A stretch of 64,000 nt of DNA from Candidatus Cloacimonadales bacterium. GTDB taxonomy: Bacteria > Cloacimonadota > Cloacimonadia > Cloacimonadales > JAFGVF01. The position numbers and the translations under genes are program-made. Shown in pieces: positions 1 through 64,000 of this stretch (positions are counted from its first letter, which is position 1; each line of letters opens with the position of its first letter). The stretch is from NCBI GenBank assembly GCA_963667035.1, contig OY762964.1, positions 768,001 through 832,000 of the forward strand. The letters run 5' to 3'. A model generated the notes under the pieces. That model did not search any database. It was not told the origin of the DNA and was given only the letters and a program-made list of their open reading frames with translations.

Positions 1-795
1 TTCTATTCTGATAATCCGCCTAATACAGTAGAAGGAACTGCTACTCCATCATTTGTATTTACATCAAATCCTGTTGCTGCCGGAGATGGACTCTATTATG
101 CTAGAGTTTCAGGAACAGCAGGATCTTATCCCGCAGCTTATTATCTAAAGCTCGAAAATCTAACAAGTGAGACTTTCCTACCTGTAACATTGTCTACTTT
201 TACCGCTATCTACAATAATGATGGAGTCGGTATTACATGGACAACTCAAACAGAAACAAATCTGGCAGGCTATAATCTTATTAGAAGCGAAACAACTAAT
301 ATGACTGAAGGTATCAATGTTAATGGAGCTAAAATTATTGCTCACAATACTTCTACAGTCAAGACTTACAACTTCAAAGATGATGAAATTGAAGGTGCCG
401 GTGCATACTATTACTGGCTTGAAGTCGTAGAAATTGATGGAGGAATTGATTATCATGGACCTGTTCAGGTTGATATCATTGAGGATGAAGAAGGGGAAGA
501 GACTCCTGATGTTGTATACCATACAGGTATTATCAGCAGTTATCCTAATCCATTCTCCAGCAATATTGATATCCAGGTTGAAATGGGAAAATCTGCAAAT
601 ACTGAGATCTCAGTTTATAACATTAAAGGTGAAAAGATTAATGTTATTCAAACCGGAGAGCTGGGTGTAGGTACTCACACCTTTAACTGGAATGGCAGAG
701 ATGTGCATGGTAAGACAGTTTCAAATGGTATCTACTTCTTTAGATTAAACAGTCATGAAGGGACCTTTACTCATAAGGTAACTTATATTAAGTAA
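1..795 (+). CDS. Secreted protein with C-terminal FlgD-Ig/T9SS-like sorting domain (5' end outside window)
   Basis: Frame is open from base 1 (FYSDNPPN...FLPVTLSTFTA); C-terminus has SYPNPFS...IYNIKGE...WNGRD...SNGIYF...KVTYIK pattern. Confidence 0.85.
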   Translation, partial: FYSDNPPNTVEGTATPSFVFTSNPVAAGDGLYYARVSGTAGSYPAAYYLKLENLTSETFLPVTLSTFTAIYNNDGVGITWTTQTETNLAGYNLIRSETTNMTEGINVNGAKIIAHNTSTVKTYNFKDDEIEGAGAYYYWLEVVEIDGGIDYHGPVQVDIIEDEEGEETPDVVYHTGIISSYPNPFSSNIDIQVEMGKSANTEISVYNIKGEKINVIQTGELGVGTHTFNWNGRDVHGKTVSNGIYFFRLNSHEGTFTHKVTYIK

Positions 796-815
796 AATAA
801 CAATAAAGAGAGAAT

Positions 816-842
816 GAAAGGGATGCTACGGCGTCCCTTTTC
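816..842 (+). terminator. Intrinsic terminator
   Basis: aaagggatgc-tacg-gcgtcccttttc hairpin followed by T-rich tail just after the stop. Confidence 0.8.
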
Positions 843-957
843 TTATGTTAAAGGCTAGAGTATCTGATGCGAGGTATGAAACAAATCAGGAACATATTAT
901 AAGTCAATAAGTTGATACTGAGAATTATTATAGTTAAGGATTATTTAAAAAATATCA

Positions 958-986
958 TTGACAAGATAGCAAGAGTTGGAAACTTT
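958..986 (+). promoter_or_regulatory. Sigma70-type promoter of the tRNA cluster
   Basis: TTGACA at 958-963 and an AAACTT-like -10 about 17 bp downstream, just before tRNA-Gly. Confidence 0.5.
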
Positions 987-1000
987 AATCTCACATGTGA

Positions 1001-1076
1001 GCGGGAGTAGCTCAGCTGGTAGAGCGCCACCTTGCCAAGGTGGTTGTCGCGGGTTCGAATCCCGTCTCCCGCTCCA
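1001..1076 (+). tRNA. tRNA-Gly(GCC)
   Basis: gcgggag acceptor stem, ccacc-ttGCCaa-ggtgg anticodon arm, ggttcgaatc T arm, encoded CCA. Confidence 0.97.
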
Positions 1077-1081
1077 TAGAA

Positions 1082-1155
1082 GGCGACATCGCCAAGTGGT
1101 AAGGCAGAGGTCTGCAAAATCTCCATCCCCGGTTCGAATCCGGGTGTCGCCTCCA
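1082..1155 (+). tRNA. tRNA-Cys(GCA)
   Basis: ggcgaca/tgtcgcc acceptor stem, ctGCAaa loop, T arm, CCA. Confidence 0.96.
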
Positions 1156-1173
1156 CTAATTAAGAATAATCGT

Positions 1174-1261
1174 GCCGGAGTGGTGGAATTGGTAGACACA
1201 AGGGACTTAAAATCCCTCGAGATTCTATCTCGTGCCGGTTCAAGTCCGGCCTCTGGTACCA
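1174..1261 (+). tRNA. tRNA-Leu(TAA)
   Basis: aggga-ctTAAaa-tccct anticodon arm, long variable arm, ggttcaagtcc, CCA. Confidence 0.96.
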
Positions 1262-1274
1262 AATATAAAATAGA

Positions 1275-1350
1275 GCGGGAGTAGCTCAGCTGGTAGAGCG
1301 CCACCTTGCCAAGGTGGTTGTCGCGGGTTCGAATCCCGTCTCCCGCTCCA
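1275..1350 (+). tRNA. tRNA-Gly(GCC), second identical copy
   Basis: Same sequence as 1001-1076. Confidence 0.97.
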
Positions 1351-1489
1351 TTTTTATGCACGATTATCTCCACTTAATACCGTATACAATCAAGTATAAA
1401 TCCGATTATATCCAATAATCCGAGAAATAAATTGACACTTACCATGTTTCTATTGATAATTTAACTAAATATGATTATCAGAGGCTAGT

Positions 1490-2884
1490 ATGAACTATAT
1501 ACATCAGTTTGTAGACAAAATGAAATCGGAAAATCTGGTTAACCAAGTAATAGAGACATTCATTCAATATTATCAAAACTACGTAAATGGAGATAAAGGT
1601 CTTCTTAGCAGAGAAGAGATAGAACCACCGGAGGAACAAGACGTTATCAATTATAATGATCTCTCCGAATATACCCCGAATCTACTATCTGAACTAGCCG
1701 TATGTAAGCTGAATGGTGGCTTGGGTACCTCTATGGGCTTAACAAAAGCGAAGTCACTTCTACCTGTATTCCAAACAGAGAATGGAACCGATTTAACCTT
1801 TTTGGATGTTATTCTTAAGCAATTAGAATCTATACACAAACAGTATGATGTAGAAACCACATTCCTACTTATGAATAGTTATAATACCGATAAAGATACT
1901 AAAGAGGCTATAGATGTTTATGACTGGCTAAAGCATCAATCACTTGAAGTTTGTTTTTTACAAAACAAATATCCGAGAATTAGGAAAGATGATAACTCGC
2001 CACTACAACTTGACGATGAAGACTCGAATTGGAATCCACCGGGACATGGAGATATCTATACAGCTTTATCATCAAATGGAATACTTGATAAACTGATTGC
2101 TGAGGGTAAGGAATATCTTTTTATTTCCAACTCTGATAATCTTGGAGCAACTCCTGATGTAAAGATTCTTACTTACCTGAAAAATAATGACATACCATTT
2201 CTGATGGAAGTTTGTAAAAGAACAGATATGGATAAGAAAGGTGGTCATTTAGCTAGAAGCAAGTCAGGTAATTTATTGTTGAGAGAAGTTGCACAATGTC
2301 CTGATAATGAGATAGAAGAATTTCAGAATATAGATTTATACTCATTCTTTAATACAAATAGTCTCTGGGTTAACTTGAAAAAGCTAAAGAGTTATTTATC
2401 TGATAATGGCGATAGAATGACCCTACCTTTGATTGTGAATCCTAAGAATGTAAACGGGGTAGATGTAATCCAACTTGAAACTGCTATGGGTGCAGCTATA
2501 AGCGTTTTTAAGGGAGCAAAAGCATTGGAAGTTCCCAGATCAAGGTTTATTCCTGTGAAAAAGACTAATGAGTTACTATTACTATGGTCTAAAGTATATT
2601 TGTTAAATGATAGATATGAGGTAATACTGAATAGTAATAGAACTAGTGTTCCACAAATACACTTAGATCAAAGATTCTATAAAACGGTTGATGATTTAAA
2701 AGAGAAGCTTTGGAAACATAAACCTGACTTTAGAAGATGTCGTTCTCTTCAGATTGATGGTAATGTATGGTTTGGTGATAACGTAGTAATTATTGGGGAT
2801 GTAAGTGTTAATGGATGTGATAAGAAGTATGAGATAAATAATCGTATCCTTGAGGGATTAGTATTTTGCCATCCGGAGCTATAG
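1490..2884 (+). CDS. UTP--glucose-1-phosphate uridylyltransferase (UDPGP / eukaryote-like UGPase family)
   Basis: KLNGGLGTSMG, KS, WNPPGHGD, FISNSDNLGA, KKGGHL, QLETAMG, RFIPVK motifs. Confidence 0.93.
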   Translation: MNYIHQFVDKMKSENLVNQVIETFIQYYQNYVNGDKGLLSREEIEPPEEQDVINYNDLSEYTPNLLSELAVCKLNGGLGTSMGLTKAKSLLPVFQTENGTDLTFLDVILKQLESIHKQYDVETTFLLMNSYNTDKDTKEAIDVYDWLKHQSLEVCFLQNKYPRIRKDDNSPLQLDDEDSNWNPPGHGDIYTALSSNGILDKLIAEGKEYLFISNSDNLGATPDVKILTYLKNNDIPFLMEVCKRTDMDKKGGHLARSKSGNLLLREVAQCPDNEIEEFQNIDLYSFFNTNSLWVNLKKLKSYLSDNGDRMTLPLIVNPKNVNGVDVIQLETAMGAAISVFKGAKALEVPRSRFIPVKKTNELLLLWSKVYLLNDRYEVILNSNRTSVPQIHLDQRFYKTVDDLKEKLWKHKPDFRRCRSLQIDGNVWFGDNVVIIGDVSVNGCDKKYEINNRILEGLVFCHPEL

Positions 2885-2885
2885 A

Positions 2886-3671
2886 TTGTCATTATATGAT
2901 TTTTATCAGGTAGACAGTTTTACAAATCAAGCCTTCAAGGGTAATCCTGCCGGAGTAGTAATATTGGATAAGGAATTGAGTGATTCAATACTACAGAGCA
3001 TTGCCAAGGAGATTAATCTTTCGGAAACAGCCTTCGTAGTTGACAATGGTAAGGAACTTAACATTAGGTGGTTTACTCCAGAAACCGAAGTTAAACTATG
3101 TGGACATGGAACATTAGCTGCATCTCAAGTATTGTTTAAAGAAAAAGCAATTTCAGAATGCAAATTCAAGAGTAAATCCGGTGATTTGTATGCCAGATAC
3201 CTAGATGGTGAAGTTTCTCTTGTATTTCCTGCTTCCTATCCACGTAGGGACTATCATAATGTTGCACTAAAAGATTTGTTACCCCAAGTCGAGGCAATGA
3301 AAATAGCTGATGATTTGAATTATGTCTTGACTGAGTTTACCGATAGAGTTGACTTAATAAAGTTCAAACCTGATTATAAAGCATTGAAAGATGTAGCTAA
3401 TCTTTCCGGTTTAATAATAACATGTAGAGATAATGAGTATGATTTCATTAGCCGTTTCTTTGATCCTTGGGAAGGTATACTTGAAGATCCGGTAACAGGA
3501 TCGGCTCATTGCGTGTTAACGCCTTATTGGAGTGAGAGATTAAACAAAAAAGAGTTAAGGGCATATCAAGCTTCTGAAAGAGGTGGGATTATTAAGTGTT
3601 ATGATGATGGGGATAAAGTAGTGCTAAAAGGTGAAGCAGTAATAGTAATTAAAGGGAAAATAGAGTTTTAA
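2886..3671 (+). CDS. PhzF family epimerase/isomerase
   Basis: QVDSFT...GNPAGV, NLSETAF, RWFTP.TEV.LCGHGTLA, EDPVTGSAHC. Confidence 0.93.
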   Translation: MSLYDFYQVDSFTNQAFKGNPAGVVILDKELSDSILQSIAKEINLSETAFVVDNGKELNIRWFTPETEVKLCGHGTLAASQVLFKEKAISECKFKSKSGDLYARYLDGEVSLVFPASYPRRDYHNVALKDLLPQVEAMKIADDLNYVLTEFTDRVDLIKFKPDYKALKDVANLSGLIITCRDNEYDFISRFFDPWEGILEDPVTGSAHCVLTPYWSERLNKKELRAYQASERGGIIKCYDDGDKVVLKGEAVIVIKGKIEF

Positions 3672-3681
3672 AGGAACAAAT

Positions 3682-4554
3682 ATGAGAGTAAGTAAGGCTC
3701 AGAAGATAAGGTTAGGAGTATTTATATTCAGTGGATTTCTATTGATAATACTGCTAGTGGTGATTGTTGCAGGGAATAAGCTAATGGAGAAAAGGGACAT
3801 CTATTACGTTGAATATACAGATTCATCAGTGAATGGATTATCTACAGGAGGAGCAGTAAAATATCATGGTATTGATATTGGAAGGGTCGATAAGATAGAA
3901 GTCAATCCTAAAGATATTACCAGGGTTATCGTAACAATAAGTGTTACCAGAGGGACTCCTATTAAAGAAGATGTTGAAGCAACTCTAGTACCTGTGGGAA
4001 TAACAGGGTTAAAGTCAATTGAGCTCACGGGTGGTACTAACGAAGCGGATTTACTCCCAACTTATCAGAACATTAAACCGGGATTATCTACATTTGATAA
4101 CCTTTCAGGTAGGGCTACTTCTATAGCTGAGAAACTTGAACAGCTTGTTAGTAATTTAAACGAACTAACAAACCCTCAAACTCAGAGAGACATAAGCCAG
4201 ATAATTGCAAATACAAATGATATAGTTACTAGTAATAAAGATTCGATTAACAATACAATTGTCAATTTAGATAGAATCACATACAATGCTGACCGACTAG
4301 TAGGTAATCTAGCAGCATTCTCGGATTCGTTGGACAAAATTGATATTGCAGATACGATTGATAGACTCAATACAACTATAGACCAAACAACTATAGCTAT
4401 TACAAACATAGACCGACTTATTTCAAAGAACAGGATAAATGTCGATGAATCATTGGAGTCATTAAGAGAAACTCTTGAAAGTCTAAATGAGTTTGCTCGT
4501 CAGATTAATGAAGATCCATCTGTAATTCTTCGCGGAAGCACGGGAGGGGAGTAG
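3682..4554 (+). CDS. MCE/MlaD family substrate-binding protein
   Basis: N-terminal TM helix, GL..GG.VKYHGIDIGRV MCE motif, GITG...IELTGG, helical tail ending EDPS.ILRG. Confidence 0.92.
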   Translation: MRVSKAQKIRLGVFIFSGFLLIILLVVIVAGNKLMEKRDIYYVEYTDSSVNGLSTGGAVKYHGIDIGRVDKIEVNPKDITRVIVTISVTRGTPIKEDVEATLVPVGITGLKSIELTGGTNEADLLPTYQNIKPGLSTFDNLSGRATSIAEKLEQLVSNLNELTNPQTQRDISQIIANTNDIVTSNKDSINNTIVNLDRITYNADRLVGNLAAFSDSLDKIDIADTIDRLNTTIDQTTIAITNIDRLISKNRINVDESLESLRETLESLNEFARQINEDPSVILRGSTGGE

Positions 4555-4557
4555 GAA

Positions 4558-6678
4558 ATGAATAAAATCAAAATAGTCGTATTAATTATGTTAACTCTGA
4601 TATTAGCTGCTTGCTCTTTTAACAGGAATATCGAAAGCACAAATTACTACATCCTTGATTATAATGGCTGTAATGAGCAACAAAATCTAAAATTGAAAGC
4701 TCCTTACAATTATACTGTGCAGATTAATGAAACCAGATTACCTAGAACGTATGATAGAAATCAGATAGTTTCCAAATATACTTTCAATCAAATTACTTAC
4801 TTGAAAAGACATCTTTGGAGCTCGAAACTGTATGATGCAATACCTAACTTGATTTCACAAAGAATCAAATGCTACAATATCTTTAAAAGAGTGGGAAGAG
4901 TAAACTCAGCATCAATTCCCGATTTCTATATTGATACGAATGTTTCTAACATTGAGCAATACTTGGATGACGGAAAGCAGTTTGCTCATTTAAAGATGGA
5001 GTTTATTCTCAAGAGTGGAAAGGATAACAAGGAACTGTTCAGCTATAATAACGACAGAACAAAAAGAGTGTATTCTACTGGAATAGATGGTGTAGTAAGT
5101 ACTCTAAACGATTTAATCTTGGAAGAGACCAATACATTCAGTAGGCTTATTGTTAGTTATCTGGAGAAAAAAGAGATTCCTGATGATAGTTTGATAGAGA
5201 AACTTGCTGAAGCAAACAAGGACTTTGAAGAGATAAGCGGCAACATTAACAATGTCGGTGAATTACTAGTTCCTGCAATTTATGACGGTGAAATGGAACC
5301 TGAGTATTATATCTATTCTTCCGGTGGAGATTTTATTGAAGAAGCAACAATGGGAGATGTTATCCGATTACCTAAAGATGAATACAAGCTTAGAATAGGA
5401 ACAGATCAGTTAATCGATACACAAGTGGAAGTAAAAGCAGGATACCGGAGAGTTATAAAACCTACTTGGGGTGTTCTCATTGTTAACATTATTGATGAAG
5501 ACAGAAATGATGTCAAAATGCGCTATGAGATTTTCCAGGAAAATGATGAACGAGTTCGTTCTTTCGGAACTTACTATAGTTCCAGTGATAGGATTACAGA
5601 ACCTCCTGATGCTCATGTACTACTTCCGGGAATGTATAAGTTAACTATCAATGGAAGACCTTTCAATACCTATATAGATTTCACTTCTGTAACTATAAGT
5701 GAAGAAGAAACTTATGAACTTACTATTGTTGTTGAATCTTTAGATGAGAATGAAGTGTCAAGTGATAGAAAACTTTTAGGTGCAGGCGTAATAAGATCGG
5801 AATCTGATAGAAGAATCAGTCAGAATGGTAAATGGGACAATGCTTTGTATGTTATTGCCAATTTCAATTCGGATAATAAAACAGCAGAAGATGATCGTAA
5901 AACTTCAATGACTTTTATTGGTGAGTTTGATAACAAGTATGATTATGAAAAGGGTCCTTTCCACTATAGCATGAAAAGTTTATACAGTATTGAGTTGAAT
6001 TGGGAAACAGATGAGGACTTTAAAGTTAAGAATGATGATTACAATCTCGAAAACACTGTAATTTATAATGTTATGGGCGGACTTGGTTTATATGGAAGGG
6101 CTGATCTTGCGTGTCATTTCTCGCCTACTTACGACTATATATCTAATGGCGAAACCAGAGATATTGAGTTAAGAGATGCGGATAATAATGTGTCAGATTA
6201 TTTAACTGATAGAGATAAGTTTAAGTATCAACCAACTATTTTCCCATTAGTATTGAAAGAAGGTGCCGGTCTTAACTACAGATTCTTCCAAAATATCAGT
6301 TCTGTAAAAATGAGTATTAGAGGAGGAATAGGATGGGAGCAAGAAGTATATCATGATACCTATTCCCAGCAAAGCAGCTCTGACTCCCTTTATGTTTATA
6401 GAGAACTTGAGAATGATTATACAACAGGCTTTGAGTTATCCGCTTTAGGTACACTTTCAATGAAGAAAATGCCTGTTGATTATACGCTTAGTGCTGATTT
6501 TCTTTTCCCGTTTGATGCTAATGATGAAGCTAAATACGATATTGAGAATATTCTTACCCTTAACTTAATTAAAAATGTTTCCTGGGATATCAAAGCTACT
6601 TTCACTAAAGGTGTCCAAGGAAGAGATTATTGGGTACTTGATTACGGTACATTCTTAAGGCTTTCGTTGTTCTATTAA
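4558..6678 (+). CDS. PqiC/ABC-auxiliary-like lipoprotein with long C-terminal extension (probable beta-barrel)
   Basis: Lipobox ILAAC, 'TNYYIL' and 'YDRNQIV...HLWS' resemble ABC_trans_aux; strand-rich C-terminal half ends in aromatic LSLFY; lies inside the MCE operon. Confidence 0.7.
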   Translation: MNKIKIVVLIMLTLILAACSFNRNIESTNYYILDYNGCNEQQNLKLKAPYNYTVQINETRLPRTYDRNQIVSKYTFNQITYLKRHLWSSKLYDAIPNLISQRIKCYNIFKRVGRVNSASIPDFYIDTNVSNIEQYLDDGKQFAHLKMEFILKSGKDNKELFSYNNDRTKRVYSTGIDGVVSTLNDLILEETNTFSRLIVSYLEKKEIPDDSLIEKLAEANKDFEEISGNINNVGELLVPAIYDGEMEPEYYIYSSGGDFIEEATMGDVIRLPKDEYKLRIGTDQLIDTQVEVKAGYRRVIKPTWGVLIVNIIDEDRNDVKMRYEIFQENDERVRSFGTYYSSSDRITEPPDAHVLLPGMYKLTINGRPFNTYIDFTSVTISEEETYELTIVVESLDENEVSSDRKLLGAGVIRSESDRRISQNGKWDNALYVIANFNSDNKTAEDDRKTSMTFIGEFDNKYDYEKGPFHYSMKSLYSIELNWETDEDFKVKNDDYNLENTVIYNVMGGLGLYGRADLACHFSPTYDYISNGETRDIELRDADNNVSDYLTDRDKFKYQPTIFPLVLKEGAGLNYRFFQNISSVKMSIRGGIGWEQEVYHDTYSQQSSSDSLYVYRELENDYTTGFELSALGTLSMKKMPVDYTLSADFLFPFDANDEAKYDIENILTLNLIKNVSWDIKATFTKGVQGRDYWVLDYGTFLRLSLFY

Positions 6679-6679
6679 T

Positions 6680-7741
6680 ATGATTGAAATACAAAGCGAT
6701 ATTATCAAAATAAGTGACAATCTTGATAGGAATTCGGTTCCTGAATTCTATTCTATTGTTGATAAGATTAAAGCAACTCCGACTAGTATCGACCTTAGTG
6801 CTGTAACAAGAATAGATAGTTCGGGAGTAGCATTTGTTGATACAATTAAAGAGAAGTATCCTGATATTGTTATTATTGCAGGGAATGAGAGAGTGAAGGA
6901 TGCATTAAGTGTCTTTTCTTTTACAAATCCTGTTGATACATCAGAGAACACGAAAGAGAACTTTTTTGAGAAGATCGGTTCAAGGTTCTTTGAAATCAAA
7001 GATGATATTACAGATCTTCTGTTCTTAGCTTCCGATATTGTTTTCTGGTCACTCCACGATTTGTTTAGTAGTAAAGGACAGAGAAAGGGAGCATTTACTC
7101 AGCAATGTATACTCTTGGGTTTAGATGCGGTAGGAATCATTAGTTTACTATCAATCATTCTAGGCTTTATCATGGCTGTTCAATCAGGTAATCAACTAAG
7201 ACAATTCGGAGCTAGTGTATTCCTGGCAGATATGCTTTCGGTAACTCTAGTGAATGAACTTGGACCTATCTTGACTGCGATTATAATAGCGGGTAGGAGT
7301 GGCTCATCAATTGCTTCCGAGTTAGCTAGTATGCAGGTGATGGAAGAGATAGATGCTTTAAAGATAATGGCGATAAATCCTACAAGATTTGTAATTGTTC
7401 CGAAGTTTCATGCAATAACGGTTTGCATGCCAGTTCTTCTATTAATAAGTATTATTGTCTCACTAGGAGCAGGTTTGCTTGTGGGAGTATCATTTCTTGG
7501 TTTAAGTCCTATTACGTTTTTTGACAGAGCAATAGAGATTCTCGATGTAAGAGACGTATTAGTTAGTTTTGTAAAAACAACTTTCTTCGCATGGGTCATC
7601 GTTATAATAGGAAGTCACATGGGATTGAAAGTAAAAGGTGGGGCAGAGGGAGTTGGAAAAGCAACAACCGACTCAGTGGTTACATCCATATTTGCAGTTA
7701 TTGTTCTGGATGCTCTCTTTAGCTTTATATACTTAGTATGA
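6680..7741 (+). CDS. mlaE: MlaE family permease with N-terminal STAS domain
   Basis: IDLSAVTRIDSSG (STAS); ELGPILTAIIIAGRSGSSIASEL..M...EEIDAL; GAEGVGKATTDSVV. Confidence 0.9.
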   Translation: MIEIQSDIIKISDNLDRNSVPEFYSIVDKIKATPTSIDLSAVTRIDSSGVAFVDTIKEKYPDIVIIAGNERVKDALSVFSFTNPVDTSENTKENFFEKIGSRFFEIKDDITDLLFLASDIVFWSLHDLFSSKGQRKGAFTQQCILLGLDAVGIISLLSIILGFIMAVQSGNQLRQFGASVFLADMLSVTLVNELGPILTAIIIAGRSGSSIASELASMQVMEEIDALKIMAINPTRFVIVPKFHAITVCMPVLLLISIIVSLGAGLLVGVSFLGLSPITFFDRAIEILDVRDVLVSFVKTTFFAWVIVIIGSHMGLKVKGGAEGVGKATTDSVVTSIFAVIVLDALFSFIYLV

Positions 7742-8484
7742 TGAATAAAGAACCAATAATTGAAGTAAAAGACTTAGTTGCCAAATATGGTGAGACGACC
7801 ATATTAGATGGTATTACGGTTGATTTCTATCCAAACGAGGTTACAGTTATCTTAGGTGGAAGTGGTTGTGGTAAATCAACTCTTCTGAAAAATATTCTAC
7901 GGATGTATGAACCGTTTAGCGGTAGTGTAAAGATGTTTGGAGAGGAAGTCACCCAACTGGAAGCAGGAGAATTTGAGAAAGTGCTTAAGAGGATTGGAAT
8001 GCTCTTTCAAGCCGGATCTTTGATTAACTCGATTCCTGTTTGGGATAATCTGGCAATTCCTATAGAACAACACACTAAACTGCCCTATGCTGTAATTGAC
8101 AAAATGATAAGAACCAAATTGCATCTTGTTCAATTAGACCATGCAGTCCAATTATTACCCTCTGAGCTATCCGGTGGTATGGTTAAGCGAGCAGGACTTG
8201 CTCGTTCTATTATATTGGATCCGGAGATTCTTTTTTGTGATGAGCCTTCTGCAGGACTAGATCCATTAACCAGTGAGTCATTGGACAAGCTTATCTTGGA
8301 ATTGAAGAAACAGATGAATATGAGTATCATAGTTGTAACGCATGAGTTAGCGTCAATTCATAGGATAGCTGATAAAGTTATATTTTTAGAGAAAGGTAAG
8401 ATGCTTTTTCACGGAACTCTGAAGGATGCAAAAAAAAGTGGCATTAAAGAAGTTGAAACATTCTTTAATGCCGGAAGATTCTAA
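7738..8484 (+). CDS. mlaF: MlaF family ABC ATPase
   Basis: GGSGCGKS Walker A, LSGGMVKRAGLAR, FCDEPSAGLDP, VTHEL. Confidence 0.92.
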   Translation: MMNKEPIIEVKDLVAKYGETTILDGITVDFYPNEVTVILGGSGCGKSTLLKNILRMYEPFSGSVKMFGEEVTQLEAGEFEKVLKRIGMLFQAGSLINSIPVWDNLAIPIEQHTKLPYAVIDKMIRTKLHLVQLDHAVQLLPSELSGGMVKRAGLARSIILDPEILFCDEPSAGLDPLTSESLDKLILELKKQMNMSIIVVTHELASIHRIADKVIFLEKGKMLFHGTLKDAKKSGIKEVETFFNAGRF

Positions 8485-8489
8485 GTTGA

Positions 8490-8945
8490 TCAAATAATTG
8501 ATTTTAAATCATTCAGTAAGTATTCTTTATCGCTAGGTTCAGTTATCAATTCCGCTTCAGCCTTAGCTTTATTGATAAACTCTTCAGCTTTGCTATTATT
8601 TTTGATAACGCTGTAAGCTCTTGCAATAGCTTCAAAAGCAAATGCTTTGTCAAAACCGCTTAAGTCATTATTTTCACATATTTGTAAGGCTCGTTGACCA
8701 TGCTTTAATGCTGATTCTCCCATCTTTAAAGTAGCATAAACTCTTGAGATTTGCCATTCGCCTGTGTAGATTTGCTTTGCTCCACCAACTTGCATCCAGT
8801 GGTACAATGATGTGTGGGCAGAGTGTATCATTTCAAGATCATGCTCGGGTGTTCTATCTGATTTATCAAGTAAGTCCCATGTACCGTTAAACAGATTAAT
8901 CGCAAAGTATTTATGAATTTGTTCCATTTCTTCTTTGTTTGCCAT
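8490..8945 (-). CDS. Conserved hypothetical alpha-helical (TPR-like) protein
   Basis: 151-aa ORF with HKYFA..LFN.TW, AH.S.YHW, EWQISRVYA, AFEAIARAY motifs. Confidence 0.7.
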   Translation of the reverse strand: MANKEEMEQIHKYFAINLFNGTWDLLDKSDRTPEHDLEMIHSAHTSLYHWMQVGGAKQIYTGEWQISRVYATLKMGESALKHGQRALQICENNDLSGFDKAFAFEAIARAYSVIKNNSKAEEFINKAKAEAELITEPSDKEYLLNDLKSII

Positions 8946-8958
8946 TTTTTATCCTTAT

Positions 8959-9462
8959 CTATTTCAAGTTGAGTATCTTCTCAACTACCCACTGAGCAAT
9001 TTCACCGGTGAGCATAGCACACTTGTTTTTTCTCAATGTTTTAAATTCTTTAGACTCTTCTTCTTTCCAAAAATCCCAATGTTTACCGGTAAACTCCTTT
9101 TGATAGTTGTTACAAGAAACACAATCATATCTGTCTTTGAACTTATCATAGAGTTGTTTAGAGTACTGATAGCTTTTGAGAAATCTTCCGTTTCCGAAAC
9201 CTTCTTGATTTCTATCCCTGCCAAAATAAGCACCTAGAGCTAGTTGTCCTCCTGCCATTGCACCACATGTGCCTTCTCCCGATAAACCACCTCCACCGGC
9301 TAGAGCATGAGCAGCTTTAATAACGGAATCATCTATTCCACCAATTGTTTCTTGTACGGCAGCTAATACACATTGCGGACAGCATCCGTATCTCTCATCA
9401 TAAGCATAAGCTATTTGGTATGCTTTCTCGGCTAAGGCCACTTTTTCTTCTTTACTATGCAT
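8959..9462 (-). CDS. C-GCAxxG-C-C family redox protein
   Basis: CCPQCV...CGAMAGG...SC...KC pattern; SD aggag. Confidence 0.88.
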   Translation of the reverse strand: MHSKEEKVALAEKAYQIAYAYDERYGCCPQCVLAAVQETIGGIDDSVIKAAHALAGGGGLSGEGTCGAMAGGQLALGAYFGRDRNQEGFGNGRFLKSYQYSKQLYDKFKDRYDCVSCNNYQKEFTGKHWDFWKEEESKEFKTLRKNKCAMLTGEIAQWVVEKILNLK

Positions 9463-9581
9463 TTGCTTCTCCTAGATAATAATTGTACACTTTATTTAGT
9501 CCGATTATTGAATGTCAAGTTTACTTTGACAGAATTTCACAACATACTTTAATTAAGCAAAATGTTGTAAAAGGAATATAA

Positions 9582-10262
9582 ATGCTCAAACTCGCTATAG
9601 ATACGACATCGCCATCCGGAAGTCTTGCAATATCCAAAGATGATGACATAATATATGAGAAGTATTTCAAAATAAATATCACGCACTCAGAGACATTAAT
9701 GCCTAGTATAGATACTGCCTTGTCGGAATTGGGACTTCTCAAGAAAGATATAAATGAGTTGATTGTGTGTAAAGGTCCAGGTTCTTTTACAGGAATTAGA
9801 ATAGGTGTTGCTACAGCTAAAGGTATAGCTTATGGGCTTGATATACCTGTGAAGGCTTTTACTTCATTGGAAATGACAGCAGCTAACTTATTGCATGCTA
9901 ATAAACCAATTTTCAGTTTCATCGATGCACGCATGAAAGAAGTATATGCTGCTCTTTACAATGATAAACTGGAACCTATTATAGCTCCCGGTTGCTATCT
10001 TCCTGAAGATATAATAGGTAAGATTCATGAACCGGTAATTGTTGTCGGAAGTGGAGTGAAATCATATTTATCGCTTTTACAAGAATGTAATAATGTGACT
10101 ATTGCTCCTATGCACTATCAAGTAGCAAGAGCCAGTTCTCTATTTACTCTGGACAAGATGTTTCCTGATGATAAGGAATATAGCATTGAAGATCTGTTTA
10201 TGTTGGAACCGGAGTATATGAGACTTTCTCAAGCGGAGCTAATGAAAAAGAATAATGCCTAA
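9582..10262 (+). CDS. tsaB: tRNA threonylcarbamoyladenosine biosynthesis protein TsaB
   Basis: LAIDT, HSETLMP, GPGSFTGIRIG, IDARMKEVY. Confidence 0.95.
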   Translation: MLKLAIDTTSPSGSLAISKDDDIIYEKYFKINITHSETLMPSIDTALSELGLLKKDINELIVCKGPGSFTGIRIGVATAKGIAYGLDIPVKAFTSLEMTAANLLHANKPIFSFIDARMKEVYAALYNDKLEPIIAPGCYLPEDIIGKIHEPVIVVGSGVKSYLSLLQECNNVTIAPMHYQVARASSLFTLDKMFPDDKEYSIEDLFMLEPEYMRLSQAELMKKNNA

Positions 10263-10734
10263 ATACTCAATAATAGTAGCTGTAGATAAGAATAACCTTA
10301 TCGGTAACGGTGAGACCATGCCTTGGAAAATAGCGGAAGATATGACCTATTTTAAGAAAGTAACAATGGGTCATATAGTGGTTATGGGGAGAGCAACCTT
10401 TGAATCTATTGGTAAACCTTTACCGGGTAGAAAGAACATAATTCTTAGTAAAAGTGTGGATAATATTGAGGGTGCTACCGTATGTAATAGCATCGAAGAG
10501 ATAGAACAATTTGTACCTAACGATGATATTGTTTTTATTATCGGTGGAGGTTCAGTTTATAAACAATTCTTAGATAGAATTAGTTATCTCTATATCACAA
10601 GAATTGATGCCGAGTTCAAAGGAACAGTATTTTTCCCGGAAATAGATTATAAAGAATGGGACTTAATTTCTATAGATGAAATTAAGTCTGATTATGGATT
10701 AAAGTTTGAAGTGTATTACAGGAAATGTAAATAA
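10255..10734 (+). CDS. folA: Dihydrofolate reductase
   Basis: IG....MPW....D..YFK..T.G..VVMGR.TFESIGKPLPGRKNIILS, IIGGG, FFP. Confidence 0.95.
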   Translation: MPKYSIIVAVDKNNLIGNGETMPWKIAEDMTYFKKVTMGHIVVMGRATFESIGKPLPGRKNIILSKSVDNIEGATVCNSIEEIEQFVPNDDIVFIIGGGSVYKQFLDRISYLYITRIDAEFKGTVFFPEIDYKEWDLISIDEIKSDYGLKFEVYYRKCK

Positions 10735-10772
10735 GATTGTCAATTAACACACAATTGTGTAATCTATGTTAA

Positions 10773-10799
10773 CAAAAAAGGGAACCGTTAGGTTCCCTA
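10773..10799. terminator. Terminator hairpin between convergent genes
   Basis: aaaaaagggaacc-gtta-ggttccct. Confidence 0.75.
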
Positions 10800-10818
10800 A
10801 ATTAATTGAATCGACCCA

Positions 10819-11175
10819 CTATTTGAGGATAACTGTTTTCTTCTTAGAAATATAACGACGATTAACTGTTACATTAATTTGATACTTACCAGCAGCTAAG
10901 AAACTACCGTCAGAACCATAACGATCGAGTACAAATACCATTTTGCCCTTTTGTACTTCTCCTCTAAAGAAAGAATCAACTAAAACTCCATCTTCATTAT
11001 ACATCTCTATAGAGGCATAACCATTTTCATGAAAATCAACAATCATTGTAGCGGTAGTTTTGTATTCCTCAGGTTGTACATAGATGCTGACGCCTTCGGT
11101 ACTGAAAGACACGGCAAGCAAGCTTGCTGCAATTGCGACTAATACCAAAAATACGATTCTTTTACTCCAAGACAT
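10819..11175 (-). CDS. Small secreted protein consisting essentially of a FlgD/T9SS-CTD-like domain
   Basis: Signal peptide, then IEMYNEDGVLV...DRYGSDGSFLAAGKY...KKTVILK; SD aaggag. Confidence 0.7.
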   Translation of the reverse strand: MSWSKRIVFLVLVAIAASLLAVSFSTEGVSIYVQPEEYKTTATMIVDFHENGYASIEMYNEDGVLVDSFFRGEVQKGKMVFVLDRYGSDGSFLAAGKYQINVTVNRRYISKKKTVILK

Positions 11176-11224
11176 CTTTATCTCCTTTTATGTATCTGCA
11201 TTTTATTTAATCATTTATATATAA

Positions 11225-11240
11225 TGCAATATATGTTCCA
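11225..11240 (-). promoter_or_regulatory. Sigma54 (-24/-12) promoter
   Basis: Minus strand TGGAAC-ATATA-TTGCA, about 50 bp upstream of the 11175 start. Confidence 0.65.
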
Positions 11241-11391
11241 AGATAATAAGAAAATAATTTTCCTATAAATCCTTCCTAACAAATCAACTTTTATACAACT
11301 TCTATATTCTGGCAACTATTTTTTTCTGAACGGTAATTATGTTGCAAATGAAGTAACACATTTTTAACAAGTATCCGATAGCATTATAAAG

Positions 11392-11422
11392 AGAACCTGC
11401 CTTCGTTTGAAGGCAGGCTTCT
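11392..11422 (-). terminator. Terminator hairpin after the 152-aa gene
   Basis: agaacctgccttc-gttt-gaaggcaggcttct. Confidence 0.7.
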
Positions 11423-11428
11423 CATCAA

Positions 11429-11887
11429 TTAGCTGCTATAGCTGTTTGTTAGATCGTCATATTTGTTGACTTTCGGTAAGAACCCATTGTCAATAGCATC
11501 CTTAACTGTTTGAATCCCGATATCCAAAAGCTGAATATCAGCAAAGGTAACAGTCTTCAGGTCAATAGTCGGATCATCTTTGTGGACATTCCACCACATC
11601 TTACTGTAAAGAGCATAGAAGGCAGGATGGCGTTTCTTCTTTCCGAGAACTTCATTTCCGTAGCGACGTGCATAAGTCTTGAGATTGTCAATCCAACCTG
11701 AATCGAAACTGTCATAAACAGTTGCCAGGTTTTCAGCGATACTTCCCATATTTGCGTTTTGAGGTGTGTCAGCAGGGACAACATAGTCTCTACTGAAGCA
11801 GATGTAACCTTCATTGAAGGCGGAGTAAACCAATTCATCCATCTTTCCTGAGAATGATCTGAATGGCTTCATCATGTTAACTCTCAT
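11429..11887 (-). CDS. Hypothetical protein, paralog of 18594..19049 (N-terminus reminiscent of DUF6266-type proteins)
   Basis: SFSGKMDELVY...RDYVVP..T.QN..MG....N...PTIDL.T.T......I.TV..AI..GFLP.V..YD shared with the paralog; SD aaggag. Confidence 0.85.
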   Translation of the reverse strand: MRVNMMKPFRSFSGKMDELVYSAFNEGYICFSRDYVVPADTPQNANMGSIAENLATVYDSFDSGWIDNLKTYARRYGNEVLGKKKRHPAFYALYSKMWWNVHKDDPTIDLKTVTFADIQLLDIGIQTVKDAIDNGFLPKVNKYDDLTNSYSS

Positions 11888-11992
11888 TGTGATCTCCTTT
11901 TCCTACGAAGCTTTACGCTAAGTAGGATTCGTCCTACCAACAGACGACTTTTGTTTTTTATTTCCCTAACGCGCTTTGGGTTTCTATATTAC

Positions 11993-12048
11993 CGGGCATG
12001 CGGACATCCCTGTCCGCATGAACTGGGAACGCAGACATCCTGTCTGCA
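11993..12048. repeat. Doublet of REP-like palindromes (gcggacatccctgtccgc family)
   Basis: atgcggacatccctgtccgcat followed by ctgggaacgcagacatcctgtctgca; related copies at 29947, 36905 and 37212. Confidence 0.75.
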
Positions 12049-12129
12049 GTAAATCCATAATTAGTAATTTCTAACTAGTAATCAACCGGATCCGCATGCA
12101 CCATAAAATCTCTATGGAAGGATGTTACT

Positions 12130-12184
12130 CATTCAACATTTGTAAATAAGCATTCAACATTCACAATTTAGCATTTAGCATTGA
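12130..12184. repeat. Short heptamer-like tandem repeats
   Basis: cattcaa/cattcaa/cattcac/aatttag/catttag/cattga. Confidence 0.55.
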
Positions 12185-12191
12185 TTTTTAC

Positions 12192-12221
12192 TCCCTCTAT
12201 TATACGTAGCTTACGGTTTTT
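12192..12221 (-). promoter_or_regulatory. Conserved upstream motif (probable promoter) of the paralog family, copy 1
   Basis: Minus strand aaaaaccgtaagctacgTATAATagaggga; 24 of the first 27 nt match 17514-17540. Confidence 0.6.
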
Positions 12222-12431
12222 GATTTTAAATGAAAAAAGCCAAAAATTTTTAGCAAAAGTAAGTATAAATAAATTGAGTAATAAAGAATCTGTAATATAA
12301 TCACATTTACCAATTTGTGCTTGACATAGTAACTTTTTATTGACACTAATAATCTGTGAAAGTTTTATAAAAACTATTACAGATTCTTTGATAATATGAT
12401 AGAATACACTTTCCAGTTATAAGGAGTGCAT

Positions 12432-14723
12432 ATGATTACAGCTTTTAAGTATATAAACAATATCGGTTTGTTTGCTAATATGAATCAAGCAGCAGGTCTG
12501 CAAATGAATAATCTAACACTTATCTATGCAGAAAATGGACGGGGTAAAACTACAGTATCCGCCATCTTCCGTTCACTTAAAACTGGAGATCCTCTTCATG
12601 TTACGGAAAGAAAGACTTTGGGTAGTACTAGTGACGCAAAAATTATCTTGGATACTGATAATGCTCAACCTCCTTATATTTTTGAGAATGGGAATTGGAA
12701 TAGAAATTTACCTGAGATTGTGATATATGATGATGATTTTGTTGAAAGAAATATTTATTCTGGATTATCAATTTCACCTTCAAACAAAAAAAATCTTCAT
12801 GAGTTAATTATTGGTGAAGAGGGTATAAACTTAAATGATCAGCTAAACAATTGTATTAACAATATTTCTGAGTTTAACAAAGAGTTAAGGGATTGTGAAT
12901 CTAGGGTACAATCAGAATACCGATATGGATTAACTTGGAAAGAATTTTGTGATCTTGAAAATGTTGAAGATATTGATTCCAAAATTGAAGAGAAAAAGAA
13001 AACTCTTGAGGCAATAAAAAATCAGAGTACTATTATAGAAAAGAATCCAATTGTAACAGTCAACCAGGTTTCCATAAATATTAGTTACTACTTAAATCTG
13101 TTAAAATCTGACATTGGAGATATCGACAAGGAAGCAATGAGGATGGTGCTTGATTACTTTTCTGATACAGCAAGAGAAAAGTGGGTATCAGATGGTTTAG
13201 AGCTATTACCTCATGATCAGGATGACAACCAGAAATGCCCATTTTGCCATCAACACTTGAAAGATTCAGAAATCTTTAAGCTATACAAACAATATTTTAG
13301 TGAGAGTTATAAAACTCTCAAGAGGAGCATTACTAAAGTAGCAAGTTCTCTTCAAAGAGATTTCGATGTTACTAAACAGTTTGAGTTATCATCTATTCTT
13401 AACGATGTAAACCATGATATTAATTATTGGTCAGACTATATAGGTATTGATAAAACCCCAATAGAATTAGATGATTATTTAGCAAATTGGAAAGTCGTCT
13501 ATGAGCTTCTCTTCTCGAAAATATCAGAGAAGTTAAAAGCCCCTCTTGAAGTTATTCAAATATCAGAAGTTGAACAGAAAAGTATTGATAGTTACAAAAA
13601 GAATAGTGCAAAGTTATTTGAAATTGATACCTATATAGCTGAAGTGAATAAGAAAATCTCTGATTTAAAAGAAAGCATTAAACTAAAAGACATTTCAATA
13701 GCTCAAAATGAACTAAACAAATTACTGGCTACAAAAGCTAGATTTAATGATGACATTGTTGCTCACTGTGATAGATATAAAAGTATACAAGATGAGAAAC
13801 AAAGAGTAAAGACTCAGAGAGATAGATTTAGAACTGATTTAGAAGAATATAGAACTAGAATCTTTCCAGAGTATCAGCATACTGTTAATGAATACTTAGG
13901 TCTGTTTAATGCCGGATATAGAATTGAAGATGTGAAACATAGAAATATTAGTTCTGGCTCATCCTGCAATTATAATGTGTTAATTAACAATATTCCGGTT
14001 CCTGTAACAATTCCTTCTTCTAATGGTGAACCATCTTTTCATAATACATTGAGTGCAGGTGATAGAAACTCGTTGGCTCTGGCATTTTTTTTTGCAAAGC
14101 TAAATAAAGATAATAATCGTTCTTCAAAAATAGTAATAATCGATGATCCAGTTTCTACACTTGATGATCACAGAACCATGTCTACAATCCAAGAAATAAG
14201 GAGAATATCTAATAATGTCAATCAAGTTATTGTACTATCTCATAACAAAAAATTCTTATGTGAGCTGTTTCAAACAACTAGAAGTTTAGACCCTACACCT
14301 TTGGTAATAAAGAAAGAAAGAAACAATTCAGTTATTGGATCTTGGAATGTTAATGATGATACTGTTACTTTACACGATTTATATCATGGACTATTAACAG
14401 AATACAATGAGGGTCATCAAGACAAATCAAAGGAAGTAGCTGAAGCCATTCGACCATATTTAGAGGGTTTTCTAAGAGTTATCTTCCCTACACATTTTGT
14501 TTCAGGGACCATGATTGGTCCATTTATTAATAAATGTAGGACTTTAGTTGGTACTGCAAATGAATTGTTAAGTGTAAGTAGAGTTGATGAATTGGACAAC
14601 ATTAAAGGATATGCAAATAAATTTCACCATGATACTAATAGTAATCATCTTCATGAAATAGTGAATAACTCTGAATTAGAGGGTTATGTTCGAAGAACTC
14701 TTGATTTTGTAAAGCTTCAATAA
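12432..14723 (+). CDS. AAA_13/RloC-like ABC-ATPase with zinc hook and C-terminal HEPN-like domain
   Basis: Walker A AENGRGKT, CPFC zinc hook within coiled coil, signature LSAGDR, Walker B IIDDPVSTLD, SHN, C-terminal NKFHH. Confidence 0.8.
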   Translation: MITAFKYINNIGLFANMNQAAGLQMNNLTLIYAENGRGKTTVSAIFRSLKTGDPLHVTERKTLGSTSDAKIILDTDNAQPPYIFENGNWNRNLPEIVIYDDDFVERNIYSGLSISPSNKKNLHELIIGEEGINLNDQLNNCINNISEFNKELRDCESRVQSEYRYGLTWKEFCDLENVEDIDSKIEEKKKTLEAIKNQSTIIEKNPIVTVNQVSINISYYLNLLKSDIGDIDKEAMRMVLDYFSDTAREKWVSDGLELLPHDQDDNQKCPFCHQHLKDSEIFKLYKQYFSESYKTLKRSITKVASSLQRDFDVTKQFELSSILNDVNHDINYWSDYIGIDKTPIELDDYLANWKVVYELLFSKISEKLKAPLEVIQISEVEQKSIDSYKKNSAKLFEIDTYIAEVNKKISDLKESIKLKDISIAQNELNKLLATKARFNDDIVAHCDRYKSIQDEKQRVKTQRDRFRTDLEEYRTRIFPEYQHTVNEYLGLFNAGYRIEDVKHRNISSGSSCNYNVLINNIPVPVTIPSSNGEPSFHNTLSAGDRNSLALAFFFAKLNKDNNRSSKIVIIDDPVSTLDDHRTMSTIQEIRRISNNVNQVIVLSHNKKFLCELFQTTRSLDPTPLVIKKERNNSVIGSWNVNDDTVTLHDLYHGLLTEYNEGHQDKSKEVAEAIRPYLEGFLRVIFPTHFVSGTMIGPFINKCRTLVGTANELLSVSRVDELDNIKGYANKFHHDTNSNHLHEIVNNSELEGYVRRTLDFVKLQ

Positions 14724-14747
14724 CATTGAAAAGAGTAAAGAGGAAAT

Positions 14748-17213
14748 ATGCCAGAAATATGGAAAGACTCATTAAATCGGAATAAATTGTTTAAGCGATT
14801 GAAAGAATTGGAAAAAGAATCGGAATTGGAAACAGATGTTAGGGCACTAATTGCTGATTTAGAAAAGATTGTTAAATATGCATATGATAAATCAAAAAGA
14901 ATTCCAATTAATATGCCAGAATACACACTGCATGACGAAATCCATATTTTCAATGTTATGAAAATAATGGATAAATTGATACCTAAAGAAACAAGAGAAG
15001 CACTTTCAGCACCTGAGTTAATGCTTCTTTTAGCATGTGCTGCATTACATGATATTGGGATGGCTGTTAGTCAAAAACAAGTAGTTTGTTGGAAGGGTAT
15101 ATACGAAAAAGAGAACCCAACTTCTCGTGAACTCAAAGATAAGAAAAGATTTGATGATTTCATTGATGGATATCCAGAGAAAAAACAAGAATGGGAAGAT
15201 TTAAAGAGAAGCAACGATCCCGAAGCCTCTTTTATTGAACAATTCTTAATCTCTGAATTTATCAGGGAAAATCACCCACATCAAATGCAAGTTGAGTTTA
15301 AGGCATTCTTCAAAGACTGGATTATAAAATATAAAAACATGGAACTAAACAGGTTCATTAATAGTTTATGCAGAAGTCATGGAGAGAACCTTAACGCCTT
15401 AGACAAGTTTAGTTCATTAGAAGTGTGTGGTGATGAAGTTGTTTGTTTGCAATATATTGGTGTCATTTTGAGACTATCTGATATTTTGGATTTTGACTAT
15501 ACTAGAGCACCTGATGCCATTTATAAATCAATTGCTTTTAACAGTAGTGTCTCAATAAAAGAGTGGATTAAGCATCGATCTATAACTTCATTGTCTATTG
15601 GAGAGAAGAACATTTACTTTAGTGCTACATGTTCTCATCCTAAGATAGAAAAATCTATTCGAGATTTTCTCAATGTAATTGATGACGAGTTAACATCATG
15701 TAACACCTATATAGAAAATATGAATGATCCTAAATTCGAAGATAGAATGAAGGTCTATAAGCATGGTTTTACTGATAAAGTAGATGGGAATAGAATTGGA
15801 CCGGAATTAGATTCAAACAATGAACCTAAATACATATATAAAGATATCAGCTTCTCACTGAGTAAAGTCCAAATTATTGATTTACTGATGGGCACAAAAC
15901 TTTATAATGATAAATCTGTTCCCCTAAGAGAACTTGTGCAGAACTCTATTGATGCATGTTTGTTGCAAATGTCTATTTGCAAGCACTTCAAGCAGGACTA
16001 TACACCTAGGATAAAAATTGAGTATTATAAAGATGAATCTAACTACATATTAGTTGTTGAAGATAACGGTATCGGGATGGATCTTGACATTATTAATAAT
16101 TACTACTCAAACATTGGAAAGTCATACTATAAATCCAAGGAATTCCTAAGAGTAAAAGCACTAACACATTCACAAATGTGCCCGATTTCAAGATTTGGTA
16201 TTGGTGTGTTATCCTGTTTTATGGTCTCAGATTCTATCGAAGTTGAAACCTTAAAGCATAATGATGATGGGTCTTATGGAAAAGGATTAAGTATTAGCAT
16301 TGATGGGAAAGATAGCATTTTTGAGATTAGAAATTGTGATAAAGTTAATTCAGGTACTGTTACAAAATTAAAACTTAGACCTCAGGATAATTTCTGGGAA
16401 GAGACTTCTAAAGAGGATTTTGAGAAGATGGTTAAGAAGGCATTTCCTAATCCTCCTATCAGAATTGATGTTGAAGCAAGAGATTTAAAAGAAATTAATG
16501 ATGATGTCATCGTGGATGACAGTACTAACGAAACCTCAAGCAGTATCACGATTAATGAAAATGATTTTGATTTCACAAGAATTAATGATCTTCAAGATAG
16601 TTCATGGAGTGAACAGGAAGTAGTCCAATTGCATAAGATATCTCTGGATAATTCTGAATTTAGTTTGAAGGGAGTAGCATTAATAGCACTATTGGAGAAA
16701 GATGCACTACCTGTAAAGGAATATACCTTTGAACCAGTAACAAAAACAATAGATGGTGAGGATTATACATTGGAATATAAAATTAGTACTGGCACCTACT
16801 GGTATAAAGCGAGTTATAACAATATAACAATAGATAATCAAGGGGGATTAAAATCAGACACGGGTTTCGATTTTATATTTAGATCAGATAACTACTTATC
16901 GATTCATGGAATAGAAGTTCCACATAAATTATTTGGTTATAGCAATAATCAGAGAAGCAAAGTCAAATTAGAATGGCCATTTTCAATGATTATAGCTTTA
17001 GATATAGGTAACAAAATGGATTTAGATTTAAATTCACAAAGAACTGAGATTATTAAAACAGACAAGTGGGATAAATTCGAACAAGTGCTTGCAACAATAG
17101 TTTGCACACAGCTAAAAGAGCAAGTAACTCAAGGATATTGGAATGAAATGAAAACATTGTTTAGTAATTCACGATCAAGCATTTTTAACTCTGCTTTAAA
17201 ATCAATCGATTAA
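14748..17213 (+). CDS. HD-domain (HD-CE-like) + HSP90/GHKL ATPase fusion protein
   Basis: YTLHD..H, LHDIGM, IR..H, CRSHG, RLSDILD, then LRELVQNSIDA, DNGIGM, ISRFGIG.LSCFM. Confidence 0.85.
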   Translation: MPEIWKDSLNRNKLFKRLKELEKESELETDVRALIADLEKIVKYAYDKSKRIPINMPEYTLHDEIHIFNVMKIMDKLIPKETREALSAPELMLLLACAALHDIGMAVSQKQVVCWKGIYEKENPTSRELKDKKRFDDFIDGYPEKKQEWEDLKRSNDPEASFIEQFLISEFIRENHPHQMQVEFKAFFKDWIIKYKNMELNRFINSLCRSHGENLNALDKFSSLEVCGDEVVCLQYIGVILRLSDILDFDYTRAPDAIYKSIAFNSSVSIKEWIKHRSITSLSIGEKNIYFSATCSHPKIEKSIRDFLNVIDDELTSCNTYIENMNDPKFEDRMKVYKHGFTDKVDGNRIGPELDSNNEPKYIYKDISFSLSKVQIIDLLMGTKLYNDKSVPLRELVQNSIDACLLQMSICKHFKQDYTPRIKIEYYKDESNYILVVEDNGIGMDLDIINNYYSNIGKSYYKSKEFLRVKALTHSQMCPISRFGIGVLSCFMVSDSIEVETLKHNDDGSYGKGLSISIDGKDSIFEIRNCDKVNSGTVTKLKLRPQDNFWEETSKEDFEKMVKKAFPNPPIRIDVEARDLKEINDDVIVDDSTNETSSSITINENDFDFTRINDLQDSSWSEQEVVQLHKISLDNSEFSLKGVALIALLEKDALPVKEYTFEPVTKTIDGEDYTLEYKISTGTYWYKASYNNITIDNQGGLKSDTGFDFIFRSDNYLSIHGIEVPHKLFGYSNNQRSKVKLEWPFSMIIALDIGNKMDLDLNSQRTEIIKTDKWDKFEQVLATIVCTQLKEQVTQGYWNEMKTLFSNSRSSIFNSALKSID

Positions 17214-17513
17214 TTGGTATATGTAAAAAGTTATACCTAAGATATTATAGTCCTGATTTTAGAAACACATTTTGTGTTTCACCCCACACTCACTCCACCA
17301 TCATAATTCCCAACAAACAGCTCTCCAATTTCTGTGAGTCTCTTGAGGGTCTCCGGGGCTCGAGGATAAGAGAGTATCAAATTATTGGGTGGATGGAGAT
17401 ATTTTTTTCATGTTTATTATGATAGGGCGTAGAAACCTCATATAATCATTGATTATATATTGTTATCATATTATGATTATTGATAAAATTATGCTGTTTT
17501 ACACCGATTTGTG

Positions 17514-17543
17514 AAAAAGCGTAAGCTACGAAGAATAGAGAGG
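17514..17543 (+). promoter_or_regulatory. Conserved upstream motif (probable promoter) of the paralog family, copy 2
   Basis: aaaaagcgtaagctacgaagaatagagagg; inverted relative to 12192-12221 and pointing to 18594. Confidence 0.6.
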
Positions 17544-17550
17544 TATTTTA

Positions 17551-19331
17551 TAATCCTAAAAAGATTACATAATAATAGCCATGGGTTTTAACCTATGGAA
17601 TATAGGTACCCACATCCCCCGATCCTAAAGGGTTGTCGAAATCATATTATGTAAAATATAAAAATGCACGGTTTGTATTTAACATTTTTTATTGGGCGAC
17701 CCCGTTAGGGTCGAGGATTTAATTAATCAGTTTCCATGGGCTGAAGCCCATGGCTATTATATGGTTGTCCCTTTAGGACAAAGATGGAGTTTGATTGATC
17801 TGTTTTCATTGATTAAGTACATTGTAATTCGTTAAAAAACCTTTATGAATAACAGTTTAAATAATATGTAATCCAATTATCGAACCCTTATAGGGTTCTC
17901 TTACAATAGCCATAGGTTTTAACCTATGGAATATAGGCACCAACCTCCCCCGATCCTAAAGGGTTGCCGAAATCATATTATGTAAAATATAAAAATGCAC
18001 GGTTTGTATTTAACATTTTTTATTGGGCGACCCCGTTAGGGTCGAGGATTTAATTAATCAGTTTCCATGGGCTGAAGCCCATGGCTATTATAATGTTGCC
18101 CTGTTAGGGCAAGATTGATGTTTCAATGATCCGTTTCCATGGGTTGAAACCTGTGGCTATTATATGGTTGTCCATTTAGGACAAAAACGGTGTTTGATTG
18201 ATTCATTTACACGGGTTAAAACCCATGGCTATTATACGGTTGTCCCTTCATGACAATAATCTAAATATTATGTAATCCATATTAAGAACCCTAACGGGGT
18301 TCTCTTACAATAGCCATAGGTTTTAACCTATGGAACAGGAATACCCCCTAAAAACCACACAACCCTAACAGGGTTGCCTTATATTCATAACCCTGAAGAG
18401 TCTTTAAATTCAATCCCATGTCTATTATACGGTTGTCCCTTTAGGACAATAATTGAAATATTAAGTAATCCATATTACGAACCCTAGCGGGGTTCTCTTA
18501 CAATAGCCATAGGTTTTAACCTATGGAACAGGAATACCCCCAAAACCACGACCCTAAAAGGGTCGTCCTCCACATCAATAAAGGAGAAAGACAATGAAAG
18601 TTAAACTCGCAGCTTGGATTAAATCGATGTCCGGTAGATTGGACGATTTAGTGTTTTGTGTTGATAAGAAAACAGGAAATGTTTGGGTGCGTGATTATGT
18701 TGTACCCGAACGAACAGAGCAGAATACACGAATGGGATTGTCAGCAAAGAATATGGCAGTTTTTAGGCAGAACATCAATGAAGAGTATTATTCCGATTTA
18801 GAGGATTATTCGGATAGATACAATCTTCAATCATTGGGGCAATCCGGTCGTTTGAATGGATATTCAGTATTGAATAAAATGTTGTATGCCCTAAAAAGAG
18901 CATATCCCACGATAGATCTGACAACGATTACCCCGCAATTTGTCGTGGATCATAATTTACCGATTCGCACAGTTGCAGAGGCGATAGAACATGGATTTCT
19001 CCCACCGGTACCTCGTTATGATGAGTTTGTAAATCCAATTATGTTGTGATTTGGCGACCCCGTTAGGGTCGAGGTTTTATTTGGTCCGTTTCCATGGGTT
19101 AAAACCCATGGTTATTATACGGTTGTCCCTCTAGGACAGAAACGATGTTTGCTTGAACTGATTCCATGGGCTGACGCCCATGGCTATTATATGGGTGTCC
19201 TTTCAGGACAATAATAGAAACATTATGTAATCCATATTACGAACCCTAGCGGGGTTCTCTAACAATAGCCATAGGTTTTAACCTATGGAATAGGAATCCC
19301 CCCCCCAAACCACACAACCCTAACGGGGTTG
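17551..19331. repeat. Array of about 12 full or partial triple-hairpin REP/REPIN-like units in both orientations
   Basis: Forward units (gaaccct..ggggttc / aatagccataggttttaacctatggaa / caaccct..agggttg) at ~17551, 17881, 18286, 18478, 19240; inverted units (cgaccccgttagggtcg / ttccatggg..cccatggctatt / ttgtccctttaggacaa) at ~17695, 18026, 18131, 18207, 18414, 19053, 19162. Confidence 0.92.
18594..19049 (+). CDS. Hypothetical protein, paralog of 11429..11887
   Basis: SMSGRLDDLVF...RDYVVPERTEQN...PTIDLTTIT...IRTVAEAIEHGFLPPVPRYD; SD aaggag. Confidence 0.85.
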   Translation: MKVKLAAWIKSMSGRLDDLVFCVDKKTGNVWVRDYVVPERTEQNTRMGLSAKNMAVFRQNINEEYYSDLEDYSDRYNLQSLGQSGRLNGYSVLNKMLYALKRAYPTIDLTTITPQFVVDHNLPIRTVAEAIEHGFLPPVPRYDEFVNPIML

Positions 19332-19365
19332 GTCTAATCAAACTAAACATGGTTAAAGCAAAAGA

Positions 19366-19390
19366 AAAACCCGGATTGCTCCGGGTATTA
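19366..19390 (-). terminator. Terminator hairpin
   Basis: aaaaacccgga-ttgc-tccgggt; T-tail on the minus strand. Confidence 0.65.
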
Positions 19391-19405
19391 GCAATCTAAC
19401 TATGC

Positions 19406-19984
19406 TTATCTCGAATCTTTAATGAACAAATCAATATCATCATCCATTTCAGGTTTATAAGCTAAACATGCTTTCAACTTTATCGTCTTCTTGATATGCA
19501 TTGCTAAGATTGGGCAAAACTTTTCCAATTTCTGAATCGCACGCTTTATAGAAGTATAAACCTGATGGTATGTTTGCATAACGAGCTTATCGATGTTAGG
19601 CTCCTGATGTGACCATTTTCTCAGAAAAGCTTCAGTGTTAGCAATTTGGTCCATCTCAATATCATTGAATCTGGATGTGTCATTAATGATTTGTCTTTTA
19701 TAAGCTCTTAACTTTGAGAGAAGTTCTGCATTTTGAATCTGTTCTTCTCTTGCAAGATCATAGCATCTTGTTATATAGTCAGCTTTTGTATCTTTCGATA
19801 CCGAGTTCTTGTTGTTACGGATGTTTGAGTATTCTAAGATAAAGAATAAGCGTTGAATCTGAATTGTTTGATTAGGATGTAGTAAAAGCTCTTCCAGATA
19901 CTTGAATCCGGTTATTTTCGTTATTGGTTTATTCTGTTCGGGTGTTAACCATGATTCAGGTGTTATCACTAATTTGTACAACAT
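19406..19984 (-). CDS. Hypothetical protein resembling the C-terminal domain of large ATPase-type regulators
   Basis: GFKYLEELLLHPNQTI...AYKRQI...VYTSIKRAIQKL...P.LA.HI...I....CLAYKP; SD ggagg before ATG 19984. Confidence 0.65.
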   Translation of the reverse strand: MLYKLVITPESWLTPEQNKPITKITGFKYLEELLLHPNQTIQIQRLFFILEYSNIRNNKNSVSKDTKADYITRCYDLAREEQIQNAELLSKLRAYKRQIINDTSRFNDIEMDQIANTEAFLRKWSHQEPNIDKLVMQTYHQVYTSIKRAIQKLEKFCPILAMHIKKTIKLKACLAYKPEMDDDIDLFIKDSR

Positions 19985-20100
19985 AATATCCTCCAAAACA
20001 TATAAATTGTTGTAATGACAACAAAGTTAACAATTTAGAGAGGATAAATCAGAAGATTGTAAACGGGAAGATACAATAGAATGCGTATTGATTTTTGATT

Positions 20101-20247
20101 TTATAATAGCGTATAAACAAAACTCCTGATTCTCCCGTGTGAATTTTGAAATGTTAGAGAAACTGTACATACTGATAAATAGGACTTTACCAATGCATTA
20201 GTACTACCGTTCAGTTTTAAAATTTCTATACAGCTCAATCGTTTCAT
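20101..20247 (-). CDS. Small 48-aa ORF (MKRLSCIEILKLNGSTNALVKSYLSVCTVSLTFQNSHGRIRSFVYTLL)
   Basis: Strong SD ggagg 6 nt before ATG, downstream of a sigma54-like promoter. Confidence 0.4.
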   Translation of the reverse strand: MKRLSCIEILKLNGSTNALVKSYLSVCTVSLTFQNSHGRIRSFVYTLL

Positions 20248-20283
20248 CAAGAACCTCCATAGAGTTTTGTTAAATATTTAAGA

Positions 20284-20299
20284 TGCAAGATGCGTTCCT
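20284..20299 (-). promoter_or_regulatory. Sigma54-like promoter
   Basis: Minus strand AGGAAC-GCATC-TTGCA with correct GG-N10-GC spacing. Confidence 0.5.
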
Positions 20300-20380
20300 A
20301 TTTGATAAATAAATATTAAAGTAAGTAAAGCGTGATGGTGAAAGTAGTGCTGTAAAAATGAGGGAGAAAGCTATAATAAA

Positions 20381-21007
20381 CTATCCGATCAGTATTTCTT
20401 CTCCGGGTCTGCTAATGTTTAGCATTTGGAAATCCGTGGATGGCTTGGGAACAAAGAGATGTTTGATTTCATCGTATCTATGTTCTCTGGACATCCATAA
20501 ATCAGCCTCTTCATCAGAGATAATGACAGGCATACGATGATGTACTTGAGATAAAAGAGAGTTTGCTTGTGTAGTGATGATTACACATGTGTCCAGTTGC
20601 GTACCGTCCGGAGAATGCCAACTATCATAGAGCCCGGCCAGATAGAAAGGTTTTTTATCTCTTCTGCGAAAGTAAAAGGGTTTTCCGTTTTTCCATTCAT
20701 AGAATCCATCGGCAGGAATCAGAGAGCGTTTATATTTTATGGGTGTTCTGAAACTTGGTTTTTCAGAAAGCGTTTCACATCTTGCATTTATAAGTTTCTG
20801 TCCAATTGTGATGTCTTTTGCCCAATAGGGGATTAGTCCCCATAGTTTTGCCGTAAGGATAAGCTTATCAGCTTCTCTGGTTAACTGAGGAATAGCCATT
20901 CCCGGAGAGATGTTGTAATTTGGTTGAAATCCCATTAATTCATCTATATATATGAATCTGGACATAATGTCGGTAGGGGGAGTGAACAGGGCAAATCTTC
21001 CGCACAT
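20381..21007 (-). CDS. SOS response-associated peptidase (SRAP/YedK/HMCES family)
   Basis: MCGRF N-terminus, NYNISP, WGLIPYWAK, INARCETL.EKPSF, PADGFYEW, HHRMPVI. Confidence 0.95.
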   Translation of the reverse strand: MCGRFALFTPPTDIMSRFIYIDELMGFQPNYNISPGMAIPQLTREADKLILTAKLWGLIPYWAKDITIGQKLINARCETLSEKPSFRTPIKYKRSLIPADGFYEWKNGKPFYFRRRDKKPFYLAGLYDSWHSPDGTQLDTCVIITTQANSLLSQVHHRMPVIISDEEADLWMSREHRYDEIKHLFVPKPSTDFQMLNISRPGEEILIG

Positions 21008-21029
21008 CTTCTATTCCTTTACTGATGTT

Positions 21030-23021
21030 TTATAAAACAAGTTTTTGTCCGGGATATATTATAACAACACCGTTTCTTTTCTCAAGGTTATTCTTTGAAA
21101 TAATGCCATTTTCACTTAATCCGTATTTCTTGGCTATAGAGCTTATAGATTCACCGGATTTGACAACATGCTGTTTGCTTGAGGCATTCCCTGAAAGAAG
21201 TATTTTCTGTCCCGGATGAACAACATCGCTTTTCAAATTGTTCAATCTCTTCAACTCAGAGATTGGAATCAGATATCTGTCAGCAACATGAGACAGAGTT
21301 TCACCTTTTTTAATGATGTGGTAATTATGACCGCTTTCAGAGACTCCCGTTTGAGCACTCTCGGATGTCCCTAGGTAGATTTTCTGACCTGGGAAGATGT
21401 TTGTTCCCGAAATACCGTTAATGGCTTGTATCTTCCTTACCGGAATGAGATATTTATCAGCTATATGAGATAGTGTCTCACCTTTTTGTACAATATGATA
21501 ATCAGTTCCTTTATCTGTTTTGGTTACAGTTGAAGAACTACTTAACAACAGCTTTTGTCCCGGGAATATTGTATTGTTCTTTAGATTATTTATCGATTTT
21601 AACTTACTAACAGGCATCCTATATTTGTCAGCGATATGGGATAAGGTCTCTCCACGTCTAACGGTATGGTATCCCGCTCCGTCTATATCTCCGTAAGAAC
21701 CGCTATAAAGCTTCAACTTTTGCCCTACACGGATTGTGTTTCTACTAAGATGATTAAGGGATTTCAGACTGGCTACGGAAGTATTATACTTTCTGGCTAT
21801 ATCATACAGAGTATCACCTCTTTTAACGATGTGATAAGTGTAATATCCGGCATTCTTCTGATCAAATCTACTGTTTATCTTTGCGAGCAAAGCTTCATCT
21901 TTTTCCGCTTCAATCGGAACCAAGACATCATATTCCCCCGGGGGAAGAACTACATCATTAAGAGCTGTATATCTAGCTCGTTTTCTTTTTGAAATGTTAA
22001 TCCAGGGATTTGTCTCCCAAAGTACACCAACCGATGTACCTTGAGCCTTTGCCCAATCATCCAGTTTATAATGTCCTTTTAGCTGTAAGTGCTCAATCCT
22101 ATGGGTTTCGTATATAGGTTTTTCTTGTATGAATTTCTTACCGAAAATCTGATCTTCATCTTGGAATATTATTTTAAGAGCAATAGCACGCCATACATAA
22201 TCATCGGTTTCTTCTGCTCTTAGAATCAGCTCAAAGAAGTCAGTTGATCCCTGTTCTCTTATAACTCTGGCAATGCTACCGGGACCGGCATTATATGCTG
22301 CCATTGCGAGAAGCCAATCATTTGCTCCTTTACTTTGCAGATAAGAATAATTCTGATTCAAGAATTTAGCAGCGGCATCGGTTGCTTTGAATATGTCTCT
22401 GCGTTCATCAATAAAAGAATTGATTTTAAGTCCTAAACTCTTTCCTGTTTTAGGCATAATCTGCCACATACCAACTGCTCCGACAGGAGAATTAGCCAAA
22501 TTGCTCAAATGACTCTCGGCTACGGCTAAATACTTTGCATCAACAGGGATATTGTAAGCCGTGAATACAGAATCAAATACCGGGAAATACATACCGGAAC
22601 GAGGAATAACTTTATAAGCATACTTGACTTCACGATTAAAGATCTTCTCAAACTTTGCTCTTGTTCTCTCACTTGTTAAATCCACCAATCGACCTGCAAA
22701 GGTAATTGTATCGGGGATTACATATTCGCTGTTGGCAACAACTTGATTCTTGGCATCTTCGAGTGAATTGTTAATTATCTCTAATTCATTATATAGAGAA
22801 TCAATAGTTGTATAGAGGGTGTCTATAACCGAGTAAAGAGAATCAACTTCAATCTCTCTGGCATTCAATTCATTTACCAACTCATCGTTATTGAGTTCCG
22901 AATAGTTAATATGAGGACGAGGAGTTTCCTGAACTACATTATTGTTTGTTTGACCAATTTTCAATAAGGAACATCCGCTTAATATCATTACTGTAAAAAT
23001 AGTAAATAATCTGTATTTCAT
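21030..23021 (-). CDS. Lytic murein transglycosylase (MltD-like) lipoprotein with five LysM domains
   Basis: Lipobox LSGC, LAVAES, AVGMWQIM, DERRD, AAYNAG, repeated HxVxxGETLSHIAxKY LysM units. Confidence 0.92.
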   Translation of the reverse strand: MKYRLFTIFTVMILSGCSLLKIGQTNNNVVQETPRPHINYSELNNDELVNELNAREIEVDSLYSVIDTLYTTIDSLYNELEIINNSLEDAKNQVVANSEYVIPDTITFAGRLVDLTSERTRAKFEKIFNREVKYAYKVIPRSGMYFPVFDSVFTAYNIPVDAKYLAVAESHLSNLANSPVGAVGMWQIMPKTGKSLGLKINSFIDERRDIFKATDAAAKFLNQNYSYLQSKGANDWLLAMAAYNAGPGSIARVIREQGSTDFFELILRAEETDDYVWRAIALKIIFQDEDQIFGKKFIQEKPIYETHRIEHLQLKGHYKLDDWAKAQGTSVGVLWETNPWINISKRKRARYTALNDVVLPPGEYDVLVPIEAEKDEALLAKINSRFDQKNAGYYTYHIVKRGDTLYDIARKYNTSVASLKSLNHLSRNTIRVGQKLKLYSGSYGDIDGAGYHTVRRGETLSHIADKYRMPVSKLKSINNLKNNTIFPGQKLLLSSSSTVTKTDKGTDYHIVQKGETLSHIADKYLIPVRKIQAINGISGTNIFPGQKIYLGTSESAQTGVSESGHNYHIIKKGETLSHVADRYLIPISELKRLNNLKSDVVHPGQKILLSGNASSKQHVVKSGESISSIAKKYGLSENGIISKNNLEKRNGVVIIYPGQKLVL

Positions 23022-23116
23022 TTATGTACCACCTGTTACACAGGAAATAATGAAACAAATTGTAGTCAAGTATAAATACGGATATAGAATAATAATGGGT
23101 GAGAGGTGATTTAATG

Positions 23117-23142
23117 AAAAAGGAATCTCCGAAGAGATTCCT
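23117..23142 (-). terminator. Terminator after tRNA-Thr
   Basis: aaaaaggaatctc-cgaa-gagattcct; T-tail on the minus strand. Confidence 0.75.
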
Positions 23143-23150
23143 AATGTATA

Positions 23151-23222
<72 letters not shown>

Positions 23223-23227
<5 letters not shown>

Positions 23228-23930
23228 GTCTGATTCCTTTAAAAACGGAAGTTACATGCGGTTCTTCAACATCTATATCATAGATATTAAAGAATTGGTC
23301 TTCACTTTGAACTTGCTCTTCATTATTCCAATGAAGCTTGAAGTCTTTAGGAAGTATCCAGTTCAAATGAACAGTTTCCTCTTTATTGCTATTTGTGGGA
23401 TACCAATAATCGATTGCATTGAATGTAAAATCAATTTTGGAGTCCTGAAAAATTGATGTTTGAGGTTGAGAATAGAGAGAATAGTGAATTATTAATTCAA
23501 GTTCGTCAGATTCTTTCATATCATCAGTGAGGTTGATTTGAAAGATATTGGCGTTTTCTTTGATGTAGTCAACCAACTTGACAGGAACGTAGTCAGGGAA
23601 ATCTCCATTGAGATATCTATCAACAATAAAGACATCCTTCTTACTTTTGTTTACTGCTACAGAGTTAAGGACAATATCTCTTTGCATTATAAAACAAAGA
23701 ACTTGCCAATCTCTTACATCAGAGGTTCTAACAGTAAACACATCTTTCATATTCAATATATCAACATCAGACTGATATTTAATACTAATATCATGCTTTG
23801 TTGAGGGAATCAATTTAATAGGAAAGACACGCTTTTGCGGTGTTGCATCTTTGGCTTTCCCACATCCGGAGAATCCCAAAGAGAATACGATAATAAACAA
23901 TAACAAACTGTACTTCATAATAATTCTCAT
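23223..23930 (-). CDS. Hypothetical lipoprotein
   Basis: Hydrophobic N-terminus with lipobox FSGC; stop codon lies inside the tRNA-Thr 5' end. Confidence 0.7.
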
Positions 23931-23982
23931 GTTGTAAATTGCATTTGAGAATGCAATAAAGTCAAGTAAAAATGTAGTATTA

Positions 23983-25002
23983 TTAAATATTTCTTACACC
24001 TTTAGTAGAGAATGCATTTGATGTTAAAGAAGAAAACTCATGATTAACATACTTTTTTATAGCAGCAGCTCCAATCATAGCTGCATTATCCATGCATAGT
24101 TTGAGAGGAGGATAAGCTAGTTTTAATCTATATCTATCAGCCTCTTTTTGCATTCTGGTTCTTAAGTCGGAGTTTGCAGAAACACCTCCTGCAAGAACTA
24201 TTTGTTTAACTCTTGATTTTCTGGCATAGCTAATTGTTTTTTTAACCACAATCTCATTAATTGCAGCTTGTAATGAGGCGGCGATATTAGCTTTATTAAC
24301 TTCCAGGAAATCTTCATCTTTGTCTCTTACATAAGTCATGATTGCAGTTTTTAAACCACTGAAACTAAAATCATAATTGTCTTTTTTATTTAAGGCTCTA
24401 GGAAAATGATGAAACTCCGGGTCTCCTGATTTAGCTAGTTTATCAATAATCGGTCCTCCTGGATAACCAAGATTAAACAACTTAGCTGTTTTGTCATAAG
24501 CTTCTCCTGCAGCATCATCAAGAGTTCTGCCTATTACTTCAAAATTTTCCCATGTTTCAAAATGGACAAGCTCCGTATGTCCTCCTGAGACAACCATAGC
24601 TATGAATGGCGGCTTTAAACTAGGATTTTCAATAAGATTTGCATAGATATGTCCGACCATATGATTAACAGTTATCAATGGTAAATCTCTGCTCCAAGCC
24701 AGACCTTTAGCAAACGATAATCCAACTAATAGTGATCCAATCAATCCCGGATTCACCGATACTGCTACCGCATCAATATCTGATAATGTCATTTTAGCTT
24801 TATCAAGGGAATGATGAGCTAAACTGACTATATTCTTCAAATGCAGTCTGGAGGCTATTTCAGGGACAACACCTCCAAACTCTTCATGCTTTGTTTGTGA
24901 AGATATTAAATTGGATAATACATTGTAGTCTTGATCAATCACTGCTACAGATGTATCGTCACAAGAAGTTTCAAACGCTAATATATGGAATTTATTTTTC
25001 AA
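23983..25002 (-). CDS. tsaD: tRNA N6-adenosine threonylcarbamoyltransferase TsaD
   Basis: ETSCDDT, GGVVPEIASRLH, PGLIGSL, NHMVGH, SGGHT, DDAAGEAYDK, FSFSGLK, GGVSAN, DNAAMI; probable TTG start at 25002. Confidence 0.96.
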   Translation of the reverse strand: MKNKFHILAFETSCDDTSVAVIDQDYNVLSNLISSQTKHEEFGGVVPEIASRLHLKNIVSLAHHSLDKAKMTLSDIDAVAVSVNPGLIGSLLVGLSFAKGLAWSRDLPLITVNHMVGHIYANLIENPSLKPPFIAMVVSGGHTELVHFETWENFEVIGRTLDDAAGEAYDKTAKLFNLGYPGGPIIDKLAKSGDPEFHHFPRALNKKDNYDFSFSGLKTAIMTYVRDKDEDFLEVNKANIAASLQAAINEIVVKKTISYARKSRVKQIVLAGGVSANSDLRTRMQKEADRYRLKLAYPPLKLCMDNAAMIGAAAIKKYVNHEFSSLTSNAFSTKGVRNI

Positions 25003-25873
25003 GAATCTGCACCTTTTCCGGACTATGTTCAAGGAGCATAAGTTCGGGAGGTAGCAATATGTCAAGTTTTCTTGTCTCCATATCTTTGTCTAGACTGTCA
25101 GGTATAACCTCTATCGAGTTAACCGAGAGAGTATCAAGTTGTTGTTTTGGACCAACTACCCTAATCGATATCCATTTGGGAATGGAAACTTCATTTGGCT
25201 TAACTTTAATTGGAACCAATGAGAAGGTTTTTGAAACAATATCTTTTTCAGGTTTAAGGATAGTTACATGTTTTTCAGATATAATAATATTCTCTTTAGG
25301 AAGAATAAGTTTTATTTCGACATCATTACTAACTAAATTTTCTTCCATTATATCTTCAGTCTCAAGATACTCTATATCGTCAAGAACAGATTCAGCTCCG
25401 GTTGCTTCTATTAGCTTCGGACTGTAGTTAAAGCCGGTTTCAACAAATTGTTGTTTGACTTCATTATCGATAAAATTAAGCTTTATAGGAATACTTCTAC
25501 TTATAAGAAAATCTGTTTCAATATAAAAGTCTTTCTTAGTAATAGGCTGAAACCTTAGAGATTCAAATCTTGAAGGATGCTCTACTTGGAAAGATTGCCA
25601 AGGGATAGAGCTGTTTTCTATGTCTAGATTATTCATATCCATTCTTATGTAAAGATTGGCATTTCTAACCAATACTAAGTCGAAAACTTTCCCTATGATG
25701 GAATAACTAATACTTTTCTGAACTAATCTTGGTAATGACATCCCGGAAGGAATACTCTCTATTTTAACTGGGATTTCCAAGTTGATACTATCAACTTGAT
25801 TAAATCTGAAGACTATCCAGAAAATCAATGCAATCACCAAAGAAAGCAATAAAAGGAAGTGAGGTCTTTTCAT
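24992..25873 (-). CDS. YbbR/CdaR-like membrane-anchored protein
   Basis: N-terminal 'LLSLVIALIFW' anchor and repeated 'P..I...G....L' YbbR-like units. Confidence 0.7.
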   Translation of the reverse strand: MKRPHFLLLLSLVIALIFWIVFRFNQVDSINLEIPVKIESIPSGMSLPRLVQKSISYSIIGKVFDLVLVRNANLYIRMDMNNLDIENSSIPWQSFQVEHPSRFESLRFQPITKKDFYIETDFLISRSIPIKLNFIDNEVKQQFVETGFNYSPKLIEATGAESVLDDIEYLETEDIMEENLVSNDVEIKLILPKENIIISEKHVTILKPEKDIVSKTFSLVPIKVKPNEVSIPKWISIRVVGPKQQLDTLSVNSIEVIPDSLDKDMETRKLDILLPPELMLLEHSPEKVQILEK

Positions 25874-25874
25874 C

Positions 25875-27281
25875 TTAGCCTTTAAGCCTTATCCCCAATC
25901 TTCTAAGCTTTTTATACAAGGTAGAGTAATCTAGCTCCATCAATTCGGCTGCTTTCACAACATTCCAATTGGTCTTATTGAGTATGTTCTTTATGTAGTC
26001 AATCTCGAATGATTCTATAGCTTTTTTGAAATTAGTCTCGTGGAAATACTGATTAGTAGTGTTCTTGGGGTACTTTTTGTAATTCTCTTTTTTCTTATTT
26101 AAGTAATCAAGGATAACAGAATTGGTGATATTCTTCTCTCTTATCATAATATGTTTACAGAAGTTAAAGAGCTCTCTGATATTGCCGTCCCAAGTATAAG
26201 TTAATAACTCCGGTAATATATCCATCTGATTATCCAAAACATGAGCCGAATATTTTGGAGAATGAGTCTCAAAGAAAGTATTCATTAGTAGCACAATATC
26301 AGATTCTCTTTCTCTGAGTGGAGGTAGGGTAAGTATATTAGCTTCTACTCTGTAAAAAAGATCTTTTCTAAACTTACCATTGTTAACAAGTTCAAGTAAG
26401 TCTTCGTTGGTAGCCATTACTATGCGAGTATCTACCTCTTTTTCTCCTCCGCCAATTACTTGAATTTTTCTGTATTCTATAGCTCTTAGAAGTTTAGTTT
26501 GAGCTAATGGATTTAGAGTTGCAACTTCATCTAAAAACAGAATACCACCATCTGCTTTTTCAAATATTCCGGGTTTATAAGAATCAGCACCTGTAAATGC
26601 ACCTTTTTCATAACCGAATAACTCGGATTCAATTAATGTATCAGGAATAGCACTTGAGTTCATAACTTCAATAGCTTTTCCCGCTCTTGGTGAATACCTA
26701 CTGTAGTATTTTGCGGCTACTTCTTTCCCTGTACCTGTCTCTCCAATTAATATTACATCTTCATCAGCTCTAGCATAGCGTTTTATATCTTCTCTAAGTC
26801 TCTTTATTGCTATGCAATCTCCAACGAAATATGCATTAGGATCATACTTTGATTTCAAACTTCTATTCTCAAGTTGGAGTTTATATGCTTTCTCTTCCTG
26901 CATTTTGAGAGTAACGGCATTGTCGATACTGAGAAGAAGTTGGTGAAGCTTAAAGTTAACACCTTTTTCTACATAATTGAAAATACCTAGATTCCTGACT
27001 CTCTTTACCTGCTCTTTATTACTCATGGATGATAGAACTATTATTTTAGGCTTTTCTTCATCTCTTTCATAAAGATTTTCCAATATTTCCAAACCATCAA
27101 GAGGACTATCATCAAGGAATATATCCATCAAAATTACATCGGGTTTGAAGGAGTTGTAAATCTTGAAGAATTCTATACTATTGTACGCACACTCTACTTC
27201 ATAATTATTTTTCAGTAAGACTTTTTTTAGCTGGTTAGACAATATCAAATCATCTTCAACTACTAATATGTTTGCTTTCAC
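25875..27281 (-). CDS. Sigma54-dependent response regulator (NtrC family)
   Basis: Receiver domain (VVEDD, ILMD), GETGTGKE, ESELFGYEKGAFTGA, FLDEV, FRKDLFYR, WDGNIREL, Fis-type HTH. Confidence 0.95.
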   Translation of the reverse strand: MKANILVVEDDLILSNQLKKVLLKNNYEVECAYNSIEFFKIYNSFKPDVILMDIFLDDSPLDGLEILENLYERDEEKPKIIVLSSMSNKEQVKRVRNLGIFNYVEKGVNFKLHQLLLSIDNAVTLKMQEEKAYKLQLENRSLKSKYDPNAYFVGDCIAIKRLREDIKRYARADEDVILIGETGTGKEVAAKYYSRYSPRAGKAIEVMNSSAIPDTLIESELFGYEKGAFTGADSYKPGIFEKADGGILFLDEVATLNPLAQTKLLRAIEYRKIQVIGGGEKEVDTRIVMATNEDLLELVNNGKFRKDLFYRVEANILTLPPLRERESDIVLLMNTFFETHSPKYSAHVLDNQMDILPELLTYTWDGNIRELFNFCKHIMIREKNITNSVILDYLNKKKENYKKYPKNTTNQYFHETNFKKAIESFEIDYIKNILNKTNWNVVKAAELMELDYSTLYKKLRRLGIRLKG

Positions 27282-27470
27282 TTAAACTAATACTCCCCTT
27301 GTGTTTTAGACTAATTTTGACTATTTTCCATTTTAAGTCAAGACGTTTTTTGTTTACACACTAAATGAATTAGAACAAATTATCCCAATATCCACTTGAT
27401 AATTATCCAAAGTGTAACTTCCGATACATAGCTCTTGACTGGATAAGTTAACATCAACGATTATTCCAAA

Positions 27471-27941
27471 ATGAATAAGGAAACTGTTTACCTAGAGAAG
27501 ATCATACCCGATAATTTGTCCGATTTGGCATACGCTTTAAACACCGATATAGTTCTTAGACGGGATCTTGGAATCAAAGAAACCGATATTAGTATTGAGA
27601 GTCTGTATGAAAAGACTATGGATTGGATGTTAAAGACTAATTCAATAACTTATTGTATAAGAGTAGGGAAAAAGTCGATTGGCATGATATCGATTAGTCA
27701 TATAGATAAATCCAATATGTCTGCCAGATGTGGATATTGGCTCTTATCTGAATATAGGGGAAGAGGTTATACGACTGAGGCATTTAGTCAAATTGTCGAA
27801 ATAGCTACCGGAATGAAATTAAAAGAATTACATAGTTCTATAAATATGGGAAACAAAGCATCGTTGGCAATTTGGAAGAGATATTTACCAAAATTGATAG
27901 ATAAAGTCGATCATTATGATTTAACCATATCTCTTAAATAA
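27471..27941 (+). CDS. GNAT (RimL-like) N-acetyltransferase
   Basis: IGMISI...ARCGYWLLSEYRGRGYTTEA...N.AS. Confidence 0.85.
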   Translation: MNKETVYLEKIIPDNLSDLAYALNTDIVLRRDLGIKETDISIESLYEKTMDWMLKTNSITYCIRVGKKSIGMISISHIDKSNMSARCGYWLLSEYRGRGYTTEAFSQIVEIATGMKLKELHSSINMGNKASLAIWKRYLPKLIDKVDHYDLTISLK

Positions 27942-28016
27942 GCATTAATTAAGAAAAACTTGACTTCAATTCGTTCATATCAGCAATTAAAATAAAGGAA
28001 GCTCTAAGGAGTTAAT

Positions 28017-29771
28017 ATGAAGAAATTTGTATTCGTTATTGTTTGTATTTTTATTGTTTCATTTGTTTTTGCTGACAGCAGATTACCAAAAGTTATGGTT
28101 ACCGGATATTGGGAACCGACCGGTTCAATGGTGTCTCAATTCAGTACAGACCCTTCTTTGAATCCTAATGGATGGAATGGAGCAAACTGGAATAACCTCG
28201 GTTATGACATCTATTCATTTTTCCCGCCACCGGAAGTGAGAGATTTCGAAGTTGATTATCAAGATACTTGGGAAGACTTTTGGGCAGTTGCCGATTCTTT
28301 ACATCCGGTAGCAATAATCAGTTTTGGTGCAGGTGCCGGACCGTGGGAAATAGAGCATATGTCGACTAACAACAGTTATTGGGTTCCCGACGATGTTGCT
28401 CCATATCAACCTACTCCTTCTCCTCCTGACGATACAGTGCCTGCAGGAACAAATCGCTATTCCACATTACCAATGGAAGAGATGATGGAGGCTGTAAATA
28501 GTTTAACAACTATCAATGCTTGGATAGACTGGGATGGAGACATGGGGAATTACCTTTGTGAGTTTATGGCATATCTAGGTATGTGGTATCAGAATCAGCA
28601 TGCTGAGGAAGATGACCCATATAGATGCTATGCTGCCGGATTTACACACGTTGATTCAAGTATCCCTCTCAATGATTGTATTTATGCTTCTGAAGTTACT
28701 ATTGAAGCAGTTTTAAGAAACATTAATCTTACAGTTAACGGTGTTGTGACATATAGTGATTTTGACCCGACAGGTACAAATGTTGTCTTGGAAGGTGCAA
28801 CTTCTATGACAACCACAATTCAGAACTCCTCAGGGCAATTCAGTTTTAATGGTGTTACTGCAGGAACATATAGAGTAACTGCATATAGAGATAGGGTTGC
28901 ATATTCCACTCAGGAAGTGGTCATAGATAGTGATAATACTGAAGTAAGCTTAAATCTTGTAGATATTAACAATCACTATGAGTTTTCAGTTTGTTCTGAA
29001 CCGGGAGAGATACATACTTTAAATACATCAAATCCTTGTAATGTAGCATTGAGAATCAGACCGGAGGATTTTCCTGCATCTGATATGAAGATATTAACTG
29101 ATATATCTTTTTATGCACCGACAACAACCGATAGCTGTGATATTCAAGTGTTCGTACACGAATACTCTACAGGACAGTTTATACCGGGGACATTAGTTTA
29201 TGAATCAGAAATGGAAGTTTATGAGTCGGATTCTTGGGTTGCTCACACATTAGATGTTCCTATACTTATAAAAAACAATGTTGATTATTTTATCGGCTAT
29301 AGAGTTTCAAACAATCAAACAACTAAAATTGCTTGGAAGGATCAAGGTCCTCAAGTTTTTAACAACGGAACTTGGGCTTGTTTTGGCAGCCAATGGATGA
29401 ACATGAGTTATCTACAATCCAATTGGATGATAAAAGTCGGTTATATGACACCTGAACCTCTTGCAGTTGCTAATGTAACAGCGATAAATCAAACTCTAAA
29501 TCTTCAAAACTACCCTAATCCTTTTAATCCAAGTACAATGATTAGTTTCAATGTAGTTGATGAAACATCTCCTGTTAATATGATTGTCTTCGATGTTAGA
29601 GGACGAGTTGTTAGAAGGCTTGTTAAAGATGAAAGATTACCCAATGGTAGTTGTACGATTTCTTGGAATGGTAAAAACGATGATGGGGATTCAATAGCTT
29701 CAGGTATCTATTTTGTTAGAGTTATTAACGGGAAATATAGTGAAGCATACAAAATGGTACTTCTGAAATAG
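28017..29771 (+). CDS. Secreted pyroglutamyl-peptidase I (C15)-like protein with C-terminal FlgD/T9SS-like domain
   Basis: Signal peptide, VMVTGY, STLP, GNYLCE (Cys), GFTHV (His), NYPNPFNPST C-terminal domain. Confidence 0.82.
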   Translation: MKKFVFVIVCIFIVSFVFADSRLPKVMVTGYWEPTGSMVSQFSTDPSLNPNGWNGANWNNLGYDIYSFFPPPEVRDFEVDYQDTWEDFWAVADSLHPVAIISFGAGAGPWEIEHMSTNNSYWVPDDVAPYQPTPSPPDDTVPAGTNRYSTLPMEEMMEAVNSLTTINAWIDWDGDMGNYLCEFMAYLGMWYQNQHAEEDDPYRCYAAGFTHVDSSIPLNDCIYASEVTIEAVLRNINLTVNGVVTYSDFDPTGTNVVLEGATSMTTTIQNSSGQFSFNGVTAGTYRVTAYRDRVAYSTQEVVIDSDNTEVSLNLVDINNHYEFSVCSEPGEIHTLNTSNPCNVALRIRPEDFPASDMKILTDISFYAPTTTDSCDIQVFVHEYSTGQFIPGTLVYESEMEVYESDSWVAHTLDVPILIKNNVDYFIGYRVSNNQTTKIAWKDQGPQVFNNGTWACFGSQWMNMSYLQSNWMIKVGYMTPEPLAVANVTAINQTLNLQNYPNPFNPSTMISFNVVDETSPVNMIVFDVRGRVVRRLVKDERLPNGSCTISWNGKNDDGDSIASGIYFVRVINGKYSEAYKMVLLK

Positions 29772-29898
29772 CTAAGGATTGTGCTCGATTTAATTTTTAT
29801 TTTATACGATTTCAGTAAGCAAATAGGTTGCTTTCATATTCATTAGCCCTGACGATGTAGTAGCAGAGGTTTCAATGCATATCGACATGCAATGTCAC

Positions 29899-30230
29899 TG
29901 TACAACGACTTTGCAAGCCGTTAAAATCCCTATGGCTTGGTTCAGACTGGGTACGCGGGCATCCTTGCCTACATCTTATTCCTCTTTCTCTTTTTTTATT
30001 AGCTTGTATGAATCTCCCTAACCACCACCGAAATAACATGGAGTTTGTCAGAACCGAAGCGATAACGGACTTCATGGCATATCTCGATAGTTGCTAATGT
30101 CCCTCCCCAAATGTTTGTTGAGCAAAACTTATGAAGGTTCTGCTGTAACATCGACACAGATGATGTAGCCTAAAATGTACAATAACTTTACAAGTCATTA
30201 GAACCCTATTGCTTGATTTAAACTGGGTAC
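29899..30230. repeat. Degenerate 55-56 bp direct repeat pair with a REP-like palindrome and a long hairpin between them
   Basis: tgtacaacgactttgcaagcc...ctgggtac (29899-29954) vs tgtacaataactttacaagtc...ctgggtac (30176-30230). Confidence 0.6.
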
Positions 30231-30748
30231 ACAAGTTAGACTGTGTTATCAATAGAACTTGTGCAACACTTCTCTTCGAGTACTCAGTTCAAAGAAAAAT
30301 AAAATCAACATAGTTGAAGATACAGATTACATGAAACTCAATAAGCTCTTCAATATAACTAACATGACGGTCACAATTCTAGTAAATTACCAACACTAAT
30401 CCAAATATCCCTGAGTCTTGAGTAAAGGTAGAACATGCAGACTTGGACGAGCTATTATAATTAATAATTGAATAATAATGCAGTAAAATAGCAAAAGTAT
30501 ATAAAAAAATACTAAAAGAAATAAAAAAGGATAAAAAGGTTGACGAAAATGTCATAGTCTGAAAGTATTTATGTGGGTCAAAAACATGTAGAAGAAAGAA
30601 CAATGAAGTTTCAAGTGATTCTTTGCCATTATCGAGTCAACAATTCTCAGGTTGAAAAGATCATGATTGCGAAGTAATCACCAGTGGAAAATAACCATGC
30701 CTATTGTTCTTAAATGTAATTAATTTGAAGAATTTAAGGAGGATTACT

Positions 30749-31840
30749 ATGTATAAGCAGAACAAGTTAATATTTGTTGTTCTATTGACTTTGATTTTTT
30801 CATTTGGATTTGCAGATGAAATCCCTCACACAATTTCGTATCAGGGTAAATTATTGGAAAATAATGTAGCGGTGGATGGCTCAGTTAACCTGATGTTTAG
30901 AGTTCTAAATTCACAATCAGCTGTCTTATGGGAAGAGATTCACACAGGTGTTAATGTTGACAATGGGCTATATTCTGTATCATTAGGCTCAGTTAATAGA
31001 GGGCCAATCCCTTTGTCAGTCTTTGATGATGACTCCAATCTGTACTTACAGATAATCGTCAACGGAATACCTTTAACACCAAATACAGAACTTCAATCTG
31101 TACCATATGCCTACAAAGCAGAGAAGGCCTATAACTCAGAAAAACTTAACGGTGAGTTACCGGATTATTATCTTGATTGGACAAATATATCAAATATACC
31201 TGCTGATATTGCAGATGGTGATGATACCGGATCGGGAGAAGAAGTAGATCCTACTGTACCTGAGAACATTAAGGATGGGATAGACTGGATTGAATTAACT
31301 TCAAGACCTACTGGTTTAGATGATGGTGATAATGTCGGTCTTAATAGTATTGACGGAGTGGCTAATGAAAATGGAAATGTTGATTTAATTGCCGGTGACA
31401 ATATCACTATTACTCCTGATGATGCAAATAATACTATAGAAATAAGCTCTTCAGGAGGGGGCAGTCATAATGCTGGGTATGATTTTCTGTTGAGCAGTCA
31501 GAATTATGTAAAAATCATAAATACGAATCTTGGTCATCGCCCGAAAATAGTTGAATTCTGCCTAAGTGCTTCTTACAATAATTATTCACAAGCCAGGTGG
31601 ATAGATGAAAATCAAGATGGATCTGGAGTGCTTTCCTGTTTATATACAGATGAAAACACAATAACACGTTTGTTACTTTTACCAGATACTGATAAAATAG
31701 GGCGTATGCAAACAGGATCAAGTGATTCAAGAGATCTTAAGATTGAAACTAGTATTAATACGATAACGATAACTGTTGGTCAAGTGTTTGGTGCACCGGC
31801 AGATTTCAATATTGTGCCTTTCACATGGTATGCAGAGTGA
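30749..31840 (+). CDS. Secreted fibre/adhesin-like protein
   Basis: SD aggagg, signal peptide, ISYQGKL...LWEE.H..V.V.NGLYSV.LGS...SVPYA..A N-terminal domain, repeated 'W..I...P....DGDD'. Confidence 0.7.
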   Translation: MYKQNKLIFVVLLTLIFSFGFADEIPHTISYQGKLLENNVAVDGSVNLMFRVLNSQSAVLWEEIHTGVNVDNGLYSVSLGSVNRGPIPLSVFDDDSNLYLQIIVNGIPLTPNTELQSVPYAYKAEKAYNSEKLNGELPDYYLDWTNISNIPADIADGDDTGSGEEVDPTVPENIKDGIDWIELTSRPTGLDDGDNVGLNSIDGVANENGNVDLIAGDNITITPDDANNTIEISSSGGGSHNAGYDFLLSSQNYVKIINTNLGHRPKIVEFCLSASYNNYSQARWIDENQDGSGVLSCLYTDENTITRLLLLPDTDKIGRMQTGSSDSRDLKIETSINTITITVGQVFGAPADFNIVPFTWYAE

Positions 31841-31853
31841 AGCGGAGGTATAA

Positions 31854-32330
31854 ATGAAGCGGTTAATTATATTTCTACTACTATTTCTTTCAGCACAATT
31901 GATTTTTTCCCAGAATTATAGTATCAAACCTAACGCGATCTCTTCAGGTGGAGGTCAAAGCTTAGGTGGTTCATATACGAACACGTCAGTTATTGGCGAA
32001 GTGATAGTCAACAATTCTGTGTCTTCAGGGTTCTACGAGACTTCCTTGGGCTTTCTTTATTCTGATGAAGTACTTACTTTAAACTCACCAGAGAATCTTT
32101 CAATTTTAATAAATGGGAATTCTCTGCAGCTAAGTTGGGACACTGTTGGTAATGCAGAGTATTACATTGTTTATGCCTCAGATACTCCAACGGGTGTTTA
32201 TAACCAAATATCGGATTTCTCTGATGATTTTAATGCTATGAATGGCAGAGTGTATTGGGGTTCTGAAATTGAACTCAGAACGAAGTTCTTTAAGGTGACT
32301 GCATTATCTGGACGACCTGCAAGGGAATAG
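31854..32330 (+). CDS. Secreted hypothetical protein with C-terminal FN3-like domain
   Basis: Signal peptide, SSGGG..G.Y...S.IGE, LSWDTV...YIVYASDTP...FFKV. Confidence 0.7.
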   Translation: MKRLIIFLLLFLSAQLIFSQNYSIKPNAISSGGGQSLGGSYTNTSVIGEVIVNNSVSSGFYETSLGFLYSDEVLTLNSPENLSILINGNSLQLSWDTVGNAEYYIVYASDTPTGVYNQISDFSDDFNAMNGRVYWGSEIELRTKFFKVTALSGRPARE

Positions 32331-32403
32331 TCAATAAACATTGTTTAGCATCAAGATTTAATAAAATAGAAAACCTGATAAAACATAAAAGGAGAATTTT
32401 GAT

Positions 32404-32892
32404 ATGAAAAAGAATAGTAACTTTCTTATTGTTGTCTTATCAATATTGGCTGTTATTAGTGTGTTTATTGCTGTTTATTCTTTTCTGGCAGTTCTTGAAC
32501 AAGTAACACTTATTGTCACTTCAATTATAACTGGTACATTCACAATTGCAGTTGCAATAATTAGATACGCTCTTGAAGTCGAAAGAAATGCTGAACTCAA
32601 ACGCATTGAGCTAATGCAAGAAAATTATAAGAATATAATTTATTCATTAAAAGAGTACATTAGAAATAATGGTTCAGATAATGATGCACTAAAAACAGTA
32701 TATCTTGAATCATGGATAGCTGGATCAGAAGATGTAGTGATAAAAATTAAATCATTCATGGATAAAAGGAGTAAGCAAAATTTGAAAAATGTATTGCTTC
32801 AAATGAGAAAAGATGTTGGATTGCACGATGAGAAATTACTTGATGTTCCGATAAATGATTTCACTAAGACAGGTGGCTTAGAAGACGATTAA
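32404..32892 (+). CDS. Hypothetical membrane protein
   Basis: Two N-terminal hydrophobic helices, SD aggag. Confidence 0.7.
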   Translation: MKKNSNFLIVVLSILAVISVFIAVYSFLAVLEQVTLIVTSIITGTFTIAVAIIRYALEVERNAELKRIELMQENYKNIIYSLKEYIRNNGSDNDALKTVYLESWIAGSEDVVIKIKSFMDKRSKQNLKNVLLQMRKDVGLHDEKLLDVPINDFTKTGGLEDD

Positions 32893-32942
32893 GAAAACAT
32901 CATAAGCTATTAGCACATTATAGAAGATTGTTTAAATTGGAT

Positions 32943-33007
32943 TAGTTGGTTAGAACATCTGTCTGTCACGCAGAAGGTCGCGAGTTCGAGTCCCGTCACT
33001 CCCGCCA
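32943..33007 (+). pseudogene. 5'-truncated, degenerate tRNA-Asp(GTC) (possible att remnant)
   Basis: agttggttagaacatctgtctGTCacgcagaaggtcgcgagttcgagtcccgtcactcccgCCA; no 5' acceptor strand upstream; mismatch in T stem. Confidence 0.8.
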
Positions 33008-33010
33008 TTT

Positions 33011-33046
33011 AAAAAGTCTATTCACGAAAGTGGATAGGCTTTTTTT
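33011..33046 (+). terminator. Terminator after the tRNA-Asp remnant
   Basis: aaaaagtctattcac-gaaa-gtggataggcttttttt. Confidence 0.8.
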
Positions 33047-33184
33047 GTTGACAAATATTAACTAATATACATTAGTTTAAAAAATGAGTAAATACATCCT
33101 TGACAATTAATAGTTAAGAAATGATTTATTGCAGGTGAATAACAATATGATTTATATAAAATTATTTAGAAAAAATACAGTTTT

Positions 33185-33997
33185 ATGAAGCCATTTCTAA
33201 GATGGGCTGGTGGTAAGCAAAACTTGATCAAAGATTTGATTAAATTTTTGCCTCCAGAAGATAGAGTTAACAGGTATTTTGAACCATTTTTAGGTGCAGG
33301 TTCAATGTTTTTTGCAACTGATTATGAAAAGTGTTTTTTAAGTGATGTAAACAAGGATTTGATAAATTGTTACGAAGCAATAAAAAAAAATCCACGGTTA
33401 ATTGCTGCAAGTTTAGAAAGGCATAAAAAAAACTTTGAGGAAAATGATCAATACTACTACAAAGTAAGAGAAAAATTTAACAAGAATTTGGAAGAAGAAT
33501 CCTCGGTGCAAGCTGCCAGATTTATTTTTTTAATTCATTCTTCATTTAATGGTATATATAGAGTTAATTTGAAAGGAGAATATAATGTTCCGATTGGTAA
33601 GAGGAAACCATCTCTCCCCAAATTGAATGAATTAGAAGCAATAAGTTTAAAATTGAAAGGATGCTACCTCTCTAAAACATCCTACCATAAAATATTAACA
33701 AAAATACAAGAGGATGATTTCGTATATCTTGATCCTCCTTACCCACCAATTAATGAAACATCTTTTTTCCAGCATTATACAAAAGATAAGTTCTCGACTA
33801 AAGAGCAGGAAAAAGTAAGAAACTTTGCTAAGAGTTTAGTTAACAAAAAATGCTTTGTAATGATATCAAATGCAGATACCGAAATGATTAGGGATTTATA
33901 CCGAGGTTGGAATTTTGTTCAATTACAAACAACTAGGTATATTAGTTGTAAGTCAGAGAGATTTAAGGTGAACGAATTAATTATCACAAACTACTAA
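33185..33997 (+). CDS. Dam-family (D12 class) DNA adenine methyltransferase
   Basis: KPFLRWAGGK, YFEPFLGAGS, SFNGIYRVN..GEYNVP.G, YLDPPY, ELIITNY. Confidence 0.93.
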   Translation: MKPFLRWAGGKQNLIKDLIKFLPPEDRVNRYFEPFLGAGSMFFATDYEKCFLSDVNKDLINCYEAIKKNPRLIAASLERHKKNFEENDQYYYKVREKFNKNLEEESSVQAARFIFLIHSSFNGIYRVNLKGEYNVPIGKRKPSLPKLNELEAISLKLKGCYLSKTSYHKILTKIQEDDFVYLDPPYPPINETSFFQHYTKDKFSTKEQEKVRNFAKSLVNKKCFVMISNADTEMIRDLYRGWNFVQLQTTRYISCKSERFKVNELIITNY

Positions 33998-34010
33998 CTT
34001 AGAGGGGAAA

Positions 34011-36368
34011 ATGAGTTTTTTACAACAATATCAAATCGATGAGTTAACAAGTAAAATTGTTAGTGACCATTCAAAATTGGGTAAATTGTTTAAAGCTAGA
34101 AATAGTGAGTTTCAGCGTTTAAGTATAGAACATTCATTAGTACAAAACTACATTGATTTAGGTTGGGAAATTGATGGTAAACCATTAAAAACAAAAACAA
34201 AGATAAAGAAACGCAAGGAACCTTTAAAACAATTTGTAGACGATGTATGGTGCCAATTCTATCGTCTAGGATATAGAATGCTAAATTTCGATGAGAACTT
34301 CCACTTACCATTTTCAAAGAAAGACCAAGATAAAAAGCAAATAGATATAGTAGCTATTAATGATGATTCCATAATATTAGTTGAATGTAAATCAAGTGAG
34401 CACCCTAAGAAAGCACCTTCATATAAAGATGAATTTGACTTGCTAAGCCTCAGATTAGATGGATTTAGAAAGGTCTTACGTCAAATGTATGGGAATAATA
34501 GGAGAGTTAAGTACATATTTGCTACAAGAAATCTTAGACTTAATCAAGAAAGTGTTGATCTAAAACGATTAGGAGGAACAAATTCATTTTACTACAATGA
34601 CAATACGTACAAGTATATTGAAAGTTTAATTCTAAAATACAAAAATGCGTCCTTATATCAATTCCTAGGATTGATTTTCAAAAATGAAGAAATAAACAAT
34701 CAAAAAATTGAGATCCCTGCTGTAAAAGGCAAAATGGGTACGTTAGATTACTATATGTTTTCTATCCAGCCTGCTTTACTGCTTAAAATGGGATTTGTTC
34801 TGCATAGAACTAAAGCAAACGAATCTGAGTTTCCAACCTACCAAAGATTATTAGTTCCCAACAGGTTAAAAGGAATAAGTAAGTTTATCGATAAAGGTGG
34901 TTTTTTCCCAAATTCAATAATAATTAACTTCAATTTGAAGAGTAATAAATTTGTATTCGAAACTAACACAAAAAAAGAAATTTGTAATTCTAGCTGTGGT
35001 ACTCTCAAACTTCCAAATTCTTATGGGATTGCATACATAATTGATGGTCAACATAGAGTTTATGGCTATGCTAATTCTGAGTTCTTACATACAAACACTG
35101 TTCCTGTAGTCGCATTCAATAACCTAGACACAATTACTCAGTTGAGTATCTTTATGGACATTAATCAGAATCAAAAAGCCGTTAGCCCAAGTTTAAGACT
35201 AGATCTTGAAGAAGATTTGTATTGGGACTCAGAAAGAATTGATTCAAGATTAAAAGCATTACGATCATCAATAGTTAAAGTTCTTGCTTATTCTTCTGCT
35301 AGTCCACTGAATAACTTGATATCAGTTGGTGAAGATAAAGCACTTCTTTCTTTTAAACCATTTTCTTCCGCCATAGCTAATTCGGAACTTCTTCCTAGCG
35401 CAAAAGGGAACACATATGTAGAAAGTTCTTTGCATGCATGCCTTTACGACATTAATAATCATAATTATAATGAGGCGATGAATAAGTCAAAAAAGGCAGT
35501 ATCAGATTTTATCATGCTTTGCTATGAATTTGTTGAACAAAGATACTCTAATGTCTTTTCTCGTGAAAAATACTTCATTAAATCCAACAGAGGTACCTTT
35601 GCTTTTATTTCACTTATTGGGTCATTAAACAAACATGAAACTTTTAAAGGAAACCTTGATATTAACTCTAAGGCAAAGGAAAGAGTTAAATGTATTGAAA
35701 AGTATTTAGTTGCACTATTAGATAAATTGAGTGACTTAACGTTTGAAAAATCAAATAAACTTTTATCAATGTTAGGCTCAACAGCGGACACAAAATGGTT
35801 AAGACATTTTCAATTAATTGTTAACGTAAACTTTCCAGATTACAATCCCCCAGAATTAATTGACTGGAAAGAACGACAAGATACAGAATTACAAGATAAA
35901 GGGAGAAAATTAGGAGTAGAAATTGAACGATATATGAAAAAAACCGTACTCAATAATCTGAAAATGCTTTTTAAAGAAGATTGGGAGTTAGAAATCAATA
36001 GCATTAAAAGAGAATGTATGAAACGTGCTGAAGAAGAGAAAGAACGAAACTACAAAGAGGGACTTCCTAAGAAAGAAATTGCATGGACAGAGATGTTTAA
36101 TATATTTGATTACAAAAAAATTATCGAAAAATATTTTGATAAGCTCCCTGAAGATCATCAGCAAGAGAGAGTTGATACCTTCAGAACCTTTAGTAGCTAC
36201 TTTTCAATCGATACAGGAGATGGTTTAGGTAGTAAAGCTAAAAGAATTAAATGGATATCCAGATTTAATTCATATAGAAATCTCTGGGCACATGAGGGAA
36301 CAAAAGAAAAAAGATTGAATAAAGAAGAAGTGTCATTTCTGGAAATGATCCATAAGACTATTCTATAA
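34011..36368 (+). CDS. DGQHR-domain protein with N-terminal PD-(D/E)xK nuclease-like and C-terminal HEPN-like domains
   Basis: QIDIVA...LVECKS; YQR...R...I; FPNSII; IIDGQHR; F.DIN.NQK; C-terminal RNLWAH (RxxxxH). Confidence 0.85.
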   Translation: MSFLQQYQIDELTSKIVSDHSKLGKLFKARNSEFQRLSIEHSLVQNYIDLGWEIDGKPLKTKTKIKKRKEPLKQFVDDVWCQFYRLGYRMLNFDENFHLPFSKKDQDKKQIDIVAINDDSIILVECKSSEHPKKAPSYKDEFDLLSLRLDGFRKVLRQMYGNNRRVKYIFATRNLRLNQESVDLKRLGGTNSFYYNDNTYKYIESLILKYKNASLYQFLGLIFKNEEINNQKIEIPAVKGKMGTLDYYMFSIQPALLLKMGFVLHRTKANESEFPTYQRLLVPNRLKGISKFIDKGGFFPNSIIINFNLKSNKFVFETNTKKEICNSSCGTLKLPNSYGIAYIIDGQHRVYGYANSEFLHTNTVPVVAFNNLDTITQLSIFMDINQNQKAVSPSLRLDLEEDLYWDSERIDSRLKALRSSIVKVLAYSSASPLNNLISVGEDKALLSFKPFSSAIANSELLPSAKGNTYVESSLHACLYDINNHNYNEAMNKSKKAVSDFIMLCYEFVEQRYSNVFSREKYFIKSNRGTFAFISLIGSLNKHETFKGNLDINSKAKERVKCIEKYLVALLDKLSDLTFEKSNKLLSMLGSTADTKWLRHFQLIVNVNFPDYNPPELIDWKERQDTELQDKGRKLGVEIERYMKKTVLNNLKMLFKEDWELEINSIKRECMKRAEEEKERNYKEGLPKKEIAWTEMFNIFDYKKIIEKYFDKLPEDHQQERVDTFRTFSSYFSIDTGDGLGSKAKRIKWISRFNSYRNLWAHEGTKEKRLNKEEVSFLEMIHKTIL

Positions 36369-36407
36369 TGGTTAACATATTTTTAACTAAATATTAACCA
36401 CTGATCG

Positions 36408-36739
36408 TTAATATATCTTGAAAGTGGACTCGATAAACTCATCAGAGTATTTATCGGGGAATACATTTAAGTATGTTATAGTGGAGTTAGCTCTCCCATG
36501 GTATAAATCATATGGTAGTCGATGTCTCATCAACATTTGATCCATCTTTAATTGCTCTGCCGAATACTTAGGCGAAAAACTCAGATGCTTTGTTGCTTCT
36601 TCAGCTGAAGGACTTATCATAAACTAGTTATCAGATTCCTCTTTATCTCAATAATTCTGCTTTCATTGATCTTAGCAATATCAGCAAAATCTTCCCACTT
36701 TAAAAATGTACTTATGACACTATCTATCATTTCATTGGT
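36408..36739 (-). pseudogene. Remnant of a coupled gene pair (HipA-like C-terminal fragment + 70-aa ORF)
   Basis: Fragment (TNE)MIDSVISTFLKWEDFADIAKINESRIIEIKRNLITSL* ends in an ATGA overlap with the 36620 ORF; in-frame stop immediately upstream. Confidence 0.35.
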
Positions 36740-36904
36740 TTATACATAGGCATAATCGGCAAGATATTGCAGATTAAGAAGAGAAAAGGGGTATAAGAAG
36801 CAATATGTTGCAGAATATTTATACTGAGTACAGTATGTGAGGATGGTAAGGGGATGGGGAATCAAACCTGAGGGTTTGAAGACAAGCTGGAAGCATGTCT
36901 TACA

Positions 36905-37266
36905 TTGAGAACGCAGGCATCTTGCCTGCATCTCTAGCTTTGTTGATCTCCAAAACCACTAGATTCATCTGGTGGCTCGAATCAGATAAAAATCTCCCAT
37001 TTCCCTCAGCATTTCAAAAGAAATGCTGAGGGAAATGGGAGGGTGGGGTTTCGCAGTATCCACCACTTGAAAGTGGTGGTTTTGGGAATAGCCCACTACG
37101 AGTTATCTAATCAATGTATTCAGAACCTACGCATGAAGCTTCCACCTACGTTGAAGCTCCGGTTGATAAAACGACTCACTAAATCGTCACGACGGACATA
37201 GCTTGTAGAGATTGCGGACAGGGATGTCCGCGGTCCCAGTCTCCATCACTTGAAAGTGGTGGTTAA
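36905..37266. repeat. Cluster of mixed palindromic REP-like repeats
   Basis: gcaggcatcttgcctgc; inverted pair aaaaccactagattcatctggtgg / ccaccacttgaaagtggtggtttt; perfect 22-bp IR at 36994-37041; cctacg..gaagct units; gcggacagggatgtccgc. Confidence 0.8.
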
Positions 37267-37303
37267 GGGATATCGGCGATCCTAGTGAGAGCTTCAGGAT
37301 GTT

Positions 37304-40300
37304 TTACTCAAAATCACTCACAATAATCTTGAAGAACAGCTTTCCATATCCGGTAGTGTCGATATCAATGTTATTTTCATCAGTTATACCATAGATGGTA
37401 GTGTCACTGCATTCGAAGTTCGGTATATCTGCAGAGTAGATTCGGTACCAGATACCATTGAGCTCAGGATAAGAGTTTCCTTGGTATGTACCTTGAGTAA
37501 CTTCATCCCAGTTTAGAGTGATTGAGTTAGTTCTGGTAGTATTATTTACAACAATTTGAAGATTAGTAGCCTGATCGGGTGCGATATTATCTAATGAATA
37601 GCCTATTACCTCATTTGAACAGTAATAGACAGATGGGGTAGAGGTATGAGCTGAGACGAAGAAAGTAGATGGGTTATCCTCAGTTGCGGATGAATCCTGG
37701 TATGTAGTTGCAGTCATTGTATATTGTTCCCAACCCATAGCAGAGGTTGCTCCGACTGAAATCCAGAGGTCATTATCTCTACTCAGAAGGATTGTGTCAC
37801 TACTATTAAGCGAACTGATTGTATGCTGACTACTTCTTAAACCTGTATTCTGTGATACTCTGGCTTCCTCGATAGATGAAGTCACTCGGTGACCTCTTGA
37901 AGCGAAAGGATACTGAATCCAGAGATTATAACTCACAATTGAAGTAGAGGAGTCTTGTCCATCATAGCTACTTCTCTGCCAACAGACATTTAGATGTCTG
38001 CCTTGATCATTTGGTACATCATAGACAGAGGTGATTACCGGAGCTTGATTGTTGTACGCAAAAGCTGGATAGCTGTTTGCACTTATTGCCCAGATATTCT
38101 CCGTTCCATTTGCTGTTTCATTAATGAAATCCCATCCGGCATTTGTATATGTACTCATTGTCTGCATTTCAACGGTGCTATAGCCAATTCCGCCATCACT
38201 AGTGTTTTGCAGTGATGTTTGAATGTCCCAAAAACTGTTAGTAACAGAAGATGAGGACGATGTTAAACCAACCAAGCCACCAACATTACCGGATCCTTGA
38301 ACAGTTCCGGAAGAGTAGCAATTTGTAATTGTTGAATTGAGTGAATTCCTTCCTACTAATCCTCCCGTGTATGTGAAACCATTCACATTACATCTGCTAT
38401 AACAATTAGAGATAGAGGAGTTATCGAAGATTTCACCAACTAATCCTCCGCTGTTCCCACTGTTACTATTAACAATTCCATCAGTAGAACAGTTGCTTAT
38501 GATTGAGTCATGACTTCGTCCGGTTAATCCACCAACATAATTGGCACCGGTAATATTTGCATTTTTAATACTGAGATCTGCTATTGTAGCTGATTGAACT
38601 ATCCCAAACAAACCGATGTTATCAGCATTTCCACGGGAAATATAAAGGTTACTGATAGTCTTTTCATTTCCATCATATGCACCTGTAAAGTTGATTATAC
38701 TATTTCCGATTGGACTAAAATCTTGATTACTATTCCAGTTTTGGGTATCATCTGCATCTATGTCTGCCGTCTGAATAAAGCTAGCACTCCAATAGCTATC
38801 ATCTTCACAAACAATCAGTAAATCATCAAGGTTTGAAATCTGATATGGATCATTCGTAGTTCCTGAACCTAATAGGCTAGCAGTAACCGTAATATAACCA
38901 CTCTTAACTAAGGTATCTGTCCCTAGTGAGTTTGTGGCAGTTAGACTAACACTATATACGCCAGGTGCCGAATATATATGGGAGCAATCCTCTGTTGTAT
39001 AATCTACAGTTCCATCATTATCAATATCCCATTCCCAAGAACAATTTTCGCTACCGTCTAATGAAAGGTTTGTGAAGTTGATAGATTGGTTTGTAGTTAC
39101 ATTTTCTTCATCAGCAACAAAATCCACAATAGGAGGAGAGGCTTGCCATGCTAGAAGTGGATAGTTTCCCGGAATAAACTTCCAAACATCATCAGTTCCA
39201 TTTGCCTCTTCACCAATAAAGTCCCAACCTGCATTGATATAAGTACTCAATGTTTGCATCTCTGCAGTTGTTAGTTCTGTTGCGGGGCTATCGTCGTTAG
39301 TCCATGTTAAATCTCCATTCCAGAAGCAATTTGATATTAAGGTAGAGCTGGTATATTCAACAAAAGATGAGATATCACCATAACCTTCAACTGAACCGGC
39401 AGTGTAGCAATTTGTTATCGTAGAACCAGAAGTATTGCTAAGAGCGAAACCAGCAACATTTTCACCATTTGTTACCTTGGTATTGTAACAGTTATCAATG
39501 GAAGAGTTATTCTCATTTGTTACGACAAAGCCAGCCCCATCAGAGGGATAAATACCTGCACCGGATGTGTAACACGATGTTATAGATGAACCTGTACTAT
39601 TAACACCAACAAATCCAGCGTTAAGCCCGGAACTGATTGTTCCAAGAGTAGAATAACTGTATGAGATAGTGGAAGCATTATTGTTTTTCCCAACTAAACC
39701 TCCTGTTGTCCATCCACTTACACTCCCTGAATAGCAGTAACATTGAGTGATTGAAGAACTATTATTGCTATATCCAACTAACCCACCTGTATAATAATTA
39801 CCACTGATTTCTCCAGTGATATAGCAGTTGCTGATACTTGTATCGGAACAGTAACCTGCCAATCCTCCTGTGCGATCACTACCTGTTACATCAGCATTAG
39901 TTAATCCCAGGTTAGAGATCTCAGACCCACTGGCATATCCGAATAGCCCAATGTTATCGCTATTATCGTTATTAGATCTATAATCCATAAACAAGCCATC
40001 GATAATATATTCTTGCCCATCGTATGTCCCTGTAAAATTTATAGTTTCATTACCGATTGGTGATAAGCCGTGACCATTATTTAAAGATGAGGTAGATGAT
40101 GCATCAATATCTGCAGTTTGTATAAAGCACCTATCCCAAAAATTACTGTTTTCACTCAACCACATTAAATCTTCAAAGCATGATATTTGGTGAGGATCTT
40201 GTTGAGTACCATCTCCAATTGGAGCTGTAGAGAATGTCATCTCTTCTCCATAGGCAATCCCTATACTGTTTATTGCATAAGCTCTGTAATAATACTCAGT

Positions 40301-41530
40301 ACTAAACTCTAATCCATCAATTAGTGATGTATAACTACCGATGCCTGTACCATCATCTGTATAGTTATCATTCAATGTTGGATTGGGATTTGTACTCCAA
40401 CAAACACCTCGTTGGGATACAACTTCGTTGCTATAAGTGATGTTTCCACCTGAACTGGCAGAAGTGTTACTCATCAGTTCGGCTACTGTTGTTTCGACAA
40501 TAGGTGGTCCTGATGAAAGTGTCATGAAGGTGTATTCTTCACCATAACTTGTTACATCAGAGTTCGATGCATAAGCTCTGTAGTAGTATTCAGTATTAGG
40601 GATTAGACCCGTCATGTTTGATGTAAAGACCCCATAACCTGTCCCATCATCAGTATGAGAATCGGCAATAGTTGGGGTTGGGCTAGTACTCCAACAAACA
40701 CCTCTAGAAACACTAGCACTGCTATTTTCAACAATATCTCCACCGGATATCGCTGATGTTTGGTCAATAGAGGAAGCGACAGTGGTAGAGAGAACAGGTG
40801 CAAGTGGAACTGATGAACCAAACCAATCATCGTCATTCATATTATGAAGTGTGAGATTATTTGCTCCTAACGCATCAGAGGCTATAGCCCCTGTACTTTC
40901 ATTGAACTGATAATAGTTTGCTAAACCAAGCTCAGAGCCGTCCAATGTAAAGTACATGTTATCATTAAGTTCTGTTTCTGTGCGAATAGTATCCCAGAAT
41001 CTTAGCTCATCATATCGGCTATCTCCGGCATCATTACCTGAATTACCTCCTGCAAGATAGAATTCAGTACCGGGATCTACCCAGTTTCTATTCGTTTCAC
41101 TATCTCTTAGAATTCCATCAACATACAATGTATAGTCAACCAGAACAGTGTCGTGTTTTTCCCAAGTAACTGCAACATGATACCAATGATAAGTCCCATT
41201 TAAGTTGCTTAAGTCACAACTAACACTTCCATCATCAATGCGAAACCTCATTATCCCATTATCATATATCCACATTTCCCAATCATTTTCTTCAATGTTG
41301 TTGTCAAAAACAGAATTGAAGTTGTAGAAATGTCTTGGGTATAACCAAAATTCTATTGTGCCGGTATCAGGCAAAGTTTTTGTAATGGAAGCAAAGTCAT
41401 TATTCCCATCGAAGACAAGGCAGTTCCCTGCAAAATTGTCGGTTGCAGATAGTGATAAAATTGATATACTAAAAATTGAAAGCAATAAGATAAGCTTTAA
41501 CAAACTAAAATCCTGCATTGTTTTGAACAT
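37304..41530 (-). CDS. Large secreted surface protein (LamG-like, two FN3-like repeats, GLUG-type repeats, PKD domain)
   Basis: Signal peptide; W.HVAVTW/LYVDG/DELRFW (LamG); two GVCWST.P.PT repeats; GGLVG repeats; WDIDNDGTVDY..HIY..PGVYSVSLT (PKD). Confidence 0.85.
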   Translation of the reverse strand: MFKTMQDFSLLKLILLLSIFSISILSLSATDNFAGNCLVFDGNNDFASITKTLPDTGTIEFWLYPRHFYNFNSVFDNNIEENDWEMWIYDNGIMRFRIDDGSVSCDLSNLNGTYHWYHVAVTWEKHDTVLVDYTLYVDGILRDSETNRNWVDPGTEFYLAGGNSGNDAGDSRYDELRFWDTIRTETELNDNMYFTLDGSELGLANYYQFNESTGAIASDALGANNLTLHNMNDDDWFGSSVPLAPVLSTTVASSIDQTSAISGGDIVENSSASVSRGVCWSTSPTPTIADSHTDDGTGYGVFTSNMTGLIPNTEYYYRAYASNSDVTSYGEEYTFMTLSSGPPIVETTVAELMSNTSASSGGNITYSNEVVSQRGVCWSTNPNPTLNDNYTDDGTGIGSYTSLIDGLEFSTEYYYRAYAINSIGIAYGEEMTFSTAPIGDGTQQDPHQISCFEDLMWLSENSNFWDRCFIQTADIDASSTSSLNNGHGLSPIGNETINFTGTYDGQEYIIDGLFMDYRSNNDNSDNIGLFGYASGSEISNLGLTNADVTGSDRTGGLAGYCSDTSISNCYITGEISGNYYTGGLVGYSNNSSSITQCYCYSGSVSGWTTGGLVGKNNNASTISYSYSTLGTISSGLNAGFVGVNSTGSSITSCYTSGAGIYPSDGAGFVVTNENNSSIDNCYNTKVTNGENVAGFALSNTSGSTITNCYTAGSVEGYGDISSFVEYTSSTLISNCFWNGDLTWTNDDSPATELTTAEMQTLSTYINAGWDFIGEEANGTDDVWKFIPGNYPLLAWQASPPIVDFVADEENVTTNQSINFTNLSLDGSENCSWEWDIDNDGTVDYTTEDCSHIYSAPGVYSVSLTATNSLGTDTLVKSGYITVTASLLGSGTTNDPYQISNLDDLLIVCEDDSYWSASFIQTADIDADDTQNWNSNQDFSPIGNSIINFTGAYDGNEKTISNLYISRGNADNIGLFGIVQSATIADLSIKNANITGANYVGGLTGRSHDSIISNCSTDGIVNSNSGNSGGLVGEIFDNSSISNCYSRCNVNGFTYTGGLVGRNSLNSTITNCYSSGTVQGSGNVGGLVGLTSSSSSVTNSFWDIQTSLQNTSDGGIGYSTVEMQTMSTYTNAGWDFINETANGTENIWAISANSYPAFAYNNQAPVITSVYDVPNDQGRHLNVCWQRSSYDGQDSSTSIVSYNLWIQYPFASRGHRVTSSIEEARVSQNTGLRSSQHTISSLNSSDTILLSRDNDLWISVGATSAMGWEQYTMTATTYQDSSATEDNPSTFFVSAHTSTPSVYYCSNEVIGYSLDNIAPDQATNLQIVVNNTTRTNSITLNWDEVTQGTYQGNSYPELNGIWYRIYSADIPNFECSDTTIYGITDENNIDIDTTGYGKLFFKIIVSDFE

Positions 41531-42081
41531 AAATAACTCCTCGTTTCTCAGCCATCTTTCCTCTTAATATTTTGGTCATACGGGTTATGAAGAGGAGTGA
41601 GATCGTTTATTGAAAATAATTAAATAGAGTTAATAATAGTAACTTTTAGTGTCAAGGATAATGCAATTGAATTTATGTGGTAAATTATAATAGTGCAAAA
41701 CCGGGTAAAAAAAGAACACAAACTGTAGTCCGTGTCCTAATCTTATGGTAAAACTGTAACTGTTACCGGCAAGATGCTTGTGCATCATGTATAACGGTTA
41801 ATCGTTTATTGTAACTCAAATCATCAAAACAGCATCTTTAATGATGGTTTTGCTCTTACCAGTTTAAACATCACTTACTGTTATTAGGACAAATCTGTTC
41901 TATTACTTCCATGATTTAAACTTATAGGCTATGTTTGCAAAGCTATACAAGAATCATCTTTACATAATGAAATAGCTTTCTATGCATGTAATCATGAATA
42001 TAGATGAGGTTATTAATTTTATAACTTAATAACCTAATGGCAGTTGCATCTACACAGTTGATGCAGTGAAAAAGGAGAGAT

Positions 42082-42744
42082 ATGAAACCACTAATACTAT
42101 TTGATGTAAATGGAACCCTGATAAAGAGAGATAGCAGAACAGACCTACCATATGAATATGCTGTAAATGAGCTGTTGAGTATAGAGAATGGATTAGAAGG
42201 GGTGAACACATCAGCCCGATCTGATGTGGATGTTCTGATGGAGATACTTGAAAAGAGGGGACTTGAGTATTCTGATGAACTTTGGAAGAAGTTCATGATC
42301 CAGTATATAAAACAATTGGAAGCATATAAAGAAACAGATGTTTGGCGTGAGAATAGTACTGCAATTGAGTTTGTAACCAGACTTGCCAATGCAGGATATC
42401 CTCTTGCTCTCATCACAGGAGAACTAAGTATCGGTGCTGAATATAAACTTAAGAAACTGGGTATCTGGCAATACTTTTCGACAGGAGGTTTTGGCGAGGA
42501 TGGACTTAAGCGGTTCGAGATTGCAGACATGGCAGTAGCTAATGCCGAGGAGCACTTTCAGTGTAAATTCAATAAAATCTTCCTAATCGGGGATACAGTA
42601 TTAGATATCAAGACAGCAAGATATATCGGGGCAAGAGTAATATCAATAGCAACCGGCTCGAATAGTAAGGAAGAACTTGCAGAGTATAATCCTGATTATC
42701 TTATTAATGAATTCAATGAGATATCAATAGATATGTTAGTATGA
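42082..42744 (+). CDS. HAD-superfamily hydrolase
   Basis: LFDVNGTLI, LITG, IGDTVLDI. Confidence 0.88.
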   Translation: MKPLILFDVNGTLIKRDSRTDLPYEYAVNELLSIENGLEGVNTSARSDVDVLMEILEKRGLEYSDELWKKFMIQYIKQLEAYKETDVWRENSTAIEFVTRLANAGYPLALITGELSIGAEYKLKKLGIWQYFSTGGFGEDGLKRFEIADMAVANAEEHFQCKFNKIFLIGDTVLDIKTARYIGARVISIATGSNSKEELAEYNPDYLINEFNEISIDMLV

Positions 42745-42762
42745 AGCATAGTAGGAAGAGAT

Positions 42763-43710
42763 ATGAATAAGAGAATAATTTGTAGAGTAGAACTGATTCC
42801 AAACTATATTTGGTCTATATTGGCAACTGCTGATTTATGGGATACCAAAACTCTCACGAACATCCCCAATTATGATACTCGGGATATGGATATTCTATTC
42901 AAATACAGGGATTTGATAAAATGGGGGAATGGTAGGGTAGGAGCTTTAACAAACCTGCTTTTCTTCCATCCTCTTGCTAAGGGTGAAATGAGCGCCGATG
43001 AATATTTAAATTTTCTTGCAGAGATAAAAGAGGGTTTACTTTATGAAGAGGCGAAAGTACTAAATCTATTAAGGTTTAAGAGTCTTACAAAACAGGGATT
43101 TGATGAGATCAGACCGATTATTATCAAAATTATAGAAGTATTCAAGAGAAACTTACATATTTACATAGATGAAGTATGGGAGTTCCATAAAGAAATTTTA
43201 AATAATAAAAAGCTTGAGATGGACACACTTCTGAATCAAGAAGATATGATAGGGAAGTGGGAGATCTTTCTCGGAGTAAAGTTTCCGGGTGATGTTTTTG
43301 ATATTATACTTAGCTATGACAATAGCAAAATGCCTTCAGCTAATAATCTGAGTCGTACAAGATACAATTTTTACTATAACGATAATCTGGTGAATTTTCT
43401 CCAACATGAAATCGGCACAAATCTTCTGGGAGAATCAATGTCCTCGCTATACGATGATAAGGATATGCTAGATAGTGCTATATTGGACAATAACTTGATA
43501 TGGTTGGCATTTGAGAGTCTGGCAGAATACATTAAAGGGATTCTCTTTTATCAACGGGATGTTTGGGAAGGAGAAATGTTTGGTGGTGGTAAATATAACT
43601 TTGTATGGTTTTTTCAACATTATGAGAAAAGCATAACTATACCTTTAACGGAATCCCCTAGAGCAATAATGAAAAGAGCTGTTTTGTCCTACATAAAGGA
43701 AGGTGTATAG
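42763..43710 (+). CDS. Hypothetical protein
   Basis: 315-aa ORF; degenerate zincin-like HEIGT...ESLAEY. Confidence 0.65.
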   Translation: MNKRIICRVELIPNYIWSILATADLWDTKTLTNIPNYDTRDMDILFKYRDLIKWGNGRVGALTNLLFFHPLAKGEMSADEYLNFLAEIKEGLLYEEAKVLNLLRFKSLTKQGFDEIRPIIIKIIEVFKRNLHIYIDEVWEFHKEILNNKKLEMDTLLNQEDMIGKWEIFLGVKFPGDVFDIILSYDNSKMPSANNLSRTRYNFYYNDNLVNFLQHEIGTNLLGESMSSLYDDKDMLDSAILDNNLIWLAFESLAEYIKGILFYQRDVWEGEMFGGGKYNFVWFFQHYEKSITIPLTESPRAIMKRAVLSYIKEGV

Positions 43711-43788
43711 GAACAAAGCTTTTCTATTGCCGTTATCATTTCATTGATACGTGTGATTTGTACAAATAAAAGTAAGGATTTAGGAAAA

Positions 43789-43812
43789 GTCCTGCCGGAT
43801 AAACCGGCAGGA
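43789..43812. terminator. Hairpin between convergent genes
   Basis: tcctgccgg-ataaa-ccggcagga. Confidence 0.65.
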
Positions 43813-43820
43813 TTTCAAGA

Positions 43821-44297
43821 TTAATTTTCCGGTTCGTTTACGACAATATCCTCTTTAAAGATATTTTGCCATTTAAACACAGGAATATTGTATTTTCTTA
43901 ATTCTTCTCGTTTAGGAATAGAAGTAACAATACCTCTTGCTTCCGCAATAGTCATTGCTCCGAAATAGTTACAGGTCTTCTCGTCAAAAATGATTTCACC
44001 TTTCTCATTGGGAGGAAAGGCTGTATCCATGTTGTCGAGAAAGAAGTTCTGCTGAACTTCGACTTCAAACGCTTCCTGCTCAATCTCTTTACCATTGATA
44101 GTTCCGGTTTCAATTATCTGAGACTTAACGAGTACGGTTACTCTTTTTGTATCAGAGTCTATGTTAAGATTTAAATCAACTTTAACGGAGTTTCCTTTTT
44201 TCTCTGCTCCCACAAACAAATCAGGATTATAGTCTTTATTTTCGATGTAGTTTTTAAGAAACAAATCTTTTGCTTTTACTAGTAATGTCTTACTCAT
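43821..44297 (-). CDS. SecB-like chaperone (tentative)
   Basis: Beta-rich N-terminal half, FEVEVQQNF, 'IAEARGIVTSI....YNIPV' resembling SecB 'R..I...T......LP.' motif; coupled to an XRE HTH gene. Confidence 0.55.
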   Translation of the reverse strand: MSKTLLVKAKDLFLKNYIENKDYNPDLFVGAEKKGNSVKVDLNLNIDSDTKRVTVLVKSQIIETGTINGKEIEQEAFEVEVQQNFFLDNMDTAFPPNEKGEIIFDEKTCNYFGAMTIAEARGIVTSIPKREELRKYNIPVFKWQNIFKEDIVVNEPEN

Positions 44298-44299
44298 AA

Positions 44300-44623
44300 C
44301 TATTCCTTTTCCTTTATTTCAAAGGAGTAACTAGCCTTGTTCTGCCTTTTATATTCTCCGAAGCAGAAATCAATCTTGATTTGTAACGCTGTTGCTATTT
44401 CAGAGATCTTTTGCAGACTCAAGTTGTTTTCAGTGTTTAACAGCTTACTAATTGCTGAACGAGAAATGCCCATTCTCATCGCAAGCTGAGATTTACTCAT
44501 CTTTTTAGCTTTCAATCTTCTCTCAACTTCTGCAAGAAAGCAACTTTGCAGGTTGTTGAAAACATCCTCGGATGTGATAGTCTCTCCAAAGAGGACTTCA
44601 GGTAGTACTACTTTCTTTTTCAT
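44300..44623 (-). CDS. XRE-family HTH protein (HigA-like antitoxin)
   Basis: MSKSQLAMRMGISRSAISKLLNTENNLSLQKISEIATAL. Confidence 0.85.
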   Translation of the reverse strand: MKKKVVLPEVLFGETITSEDVFNNLQSCFLAEVERRLKAKKMSKSQLAMRMGISRSAISKLLNTENNLSLQKISEIATALQIKIDFCFGEYKRQNKASYSFEIKEKE

Positions 44624-44868
44624 GAGTATAATTTCTCTGATTGTATACAAAAGTCAAATGTAATGTAATATTGTGGAGTTATAGGTTTGCAGTTTTATGT
44701 TTATGCACTTTCATTGCTCTATCTTAATAATCGATAGAAATCGAAGCGATTCTTCAGAGTCTCTTGAGCAACCCCTGTTCAAATTAACAAGAGACAGGGA
44801 ACAAAGTGACCTGTTATTAAGTTGCTTTGATTATTTATTATGATAGAGCAGTGAAAAAGAAAAGATAG

Positions 44869-45726
44869 TTAAATATTCTGCCGATTATTAAATCTGAAGA
44901 TAAATATGGAAGTGATTATGACTAATCCTGAGCCAATCAGACTCAGAGTGTCCGGAATCTCCTTCCAAATTGTCAAACCTAATATGGCCGCGAATATTAT
45001 ATTGGAATAGTTATAAATAGAAACTTCAGAGGCTTTTGCATACTTGTAGGCATAGGTAAGACCAAACTGTCCAGCGGCAGCAAATATTCCGATTGCTATT
45101 AGAGAAAGGAATTCATTAAGACTTGGCATAACGAAATGAAAGGCAATAATCGGCAATAGAATCAGTACTGATATGAATGAGAAATAAAACACAATAGTTT
45201 TTGGTTTCTCTCCTTGATTACCTAAATATCTAACAGTTGTGTAAGCAGCTCCGGCACATATAGCCGAGAGAAAACCAGATAATGAAGGTATAACCGATAA
45301 ATCAAAACGTGGTTTGATTATCAGCATTGCAGAAAGGAATACGATTACCAATGCAATAATCTGTGGTTTATAGATTTTTTCTTTCAAGAAAACAAAGGCA
45401 AAAAGTGTGACAAAAAATGGCGACAGCTTGTTTAACATAGCTGAATCAGCCAGATTAAGATTGCTTATAGCGAAGAAATAGAGAAATACTCCCGATAAAC
45501 CTAGTAATGATCTCAAAATAAGGTACTTCCTGTTTCCCGGATTACCAAAGAAGCTTCCGGATGCTTTCCTAAACATAAAGAAAGTAACAATTAGGCTTAC
45601 TAGATTTCTAAAGAACACCTTTTCTAAAACCGGAATCCCCGAAAGATGCTTAACAAATACTGACATCAATGCAAATGATAGAGATGACAGAAGAATAAAT
45701 ATTACTGAACGTGTTTTGTTTGTCAT
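44869..45726 (-). CDS. DMT/EamA family transporter
   Basis: About 10 TM helices, VFFR, LRSLLG, SPFFVTLFA..FLKE. Confidence 0.92.
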   Translation of the reverse strand: MTNKTRSVIFILLSSLSFALMSVFVKHLSGIPVLEKVFFRNLVSLIVTFFMFRKASGSFFGNPGNRKYLILRSLLGLSGVFLYFFAISNLNLADSAMLNKLSPFFVTLFAFVFLKEKIYKPQIIALVIVFLSAMLIIKPRFDLSVIPSLSGFLSAICAGAAYTTVRYLGNQGEKPKTIVFYFSFISVLILLPIIAFHFVMPSLNEFLSLIAIGIFAAAGQFGLTYAYKYAKASEVSIYNYSNIIFAAILGLTIWKEIPDTLSLIGSGLVIITSIFIFRFNNRQNI

Positions 45727-45844
45727 GTTGTTAGGTGAATTGTGACAGAGAATCGGTCAATCGAAATGTAGTTTGATTTTCTTCATAATGCTTCAACTAC
45801 AAATATAATTGACATTAATCTTGTTTAATAATTCTGCTCATCAA

Positions 45845-47092
45845 ATGAGAATCAATGAACTTAATCCCATAGAAAAAAAGACCTTCTATTTATTACTAAT
45901 CGGAACTTTCTTTGCAGGTTTCATAATTAGTGTTGGAAGCATTCAGGATATTGTTGTTAAGAAAGCTCTTAACGCAGAGAATTGGCAATTGGCTGTTCTA
46001 ACAATGATATGGCCGGTTTCCAATATGTTCTCTATCTGGTGGGGAAAGTTTATTGAAAGAGCAGATTCATTGCGAAATTTCTTCATTTTTGCCGGTTTCT
46101 TTGGCAGAATAGCTATGCTACTCATATTCTATATTACAAATGTTAATCAGTTTATACTAATACTATTCCTAATGCACTCGGCAAACTCCATTATTGTCCC
46201 TGGAACAAGCAAAATATACCAATCTAATATCAGAAAGGAAGTGAGAGGAAAGCTTTACGGTTTTACTATGAGCTTACGTACGTTTATACTTCTTGTGTTA
46301 TCATACATCATCGGAAGACTGTTGGATTGGAATGAAGACCTTTTCAGATTAATAATAGCTGTTTGTGCAATAAGTGGGTTTGTGAACTGTATGATTCTTT
46401 CATCAATTAAGCTTGAGAAGAAACCTTCTAATAAACCAAAGGAAAGAGTACATCTGTTATCTCCTTTAATCAGAACCGTTGAGATTCTTAAAACAAACAA
46501 ACCCTTTGCCCATTTCCAGCGTAACTTTACGTTTTACGGTATGGGCTTTATAATGATGCAACCTGCACTTCCTATTTATCTGGTTGAAAAATTGCAGCTA
46601 TCTTATACTCAAAACTTTGTTGGTAAGATTATTATTGCTAATATAGGGCTTATGTTCTTATCCCCGCTCCTTGGTAGTAAACATGATTCATTCCATCCTT
46701 TCAAGTTTACTGCTATGGCATTTGGTGTTTTAATCCTTTATCCGGTTAGTATTCTCATTTCAGGTTACTTTGCACCTTCTACAATTGCAGTTAGTATAGC
46801 TTTTGTTGGATTCTTTGTATTCAGCATTGCCATGTCAGGGATAAATATGGCATGGAATATGAGCTCAATCCACTTTGCCGGAGACGATGACAGTTCCATG
46901 TATCAGAGTGTACATGTTACAGTGACAGCTTTTAGAGGTATTTTAGCCCCTCTATTGAGTTTGTTTTTAATTAATTACTTTGGTGTTATGACAGTGTTTA
47001 TGGTTGCAATAGGCTTTCTTATAATAGCCTCAATGTTAAGCTTTATGGATTATAGAGCTGTAAAATCAGGTAAGTTAGTAATAAAGGCATAA
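45845..47092 (+). CDS. MFS transporter
   Basis: About 12 TM helices, 'RGKLYG', 'GRLLD'; ATG at 45845 preferred. Confidence 0.85.
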   Translation: MRINELNPIEKKTFYLLLIGTFFAGFIISVGSIQDIVVKKALNAENWQLAVLTMIWPVSNMFSIWWGKFIERADSLRNFFIFAGFFGRIAMLLIFYITNVNQFILILFLMHSANSIIVPGTSKIYQSNIRKEVRGKLYGFTMSLRTFILLVLSYIIGRLLDWNEDLFRLIIAVCAISGFVNCMILSSIKLEKKPSNKPKERVHLLSPLIRTVEILKTNKPFAHFQRNFTFYGMGFIMMQPALPIYLVEKLQLSYTQNFVGKIIIANIGLMFLSPLLGSKHDSFHPFKFTAMAFGVLILYPVSILISGYFAPSTIAVSIAFVGFFVFSIAMSGINMAWNMSSIHFAGDDDSSMYQSVHVTVTAFRGILAPLLSLFLINYFGVMTVFMVAIGFLIIASMLSFMDYRAVKSGKLVIKA

Positions 47093-47094
47093 TA

Positions 47095-47610
47095 ATGAAG
47101 ATTTGGGTGAGAGGAGTAAGTTGCTCAGGTAAGACAACTTTGGCAGGAAGACTTGGTAGAGAACTTAAAATACCGCATATTGAGCTAGATGAGCTATTCT
47201 GGTTACCTGATTGGAAACAAAGGGATAGGGAAGAGTTTAAAGAGCTTGTTAAAGAGAAATTAGCAATTCCTCATTGGGTAATAGATGGTAATTACACCTC
47301 GATCGAAGAAACTGTAACAGATAAATGTGATTACATTATCTGGTTGAATTATCCTTTACACAAAGTTCTTTGGAGATCTATATACAGAACATTCAACAGA
47401 ATAGTAAAGAAAGAGAAAGTATGTAATGGTAATTTAGAAACTTGGAAATTATTTATGACTAAAGAGGGTAATATGATTTTCTGGGTACTAAGTACATACA
47501 GAAAAAGACAAATTCAACTCAAACAAGCAAAACAAGACTATACAAATATCATTGAAATCAGAAAAGAAAGTGACATAGATAAACTGATTCAATCATTGCA
47601 AAAGAATTAG
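47095..47610 (+). CDS. Adenylate kinase-like / FlaR-like P-loop protein
   Basis: GVSCSGKTT, IELDELFW.PDW, WVIDGNY. Confidence 0.85.
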   Translation: MKIWVRGVSCSGKTTLAGRLGRELKIPHIELDELFWLPDWKQRDREEFKELVKEKLAIPHWVIDGNYTSIEETVTDKCDYIIWLNYPLHKVLWRSIYRTFNRIVKKEKVCNGNLETWKLFMTKEGNMIFWVLSTYRKRQIQLKQAKQDYTNIIEIRKESDIDKLIQSLQKN

Positions 47611-47634
47611 CTACCTTATCTGTTTCGAATAGTT

Positions 47635-48033
47635 TTATTCCTGTTTAGTAGTCACAATTATCTTATCCAGTCCGCTTTGTTTAATCATATCCATTGCTTG
47701 AATCACAATACCGTAATCGGTAGATTTATCAGCTTTTAAAGTGACTGATTGAGTAGAGTCCTGTCCGGCAAATTCCGCTAAAGCGGAAGAGAGAGCTTGC
47801 AAGTCGGTATTTTTACCGTTTAGCTGGATTGTTCCTGTTTTATCAATAGTAACTTCCAGTTTGTCTACTTCAACATTACTAAAGCCTTCGGTTTCCGGTA
47901 ACTCAAGTTCCATACCGGGTTGCTCTGAGAACGTTGTTGTTAACATAAAGAAAATGAGCAATAAAAGAACAACATCAATTAGAGAAGTTATACTGATAAC
48001 TACGTTTCTCTTCTTCTTTGACATTAACTGCAT
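47635..48033 (-). CDS. exbD: ExbD/TolR family protein
   Basis: ITSLIDVVLLLLIFFML, LKADK...YG.VI..MD. Confidence 0.92.
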   Translation of the reverse strand: MQLMSKKKRNVVISITSLIDVVLLLLIFFMLTTTFSEQPGMELELPETEGFSNVEVDKLEVTIDKTGTIQLNGKNTDLQALSSALAEFAGQDSTQSVTLKADKSTDYGIVIQAMDMIKQSGLDKIIVTTKQE

Positions 48034-48657
48034 TTAGCTGTCCTCATTGATTTTGTGAAGCTTTTGCATGAGAAGGTTGGCTGTCTTCTCCATATCTAAG
48101 ATTATATCTTCTGATTTAGAAGTGAAGTAGTTATAAAAAACAAGTGAAGGTATTCCAACCGTAAGTCCTATAGCAGTCGATAAAAGTGCTTCACTAATAC
48201 CTCCTGAAAGAGAAGAGGCTTCTCCGACTCCATTCAAAGAAATCATTTTGAATACTTTAATCATACCAATAACAGTTCCTAACAGACCGAGTAGTGGTGA
48301 TACTGCAGCAACTGTTTCTAATAATACCAAACCCTTTTCAAGTTTTCTCATCTCTTGGCGACCCTGATCTGAGAAAGCTTCTTTGATGATATCAAGAGGT
48401 TGACTAGATATATTAAGTCCGGAGAGCATTAGGTTTGCAAATGAACCTGGATGGCTGTTGCATACAGCTATTGCTTCTGTAATATCCTCTTTTTTGATGA
48501 TTCTACCAATAGCAAAATTAATCTCTGACTTTATGATTTTCTTTTTTCTTAGATTAACAAGTTTCTCAATTATCACAGCTACTGCAACAATGGAGAAAAG
48601 GATTAATGGATAAACTGTTATACCACTTTGTTTAATAGTGCTAATTACTTCTTGCAT
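48034..48657 (-). CDS. exbB: ExbB/TolQ/MotA proton channel
   Basis: SPLLGLLGTVIGMI, GGISEALLSTAIGL.VGIP. Confidence 0.92.
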   Translation of the reverse strand: MQEVISTIKQSGITVYPLILFSIVAVAVIIEKLVNLRKKKIIKSEINFAIGRIIKKEDITEAIAVCNSHPGSFANLMLSGLNISSQPLDIIKEAFSDQGRQEMRKLEKGLVLLETVAAVSPLLGLLGTVIGMIKVFKMISLNGVGEASSLSGGISEALLSTAIGLTVGIPSLVFYNYFTSKSEDIILDMEKTANLLMQKLHKINEDS

Positions 48658-49483
48658 TATGACCTCTTTGAATGATGTAGTTAAAGAATCCGGTTATTTC
48701 TAAATAATCTTCCGGAAAGTTTTCCGGTAGTTTCATAAACGGGAATGAATATCTGATAGCTCTAAGGCTTGTTTCGTCAAGGGTTTCATGAGTAGTTGAA
48801 TCTAACAATTGAACGCTTTCGAGTTTACCAGACTTATTGATTCTAAACTTTATGATGTTCTGTCCTTCTCCAATTCCCATTCTTGTAAATGACATGGGTG
48901 GACGGATATTGTTTTGTATCCTGTCTCTTAAAGCCAACATGTAAGGAGCATAGTCCCAGTTATAGGTGTTAAGAGCAAACCCACCTCTTCTATATGCCGA
49001 CTTGTTTAAATCTTTTACGGTTTCAGGAACCTTTTCTTGTTCCATTCTATGTTTATTCTCTTGGAATTGCTCCCAGAATTCCATAGCTGTAGGGTTAAAA
49101 GTATTGCCGGTTTCTTCCATCTCACTCTTCTGTTGTGTTCGAGGTAGCTCCATAGAGTAATCTTTATTCTCCGGAGACAATTCTTGGGGTGGTTGAGGAT
49201 TCCCCTCCGGCAGACTTAAGTCCGGATGCTCTTGAGAAGCTAGTGAGTTTCTATCTGATTCAAAAGCATCTTCTGCAGGAGTATCAGTTTCCTTCTGATT
49301 GGATTTAACAAGCTTAAACTCAAGTTTAGGTGGATTCTTTGAATTTGAACGAAGTTCATGCGGTTTATCAATTATCGGTTGCAACAGAGGAATCATCATG
49401 AATAAGATAATATGCAGGAGTATGGATATAATTACAAATATCCAGAACTTGTGTTCATTCTTAATTGATGATAAACTACTCAT
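48641..49483 (-). CDS. TonB/TolA family energy transducer
   Basis: TM SILLH motif, Pro-rich linker, TonB_C-like FRINKSG...S....LD. Confidence 0.85.
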   Translation of the reverse strand: MSSLSSIKNEHKFWIFVIISILLHIILFMMIPLLQPIIDKPHELRSNSKNPPKLEFKLVKSNQKETDTPAEDAFESDRNSLASQEHPDLSLPEGNPQPPQELSPENKDYSMELPRTQQKSEMEETGNTFNPTAMEFWEQFQENKHRMEQEKVPETVKDLNKSAYRRGGFALNTYNWDYAPYMLALRDRIQNNIRPPMSFTRMGIGEGQNIIKFRINKSGKLESVQLLDSTTHETLDETSLRAIRYSFPFMKLPENFPEDYLEITGFFNYIIQRGHNARSN

Positions 49484-49561
49484 ATACTCCTGTTCTCGAA
49501 TTACTCTTTAATATTAATACAAACCAAATGAATGATTACGGCATAATTTTGTATATACAAC

Positions 49562-49590
49562 AAAAAGCCCACCTAAAAGGCAGGCTTTAA
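49562..49590 (-). terminator. Terminator after pfk
   Basis: aaaaagcccacct-aaa-aggcaggcttt imperfect hairpin. Confidence 0.5.
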
Positions 49591-49606
49591 GCTATTAATA
49601 TAATAT

Positions 49607-50824
49607 CTACTTTTGAAGTAGTTTTGCTACTTTTGGAGCTCTCAATCTGTGCGAAACCTGATAACCTGAGCCAAGAAGAGGACGTGCATAGAACTTGAAA
49701 GCGTCTGTAACACCATTACCTTCCTCATTGATAAATTCATCAGGCATGTGACGTGTTTTTCCAGCAATATCTTCAAGAGGTACAAGATCATAGTCTACAG
49801 AATAGAAACCGGTTCGTTTAATTCTGATAGATCCGTCTCTATTATGCCATAAAGCATATTGTACTGCTCTTTCTCCTACTTCCCTTGCTTCATGTTGGTC
49901 AACATCTGAAACACAACCCATGAAAGAGCGTTGCAGATAACCGAATGTATCTGATCTTACACGTTTAATGGGAAGGTTCTCACGAATTAAATCGGAAAGC
50001 TTATCTCCAAGCATACCTGTTCCTGATAATTGGATGTTACCATGAGCATCTTTTTCGGTTTCTCCAACCAGTTTTGTAATAATAGGTACACCATTTTCAT
50101 CTGAGATACCTTCTGATACGGCAATTACACAACGACCGTATCTATCCCAGCATTTCTTTACGTCAGCTAAGAATTTATCTCTATGGAAAGGTCTTTCCGG
50201 AACGTAAATAAGATGCGGTCCATCGTCGGAATACTTTTGGGCTAAAGAGGCGGCTGCAGTTAAGAATCCTGCATGTCTACCCATAACTACACCAATATAA
50301 ACTCCGGGAAGGGCTCTGTTATCAAGATTAACACCTGTAAAAGCTGATGCAACATAGCGAGCTGCAGAACCATAACCCGGTGTATGATCATTTAAAACCA
50401 AGTCGTTATCAATAGTCTTTGGAATATGGATAGCTCTGAACTCATATTCAGCTATCTCAGCTTCCTGATTAACTATTCTAACCGTATCTGAAGAATCATT
50501 CCCACCTATGTAAAAGAAATAACGAATGTCATGAGCTTTCAACACTTTGAATATCTCTCTACAATATGCCTCATCAGGTTTATCTCGAGTTGTTCCTAAA
50601 GCAGAAGATGGAGTCATAGCCACTTGTTCCAGACTATGAGTGGTCTCTTGTGTCAAGTCTATGAAATCTTCATTTATAATACCATGAACACCATTCAAAG
50701 CACCATATACTCTAGTAACTTGCGGGAACTTACGAGCTTCAAGTACTACTCCTACCATAGATTGATTAATAACGGCAGTCGGTCCTCCTCCCTGAGCGAC
50801 CAGTACTTTACCTTCCAGTTTCAT
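49607..50824 (-). CDS. 6-phosphofructokinase (PfkA/Pfp family)
   Basis: QGGGPTAVINQS, IGGNDS, PKTIDNDL, MGRHAGFL, VSEG, GYLQRS. Confidence 0.93.
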   Translation of the reverse strand: MKLEGKVLVAQGGGPTAVINQSMVGVVLEARKFPQVTRVYGALNGVHGIINEDFIDLTQETTHSLEQVAMTPSSALGTTRDKPDEAYCREIFKVLKAHDIRYFFYIGGNDSSDTVRIVNQEAEIAEYEFRAIHIPKTIDNDLVLNDHTPGYGSAARYVASAFTGVNLDNRALPGVYIGVVMGRHAGFLTAAASLAQKYSDDGPHLIYVPERPFHRDKFLADVKKCWDRYGRCVIAVSEGISDENGVPIITKLVGETEKDAHGNIQLSGTGMLGDKLSDLIRENLPIKRVRSDTFGYLQRSFMGCVSDVDQHEAREVGERAVQYALWHNRDGSIRIKRTGFYSVDYDLVPLEDIAGKTRHMPDEFINEEGNGVTDAFKFYARPLLGSGYQVSHRLRAPKVAKLLQK

Positions 50825-50826
50825 TA

Positions 50827-51744
50827 TTATTCCTCCAATTTATCATCTTTATCTCTATTTCTTGGATGTGTCTGTTTATAAACAGATTTAATTTCGTTTA
50901 AAGTAACATGTGTGTAGATTTCAGTGGATGTCAAGAAGGAATGTCCTAACATCTCTTGAATAGCTCTTAAATCAGCTCCATTCTTAAGGAGATGGGTAGC
51001 AAATGTGTGTCTGATAGTATGAGCTGAATATCCTTTCTTTTGTGCAATGAGACTTATGTATCTATCTAAGATGATTCCCAGTTGCTCACTATCAAATGCT
51101 TTACCACTCTTTGTAAGAAAAAATATGTCACCACTAAATTCACTCACAAACTTATCTCTAATCTGATAATATTCTCTTAATGCAGATAGAGCTTTTTCTC
51201 CAACAGGAACAATTCTCTCTTTATTGCCTTTCCCTAAGACTTTTACCCTTCTATGTCTGAAATTCATTCTTTGCAGTGTCAGGCTTGCGACTTCTCCTAA
51301 ACGTAAACCGGAAGAGTATATCAGCTCAAGTATAGCCCGATCTCTGATACCGAATTTTGATGTTAAATCAGGAATTCTAAGTAATTGCTCCATTTCTTCT
51401 TCACTAAAAAAGGTTGGCAGTTTCTTCTCAAACTTGGGACTGTTCATACCTTCAATAGGATTCTCTGAGATTATTCCTTTTACTTTACAGTATTTGAAAA
51501 ACTTCTTTAATGCCGATAGTTTTCTAGCTAAGGAGCGATTATCAACTCCATTTTCGCTTAATTTTCTAAGGTGATCTCTAACGTAAATCTTTTTAACACT
51601 GCTTAAAACTACTCTCTCATTCGGGAAGTAGTTAACTATATGGTTATAAAACTGTTTCAAATCCATCTGATAAGATGTGATTGTGTGTTGTGACCTTCCT
51701 TCCAGTCTTAGGTATTTTAAAAAGTCTCTTATAATATCTTGCAT
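50827..51744 (-). CDS. xerC: Tyrosine recombinase XerC/XerD family
   Basis: RDRAILELIYSSGLR, GKGNKERIVP, HTIRHTFATHLL..GADLRAIQEMLGH, TEIYTHV. Confidence 0.85.
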   Translation of the reverse strand: MQDIIRDFLKYLRLEGRSQHTITSYQMDLKQFYNHIVNYFPNERVVLSSVKKIYVRDHLRKLSENGVDNRSLARKLSALKKFFKYCKVKGIISENPIEGMNSPKFEKKLPTFFSEEEMEQLLRIPDLTSKFGIRDRAILELIYSSGLRLGEVASLTLQRMNFRHRRVKVLGKGNKERIVPVGEKALSALREYYQIRDKFVSEFSGDIFFLTKSGKAFDSEQLGIILDRYISLIAQKKGYSAHTIRHTFATHLLKNGADLRAIQEMLGHSFLTSTEIYTHVTLNEIKSVYKQTHPRNRDKDDKLEE

Positions 51745-52058
51745 GGATAAAACATCTTACCTCAACAGCAATTGTCAATCTTATATTTGATTACATGATA
51801 ATGATAGCATTCACTGCTAATGTTACTTAGCAATAGATGATAATTCTTACAACAGAGAAATAACAAGTTTGAAATTCGTTGATGTAACTTAATATAACAA
51901 TTGTCATTGTATATTATGAGTATTAAAGTGAATTGAGTTGACGAAATTCGATTACATCAAATTAATGGATAAAAGAGTGTCAAATTTTGTGAATTATGAA
52001 GTAAAAACAGATTTTTATACAATTGTTTGCCATTCATGACAAAGTAATGAGGTTTATA

Positions 52059-52280
52059 ATGCACGGAAAAGTGAAATGGTTTAATAAGAATAAAGGTTAT
52101 GGATTTGTTCAAACAGATGATAATAAAGAGTACTTTGTACACTGGAAATCAATTGTAACCCCCAATCCTTTAGACCTTAAAGTATTAGAACAGGATGAGC
52201 CTGTAGAATTTGACCTGATGCCAACAGACAAAGGCACTCAGGCAGTTAACGTGATTAGAAAGGATGTCAGTAATTATTAG
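52059..52280 (+). CDS. Cold-shock protein
   Basis: MHGKVKWFN..KGYGFV...YFVHW; SD gagg before ATG 52059. Confidence 0.93.
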   Translation: MHGKVKWFNKNKGYGFVQTDDNKEYFVHWKSIVTPNPLDLKVLEQDEPVEFDLMPTDKGTQAVNVIRKDVSNY

Positions 52281-52301
52281 ATTACTGAGAATAAACAATT
52301 T

Positions 52302-52333
52302 TGAGGTAAAAGTCTAGCTTTTACCTCTTTTTT
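52302..52333 (+). terminator. Intrinsic terminator
   Basis: gaggtaaaag-tctag-cttttacctc-tttttt. Confidence 0.8.
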
Positions 52334-52338
52334 CTACT

Positions 52339-54126
52339 ATGAATATTCCTTTTTTACCAATAAACAAAAGCGAGATGAAGAAGCTTGGATGGAGTCAATG
52401 CGACATCATCATCATAAGTGGCGATGCCTACATTGATCATCCCAGCTTTGCCGCAGCTATTCTTGGCAGATATTTACTTTCAAAAGGTTATAGAGTAGGT
52501 ATCATTCCTCAACCAGATTGGAAGAATCCCGATGCATTCAAGGTTTTAGGCAAACCGGAAATCTGTTTCGGTATAAGTGCCGGAAACATGGATTCAATGA
52601 TTAATCATTATACGGCTCAGAAGCGTAAACGTTCTGAAGATGCTTATTCTCCTGATGGAAAGACCGGGTTGAGACCTGACAGAGCAACAATAGTTTATAC
52701 TTCAGCATTAAAAGCAATTTATAAGGATGTACCTGTTGTAATCGGAGGGATTGAAGCTTCTTTACGAAGAATAGCTCATTACGATTATTGGTCGGATAAA
52801 ATAAGAAACTCAATCCTGTTTGATTCCAAAGCGGATATTTTAGTATACGGGATGGGTGAGAGACCTTTTCTGGAAATAGTTAACTCATTTGCTTCAGGAG
52901 TAGGAGTTGGCAATTTAAACATCAGAGGGACTGTAACAGTATCAGATTCATGTGATCCTGATAATCTGCTACCTGATTATGAAAAATGTAAGTCTCCTGA
53001 TGTGTTCTTAGAAATGCATCGTGTATTCGAAGATAAATACAGAACCAAATCCGTTTATCAGAAGTTTGGGAACAGATATTTAAAGCATAATCCACCTGCA
53101 AAGCCATTATCTAAATCAGAAATGGATGATTTATACAATTTGCCGTTTAGTCGCAAACCTCATCCGGTTTATGGAAAGGCAAGCTTCAAAGCTTTTGACC
53201 AGATAAAAGAATCGATAACTTCACACCGTGGTTGTTTTGGAGGTTGTAGTTTCTGTGCTATAGGAGCTCATCAAGGTAAGACTATCAGTTCACGCTCGAT
53301 TGATTCAGTCGTTAAAGAAGTACAAGAGATTACGGAACAATCATATTTTCATGGCACAATCTCTGACGTCGGTGGTCCTTCGGCTAATATGTATGATATG
53401 AGCTGTAGATTAGGAATAAGTCAAACCTGCAAACGGTTATCATGTCTTTATCCGGATATTTGCTCTAATCTCAATTATAGTCATAAACCTAATATTGAGT
53501 TACTCAAGGCAGTGAATAGTGTTCCCAAAGTGAAACATGTATTTGTCGCTTCCGGAATAAGATTCGATTTAGCTACGATGGACAGGAAATACACGAGGCT
53601 AATTGCTGAGAAGCATATTGGCGGTCATCTTAAACTTGCTCCGGAGCATGCTGTTGACAGTGTACTTCAAGTTATGCAGAAACCATCTTCCGAATCATAT
53701 CTCTATTTCTGTGACAAGTTTGAGCAGATTTCAAAAGAGTGTGGAAAGAAACAAATAGTGATACCTTACTTAATAGTAGGGCATCCGGGAACAACAATAA
53801 AAGATGCTGTCAGTCTTGCTTTATTCTTGAAAGAGCATAACATTAGACCTGAGCAGATTCAAGAGTTCACACCAACTCCTATGTCTGTTTCAACAACAAT
53901 GTATTATACCGGCTTGAATTACTTTTCAGGAAGACCAATACACGTTCCCAAGGGGAGAGAGATAAGACTTCAAAAGGCTTTGGCTCAATGGTTTGTTCCT
54001 CAGAACAGAAAACTTGTTCAGGAAGCTTTAAGAATAGCAGGTTTGAGTAGATTGGAAAAGGAGTTTTACGGAGCAATAAACAATCACACAAACAATGCTC
54101 CAAAAAGGCGTAGAAGAGAAAGATAG
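52339..54126 (+). CDS. YgiQ family radical SAM protein
   Basis: GDAYIDHPSF, AGNMDSM, GGIEASLRR, HRGCFGGCSFC, DVGGPSANMY, SGIRFDL, LKLAPEH. Confidence 0.93.
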   Translation: MNIPFLPINKSEMKKLGWSQCDIIIISGDAYIDHPSFAAAILGRYLLSKGYRVGIIPQPDWKNPDAFKVLGKPEICFGISAGNMDSMINHYTAQKRKRSEDAYSPDGKTGLRPDRATIVYTSALKAIYKDVPVVIGGIEASLRRIAHYDYWSDKIRNSILFDSKADILVYGMGERPFLEIVNSFASGVGVGNLNIRGTVTVSDSCDPDNLLPDYEKCKSPDVFLEMHRVFEDKYRTKSVYQKFGNRYLKHNPPAKPLSKSEMDDLYNLPFSRKPHPVYGKASFKAFDQIKESITSHRGCFGGCSFCAIGAHQGKTISSRSIDSVVKEVQEITEQSYFHGTISDVGGPSANMYDMSCRLGISQTCKRLSCLYPDICSNLNYSHKPNIELLKAVNSVPKVKHVFVASGIRFDLATMDRKYTRLIAEKHIGGHLKLAPEHAVDSVLQVMQKPSSESYLYFCDKFEQISKECGKKQIVIPYLIVGHPGTTIKDAVSLALFLKEHNIRPEQIQEFTPTPMSVSTTMYYTGLNYFSGRPIHVPKGREIRLQKALAQWFVPQNRKLVQEALRIAGLSRLEKEFYGAINNHTNNAPKRRRRER

Positions 54127-54204
54127 CTCATCAATTAACAGAAAAAACTGTTTACAATCTAGTGTTTCCCTTTTTAAATGGCATAAAACTAGCGTGAGGA
54201 CTTA

Positions 54205-55704
54205 TTGTTAGATAATATCAGAAATACAGCTAAACATACAGCCGTTTATAGCATTGGTAATATAGCAATGAAGATTTTAGGATTCTTGCTTTTACCTCTT
54301 TACACGGATAAACTTCTCGTAAGTGAATTCGGTATTCTCGGATTACTGGAAGTGACTGCCATGTTTATGATAGCTGTATTGGGATTCAGAATCCCAACGG
54401 CAATGATGCGATGGTGTGCGAATGCTACAAACAAAGCTGAACAAAAGAGAGTAGTTTCAACATCAGTTTATTCTCTCTTAATTATCCTTGCAACATATCT
54501 TATTATAGCCTTCCCGCTACGCTTCACTATATCTAAACTACTGTTCCAAAGTACTAGTTATGCACCTTATCTGGCAATTCTATTCTTCTCGGTAGCAAGT
54601 GAGATTATCAATCAGATATCATTTGAGTTGATAAGATTTAAACAAAGGTCTTTTTTATATACATTTCTCATGCTTATAAGGTTCCTTACGGTTCTAGTAC
54701 TCAACATCTATTTCATAATATATAGAGGTATGGGAGTATATGGTATCATTACCGGAACATTAATTAGTAATCTCTTAATCACTGTTCTTACTATACCTTT
54801 CCTTCTTAAGAATATTGAGCTTAGCTTTGATAAGGTCATTTTTAAAGAGATGTTTACTTATAGCTATCCGCTGATTTTTACTCAAATCTCGACTATGCTA
54901 CTATCAATGTCCGACAGATATATTCTCAATCACTATCTTGATTTGGATCAAGTTGGTCTTTACACATTGGGTTATAAATTTGCTACCGTTTTAAATGTTT
55001 TCATTCTTACTTCATTCCAGATGGGTTTTTTACCTATTGCTTATAAGACTTATGATAAGCCGAATGCCGGCAGATTCTTCTCAAAGACATTAACATATCT
55101 TGTTTTCATAAGTATGATAGCTGCCTTAGGTTTATCATTTTTCTCAAGAGAAGTCATTCAGTTAATGGCAAAGAACAGCAATTATTGGGGTGCATATACA
55201 ATTATCCCACTCATAACGCTAGCTATCGTATTCAAAGGTGTTCAATGGATATTCTCTTTAGGTTTGCACTATGTAAAGAAGACGAAATATAATGCTTGGA
55301 TTGTTCTAAGCAGTGCCTTAGTGAATATAATCCTCAATTTCATTCTTATTCCGATATGGGGAATATATGGTGCGGCTATAACAACACTTATCTCAATGAT
55401 TCTAATGGCTATCCTGTTTTACAAACAAGCGGGTAGATTCTATAAAATCAAGTATGAACTTGGTAAGCTTACCATGCAGATTTTGCTTGGTATAGCTCTT
55501 TATGCACTTTCTTTAACATTCTATAATCTTTCGATGCTTCCTAATATTCTTCTAAAGCTAATATTGGTAGCGAGTTATCCTTTCATCCTTTATCTCTTTA
55601 AGTTTTATGAAGAGATTGAATTGGATAGAATGAAGGGTTTCTGGAAGAAATGGAAAAACCCTTTAACCTGGGCTTCCCACTTACCCGAACTGTTTAAAGA
55701 CTAA
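54205..55704 (+). CDS. Oligosaccharide/polysaccharide flippase (Wzx/MOP family)
   Basis: FLLLPLYT, YSYPL, SDRYIL, VGLY..GYK, NIILNFILIP.WGIYGAA. Confidence 0.9.
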   Translation: MLDNIRNTAKHTAVYSIGNIAMKILGFLLLPLYTDKLLVSEFGILGLLEVTAMFMIAVLGFRIPTAMMRWCANATNKAEQKRVVSTSVYSLLIILATYLIIAFPLRFTISKLLFQSTSYAPYLAILFFSVASEIINQISFELIRFKQRSFLYTFLMLIRFLTVLVLNIYFIIYRGMGVYGIITGTLISNLLITVLTIPFLLKNIELSFDKVIFKEMFTYSYPLIFTQISTMLLSMSDRYILNHYLDLDQVGLYTLGYKFATVLNVFILTSFQMGFLPIAYKTYDKPNAGRFFSKTLTYLVFISMIAALGLSFFSREVIQLMAKNSNYWGAYTIIPLITLAIVFKGVQWIFSLGLHYVKKTKYNAWIVLSSALVNIILNFILIPIWGIYGAAITTLISMILMAILFYKQAGRFYKIKYELGKLTMQILLGIALYALSLTFYNLSMLPNILLKLILVASYPFILYLFKFYEEIELDRMKGFWKKWKNPLTWASHLPELFKD

Positions 55705-56183
55705 TGAGAAGAAAGCCTAAAGGACATTTTTGCGAGATAAAGAAGTACAGGTTAATAACACCTTCAATTTGCAGTATCTGCGATAGAATCGGATTCTGTA
55801 AATCATTCCGTGAATACTATTATAAGAACAAAACGAAATACAGAAACTTCTGTTATGAACAAGTAGAAAAATTTCCTGATAAATACCAATTGGAGGTAGT
55901 TTTTATGGCTACAAAACAAACATTTGTTCAGATCGTGAACAAAAAAACCGGACAAATCGAAAAAATCATCAGTATGGATGATTTGAATTCAATGACACTT
56001 GAAGATAAGATTAGCATTGTAAGAGGTAAACAGTTATTCCAGATTGCTTATGAAATTGAACCTGTGATTAAGGTTGAAATGAAGAAGAAAACTGTTGTGG
56101 AAGCAATCTCTTACGAGCCTGAAGAGGTAGTGCCGGAACCTAAGAAAACAACAAAAACTCGTAAATCCACTCCTAAGAAGTAG
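55704..56183 (+). CDS. Hypothetical protein (Cys-rich N-terminus, Lys-rich tail); possible internal start at 55905
   Basis: Coupled to the flippase stop (TAATG); ggagg SD before in-frame ATG 55905. Confidence 0.6.
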   Translation: MRRKPKGHFCEIKKYRLITPSICSICDRIGFCKSFREYYYKNKTKYRNFCYEQVEKFPDKYQLEVVFMATKQTFVQIVNKKTGQIEKIISMDDLNSMTLEDKISIVRGKQLFQIAYEIEPVIKVEMKKKTVVEAISYEPEEVVPEPKKTTKTRKSTPKK

Positions 56184-57342
56184 GCTTGTTACATTTATTA
56201 ACAAGTCGCTTCTTTCGGTGCGACCAGAGTTCACGCTCTTTGTTGATTGCTATCGGCATCAGATTAAGGTAATCAATAGCTCTTTGAGTTATCTGTAATG
56301 CCTTTTCTATATCTTTAGCTTTATGCTCATAGTATTTTGCAAGCTCTTCCAATGCTTTAAAGTTGCTTGTAAGTATGGGTTTACTCCAGAGCTTGACTGC
56401 TTTGTCCCAGTGTCTCTGCTTTTTATAAAGGGAAGCAAGATGCAATAAAGCTTCGCAATCGGAGCAGTTCTCGTCGATGGTTTCTAATAGTTCGGTAGCT
56501 CTTTCATGCATACCGGCTGTTTCGTAGTATTTACTACTGGGGAGAATATGTTCTTCTGTATCTTTGACAAGGATGTTGCTTAAATAACTTAGAATAATTG
56601 GCATACTTAATATGTCAGTAGCATTGTGATCATGGATTTTTACTATATCCTCTGTGAATCCTGTCTCCAAATAATTGAAGTATGCCCAGGGAATTTTCCA
56701 ACCAGGTATCTCATCTTCCGGTAATCTGTTAAATCCCAATATCTCACTTTCAATTGTCTGTAACGAACAATTCATTAGTTTACCCTTCCAAAACCTTCGG
56801 ACAATATGCAGTAAATCTATTTGCTTGAAAGCTTTTACCATGTATCCGGATTGATAGTAATCATACCTTGACTGCAGTAGATTCATATCGTAGCTTTTTC
56901 CGTTATAACTGACGATTAAATCAAAGTTTCTTAAGAACTCCTTTATCTCTTCAAGTAATCTTACTTCCCCGTCAGGAGAGTTTAGAAACCATCTCCGTAT
57001 AACAAATTTACTATTCTCAAAAGCACCCAGACCTACAAGTATAGCATAAGACGCCCCTCCGGTATTCAAACCTGTTGATTCGGTATCCAGATATAGCACT
57101 TTATCAGATGGTATTGAAGTATCTATGTTCTCCTTTATTTTGATTACATCGGCAATTTCCGGTATTTCAAGCTGGGTGTTTCCCAATTTCACTCCCAAGT
57201 CATAAATAACTTCAGAGTAGTATAATGAATCGCTTATGAATCTACCGGGAATATAATTAGTTAAAGATTCTTCCGGTTTTCTGACAATCTTTTCGTCAGC
57301 TTTCTTATTCAGATTCTTGAGAATATTGTCTATACCACTCAT
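56173..57342 (-). CDS. YprB/MrfB-like RNase H-like exonuclease with TPR tail
   Basis: YLDTESTGL, VSYNGKSYD, IDLLH..RR, L.TIE..ILG..R, HN..DILS, ELAKYYEH. Confidence 0.9.
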   Translation of the reverse strand: MSGIDNILKNLNKKADEKIVRKPEESLTNYIPGRFISDSLYYSEVIYDLGVKLGNTQLEIPEIADVIKIKENIDTSIPSDKVLYLDTESTGLNTGGASYAILVGLGAFENSKFVIRRWFLNSPDGEVRLLEEIKEFLRNFDLIVSYNGKSYDMNLLQSRYDYYQSGYMVKAFKQIDLLHIVRRFWKGKLMNCSLQTIESEILGFNRLPEDEIPGWKIPWAYFNYLETGFTEDIVKIHDHNATDILSMPIILSYLSNILVKDTEEHILPSSKYYETAGMHERATELLETIDENCSDCEALLHLASLYKKQRHWDKAVKLWSKPILTSNFKALEELAKYYEHKAKDIEKALQITQRAIDYLNLMPIAINKERELWSHRKKRLVNKCNKPTS

Positions 57343-57343
57343 A

Positions 57344-59818
57344 CTATTTTACCAGCTCTTTCAGAATTCCCAGTACTATATCCTTTGAACCTTCTCCTTG
57401 CTCTGCAACAGGACCTACACACGCAGGGCAACCATCCGTACAAGTACATTTTTTTACATGGTTATATGCTTCTTTAAGCAACTGAGGATAGATTTCAAAC
57501 AATCTTTTACTGAGGCCTATCCCTCCATTGGCACTATCATGGAATACCAGTGCAAAGTCTTCTTGTGAAAGAGGATTGTTAGATTGGTAGTTCACTCTAA
57601 TGTCTTTGCTGTCACACATCAGATAAACAGGGGCTATATTCCTCATAAGATAGGACAATCCGGCCAGTCCGCTTTGAATAATCAATGCTCTCTCTGCATC
57701 TTTATGACATCCGGGACACAGGGTTGTGAGATTCTCAGGTTTATTAGCTTGTAATCTTGAAGGAAAGCTCTTGAAAGGTTTGATATGATGTATATCAAAT
57801 GCTTTACCAGATTCGACTAATCCACAAGCTTGGCAGGTAAACTTATCTCTTTCACGAATTATCTTCTTAAGATTTCCCCAGCCCGGTCCATAATCATTTT
57901 TATCATTATTCCATATCCCCAGATTCTTAAAATGCTCAATTGTTTCTTGTTTGAAGCCAAGCCAAAAACCGTCAGTAATAACAGTCATTGAAGGCATTTC
58001 CAAATCATGATAACTCAATATCTCGTTAGTATACCATTTCTGTCTTTTATAACCTGTTACAGTATCGGTAACCCTTATTTGTCCCGAATAAGCATTAAGC
58101 TCAACCGAGTCTTTTTCTTTATAAAGCTCCAATAGCTCGTATTCGGTTTTACTCATTACCTGAGTATAGTAGTCCGAACTAAACGGCTCTAATTTAGCTT
58201 CTTTTTTTTCAAAGTCCAGGTCATTCACAAAGTATGACTCTCCATTATGGATATAAACAGCTTCGGGGTGCACCATCCAATAAGCACTAGGCTCGTCCAC
58301 CAATCCAATAGTCTCACCTTGGGATTGAATTCTGAAGCTTCCGGTACCTGTACTTCTGAGCGAGAACGTATCAGCAGGAAACTCCTGTGCTTTCCAAAAG
58401 TATTTGTTACCTGAATTGAATATCTTACCGAGATTTTGTAGGTAGCTTAAGTATTTACTTAGGTCTTCATTATCGAGATTACCGAACTTCTCACCTTGAA
58501 TAAAAGGTTTTTCAAACAAAGCACATTGCAGATGAAACAGTAGTATATAGGGGTTATCAGGATTTATAAGCGGTTCTTCGGGATTTCTTTCAAGCAAAAA
58601 CTCGGGATGTTGAATAAAGTATTGATCCAATAATCCCGAACCGGCAACAAAGATTGTCATCGAATCGGTCGCAAGTCTACCGGCTCTACCGCTTTGTTGA
58701 GCCACTGAAGCTATACTTCCCGGATATCCGCTGATAATCACGTTATCCAGACCACCGATGTCTATACCTAATTCTAAGGCATTTGTTGCAACCACCATTT
58801 TTATCTCTTCATTTCTGAGTCGATTCTCGATTTCTCTTCTTTCAGCAGGTAAGTACCCTGCTCTGTAACCTAGAATTTCCGATCTATTATCTTCCCTGCT
58901 GAGATTTAAGTAGGAGATAAGTAACTCAACGGATCTCCTCGTGACGGTAAATACCAATGACTGTCCCGGGAAGTCATATAGGAAATTACCTATTCTTACC
59001 GTTTCCTCAATAATGTTTCTTCTGATTCCAAGCTCTTTGTTTATAATAGGTGGATTATAAAGAATGAAGTGTTTCTCTCCATGTGGTGAACCATCTTTTT
59101 CAACAATCTCAAACTCATCTTCAATCAGTTTGCTTATGAACGCATCAATACCTGAAAGTGTGGCAGATGTAATGATAAATTGAAGGTTACCGCCATAGTG
59201 CTTTACGATTCTTTTCAGTCGCCTTAACAGGTTAGCGATATGTGATCCGAATACTCCTCTGTAAATATGAACTTCGTCAATAACAACATACTTTAGTTTA
59301 GAAAAGAATCTGCTCCATTTTGTATGGTTAGGAAGGATACCAAGGTTTAGCATATCGGGATTAGACATGATAATTCCTGAAGATTCCCTCATCTTGTTTC
59401 TTTTCTCAGTAGGAGTGTCACCATCATAAACTCCCGGTTTCTCATCCAATCCCAAGTCAGTCATTAGCGAGGATAGCTTTGTGATCTGATCCTGCGCTAA
59501 AGCCTTCATGGGGAATAGGAGTAAGGAAGTGGAATCAAGTCCGTTTAGAATACTGTTTAAAATTGGTAATTGATAGCAAAGACTTTTTCCGCTTGCAACT
59601 CCCGTAGTAATAACCGTATTCTTTCCTTTAAGAATATGGTTAAGAGCTTCCGCTTGATGGGAATATAGATGCTTTATGTATCTTTTGTTTAGTAACTTAT
59701 GTAAATCCGAATGAATACTATTGGGTATATCCGCATAATCTGCAGATCTCATAGGGATATGCTTTTCTAGAACTATGTTTTTCCGGAAAGCCGGATTCTC
59801 TGTAAAGTATTCGTACAT
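57344..59818 (-). CDS. YprA/MrfA-like DEAH-box helicase (DUF1998) with inserted HNH domain
   Basis: LYSHQ, GVASGKS, DEVH, SAT, ATNALELGIDIG, Q.SGRAGR, C.C.DGCPAC; insert RDKFTCQACG..HHIKPF..NLTTLCPGCH. Confidence 0.92.
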   Translation of the reverse strand: MYEYFTENPAFRKNIVLEKHIPMRSADYADIPNSIHSDLHKLLNKRYIKHLYSHQAEALNHILKGKNTVITTGVASGKSLCYQLPILNSILNGLDSTSLLLFPMKALAQDQITKLSSLMTDLGLDEKPGVYDGDTPTEKRNKMRESSGIIMSNPDMLNLGILPNHTKWSRFFSKLKYVVIDEVHIYRGVFGSHIANLLRRLKRIVKHYGGNLQFIITSATLSGIDAFISKLIEDEFEIVEKDGSPHGEKHFILYNPPIINKELGIRRNIIEETVRIGNFLYDFPGQSLVFTVTRRSVELLISYLNLSREDNRSEILGYRAGYLPAERREIENRLRNEEIKMVVATNALELGIDIGGLDNVIISGYPGSIASVAQQSGRAGRLATDSMTIFVAGSGLLDQYFIQHPEFLLERNPEEPLINPDNPYILLFHLQCALFEKPFIQGEKFGNLDNEDLSKYLSYLQNLGKIFNSGNKYFWKAQEFPADTFSLRSTGTGSFRIQSQGETIGLVDEPSAYWMVHPEAVYIHNGESYFVNDLDFEKKEAKLEPFSSDYYTQVMSKTEYELLELYKEKDSVELNAYSGQIRVTDTVTGYKRQKWYTNEILSYHDLEMPSMTVITDGFWLGFKQETIEHFKNLGIWNNDKNDYGPGWGNLKKIIRERDKFTCQACGLVESGKAFDIHHIKPFKSFPSRLQANKPENLTTLCPGCHKDAERALIIQSGLAGLSYLMRNIAPVYLMCDSKDIRVNYQSNNPLSQEDFALVFHDSANGGIGLSKRLFEIYPQLLKEAYNHVKKCTCTDGCPACVGPVAEQGEGSKDIVLGILKELVK

Positions 59819-60012
59819 ATTTATTCCTGATAAGTATTACTTAATGCTTATATTGATTAATGGAATTGCTGTCAATTTAAATTACATATATACTCTCGGT
59901 TAGAATGAACAGATAAAACTAAATAATGTTACTTCATCAAGTGAAGGGTGTATTTTGAAAAGTCAGAATATTAAAAATCATTCCGTTTGTCCCAACAGTG
60001 CTTCTTCACAAT

Positions 60013-60122
60013 TCGCGGGACTCACACGGGAATCTCTCGGGACTCTCTCGGGAATCACTCGGGGCTTTTCCCGAGAAATTCCCGAGAGTGTCCCGAATAA
60101 GTCATGTCCAATTCCCGAGAGT
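60013..60122. repeat. 11-bp-period array: five tctcggga-like units followed by five inverted units
   Basis: tcgcgggactc acacgggaatc tctcgggactc tctcgggaatc actcggggctt | ttcccgagaaa ttcccgagagt gtcccgaataa gtcatgtccaa ttcccgagagt. Confidence 0.85.
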
Positions 60123-60375
60123 TAAGGAATGGCGTAGATGGATGATAGAAAGTTCATAAGAATAAATGATATAATCATTGGCTCTTCTGAGACTATCAAT
60201 TGAAAAGTTATTGTTTTATTATGAGGTAGTTGAGTGTTTTAGTAAACATAAACTAAGTAGTTATAGTATATAATAAAGCGACTTATTAGAATAACCCGGA
60301 ATAATATAAAAACATATTGACATATAATTCAAATTACCAAGAATCGAATAAGCTTATTTCTGTAGGAGAGTTTTT

Positions 60376-60600
60376 TTGGATAAGAAAGAGAATTTGAAAG
60401 GTTTATGGGGAAGCATTAAAGGTAGATGTCAAATATGCGGTACTGAGCTTAACTGGAATCATAAAGATTGCTCAAGGTACATAGGGGGGTGGACAACCTT
60501 TAAAACATGGCGAAATGGGAAAGAGGAAGAGATAATCGTTTGCTGGGTATGTGATAAGGCTCACGAGCATCTGAAATCTATTTCTCAGCTATCAGGATAA
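60376..60600 (+). CDS. Small Zn-finger-like protein (two CxxC)
   Basis: GRCQICG...IVCWVCDK; SD aggag. Confidence 0.55.
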   Translation: MDKKENLKGLWGSIKGRCQICGTELNWNHKDCSRYIGGWTTFKTWRNGKEEEIIVCWVCDKAHEHLKSISQLSG

Positions 60601-61360
60601 TCCCGTTCCCAATCCTGTTATCGGTATTTATATCTTTAAACATTAACGTTCTCACTAGTGGATATGTGACTATCATCCAGATACCGGCTAGAATCATACC
60701 GATAATACCCTTACCGGCTAAGGTCATAGGGGTTTTCATACCCAATAACCAAGCTATTTTACCCCATTTCCCGTAACTGTAGAATGACTCTTTGATGTGA
60801 AATCCTGCTGCGGTAACTTTTTCTTCCAACTCAGATTTAGCATAGCCGGGTCTAACATGCTCTTCGGTGAACGCTGCAGCCTCATCATAATTACTGGGAC
60901 TCGATATAATTAAAATCCCTCCTTCATTGAGACTATCATGGAAATTACCCAGAACAGCTCTATCGTCCTCTATATGCTCAAGAATATCAATAGCAATAGC
61001 AAGATCGTATTTATCTTTTGCTACGTATTCCTGAAGGTCTGCCTGCTCAACAATGAATTTGCCATTTAAATTGTTTTCAGCGTATGCTTTAAAAGACTGA
61101 ACATAATCTGTTTTAATATCAACAGCTAATACTGTAGAAGAGGGGTATTGTCTTAGGATATAGTCTGAATATTGGCAAAAGCCGGCACCTGCATCATAGA
61201 ATTTAAGCATAGTGTCTTTAACGATATATTTCTTCATCGCTTTCTTAACATACATCTGTCTTAACAATATGCAATCAAGAAAAAGATAGAAGAGCTTTCT
61301 TGTAATCGGGAAAAGCTCAATAATCATGGCAAACTTATCTTTAACAATATCGTATTTCAT
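60578..61360 (-). CDS. Class I SAM-dependent methyltransferase
   Basis: YDAGAGF, AVDI, ADL, DILEHIEDD, L..GG.LIIS.P; SD ggagg before ATG 61360. Confidence 0.9.
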   Translation of the reverse strand: MKYDIVKDKFAMIIELFPITRKLFYLFLDCILLRQMYVKKAMKKYIVKDTMLKFYDAGAGFCQYSDYILRQYPSSTVLAVDIKTDYVQSFKAYAENNLNGKFIVEQADLQEYVAKDKYDLAIAIDILEHIEDDRAVLGNFHDSLNEGGILIISSPSNYDEAAAFTEEHVRPGYAKSELEEKVTAAGFHIKESFYSYGKWGKIAWLLGMKTPMTLAGKGIIGMILAGIWMIVTYPLVRTLMFKDINTDNRIGNGIILIAEK

Positions 61361-61454
61361 AATATCCTCCACTTTACAAATCCAAATAAAGATTGACTTC
61401 CTAAATGTAAATATTTTTTATGAATAATAGAAAAAAAGTACTAGAAGGGGCGGA

Positions 61455-62300
61455 ATGAATCGAATAGACCTACATATTCACACCAATGAATCAGATGGTT
61501 GTCATACTCCCGTTGAGATAATTCAAATGGTGAAGAATGCTCAATTGGACATAATTTCAATTGCTGATCATGATACGGTGGAAGGCTATAAAAAAGCCAG
61601 GTACCTTGCCGAACGATATGAGATTGATCTGCTGATTGGAGCAGAGCTGTCTTGTCGACTTAAAAATTCCGATGTTCATATCTTGGCTTATGAGTTTGAT
61701 TATGAATATTCCGAGATTAAAGAAGCAATGGAGTTCCTTTATCATGGTCGTGTTGTCAGAGCAAAAAAGATAATCGATGAACTCAAGAAGTTTGATATTC
61801 ATATTGATTATGATGCAGTAACTGAGTTAGCAGGGCAAAAAGGGCTTATCGGTCGTCCACACATAGGTCGAGCGGTAGTGAATGCAGGATACTGCCCTAA
61901 CTTACAGGAAGTTTTCGATAAGTTTATTGGGGAGGGGAAACCGGCTTTTATCCCAAAACCGGAGTTGACTCCTAAGGAAATGATCGATATAATCCATAAT
62001 GCTAACGGTTATGCAGTATTGGCTCATCCCGGAAAACTGAGAAATCAGAGTTTGATAGAACAGATAATTAAGGATGGAGTTGACGGTCTAGAGGTATTCT
62101 ATCCTGCTCATAATCTTGGGCAAACCGATATGTATTTGCAGTTCTGCCTTAATCATAACATTATCCCTACATGTGGTTCCGATTACCATGGTAAGGATAT
62201 TAGTAGTATTGAATTAGGTAATTTTACCGGACCGGAAATGGTTTACAGTTATATCAAGAATATGAAGCGACAGATAAGGAAAAAGACTGATAATGAATAA
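61455..62300 (+). CDS. PHP domain phosphoesterase (TrpH/YciV-like)
   Basis: DLHIHT.ESDG, ADHDT, GAELS, HILAY, GRPHI, LAHP, GSDYHG. Confidence 0.92.
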   Translation: MNRIDLHIHTNESDGCHTPVEIIQMVKNAQLDIISIADHDTVEGYKKARYLAERYEIDLLIGAELSCRLKNSDVHILAYEFDYEYSEIKEAMEFLYHGRVVRAKKIIDELKKFDIHIDYDAVTELAGQKGLIGRPHIGRAVVNAGYCPNLQEVFDKFIGEGKPAFIPKPELTPKEMIDIIHNANGYAVLAHPGKLRNQSLIEQIIKDGVDGLEVFYPAHNLGQTDMYLQFCLNHNIIPTCGSDYHGKDISSIELGNFTGPEMVYSYIKNMKRQIRKKTDNE

Positions 62301-62787
62301 TGTCCCTAATGATAAAATGACTCTTCCTCAAAAGATTAGATTTAATGTCTTTGCCAGATACTTTACAATGTTCATGGCCTTGTTGGCAATTTTCTATGCA
62401 GGCTATGTAATGTTTTATAGAATAACTGCAGACAGCTCAGCACTGTTTAAAGCAATTCCAATAATAATAGTATTCCTCGCCTTAGATTCTTTCCTAAGAA
62501 ACGGGATGAACCTTAATACTATTTATCTGACAGAAGAATTTATTGAGTTTGGCTTTCTGATGAAACCAAAGAAGAGAATCGCTTGGGGGGATATTAAAAA
62601 AGTTGAGATTACTAGATCAAAGAGAAGAATGATAAGGTACATCTATACTGATAATACCGGGAAAGATAAAATATTTACCGTAACTCTTAGCTTCCCACAC
62701 ATGCTTGCTATCCTCAATACGATAGCAGATAAGGCTGTTAATGCAGAGTTTGATGAATTTCTAAGGAGCGTTCTGATAACTAAATAG
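62293..62787 (+). CDS. Hypothetical membrane protein (two TM helices plus PH-like domain)
   Basis: Two hydrophobic segments, 'IAWGDIKKVEI'. Confidence 0.7.
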   Translation: MNNVPNDKMTLPQKIRFNVFARYFTMFMALLAIFYAGYVMFYRITADSSALFKAIPIIIVFLALDSFLRNGMNLNTIYLTEEFIEFGFLMKPKKRIAWGDIKKVEITRSKRRMIRYIYTDNTGKDKIFTVTLSFPHMLAILNTIADKAVNAEFDEFLRSVLITK

Positions 62788-62849
62788 CTATTATTACTTC
62801 GAACATAAGAGAGATTCCGGAGGATGGACCACTTCTACACCATTATCAC

Positions 62850-63137
62850 TTGATTGGAACAATGACTTTGATTTCCGGAGTAAACAACTATGGCTTCGGT
62901 TTGTTATGGGGTAGAACCGATTGTGATAATGAATATACCATTCTGATATCAAGTAATGGACATTTCATGATAACTAAAGATGTAGATGGAACTACTTCTG
63001 AATTATATAAATGGACTAAAACCGATGCTGTTAATCAAGGTAATGGTGCATCGAATAATCTTGCTATAGTACAATTTGAAGCCTCAGTCTACTTTTACAT
63101 TAATCAAATAGAGGCAGAGGAAAAGCTTACAACATAG
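62850..63137 (+). pseudogene. Fragment of a beta-sandwich domain gene
   Basis: No SD or signal peptide; internal-looking 'GFGLLW...I.SNG...W....AV..G...N.L.I......FYIN' then abrupt end. Confidence 0.4.
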
Positions 63138-63368
63138 AAGCTGATTTATAGTTTCATATAAGAAAATAGCTCATAGCAAAATCGCTTTCAATTGCAAGTA
63201 CAGATAATCCGGTTAATCTCACTATTGAGTTCAATTCAATAAAACCAGCCAATATAATAAAAAAATCTTGACCATTCCTAATGTTATATAAAAAGTAACT
63301 CATGGTGTAATGGTTATGACTGGGAGTGAGCAAAACCATTATAAGAGATTACAACTAAAGGAGTAAGA

Positions 63369-64000
63369 ATGGGACGACAGGAAGAGATGAGAAAGATGAG
63401 ACAGAACTATATCGTCGAACAAGCTGAGAAGCTTTTTAAAGAAAAGGGATACGAGAGAGTTACAATGGACGATATAGCTAAAAGTTGTGAATACACAAAG
63501 AGAACTATTTATCAGTATATTACTTCAAAAGAGGAATTATATGTGCTGGTCTATATAAAAGGCATGAAGATGCGTCTGGAGTTTCTGCAGGCAGCTATTG
63601 ATAAAGAGAGACAAGGCTTTTGTAAGCTAAAAGAATTAGCTTATGCCTATTATGCTTTTTATAAAAATCATCCATACGTACTAAAACATCAACTTTTAGG
63701 TGATGTTGGCATAATCGTTGAAGCAAATGTTGAAGATGAGATTGCTGATGAATTGAATAAATTGAATATTCAAGGTGTTGATATGCTTAGGGATATCGTT
63801 AAACTTGGATTGGAAGACAAAACTTTGAATCCTGAGTTGGACTGGAATCTGTGGTATAGTTTCCTACTTTATTCAATCAGAATGAATGTAAGCAGAGTCC
63901 TAAGCGGTTATGTAAGACTACTAGATAGTGATGAGATAACGGAAGATGTGGATGGTTGGTACAGATACAATATCAATATATTATTAAAAGAATGTGCTTC
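63369..64000 (+). CDS. TetR/AcrR family transcriptional regulator (runs off window)
   Basis: SD aaggag; MGRQEEMRKMRQNYIVEQAEKLFKEKGYERVTMDDIAKSCEYTKRTIYQYITSKEELY. Confidence 0.9.
   Translation, partial: MGRQEEMRKMRQNYIVEQAEKLFKEKGYERVTMDDIAKSCEYTKRTIYQYITSKEELYVLVYIKGMKMRLEFLQAAIDKERQGFCKLKELAYAYYAFYKNHPYVLKHQLLGDVGIIVEANVEDEIADELNKLNIQGVDMLRDIVKLGLEDKTLNPELDWNLWYSFLLYSIRMNVSRVLSGYVRLLDSDEITEDVDGWYRYNINILLKECA

What the first reader, a model, noticed from the sequence alone, without database searches (positions are those of the whole stretch)
11429..19331. Divergent paralog pair with a shared promoter-like motif and repeat-filled leaders bracketing two defence-type genes
Seen: two ~150-aa genes (11429-11887 minus, 18594-19049 plus) share SG..D.LV, RDYVVP..T.QN, PTIDL.T.T and AI..GFLP.V..YD. 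Each is preceded by the same motif (aaaaa.cgtaagctacg.a.aatagag, 24/27 identical; 12192-12221 and 17514-17543) containing a cgta-agc-tacg mini-palindrome. Both leaders (~300 bp and ~1050 bp) are packed with palindromic or tandem repeats from different families. The two motifs form outward-facing inverted repeats enclosing only an RloC-like ATPase and an HD/HSP90 gene. Inference: an uncharacterised module of conserved promoter, structured leader and small protein that marks or builds a variable defence locus; alternatively the motifs are ends of an invertible or mobile segment.
Basis: partly seen in the sequence, partly recalled or inferred. Interest (0 to 1): 0.8.

Follow-up and report, generated by a model that had tools for sequence, protein, structure and literature searches.

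The report
Paralog pair framing swappable defence genes
Two related small genes of unknown function sit back to back around a slot that holds different anti-phage genes in different strains of an uncultured Cloacimonadota bacterium, an arrangement that recurs across this phylum and may be a new kind of docking frame for defence genes.

Summary
The two ~150-aa genes are paralogs (35% identity, E 4e-30). The 27-nt motif occurs 4 times in the 3.1-Mb genome and 4 times in a sister genome. All 8 copies lie upstream of a family gene and read towards it.

The wider pattern is new. The family is specific to Cloacimonadota (79 of 121 genomes, 1-24 copies). It has no Pfam, NCBIfam or PHROG match. Its fold is predicted with confidence (pLDDT 93) and matches no solved structure. 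A tree splits it deeply into clades A and B.

- All 22 pairs examined are one A plus one B: 16 divergent brackets around 2-14 kb of cargo and 6 adjacent B-then-A tandems.
- Of 18 spaced neighbour pairs in nine genomes, 17 are divergent and 0 convergent.
- 8 of 16 cargoes carry defence or conflict genes.
- Both brackets shared with the sister genome hold different cargo. This one holds PDC-S06 + HD-CE here and a methylase + Lamassu-like set there.
- The motif is this pair's version of a pair-matched 5' control box, seen in 13 of 16 brackets.

The repeat-filled leaders are not part of the module. They are REP-like hairpins linked to IS200-type transposases, and one subtype matches Rfam Acido-Lenti-1. 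No inversion and no outer terminal repeats were seen. What the A and B proteins do remains unknown.

The parts
11429..11887 (-). A-type member of the family (152 aa)
   Evidence: ORF with AGGAG ribosome-binding site. Falls in the A clade, support 98/99. 91% aa identity to its G025 orthologue. No Pfam hit.
11888..12194 (-). Leader of the A gene: about 100 nt conserved next to the gene, then two REP-like hairpins (GCrGACAGG(G)ATGTCyGC, near 11998-12050) and heptad-like AATGCTA repeats (12148-12182)
   Evidence: Sequence. The hairpin type has 32 stem-forming loop-pattern sites genome-wide. Only the gene-proximal ~100 nt and the box align with G025.
12195..12221 (-).
   Evidence: Conserved in G025 at L040 3182-3206.
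12321..12352 (+). TTGACA-type promoter-like elements facing the cargo (TTGACA at 12321-12326 and 12340-12345); the second is conserved in G025 although the gene behind it differs
   Evidence: Sequence, alignment. TTGACA is the -35 element enriched in this genome, 391 against 70 on the opposite strand.
12426..14723 (+). Cargo gene 1: AAA_13 / RloC-like ABC-type ATPase, PADLOC candidate system PDC-S06
   Evidence: Pfam AAA_13 E 4e-41. PADLOC PDC-S06 E 5e-67, PrrC E 5e-10. No nucleotide match in the syntenic G025 locus.
14748..17213 (+). Cargo gene 2: HD-CE plus GHKL (HATPase_c_3) protein
   Evidence: Pfam HD-CE E 1e-48, HATPase_c_3 E 4e-9. No nucleotide match in the syntenic G025 locus.
17283..17513 (+). 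Conserved non-coding frame upstream of the B box (80% identical to G025; partly shared with the upstream region of paralog 1194110)
17514..17540 (+). Control box of the B gene
   Evidence: Conserved in G025 at L040 8689-8713.
17545..18590 (+). Leader of the B gene: array of REP-like hairpin units in composite repeats (270-nt x2, 250-nt x2, 137-nt x4); two units resemble Rfam Acido-Lenti-1 (17734-17780, 18065-18111)
   Evidence: Copies at seven other genome regions, by 5-kb bins.
18594..19049 (+). B-type member of the family (151 aa)
   Evidence: AlphaFold2 pLDDT 92.9.
19050..19331 (+). 3' REP-like array; 19164-19210 matches Acido-Lenti-1 above its gathering score
   Evidence: 41 bits against a cut-off of 37. 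Repeat D3.

Best explanation
The two genes are the A and B members of a two-paralog module specific to Cloacimonadota. Some lineages add a third, 58-aa gene 'C'. A and B belong together. They occur either as an adjacent B-then-A operon or, as here, back to back and transcribed outwards, with 2-14 kb of accessory DNA between their 5' ends.

The space inside such a bracket is a hotspot for foreign genes. Much of the cargo is anti-phage defence (restriction-modification, Lamassu, PDC candidates, STAND NTPases). Some is mobile-element replication genes or IS elements.

The 27-nt motif is the 5' control box of the two genes in this particular pair. Each pair has its own matched box. The box has a variable operator-like half (a palindrome or two ~9-nt direct repeats about 21 nt apart) followed by a conserved TATA(n)TAGAGG-like end.

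The frame stays while the cargo is replaced. The frame consists of the A gene, its box, a cargo-facing TTGACA promoter, about 230 nt of conserved sequence, the B box and the B gene.

The hairpin and tandem repeats in the leaders are secondary invaders: REP-like elements spread by IS200/RAYT-type Y1 transposases.

Shown: family, A/B split, pairing rule, orientation bias, cargo turnover, matched boxes, nature of the repeats.

Inferred:
- A and B act as a hetero-oligomer, co-expressed from the matched boxes.
- Cargo is swapped by homologous recombination through the conserved frame.
- The proteins act on the frame or its cargo, by regulation, insulation or recombination. I put this active role at about 0.35.
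For: Family:
- 11 full-length copies plus 1 fragment in this genome.
- 352 cluster representatives in 1.84 billion proteins, nearly all ~150 aa.
- Found in 79 of 121 Cloacimonadota genomes.
- The B model has pLDDT 92.9. The A model has the same order of secondary-structure elements at pLDDT 70.8.

A/B split and pairing:
- In a tree of 51 members the A clade (22) and the B clade (29) separate with 98/99 support.
- Each of 16 divergent pairs and 6 tandem pairs has one member in each clade.
- The tandem order is always B then A.

Orientation:
- Among 131 near-full-length members in nine genomes, neighbours within 16 kb are 17 divergent, 0 convergent, 1 same-strand spaced and 6 adjacent same-strand.

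Cargo turnover:
- Window against G025 L040: the A gene is 88.8% identical and both boxes are kept. Nothing matches between window 11991 and 17283 except the box.
- The cargo here is PDC-S06 + HD-CE. There it is MTase_II + LmuB-like plus two further genes.
- The second shared bracket holds PDC-M04A/B + NA37 here (L007) and C5 methylase + GHKL there (L064).
- The G012 brackets L069 and L070 have nearly identical A proteins (branch lengths 0.006 and 0.02) but different cargo and different boxes.

Defence content:
- PADLOC hits at E <= 1e-5 in 7 of 16 brackets (window, L007, L040, L064, L065, L071, L081).
- STAND/TRADD-N-type Pfam hits in an eighth, L069.

Boxes:
- The motif lies upstream of a family gene and reads towards it at 8 of 8 sites in G000 and G025.
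- Left and right upstream regions share a pair-specific stretch scoring above 20 shuffles in 15 of 16 brackets.
- In 13 of these it is a box-like stretch. The other two are L063 (only AATGCT repeats) and L071 (only a hairpin next to the start).

Repeats:
- They are dispersed.
- Two type-A hairpins flank a Y1_Tnp gene at genome 2952221-2952475.
- In G025 an intact Y1_Tnp (E 3e-23) sits inside the same repeat array next to the B gene.
Against: - No function is assigned to A, B or C. A-B binding could not be tested because complex prediction never accepted the job.
- B-type genes also stand alone: 7 of 11 in this genome. Their neighbours are mostly housekeeping genes or IS elements. The family therefore does not depend on cargo.
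- 8 of 16 cargoes have no recognised defence gene. Some are surface proteins, primases or IS elements.
- Divergent brackets were found in six of the nine genomes tabulated. G019, G003 and G038 had none.
- The box has no TTGACA -35 element, which this genome's ordinary promoters have. No RNA data exist, so 'promoter' is not shown.
- In tandem operons the box's AGGAGG lies 7-8 nt before a start codon and may be a ribosome-binding site rather than part of a promoter.
- Recombination through the frame is inferred from two genome comparisons only.
- A first came from a C-terminal motif I chose. One search labelled only the tandem pairs by position, and I read the rest off its tree.
Confidence: 0.6

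Rival explanations
1. Passive hotspot. A and B have a cellular role that has nothing to do with the cargo. The region between two outward-reading genes is simply a place where insertions do no harm, so foreign DNA piles up there.
For: - Solitary B genes and cargo-free B-A tandem operons exist.
- The cargo is heterogeneous: IS elements, surface proteins, primases.
- No recombinase and no outer terminal repeats were found.
Against: - 17 of 18 spaced neighbour pairs are divergent and none is empty; the smallest gap is 2.2 kb.
- The rule 'one A plus one B' holds in 22 of 22 pairs.
- In G000 and G025 all 7 A-type genes are in brackets.
- A near-identical A/B pair was duplicated and holds other cargo (L069 and L070).
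- The frame carries a conserved cargo-facing TTGACA element.
Confidence: 0.25
2. Promoter, structured repeat-rich leader and small protein form one functional module, and the leader repeats are a working part of it, for example a long regulatory RNA.
For: - All Acido-Lenti-1-like units lie on the gene's strand.
- Type-A hairpins lie within 150 nt upstream of 3 of 11 paralogs, on the same strand; a fourth paralog has a variant loop seen by eye.
Against: - The leaders of orthologous genes in G025 carry other repeats at the same place; only the box and the ~100 nt next to the gene align.
- The same units occur away from family genes and beside Y1 transposase genes or remnants.
- Leader length ranges from 63 to 1082 nt.
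- The repeats also lie 3' of the gene.
Confidence: 0.1
3. The two boxes are the ends of an invertible or mobile segment. The cargo flips or moves by recombination at the inverted 27-nt repeats.
For: - The boxes are inverted repeats that enclose the cargo, here and in 13 of 16 brackets.
- In two of three comparisons the boxes change together with the cargo: L007 against L064, and L069 against L070.
Against: - The same box precedes two solitary B genes that have no partner box.
- Between G000 and G025 the box is kept while the cargo differs, and the junctions lie about 130 and 235 nt inside the boxes.
- No recombinase domain was found in the 7 window ORFs scanned.
- One contig spans 10500-17666 in the reference orientation in each of three runs of one sample; contigs drop rare variants, so this is weak.
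Confidence: 0.08

Closest known systems
Defence-island hotspots framed by conserved genes (P2/P4 prophage hotspots of E. coli, core defence hotspots of Pseudomonas aeruginosa; recalled, not read here)
   Same: A fixed frame whose interior holds different defence systems in related genomes. The cargo is mixed with mobile-element genes.
   Different: Here the two framing genes are paralogs of each other and always come as one A and one B. They read outwards, carry matched boxes, and the whole frame occurs many times per genome (2-5 brackets in the genomes analysed). No integrase or prophage backbone was seen.
Integron platform (intI, Pc, attI and cassettes; recalled)
   Same: A conserved gene transcribed away from a variable array, with a conserved promoter facing the cargo.
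   Different: No tyrosine recombinase. attC-like sites were not looked for. The cargo consists of whole operons with their own orientation. A second framing gene closes the far side.
REP elements with RAYT / IS200-type Y1 transposases
   Same: Short GC-rich hairpins with covarying stems, dispersed in intergenic DNA, clustered around Y1_Tnp genes.
   Different: This applies to the leader repeats only, not to the A/B genes, which have no Y1_Tnp match. Whether the Y1 genes are RAYTs or plain IS200 transposases was not tested.
Rfam RF01687 Acido-Lenti-1 RNA motif (Weinberg et al. [quoted passage not shown]
   Same: Two hairpins and a GGCUAuuaUAUG linker. One unit scores 41 bits against a cut-off of 37.
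   Different: Here it is one unit type inside composite REP-like arrays in a Cloacimonadota genome. Two other units score 36.7 and 30.9, below the cut-off.
Regulators encoded beside many unrelated defence systems (WYL/BrxR- or CapW-type; recalled)
   Same: A small gene next to, and often divergent from, varied defence operons, with an operator-like site between them.
   Different: No sequence or fold similarity was found. Two paralogs instead of one regulator. DNA binding is untested.

Membership tests
   No hit for either window protein at E <= 0.1, nor among 60 family members at E <= 0.01. Profile-profile comparison was not possible.
Any described protein family or solved fold | Significant match by sequence or structure | tested here: inconclusive
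   Pfam, NCBIfam and PHROGs gave only sub-threshold hits. PDB sequence profiles: best E 0.19. Foldseek PDB and BFVD: 0 hits at E <= 0.001. VIA-align against 48,161 chains: best Z 4.0, over two helices of ribbon-helix-helix proteins.
Rfam Acido-Lenti-1 (RF01687) | Score at or above the gathering threshold (37 bits) with both hairpins | tested here: met
   19164-19210: 41 bits, full model 1-46. 17734-17780 (36.7) and 18065-18111 (30.9) fall below it.
REP / Y1-transposase system | Short palindromic units dispersed in intergenic DNA | tested here: met
   Leader-B units match seven other genome regions by 5-kb bins. Type-A hairpin: 32 stem-forming sites genome-wide.
REP / Y1-transposase system | Units flank a Y1 (HUH) transposase gene | tested here: met
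   Hairpins at genome 2952122 and 2952813 flank Y1_Tnp 2952221-2952475. G025 Y1_Tnp at L040 10627-11070 (E 3e-23) lies inside the array. A Y1_Tnp remnant at 66918-67085 lies beside a unit at 66768-66822.
REP / Y1-transposase system | The transposase is of the RAYT subtype rather than IS200 TnpA | not tested
   Only the Pfam Y1_Tnp model was used.
Sigma-70-type promoter | -35 TTGACA-like hexamer 16-18 nt upstream of a -10 TAnnnT | tested here: not met
   The consensus scan does not call either box. The boxes have TATAAT/AAGAAT-like hexamers but no TTGACA, whereas TTGACA is the enriched upstream element genome-wide.
Site-specific invertible segment (Hin/Gin, shufflon, invertible promoters) | Inverted repeats at both ends | tested here: met
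   27-nt inverted repeat, 89% complementary.
Site-specific invertible segment (Hin/Gin, shufflon, invertible promoters) | Recombinase gene in or beside the segment | tested here: not met
   No recombinase domain in the 7 window ORFs scanned between 10.8 and 21.0 kb.
Site-specific invertible segment (Hin/Gin, shufflon, invertible promoters) | Both orientations present in a population | tested here: inconclusive
   Only contigs of one sample were available. They show the reference orientation.
Transposon with terminal inverted repeats that includes the A and B genes | Inverted repeats outside the two genes | tested here: not met
   Outer 600-nt flanks of 16 brackets: 7 scores are above the best of 20 shuffles and 9 are not. 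Where I looked, the higher ones are REP or simple repeats at unequal distances from the stops; there is no consistent terminal repeat.
Integron | IntI-type tyrosine recombinase beside the array | tested here: not met
   None among the Pfam hits of the window ORFs or of the cargo and flank ORFs of 15 further brackets. The only integrase-type hit is an IS rve transposase in L068.
CsrA-binding leader or sponge RNA (considered for the ACAGG(G)AUGU hairpin loops; consensus recalled) | A CsrA protein in the genome | tested here: not met
   PF02599 has 0 matches in the 98%-complete genome. The control search found it in E. coli, B. subtilis and T. maritima.

The most novel reading that the evidence does not exclude
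A and B form a hetero-oligomer that recognises its own pair-matched boxes and runs a so far undescribed cassette frame without an integrase. The frame captures, expresses (through its cargo-facing promoter) and exchanges whole defence operons, and it copies itself within the genome. That would make it a Cloacimonadota counterpart of an integron or defence hotspot, built from a new protein fold.
Probability: 0.2. Interest if true: 0.9.

Novelty: new variant of a known kind. Interest (0 to 1): 0.72.

Why it matters
Defence islands are known to turn over at fixed hotspots, but what defines a hotspot is mostly unclear. Here the frame is a recognisable, repeated genetic unit: two paralogs of a new fold with matched control boxes and a strict pairing and orientation rule. 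It holds restriction-modification, Lamassu, PDC candidates and many unknown genes in an uncultured phylum common in anaerobic digesters.

If the proteins act on the frame, this is a new way to capture or control defence genes. Even if they do not, the frame is a practical marker for finding new defence systems in Cloacimonadota, because half of the cargoes have no known family.

The work also gives a genomic context (REP-like arrays next to IS200-type transposases) for the Acido-Lenti-1 RNA motif, whose function is unknown.

Tried and rejected
- **CsrA-binding leader.** The hairpin loops resemble the CsrA site (recalled), but the genome has no CsrA.
- **General promoter consensus.** TATAnTAGArG occurs 32 times in the genome, mostly in what looks by eye like coding sequence. 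Ordinary upstream regions use TTGACA instead.
- **Inversion between the boxes.** Only contigs from one sample were available. One contig spans 10500-17666 in the reference orientation, and the two listed joints have 22-letter sides. No RNA holder is listed.
- **A-B binding.** Complex prediction was never accepted: the queue was full or the job was not sent on, and one search gave no usable answer. There is therefore no result.
- **Fused or longer forms.** None found among 285-2000-aa proteins, which is weak evidence.
- **Phage origin.** No relative in IMG/VR by pattern scan and none in 50,697 GenBank phage records by tblastn. PHROGs gave only weak hits.
- **Metagenome contigs for strain-level cargo comparison.** The first scan found none and the second found three short contigs.
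- **Indel boundaries of the brackets that G025 has and G000 lacks.** Synteny between the two genomes is too broken.
- **Outer terminal repeats.** No consistent one found.
- **Earlier notes of this scan.** Nothing relevant.
- **Literature.** Searches for 'Cloacimonadota' + 'defense systems' and for defence-island, hotspot and paralogous flank terms turned up no description of this frame. This rests on listings only.
Full report
**What is in the window.** The window is G000:C1:768001-832000 of a single-contig 3.10-Mb genome with 35.6% G+C. The closest titled relative of the second gene (75% identity) is a 'Candidatus Cloacimonadales' MAG. The nearest protein-atlas clusters are Cloacimonadota.

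The ORFs 11429-11887(-) and 18594-19049(+) are 35% identical (E 4e-30). The 27-nt motif is present twice against 0 expected. The two copies form an inverted repeat whose flanks do not align. They enclose an AAA_13/PDC-S06 ATPase gene and an HD-CE + HATPase_c_3 gene. Both leaders, and also the 3' flank of the second gene, are full of hairpin and composite repeats.

**The family.** The genome has 11 full-length copies and one fragment. All have strong AGGAG/GGAGG ribosome-binding sites. A profile of the 11 finds 352 cluster representatives among 1.84 billion proteins, and the 150 listed are almost all about 150 aa.

There is no credible Pfam, NCBIfam or PHROG hit. Neither PDB sequence profile search gave a hit.

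AlphaFold2 with 60 sequences gives pLDDT 92.9: three strands followed by five helices. An A-type model from 12 sequences has the same order of elements at pLDDT 70.8. Foldseek against PDB and BFVD gives nothing at E <= 0.001. VIA-align over 48,161 chains gives a best Z of 4.0 on a two-helix stretch. By the tool's own notes that is not evidence of a shared fold.

In a sample of 121 Cloacimonadota genomes, 79 have the family, with 1 to 24 matches each. Many hits in fragmented MAGs lie at contig ends.

**The motif.** The core CGTAAGCTACG occurs four times in the genome. Each copy is upstream of a family gene, at 63, 141, 336 and 1082 nt, and reads towards it. The next-best position-weight score genome-wide is 20 against 46-49 for the four sites.

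The same-genus genome G025 also has four sites: three exact and one with a single mismatch. Set against the gene positions, they lie 94, 301, 335 and 706 nt upstream of family genes and read towards them. In the other 119 genomes the pattern (up to 1 mismatch) hits 14 genomes once each. The reversed control pattern gives 13 hits in 12 genomes, so those 14 hits are background.

The motif is therefore real, tied to the family and genus-specific. It is carried by only 4 of 11 copies here and 4 of 22 in G025.

**Pairs.** I listed all hits in further genomes and tabulated 131 near-full-length members in nine genomes. I left out fragments, the five partial hits of G085 and the 24 weak hits of G037, a distant subfamily. 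By eye G037 has one convergent pair 14.4 kb apart and no divergent pair.

Neighbours within 16 kb are as follows:
- 17 divergent pairs, with gaps of 2.2-14.8 kb
- 0 convergent pairs
- 1 same-strand spaced pair (G019, 13 kb)
- 6 adjacent same-strand pairs, with gaps of 34-397 nt

I fetched 16 of the divergent pairs and the 6 tandem pairs. The 17th divergent pair, in G018, was not analysed.

A maximum-likelihood tree of 51 members splits into an A clade (22 members) and a B clade (29 members) with 98/99 support. Every one of the 22 pairs has one member in each clade. In tandems B comes first and A second. All 7 solitary copies of this genome are B.

I first picked out A by a C-terminal motif. 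In one search only the tandem pairs were labelled, by position, and I read the divergent pairs off that tree.

In the window the left gene is A and the right gene is B. In G000 and G025 all 7 A genes are in brackets.

In family-f3 genomes a third gene of 58-59 aa lies next to A or B. tblastn finds it in 19 fetched loci and not in G000, where the best E-value is 0.25. It has no Pfam match.

**Cargo.** The syntenic locus of G025 (L040) keeps the A gene (88.8% nt identity), both boxes, about 230 nt upstream of the B box (80%), the B gene (75%) and the next gene. Between the frames it has a type II methylase, two unknown genes and an LmuB-like ATPase instead of PDC-S06 + HD-CE.

The alignments put the junctions about 130 nt inside the A box, just after a conserved TATTGACAC that faces the cargo, and about 235 nt inside the B box.

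The second bracket of this genome (L007, genome 2266224/2271634) holds PDC-M04A/B, an unknown gene and an NA37-like gene. Its G025 counterpart (L064) holds a C5 methylase, a GHKL protein and a receiver-like protein.

The other brackets hold:
- Lamassu LmuA/C/B, E 1e-115 to 6e-147 (L065)
- type I R-M plus PDC-S13 (L071)
- type II R-M (L081)
- a STAND NTPase with a TRADD-N-associated membrane protein (L069)
- PIN plus unknown genes (L063)
- a D5-type primase (L083)
- PrimPol/DUF3987 plus surface proteins (L084)
- an IS element (L068)
- a T9SS protein plus unknown genes (L066)
- DUF4325, a transglycosylase and a KTSC protein (L070)
- unknown genes only (L067, L082)

That makes 8 of 16 brackets with recognised defence or conflict genes.

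By contrast, the neighbours of the solitary B copies in this genome are mostly housekeeping genes and IS elements.

L069 and L070 of G012 have almost identical A proteins and similar B proteins but different cargo, different boxes and opposite orientation. This points to duplication of the frame followed by replacement of its interior.

**Boxes.** For each bracket I aligned the region upstream of the left gene with that upstream of the right gene, each read in its gene's sense. In 15 of 16 brackets the best local match exceeds the best of 20 shuffles. The exception is L082.

In 13 brackets the match is a discrete box. In 11 of those 13 the box ends in a TATA(n)TAGAGG-like sequence:
- window and L040: CGTAAGCTACG-TATAATAGAG
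- L007: TATTCCT x2 then TATATATAAGTATAGAGG
- L064, L066, L067
- L068: TTTTATACCT x2
- L069: ATGGAGCATA x2
- L070: TTATGCCTA x2
- L084

L065 and L083 share longer stretches of 110-160 nt, and L081 shares a repeat-rich stretch. L063 shares only AATGCT-type repeats, and L071 shares only a hairpin next to the start.

Several boxes contain two ~9-nt direct repeats about 21 nt apart. The window's version contains a palindrome instead. The tandem operons have the same kind of box directly before the first start codon, with AGGAGG 7-8 nt from the ATG.

Ordinary upstream regions of this genome are marked by TTGACA (391 occurrences against 70 on the other strand) with a weak -10. The boxes lack TTGACA, and the sigma-70 scan does not call them. 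Whether a box is a special promoter, an operator or the start of a 5' UTR is therefore open. No RNA data were found.

The outer flanks of the brackets share no consistent inverted repeats.

**Repeats in the leaders.** The units of the long B leader and 3' tail match seven other genome regions, by 5-kb bins. One of these lies beside a Y1_Tnp remnant at 66918-67085.

One two-hairpin unit matches Rfam Acido-Lenti-1 at 41 bits, above its cut-off of 37. Two more score 36.7 and 30.9. All genomic hits with E < 0.01 lie at this locus and on the gene's strand.

In G025 the same array surrounds an intact IS200-like gene (Y1_Tnp, E 3e-23) just downstream of the B gene.

The hairpin of the A leader (GCrGACAGG(G)ATGTCyGC) has 32 stem-forming sites genome-wide. 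Two of them flank a Y1_Tnp gene at 2952221-2952475. Others lie within 150 nt upstream of three family genes, on their strand. A fourth family gene has a variant, seen by eye.

Orthologous leaders in G025 carry different repeats at the same place. These are therefore REP-like invaders of tolerant, probably transcribed DNA. They are not a conserved structured leader.

Their GGA-containing loops recall CsrA sites, but the genome has no CsrA.

**Reading.** The evidence supports a recurrent A/B frame whose interior is a hotspot for accessory genes, largely defence genes. It does not show what A and B do. The strict heterotypic pairing, the B-A operons and the matched boxes make joint action of the two proteins likely, but this is inferred. 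I could not test binding.

I judge an active role on the frame or the cargo at about 0.35 and a purely passive frame at about 0.25. The inversion or mobile-segment idea has little support. The structured-leader idea is contradicted by the comparison of orthologous loci.

**Comparison with known systems.** The closest concept is a defence hotspot framed by conserved genes. An integron platform is a looser analogy: a divergent gene plus a cargo-facing promoter, but here with no integrase. Both comparisons are recalled, not read.

The two literature searches I ran (listings only) and the notes of this scan show no description of this frame.

Noticed in passing
window 17734-17780, 18065-18111, 19164-19210; L040 8767-8813, 8981-9026, 11113-11159: Units matching the Rfam motif Acido-Lenti-1, whose function is unknown, are parts of composite REP-like arrays. 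In the sister genome they lie directly beside an intact IS200-type Y1 transposase gene (L040 10627-11070). The motif may be a REP-type mobile hairpin rather than a stand-alone sRNA.
   Followed up: partly
window 11998-12050; genome 2952122 and 2952813: Hairpins GCrGACAGG(G)ATGTCyGC have loops that fit the recalled CsrA SELEX site ACArGGAUGU, yet the genome has no CsrA gene. Two copies flank a Y1_Tnp gene.
   Followed up: partly
window 12148-12182; L040 about 2960-3150; L069, L077, L079, L080, L081 upstream regions: Just downstream or upstream of the boxes there are imperfect tandem repeats of 7-8 nt. Their sequence differs from locus to locus (AATGCTA, TAATTAG, GTTAGAC, TTAATGG, GATTAGGT, GAGGTCGA). 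The period is kept but the sequence is not. No explanation.
   Followed up: no
L077 1048-1224, L079 1235-1408, L078 2072-2245, L083 7104-7268: A third conserved small gene of 58-59 aa (MN.(E/D)FI.TLAKELATRINKLVNIPLVKEEDEQAFFEM...) lies next to A or B genes in family-f3 Cloacimonadota (19 fetched loci). It was not found in this genome and has no Pfam match.
   Followed up: partly
window 11432-11887 against L040 2398-2856: The A gene is much less diverged at third codon positions between the two genomes (0.82 identical) than the B gene (0.58) or the next gene (0.54). This hints at recent exchange or gene conversion of the A side.
   Followed up: partly
genome 150088-150244 (outside the window): A 157-nt stretch is 95% identical to the leader and first codons of an A gene of G025 (L065 6737-6892). 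It lies 4.5 kb from the solitary B gene at 154724, so this looks like a bracket that lost its A gene.
   Followed up: no
genome 2328336 (+), outside the window: A box of a second type (accagagttataTATAGTAGAAG, followed by AATGCTAAAT repeats) lies about 490 nt upstream of paralog 2327429 but points away from it, towards an EF-G-like gene. The paralog itself has a 4-residue deletion.
   Followed up: no
whole genome: Upstream regions are strongly enriched for the -35 hexamer TTGACA (391 against 70 on the other strand) and for AAGGAG, with only a weak -10 signal. So this Cloacimonadota genome appears to use canonical -35 elements and Shine-Dalgarno sites.
   Followed up: partly
window 19406-19996 (-): A 196-aa ORF with no family match lies just beyond the B gene's repeat array. 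It is conserved in G025 (71% aa identity, L040 11553-12128).
   Followed up: no
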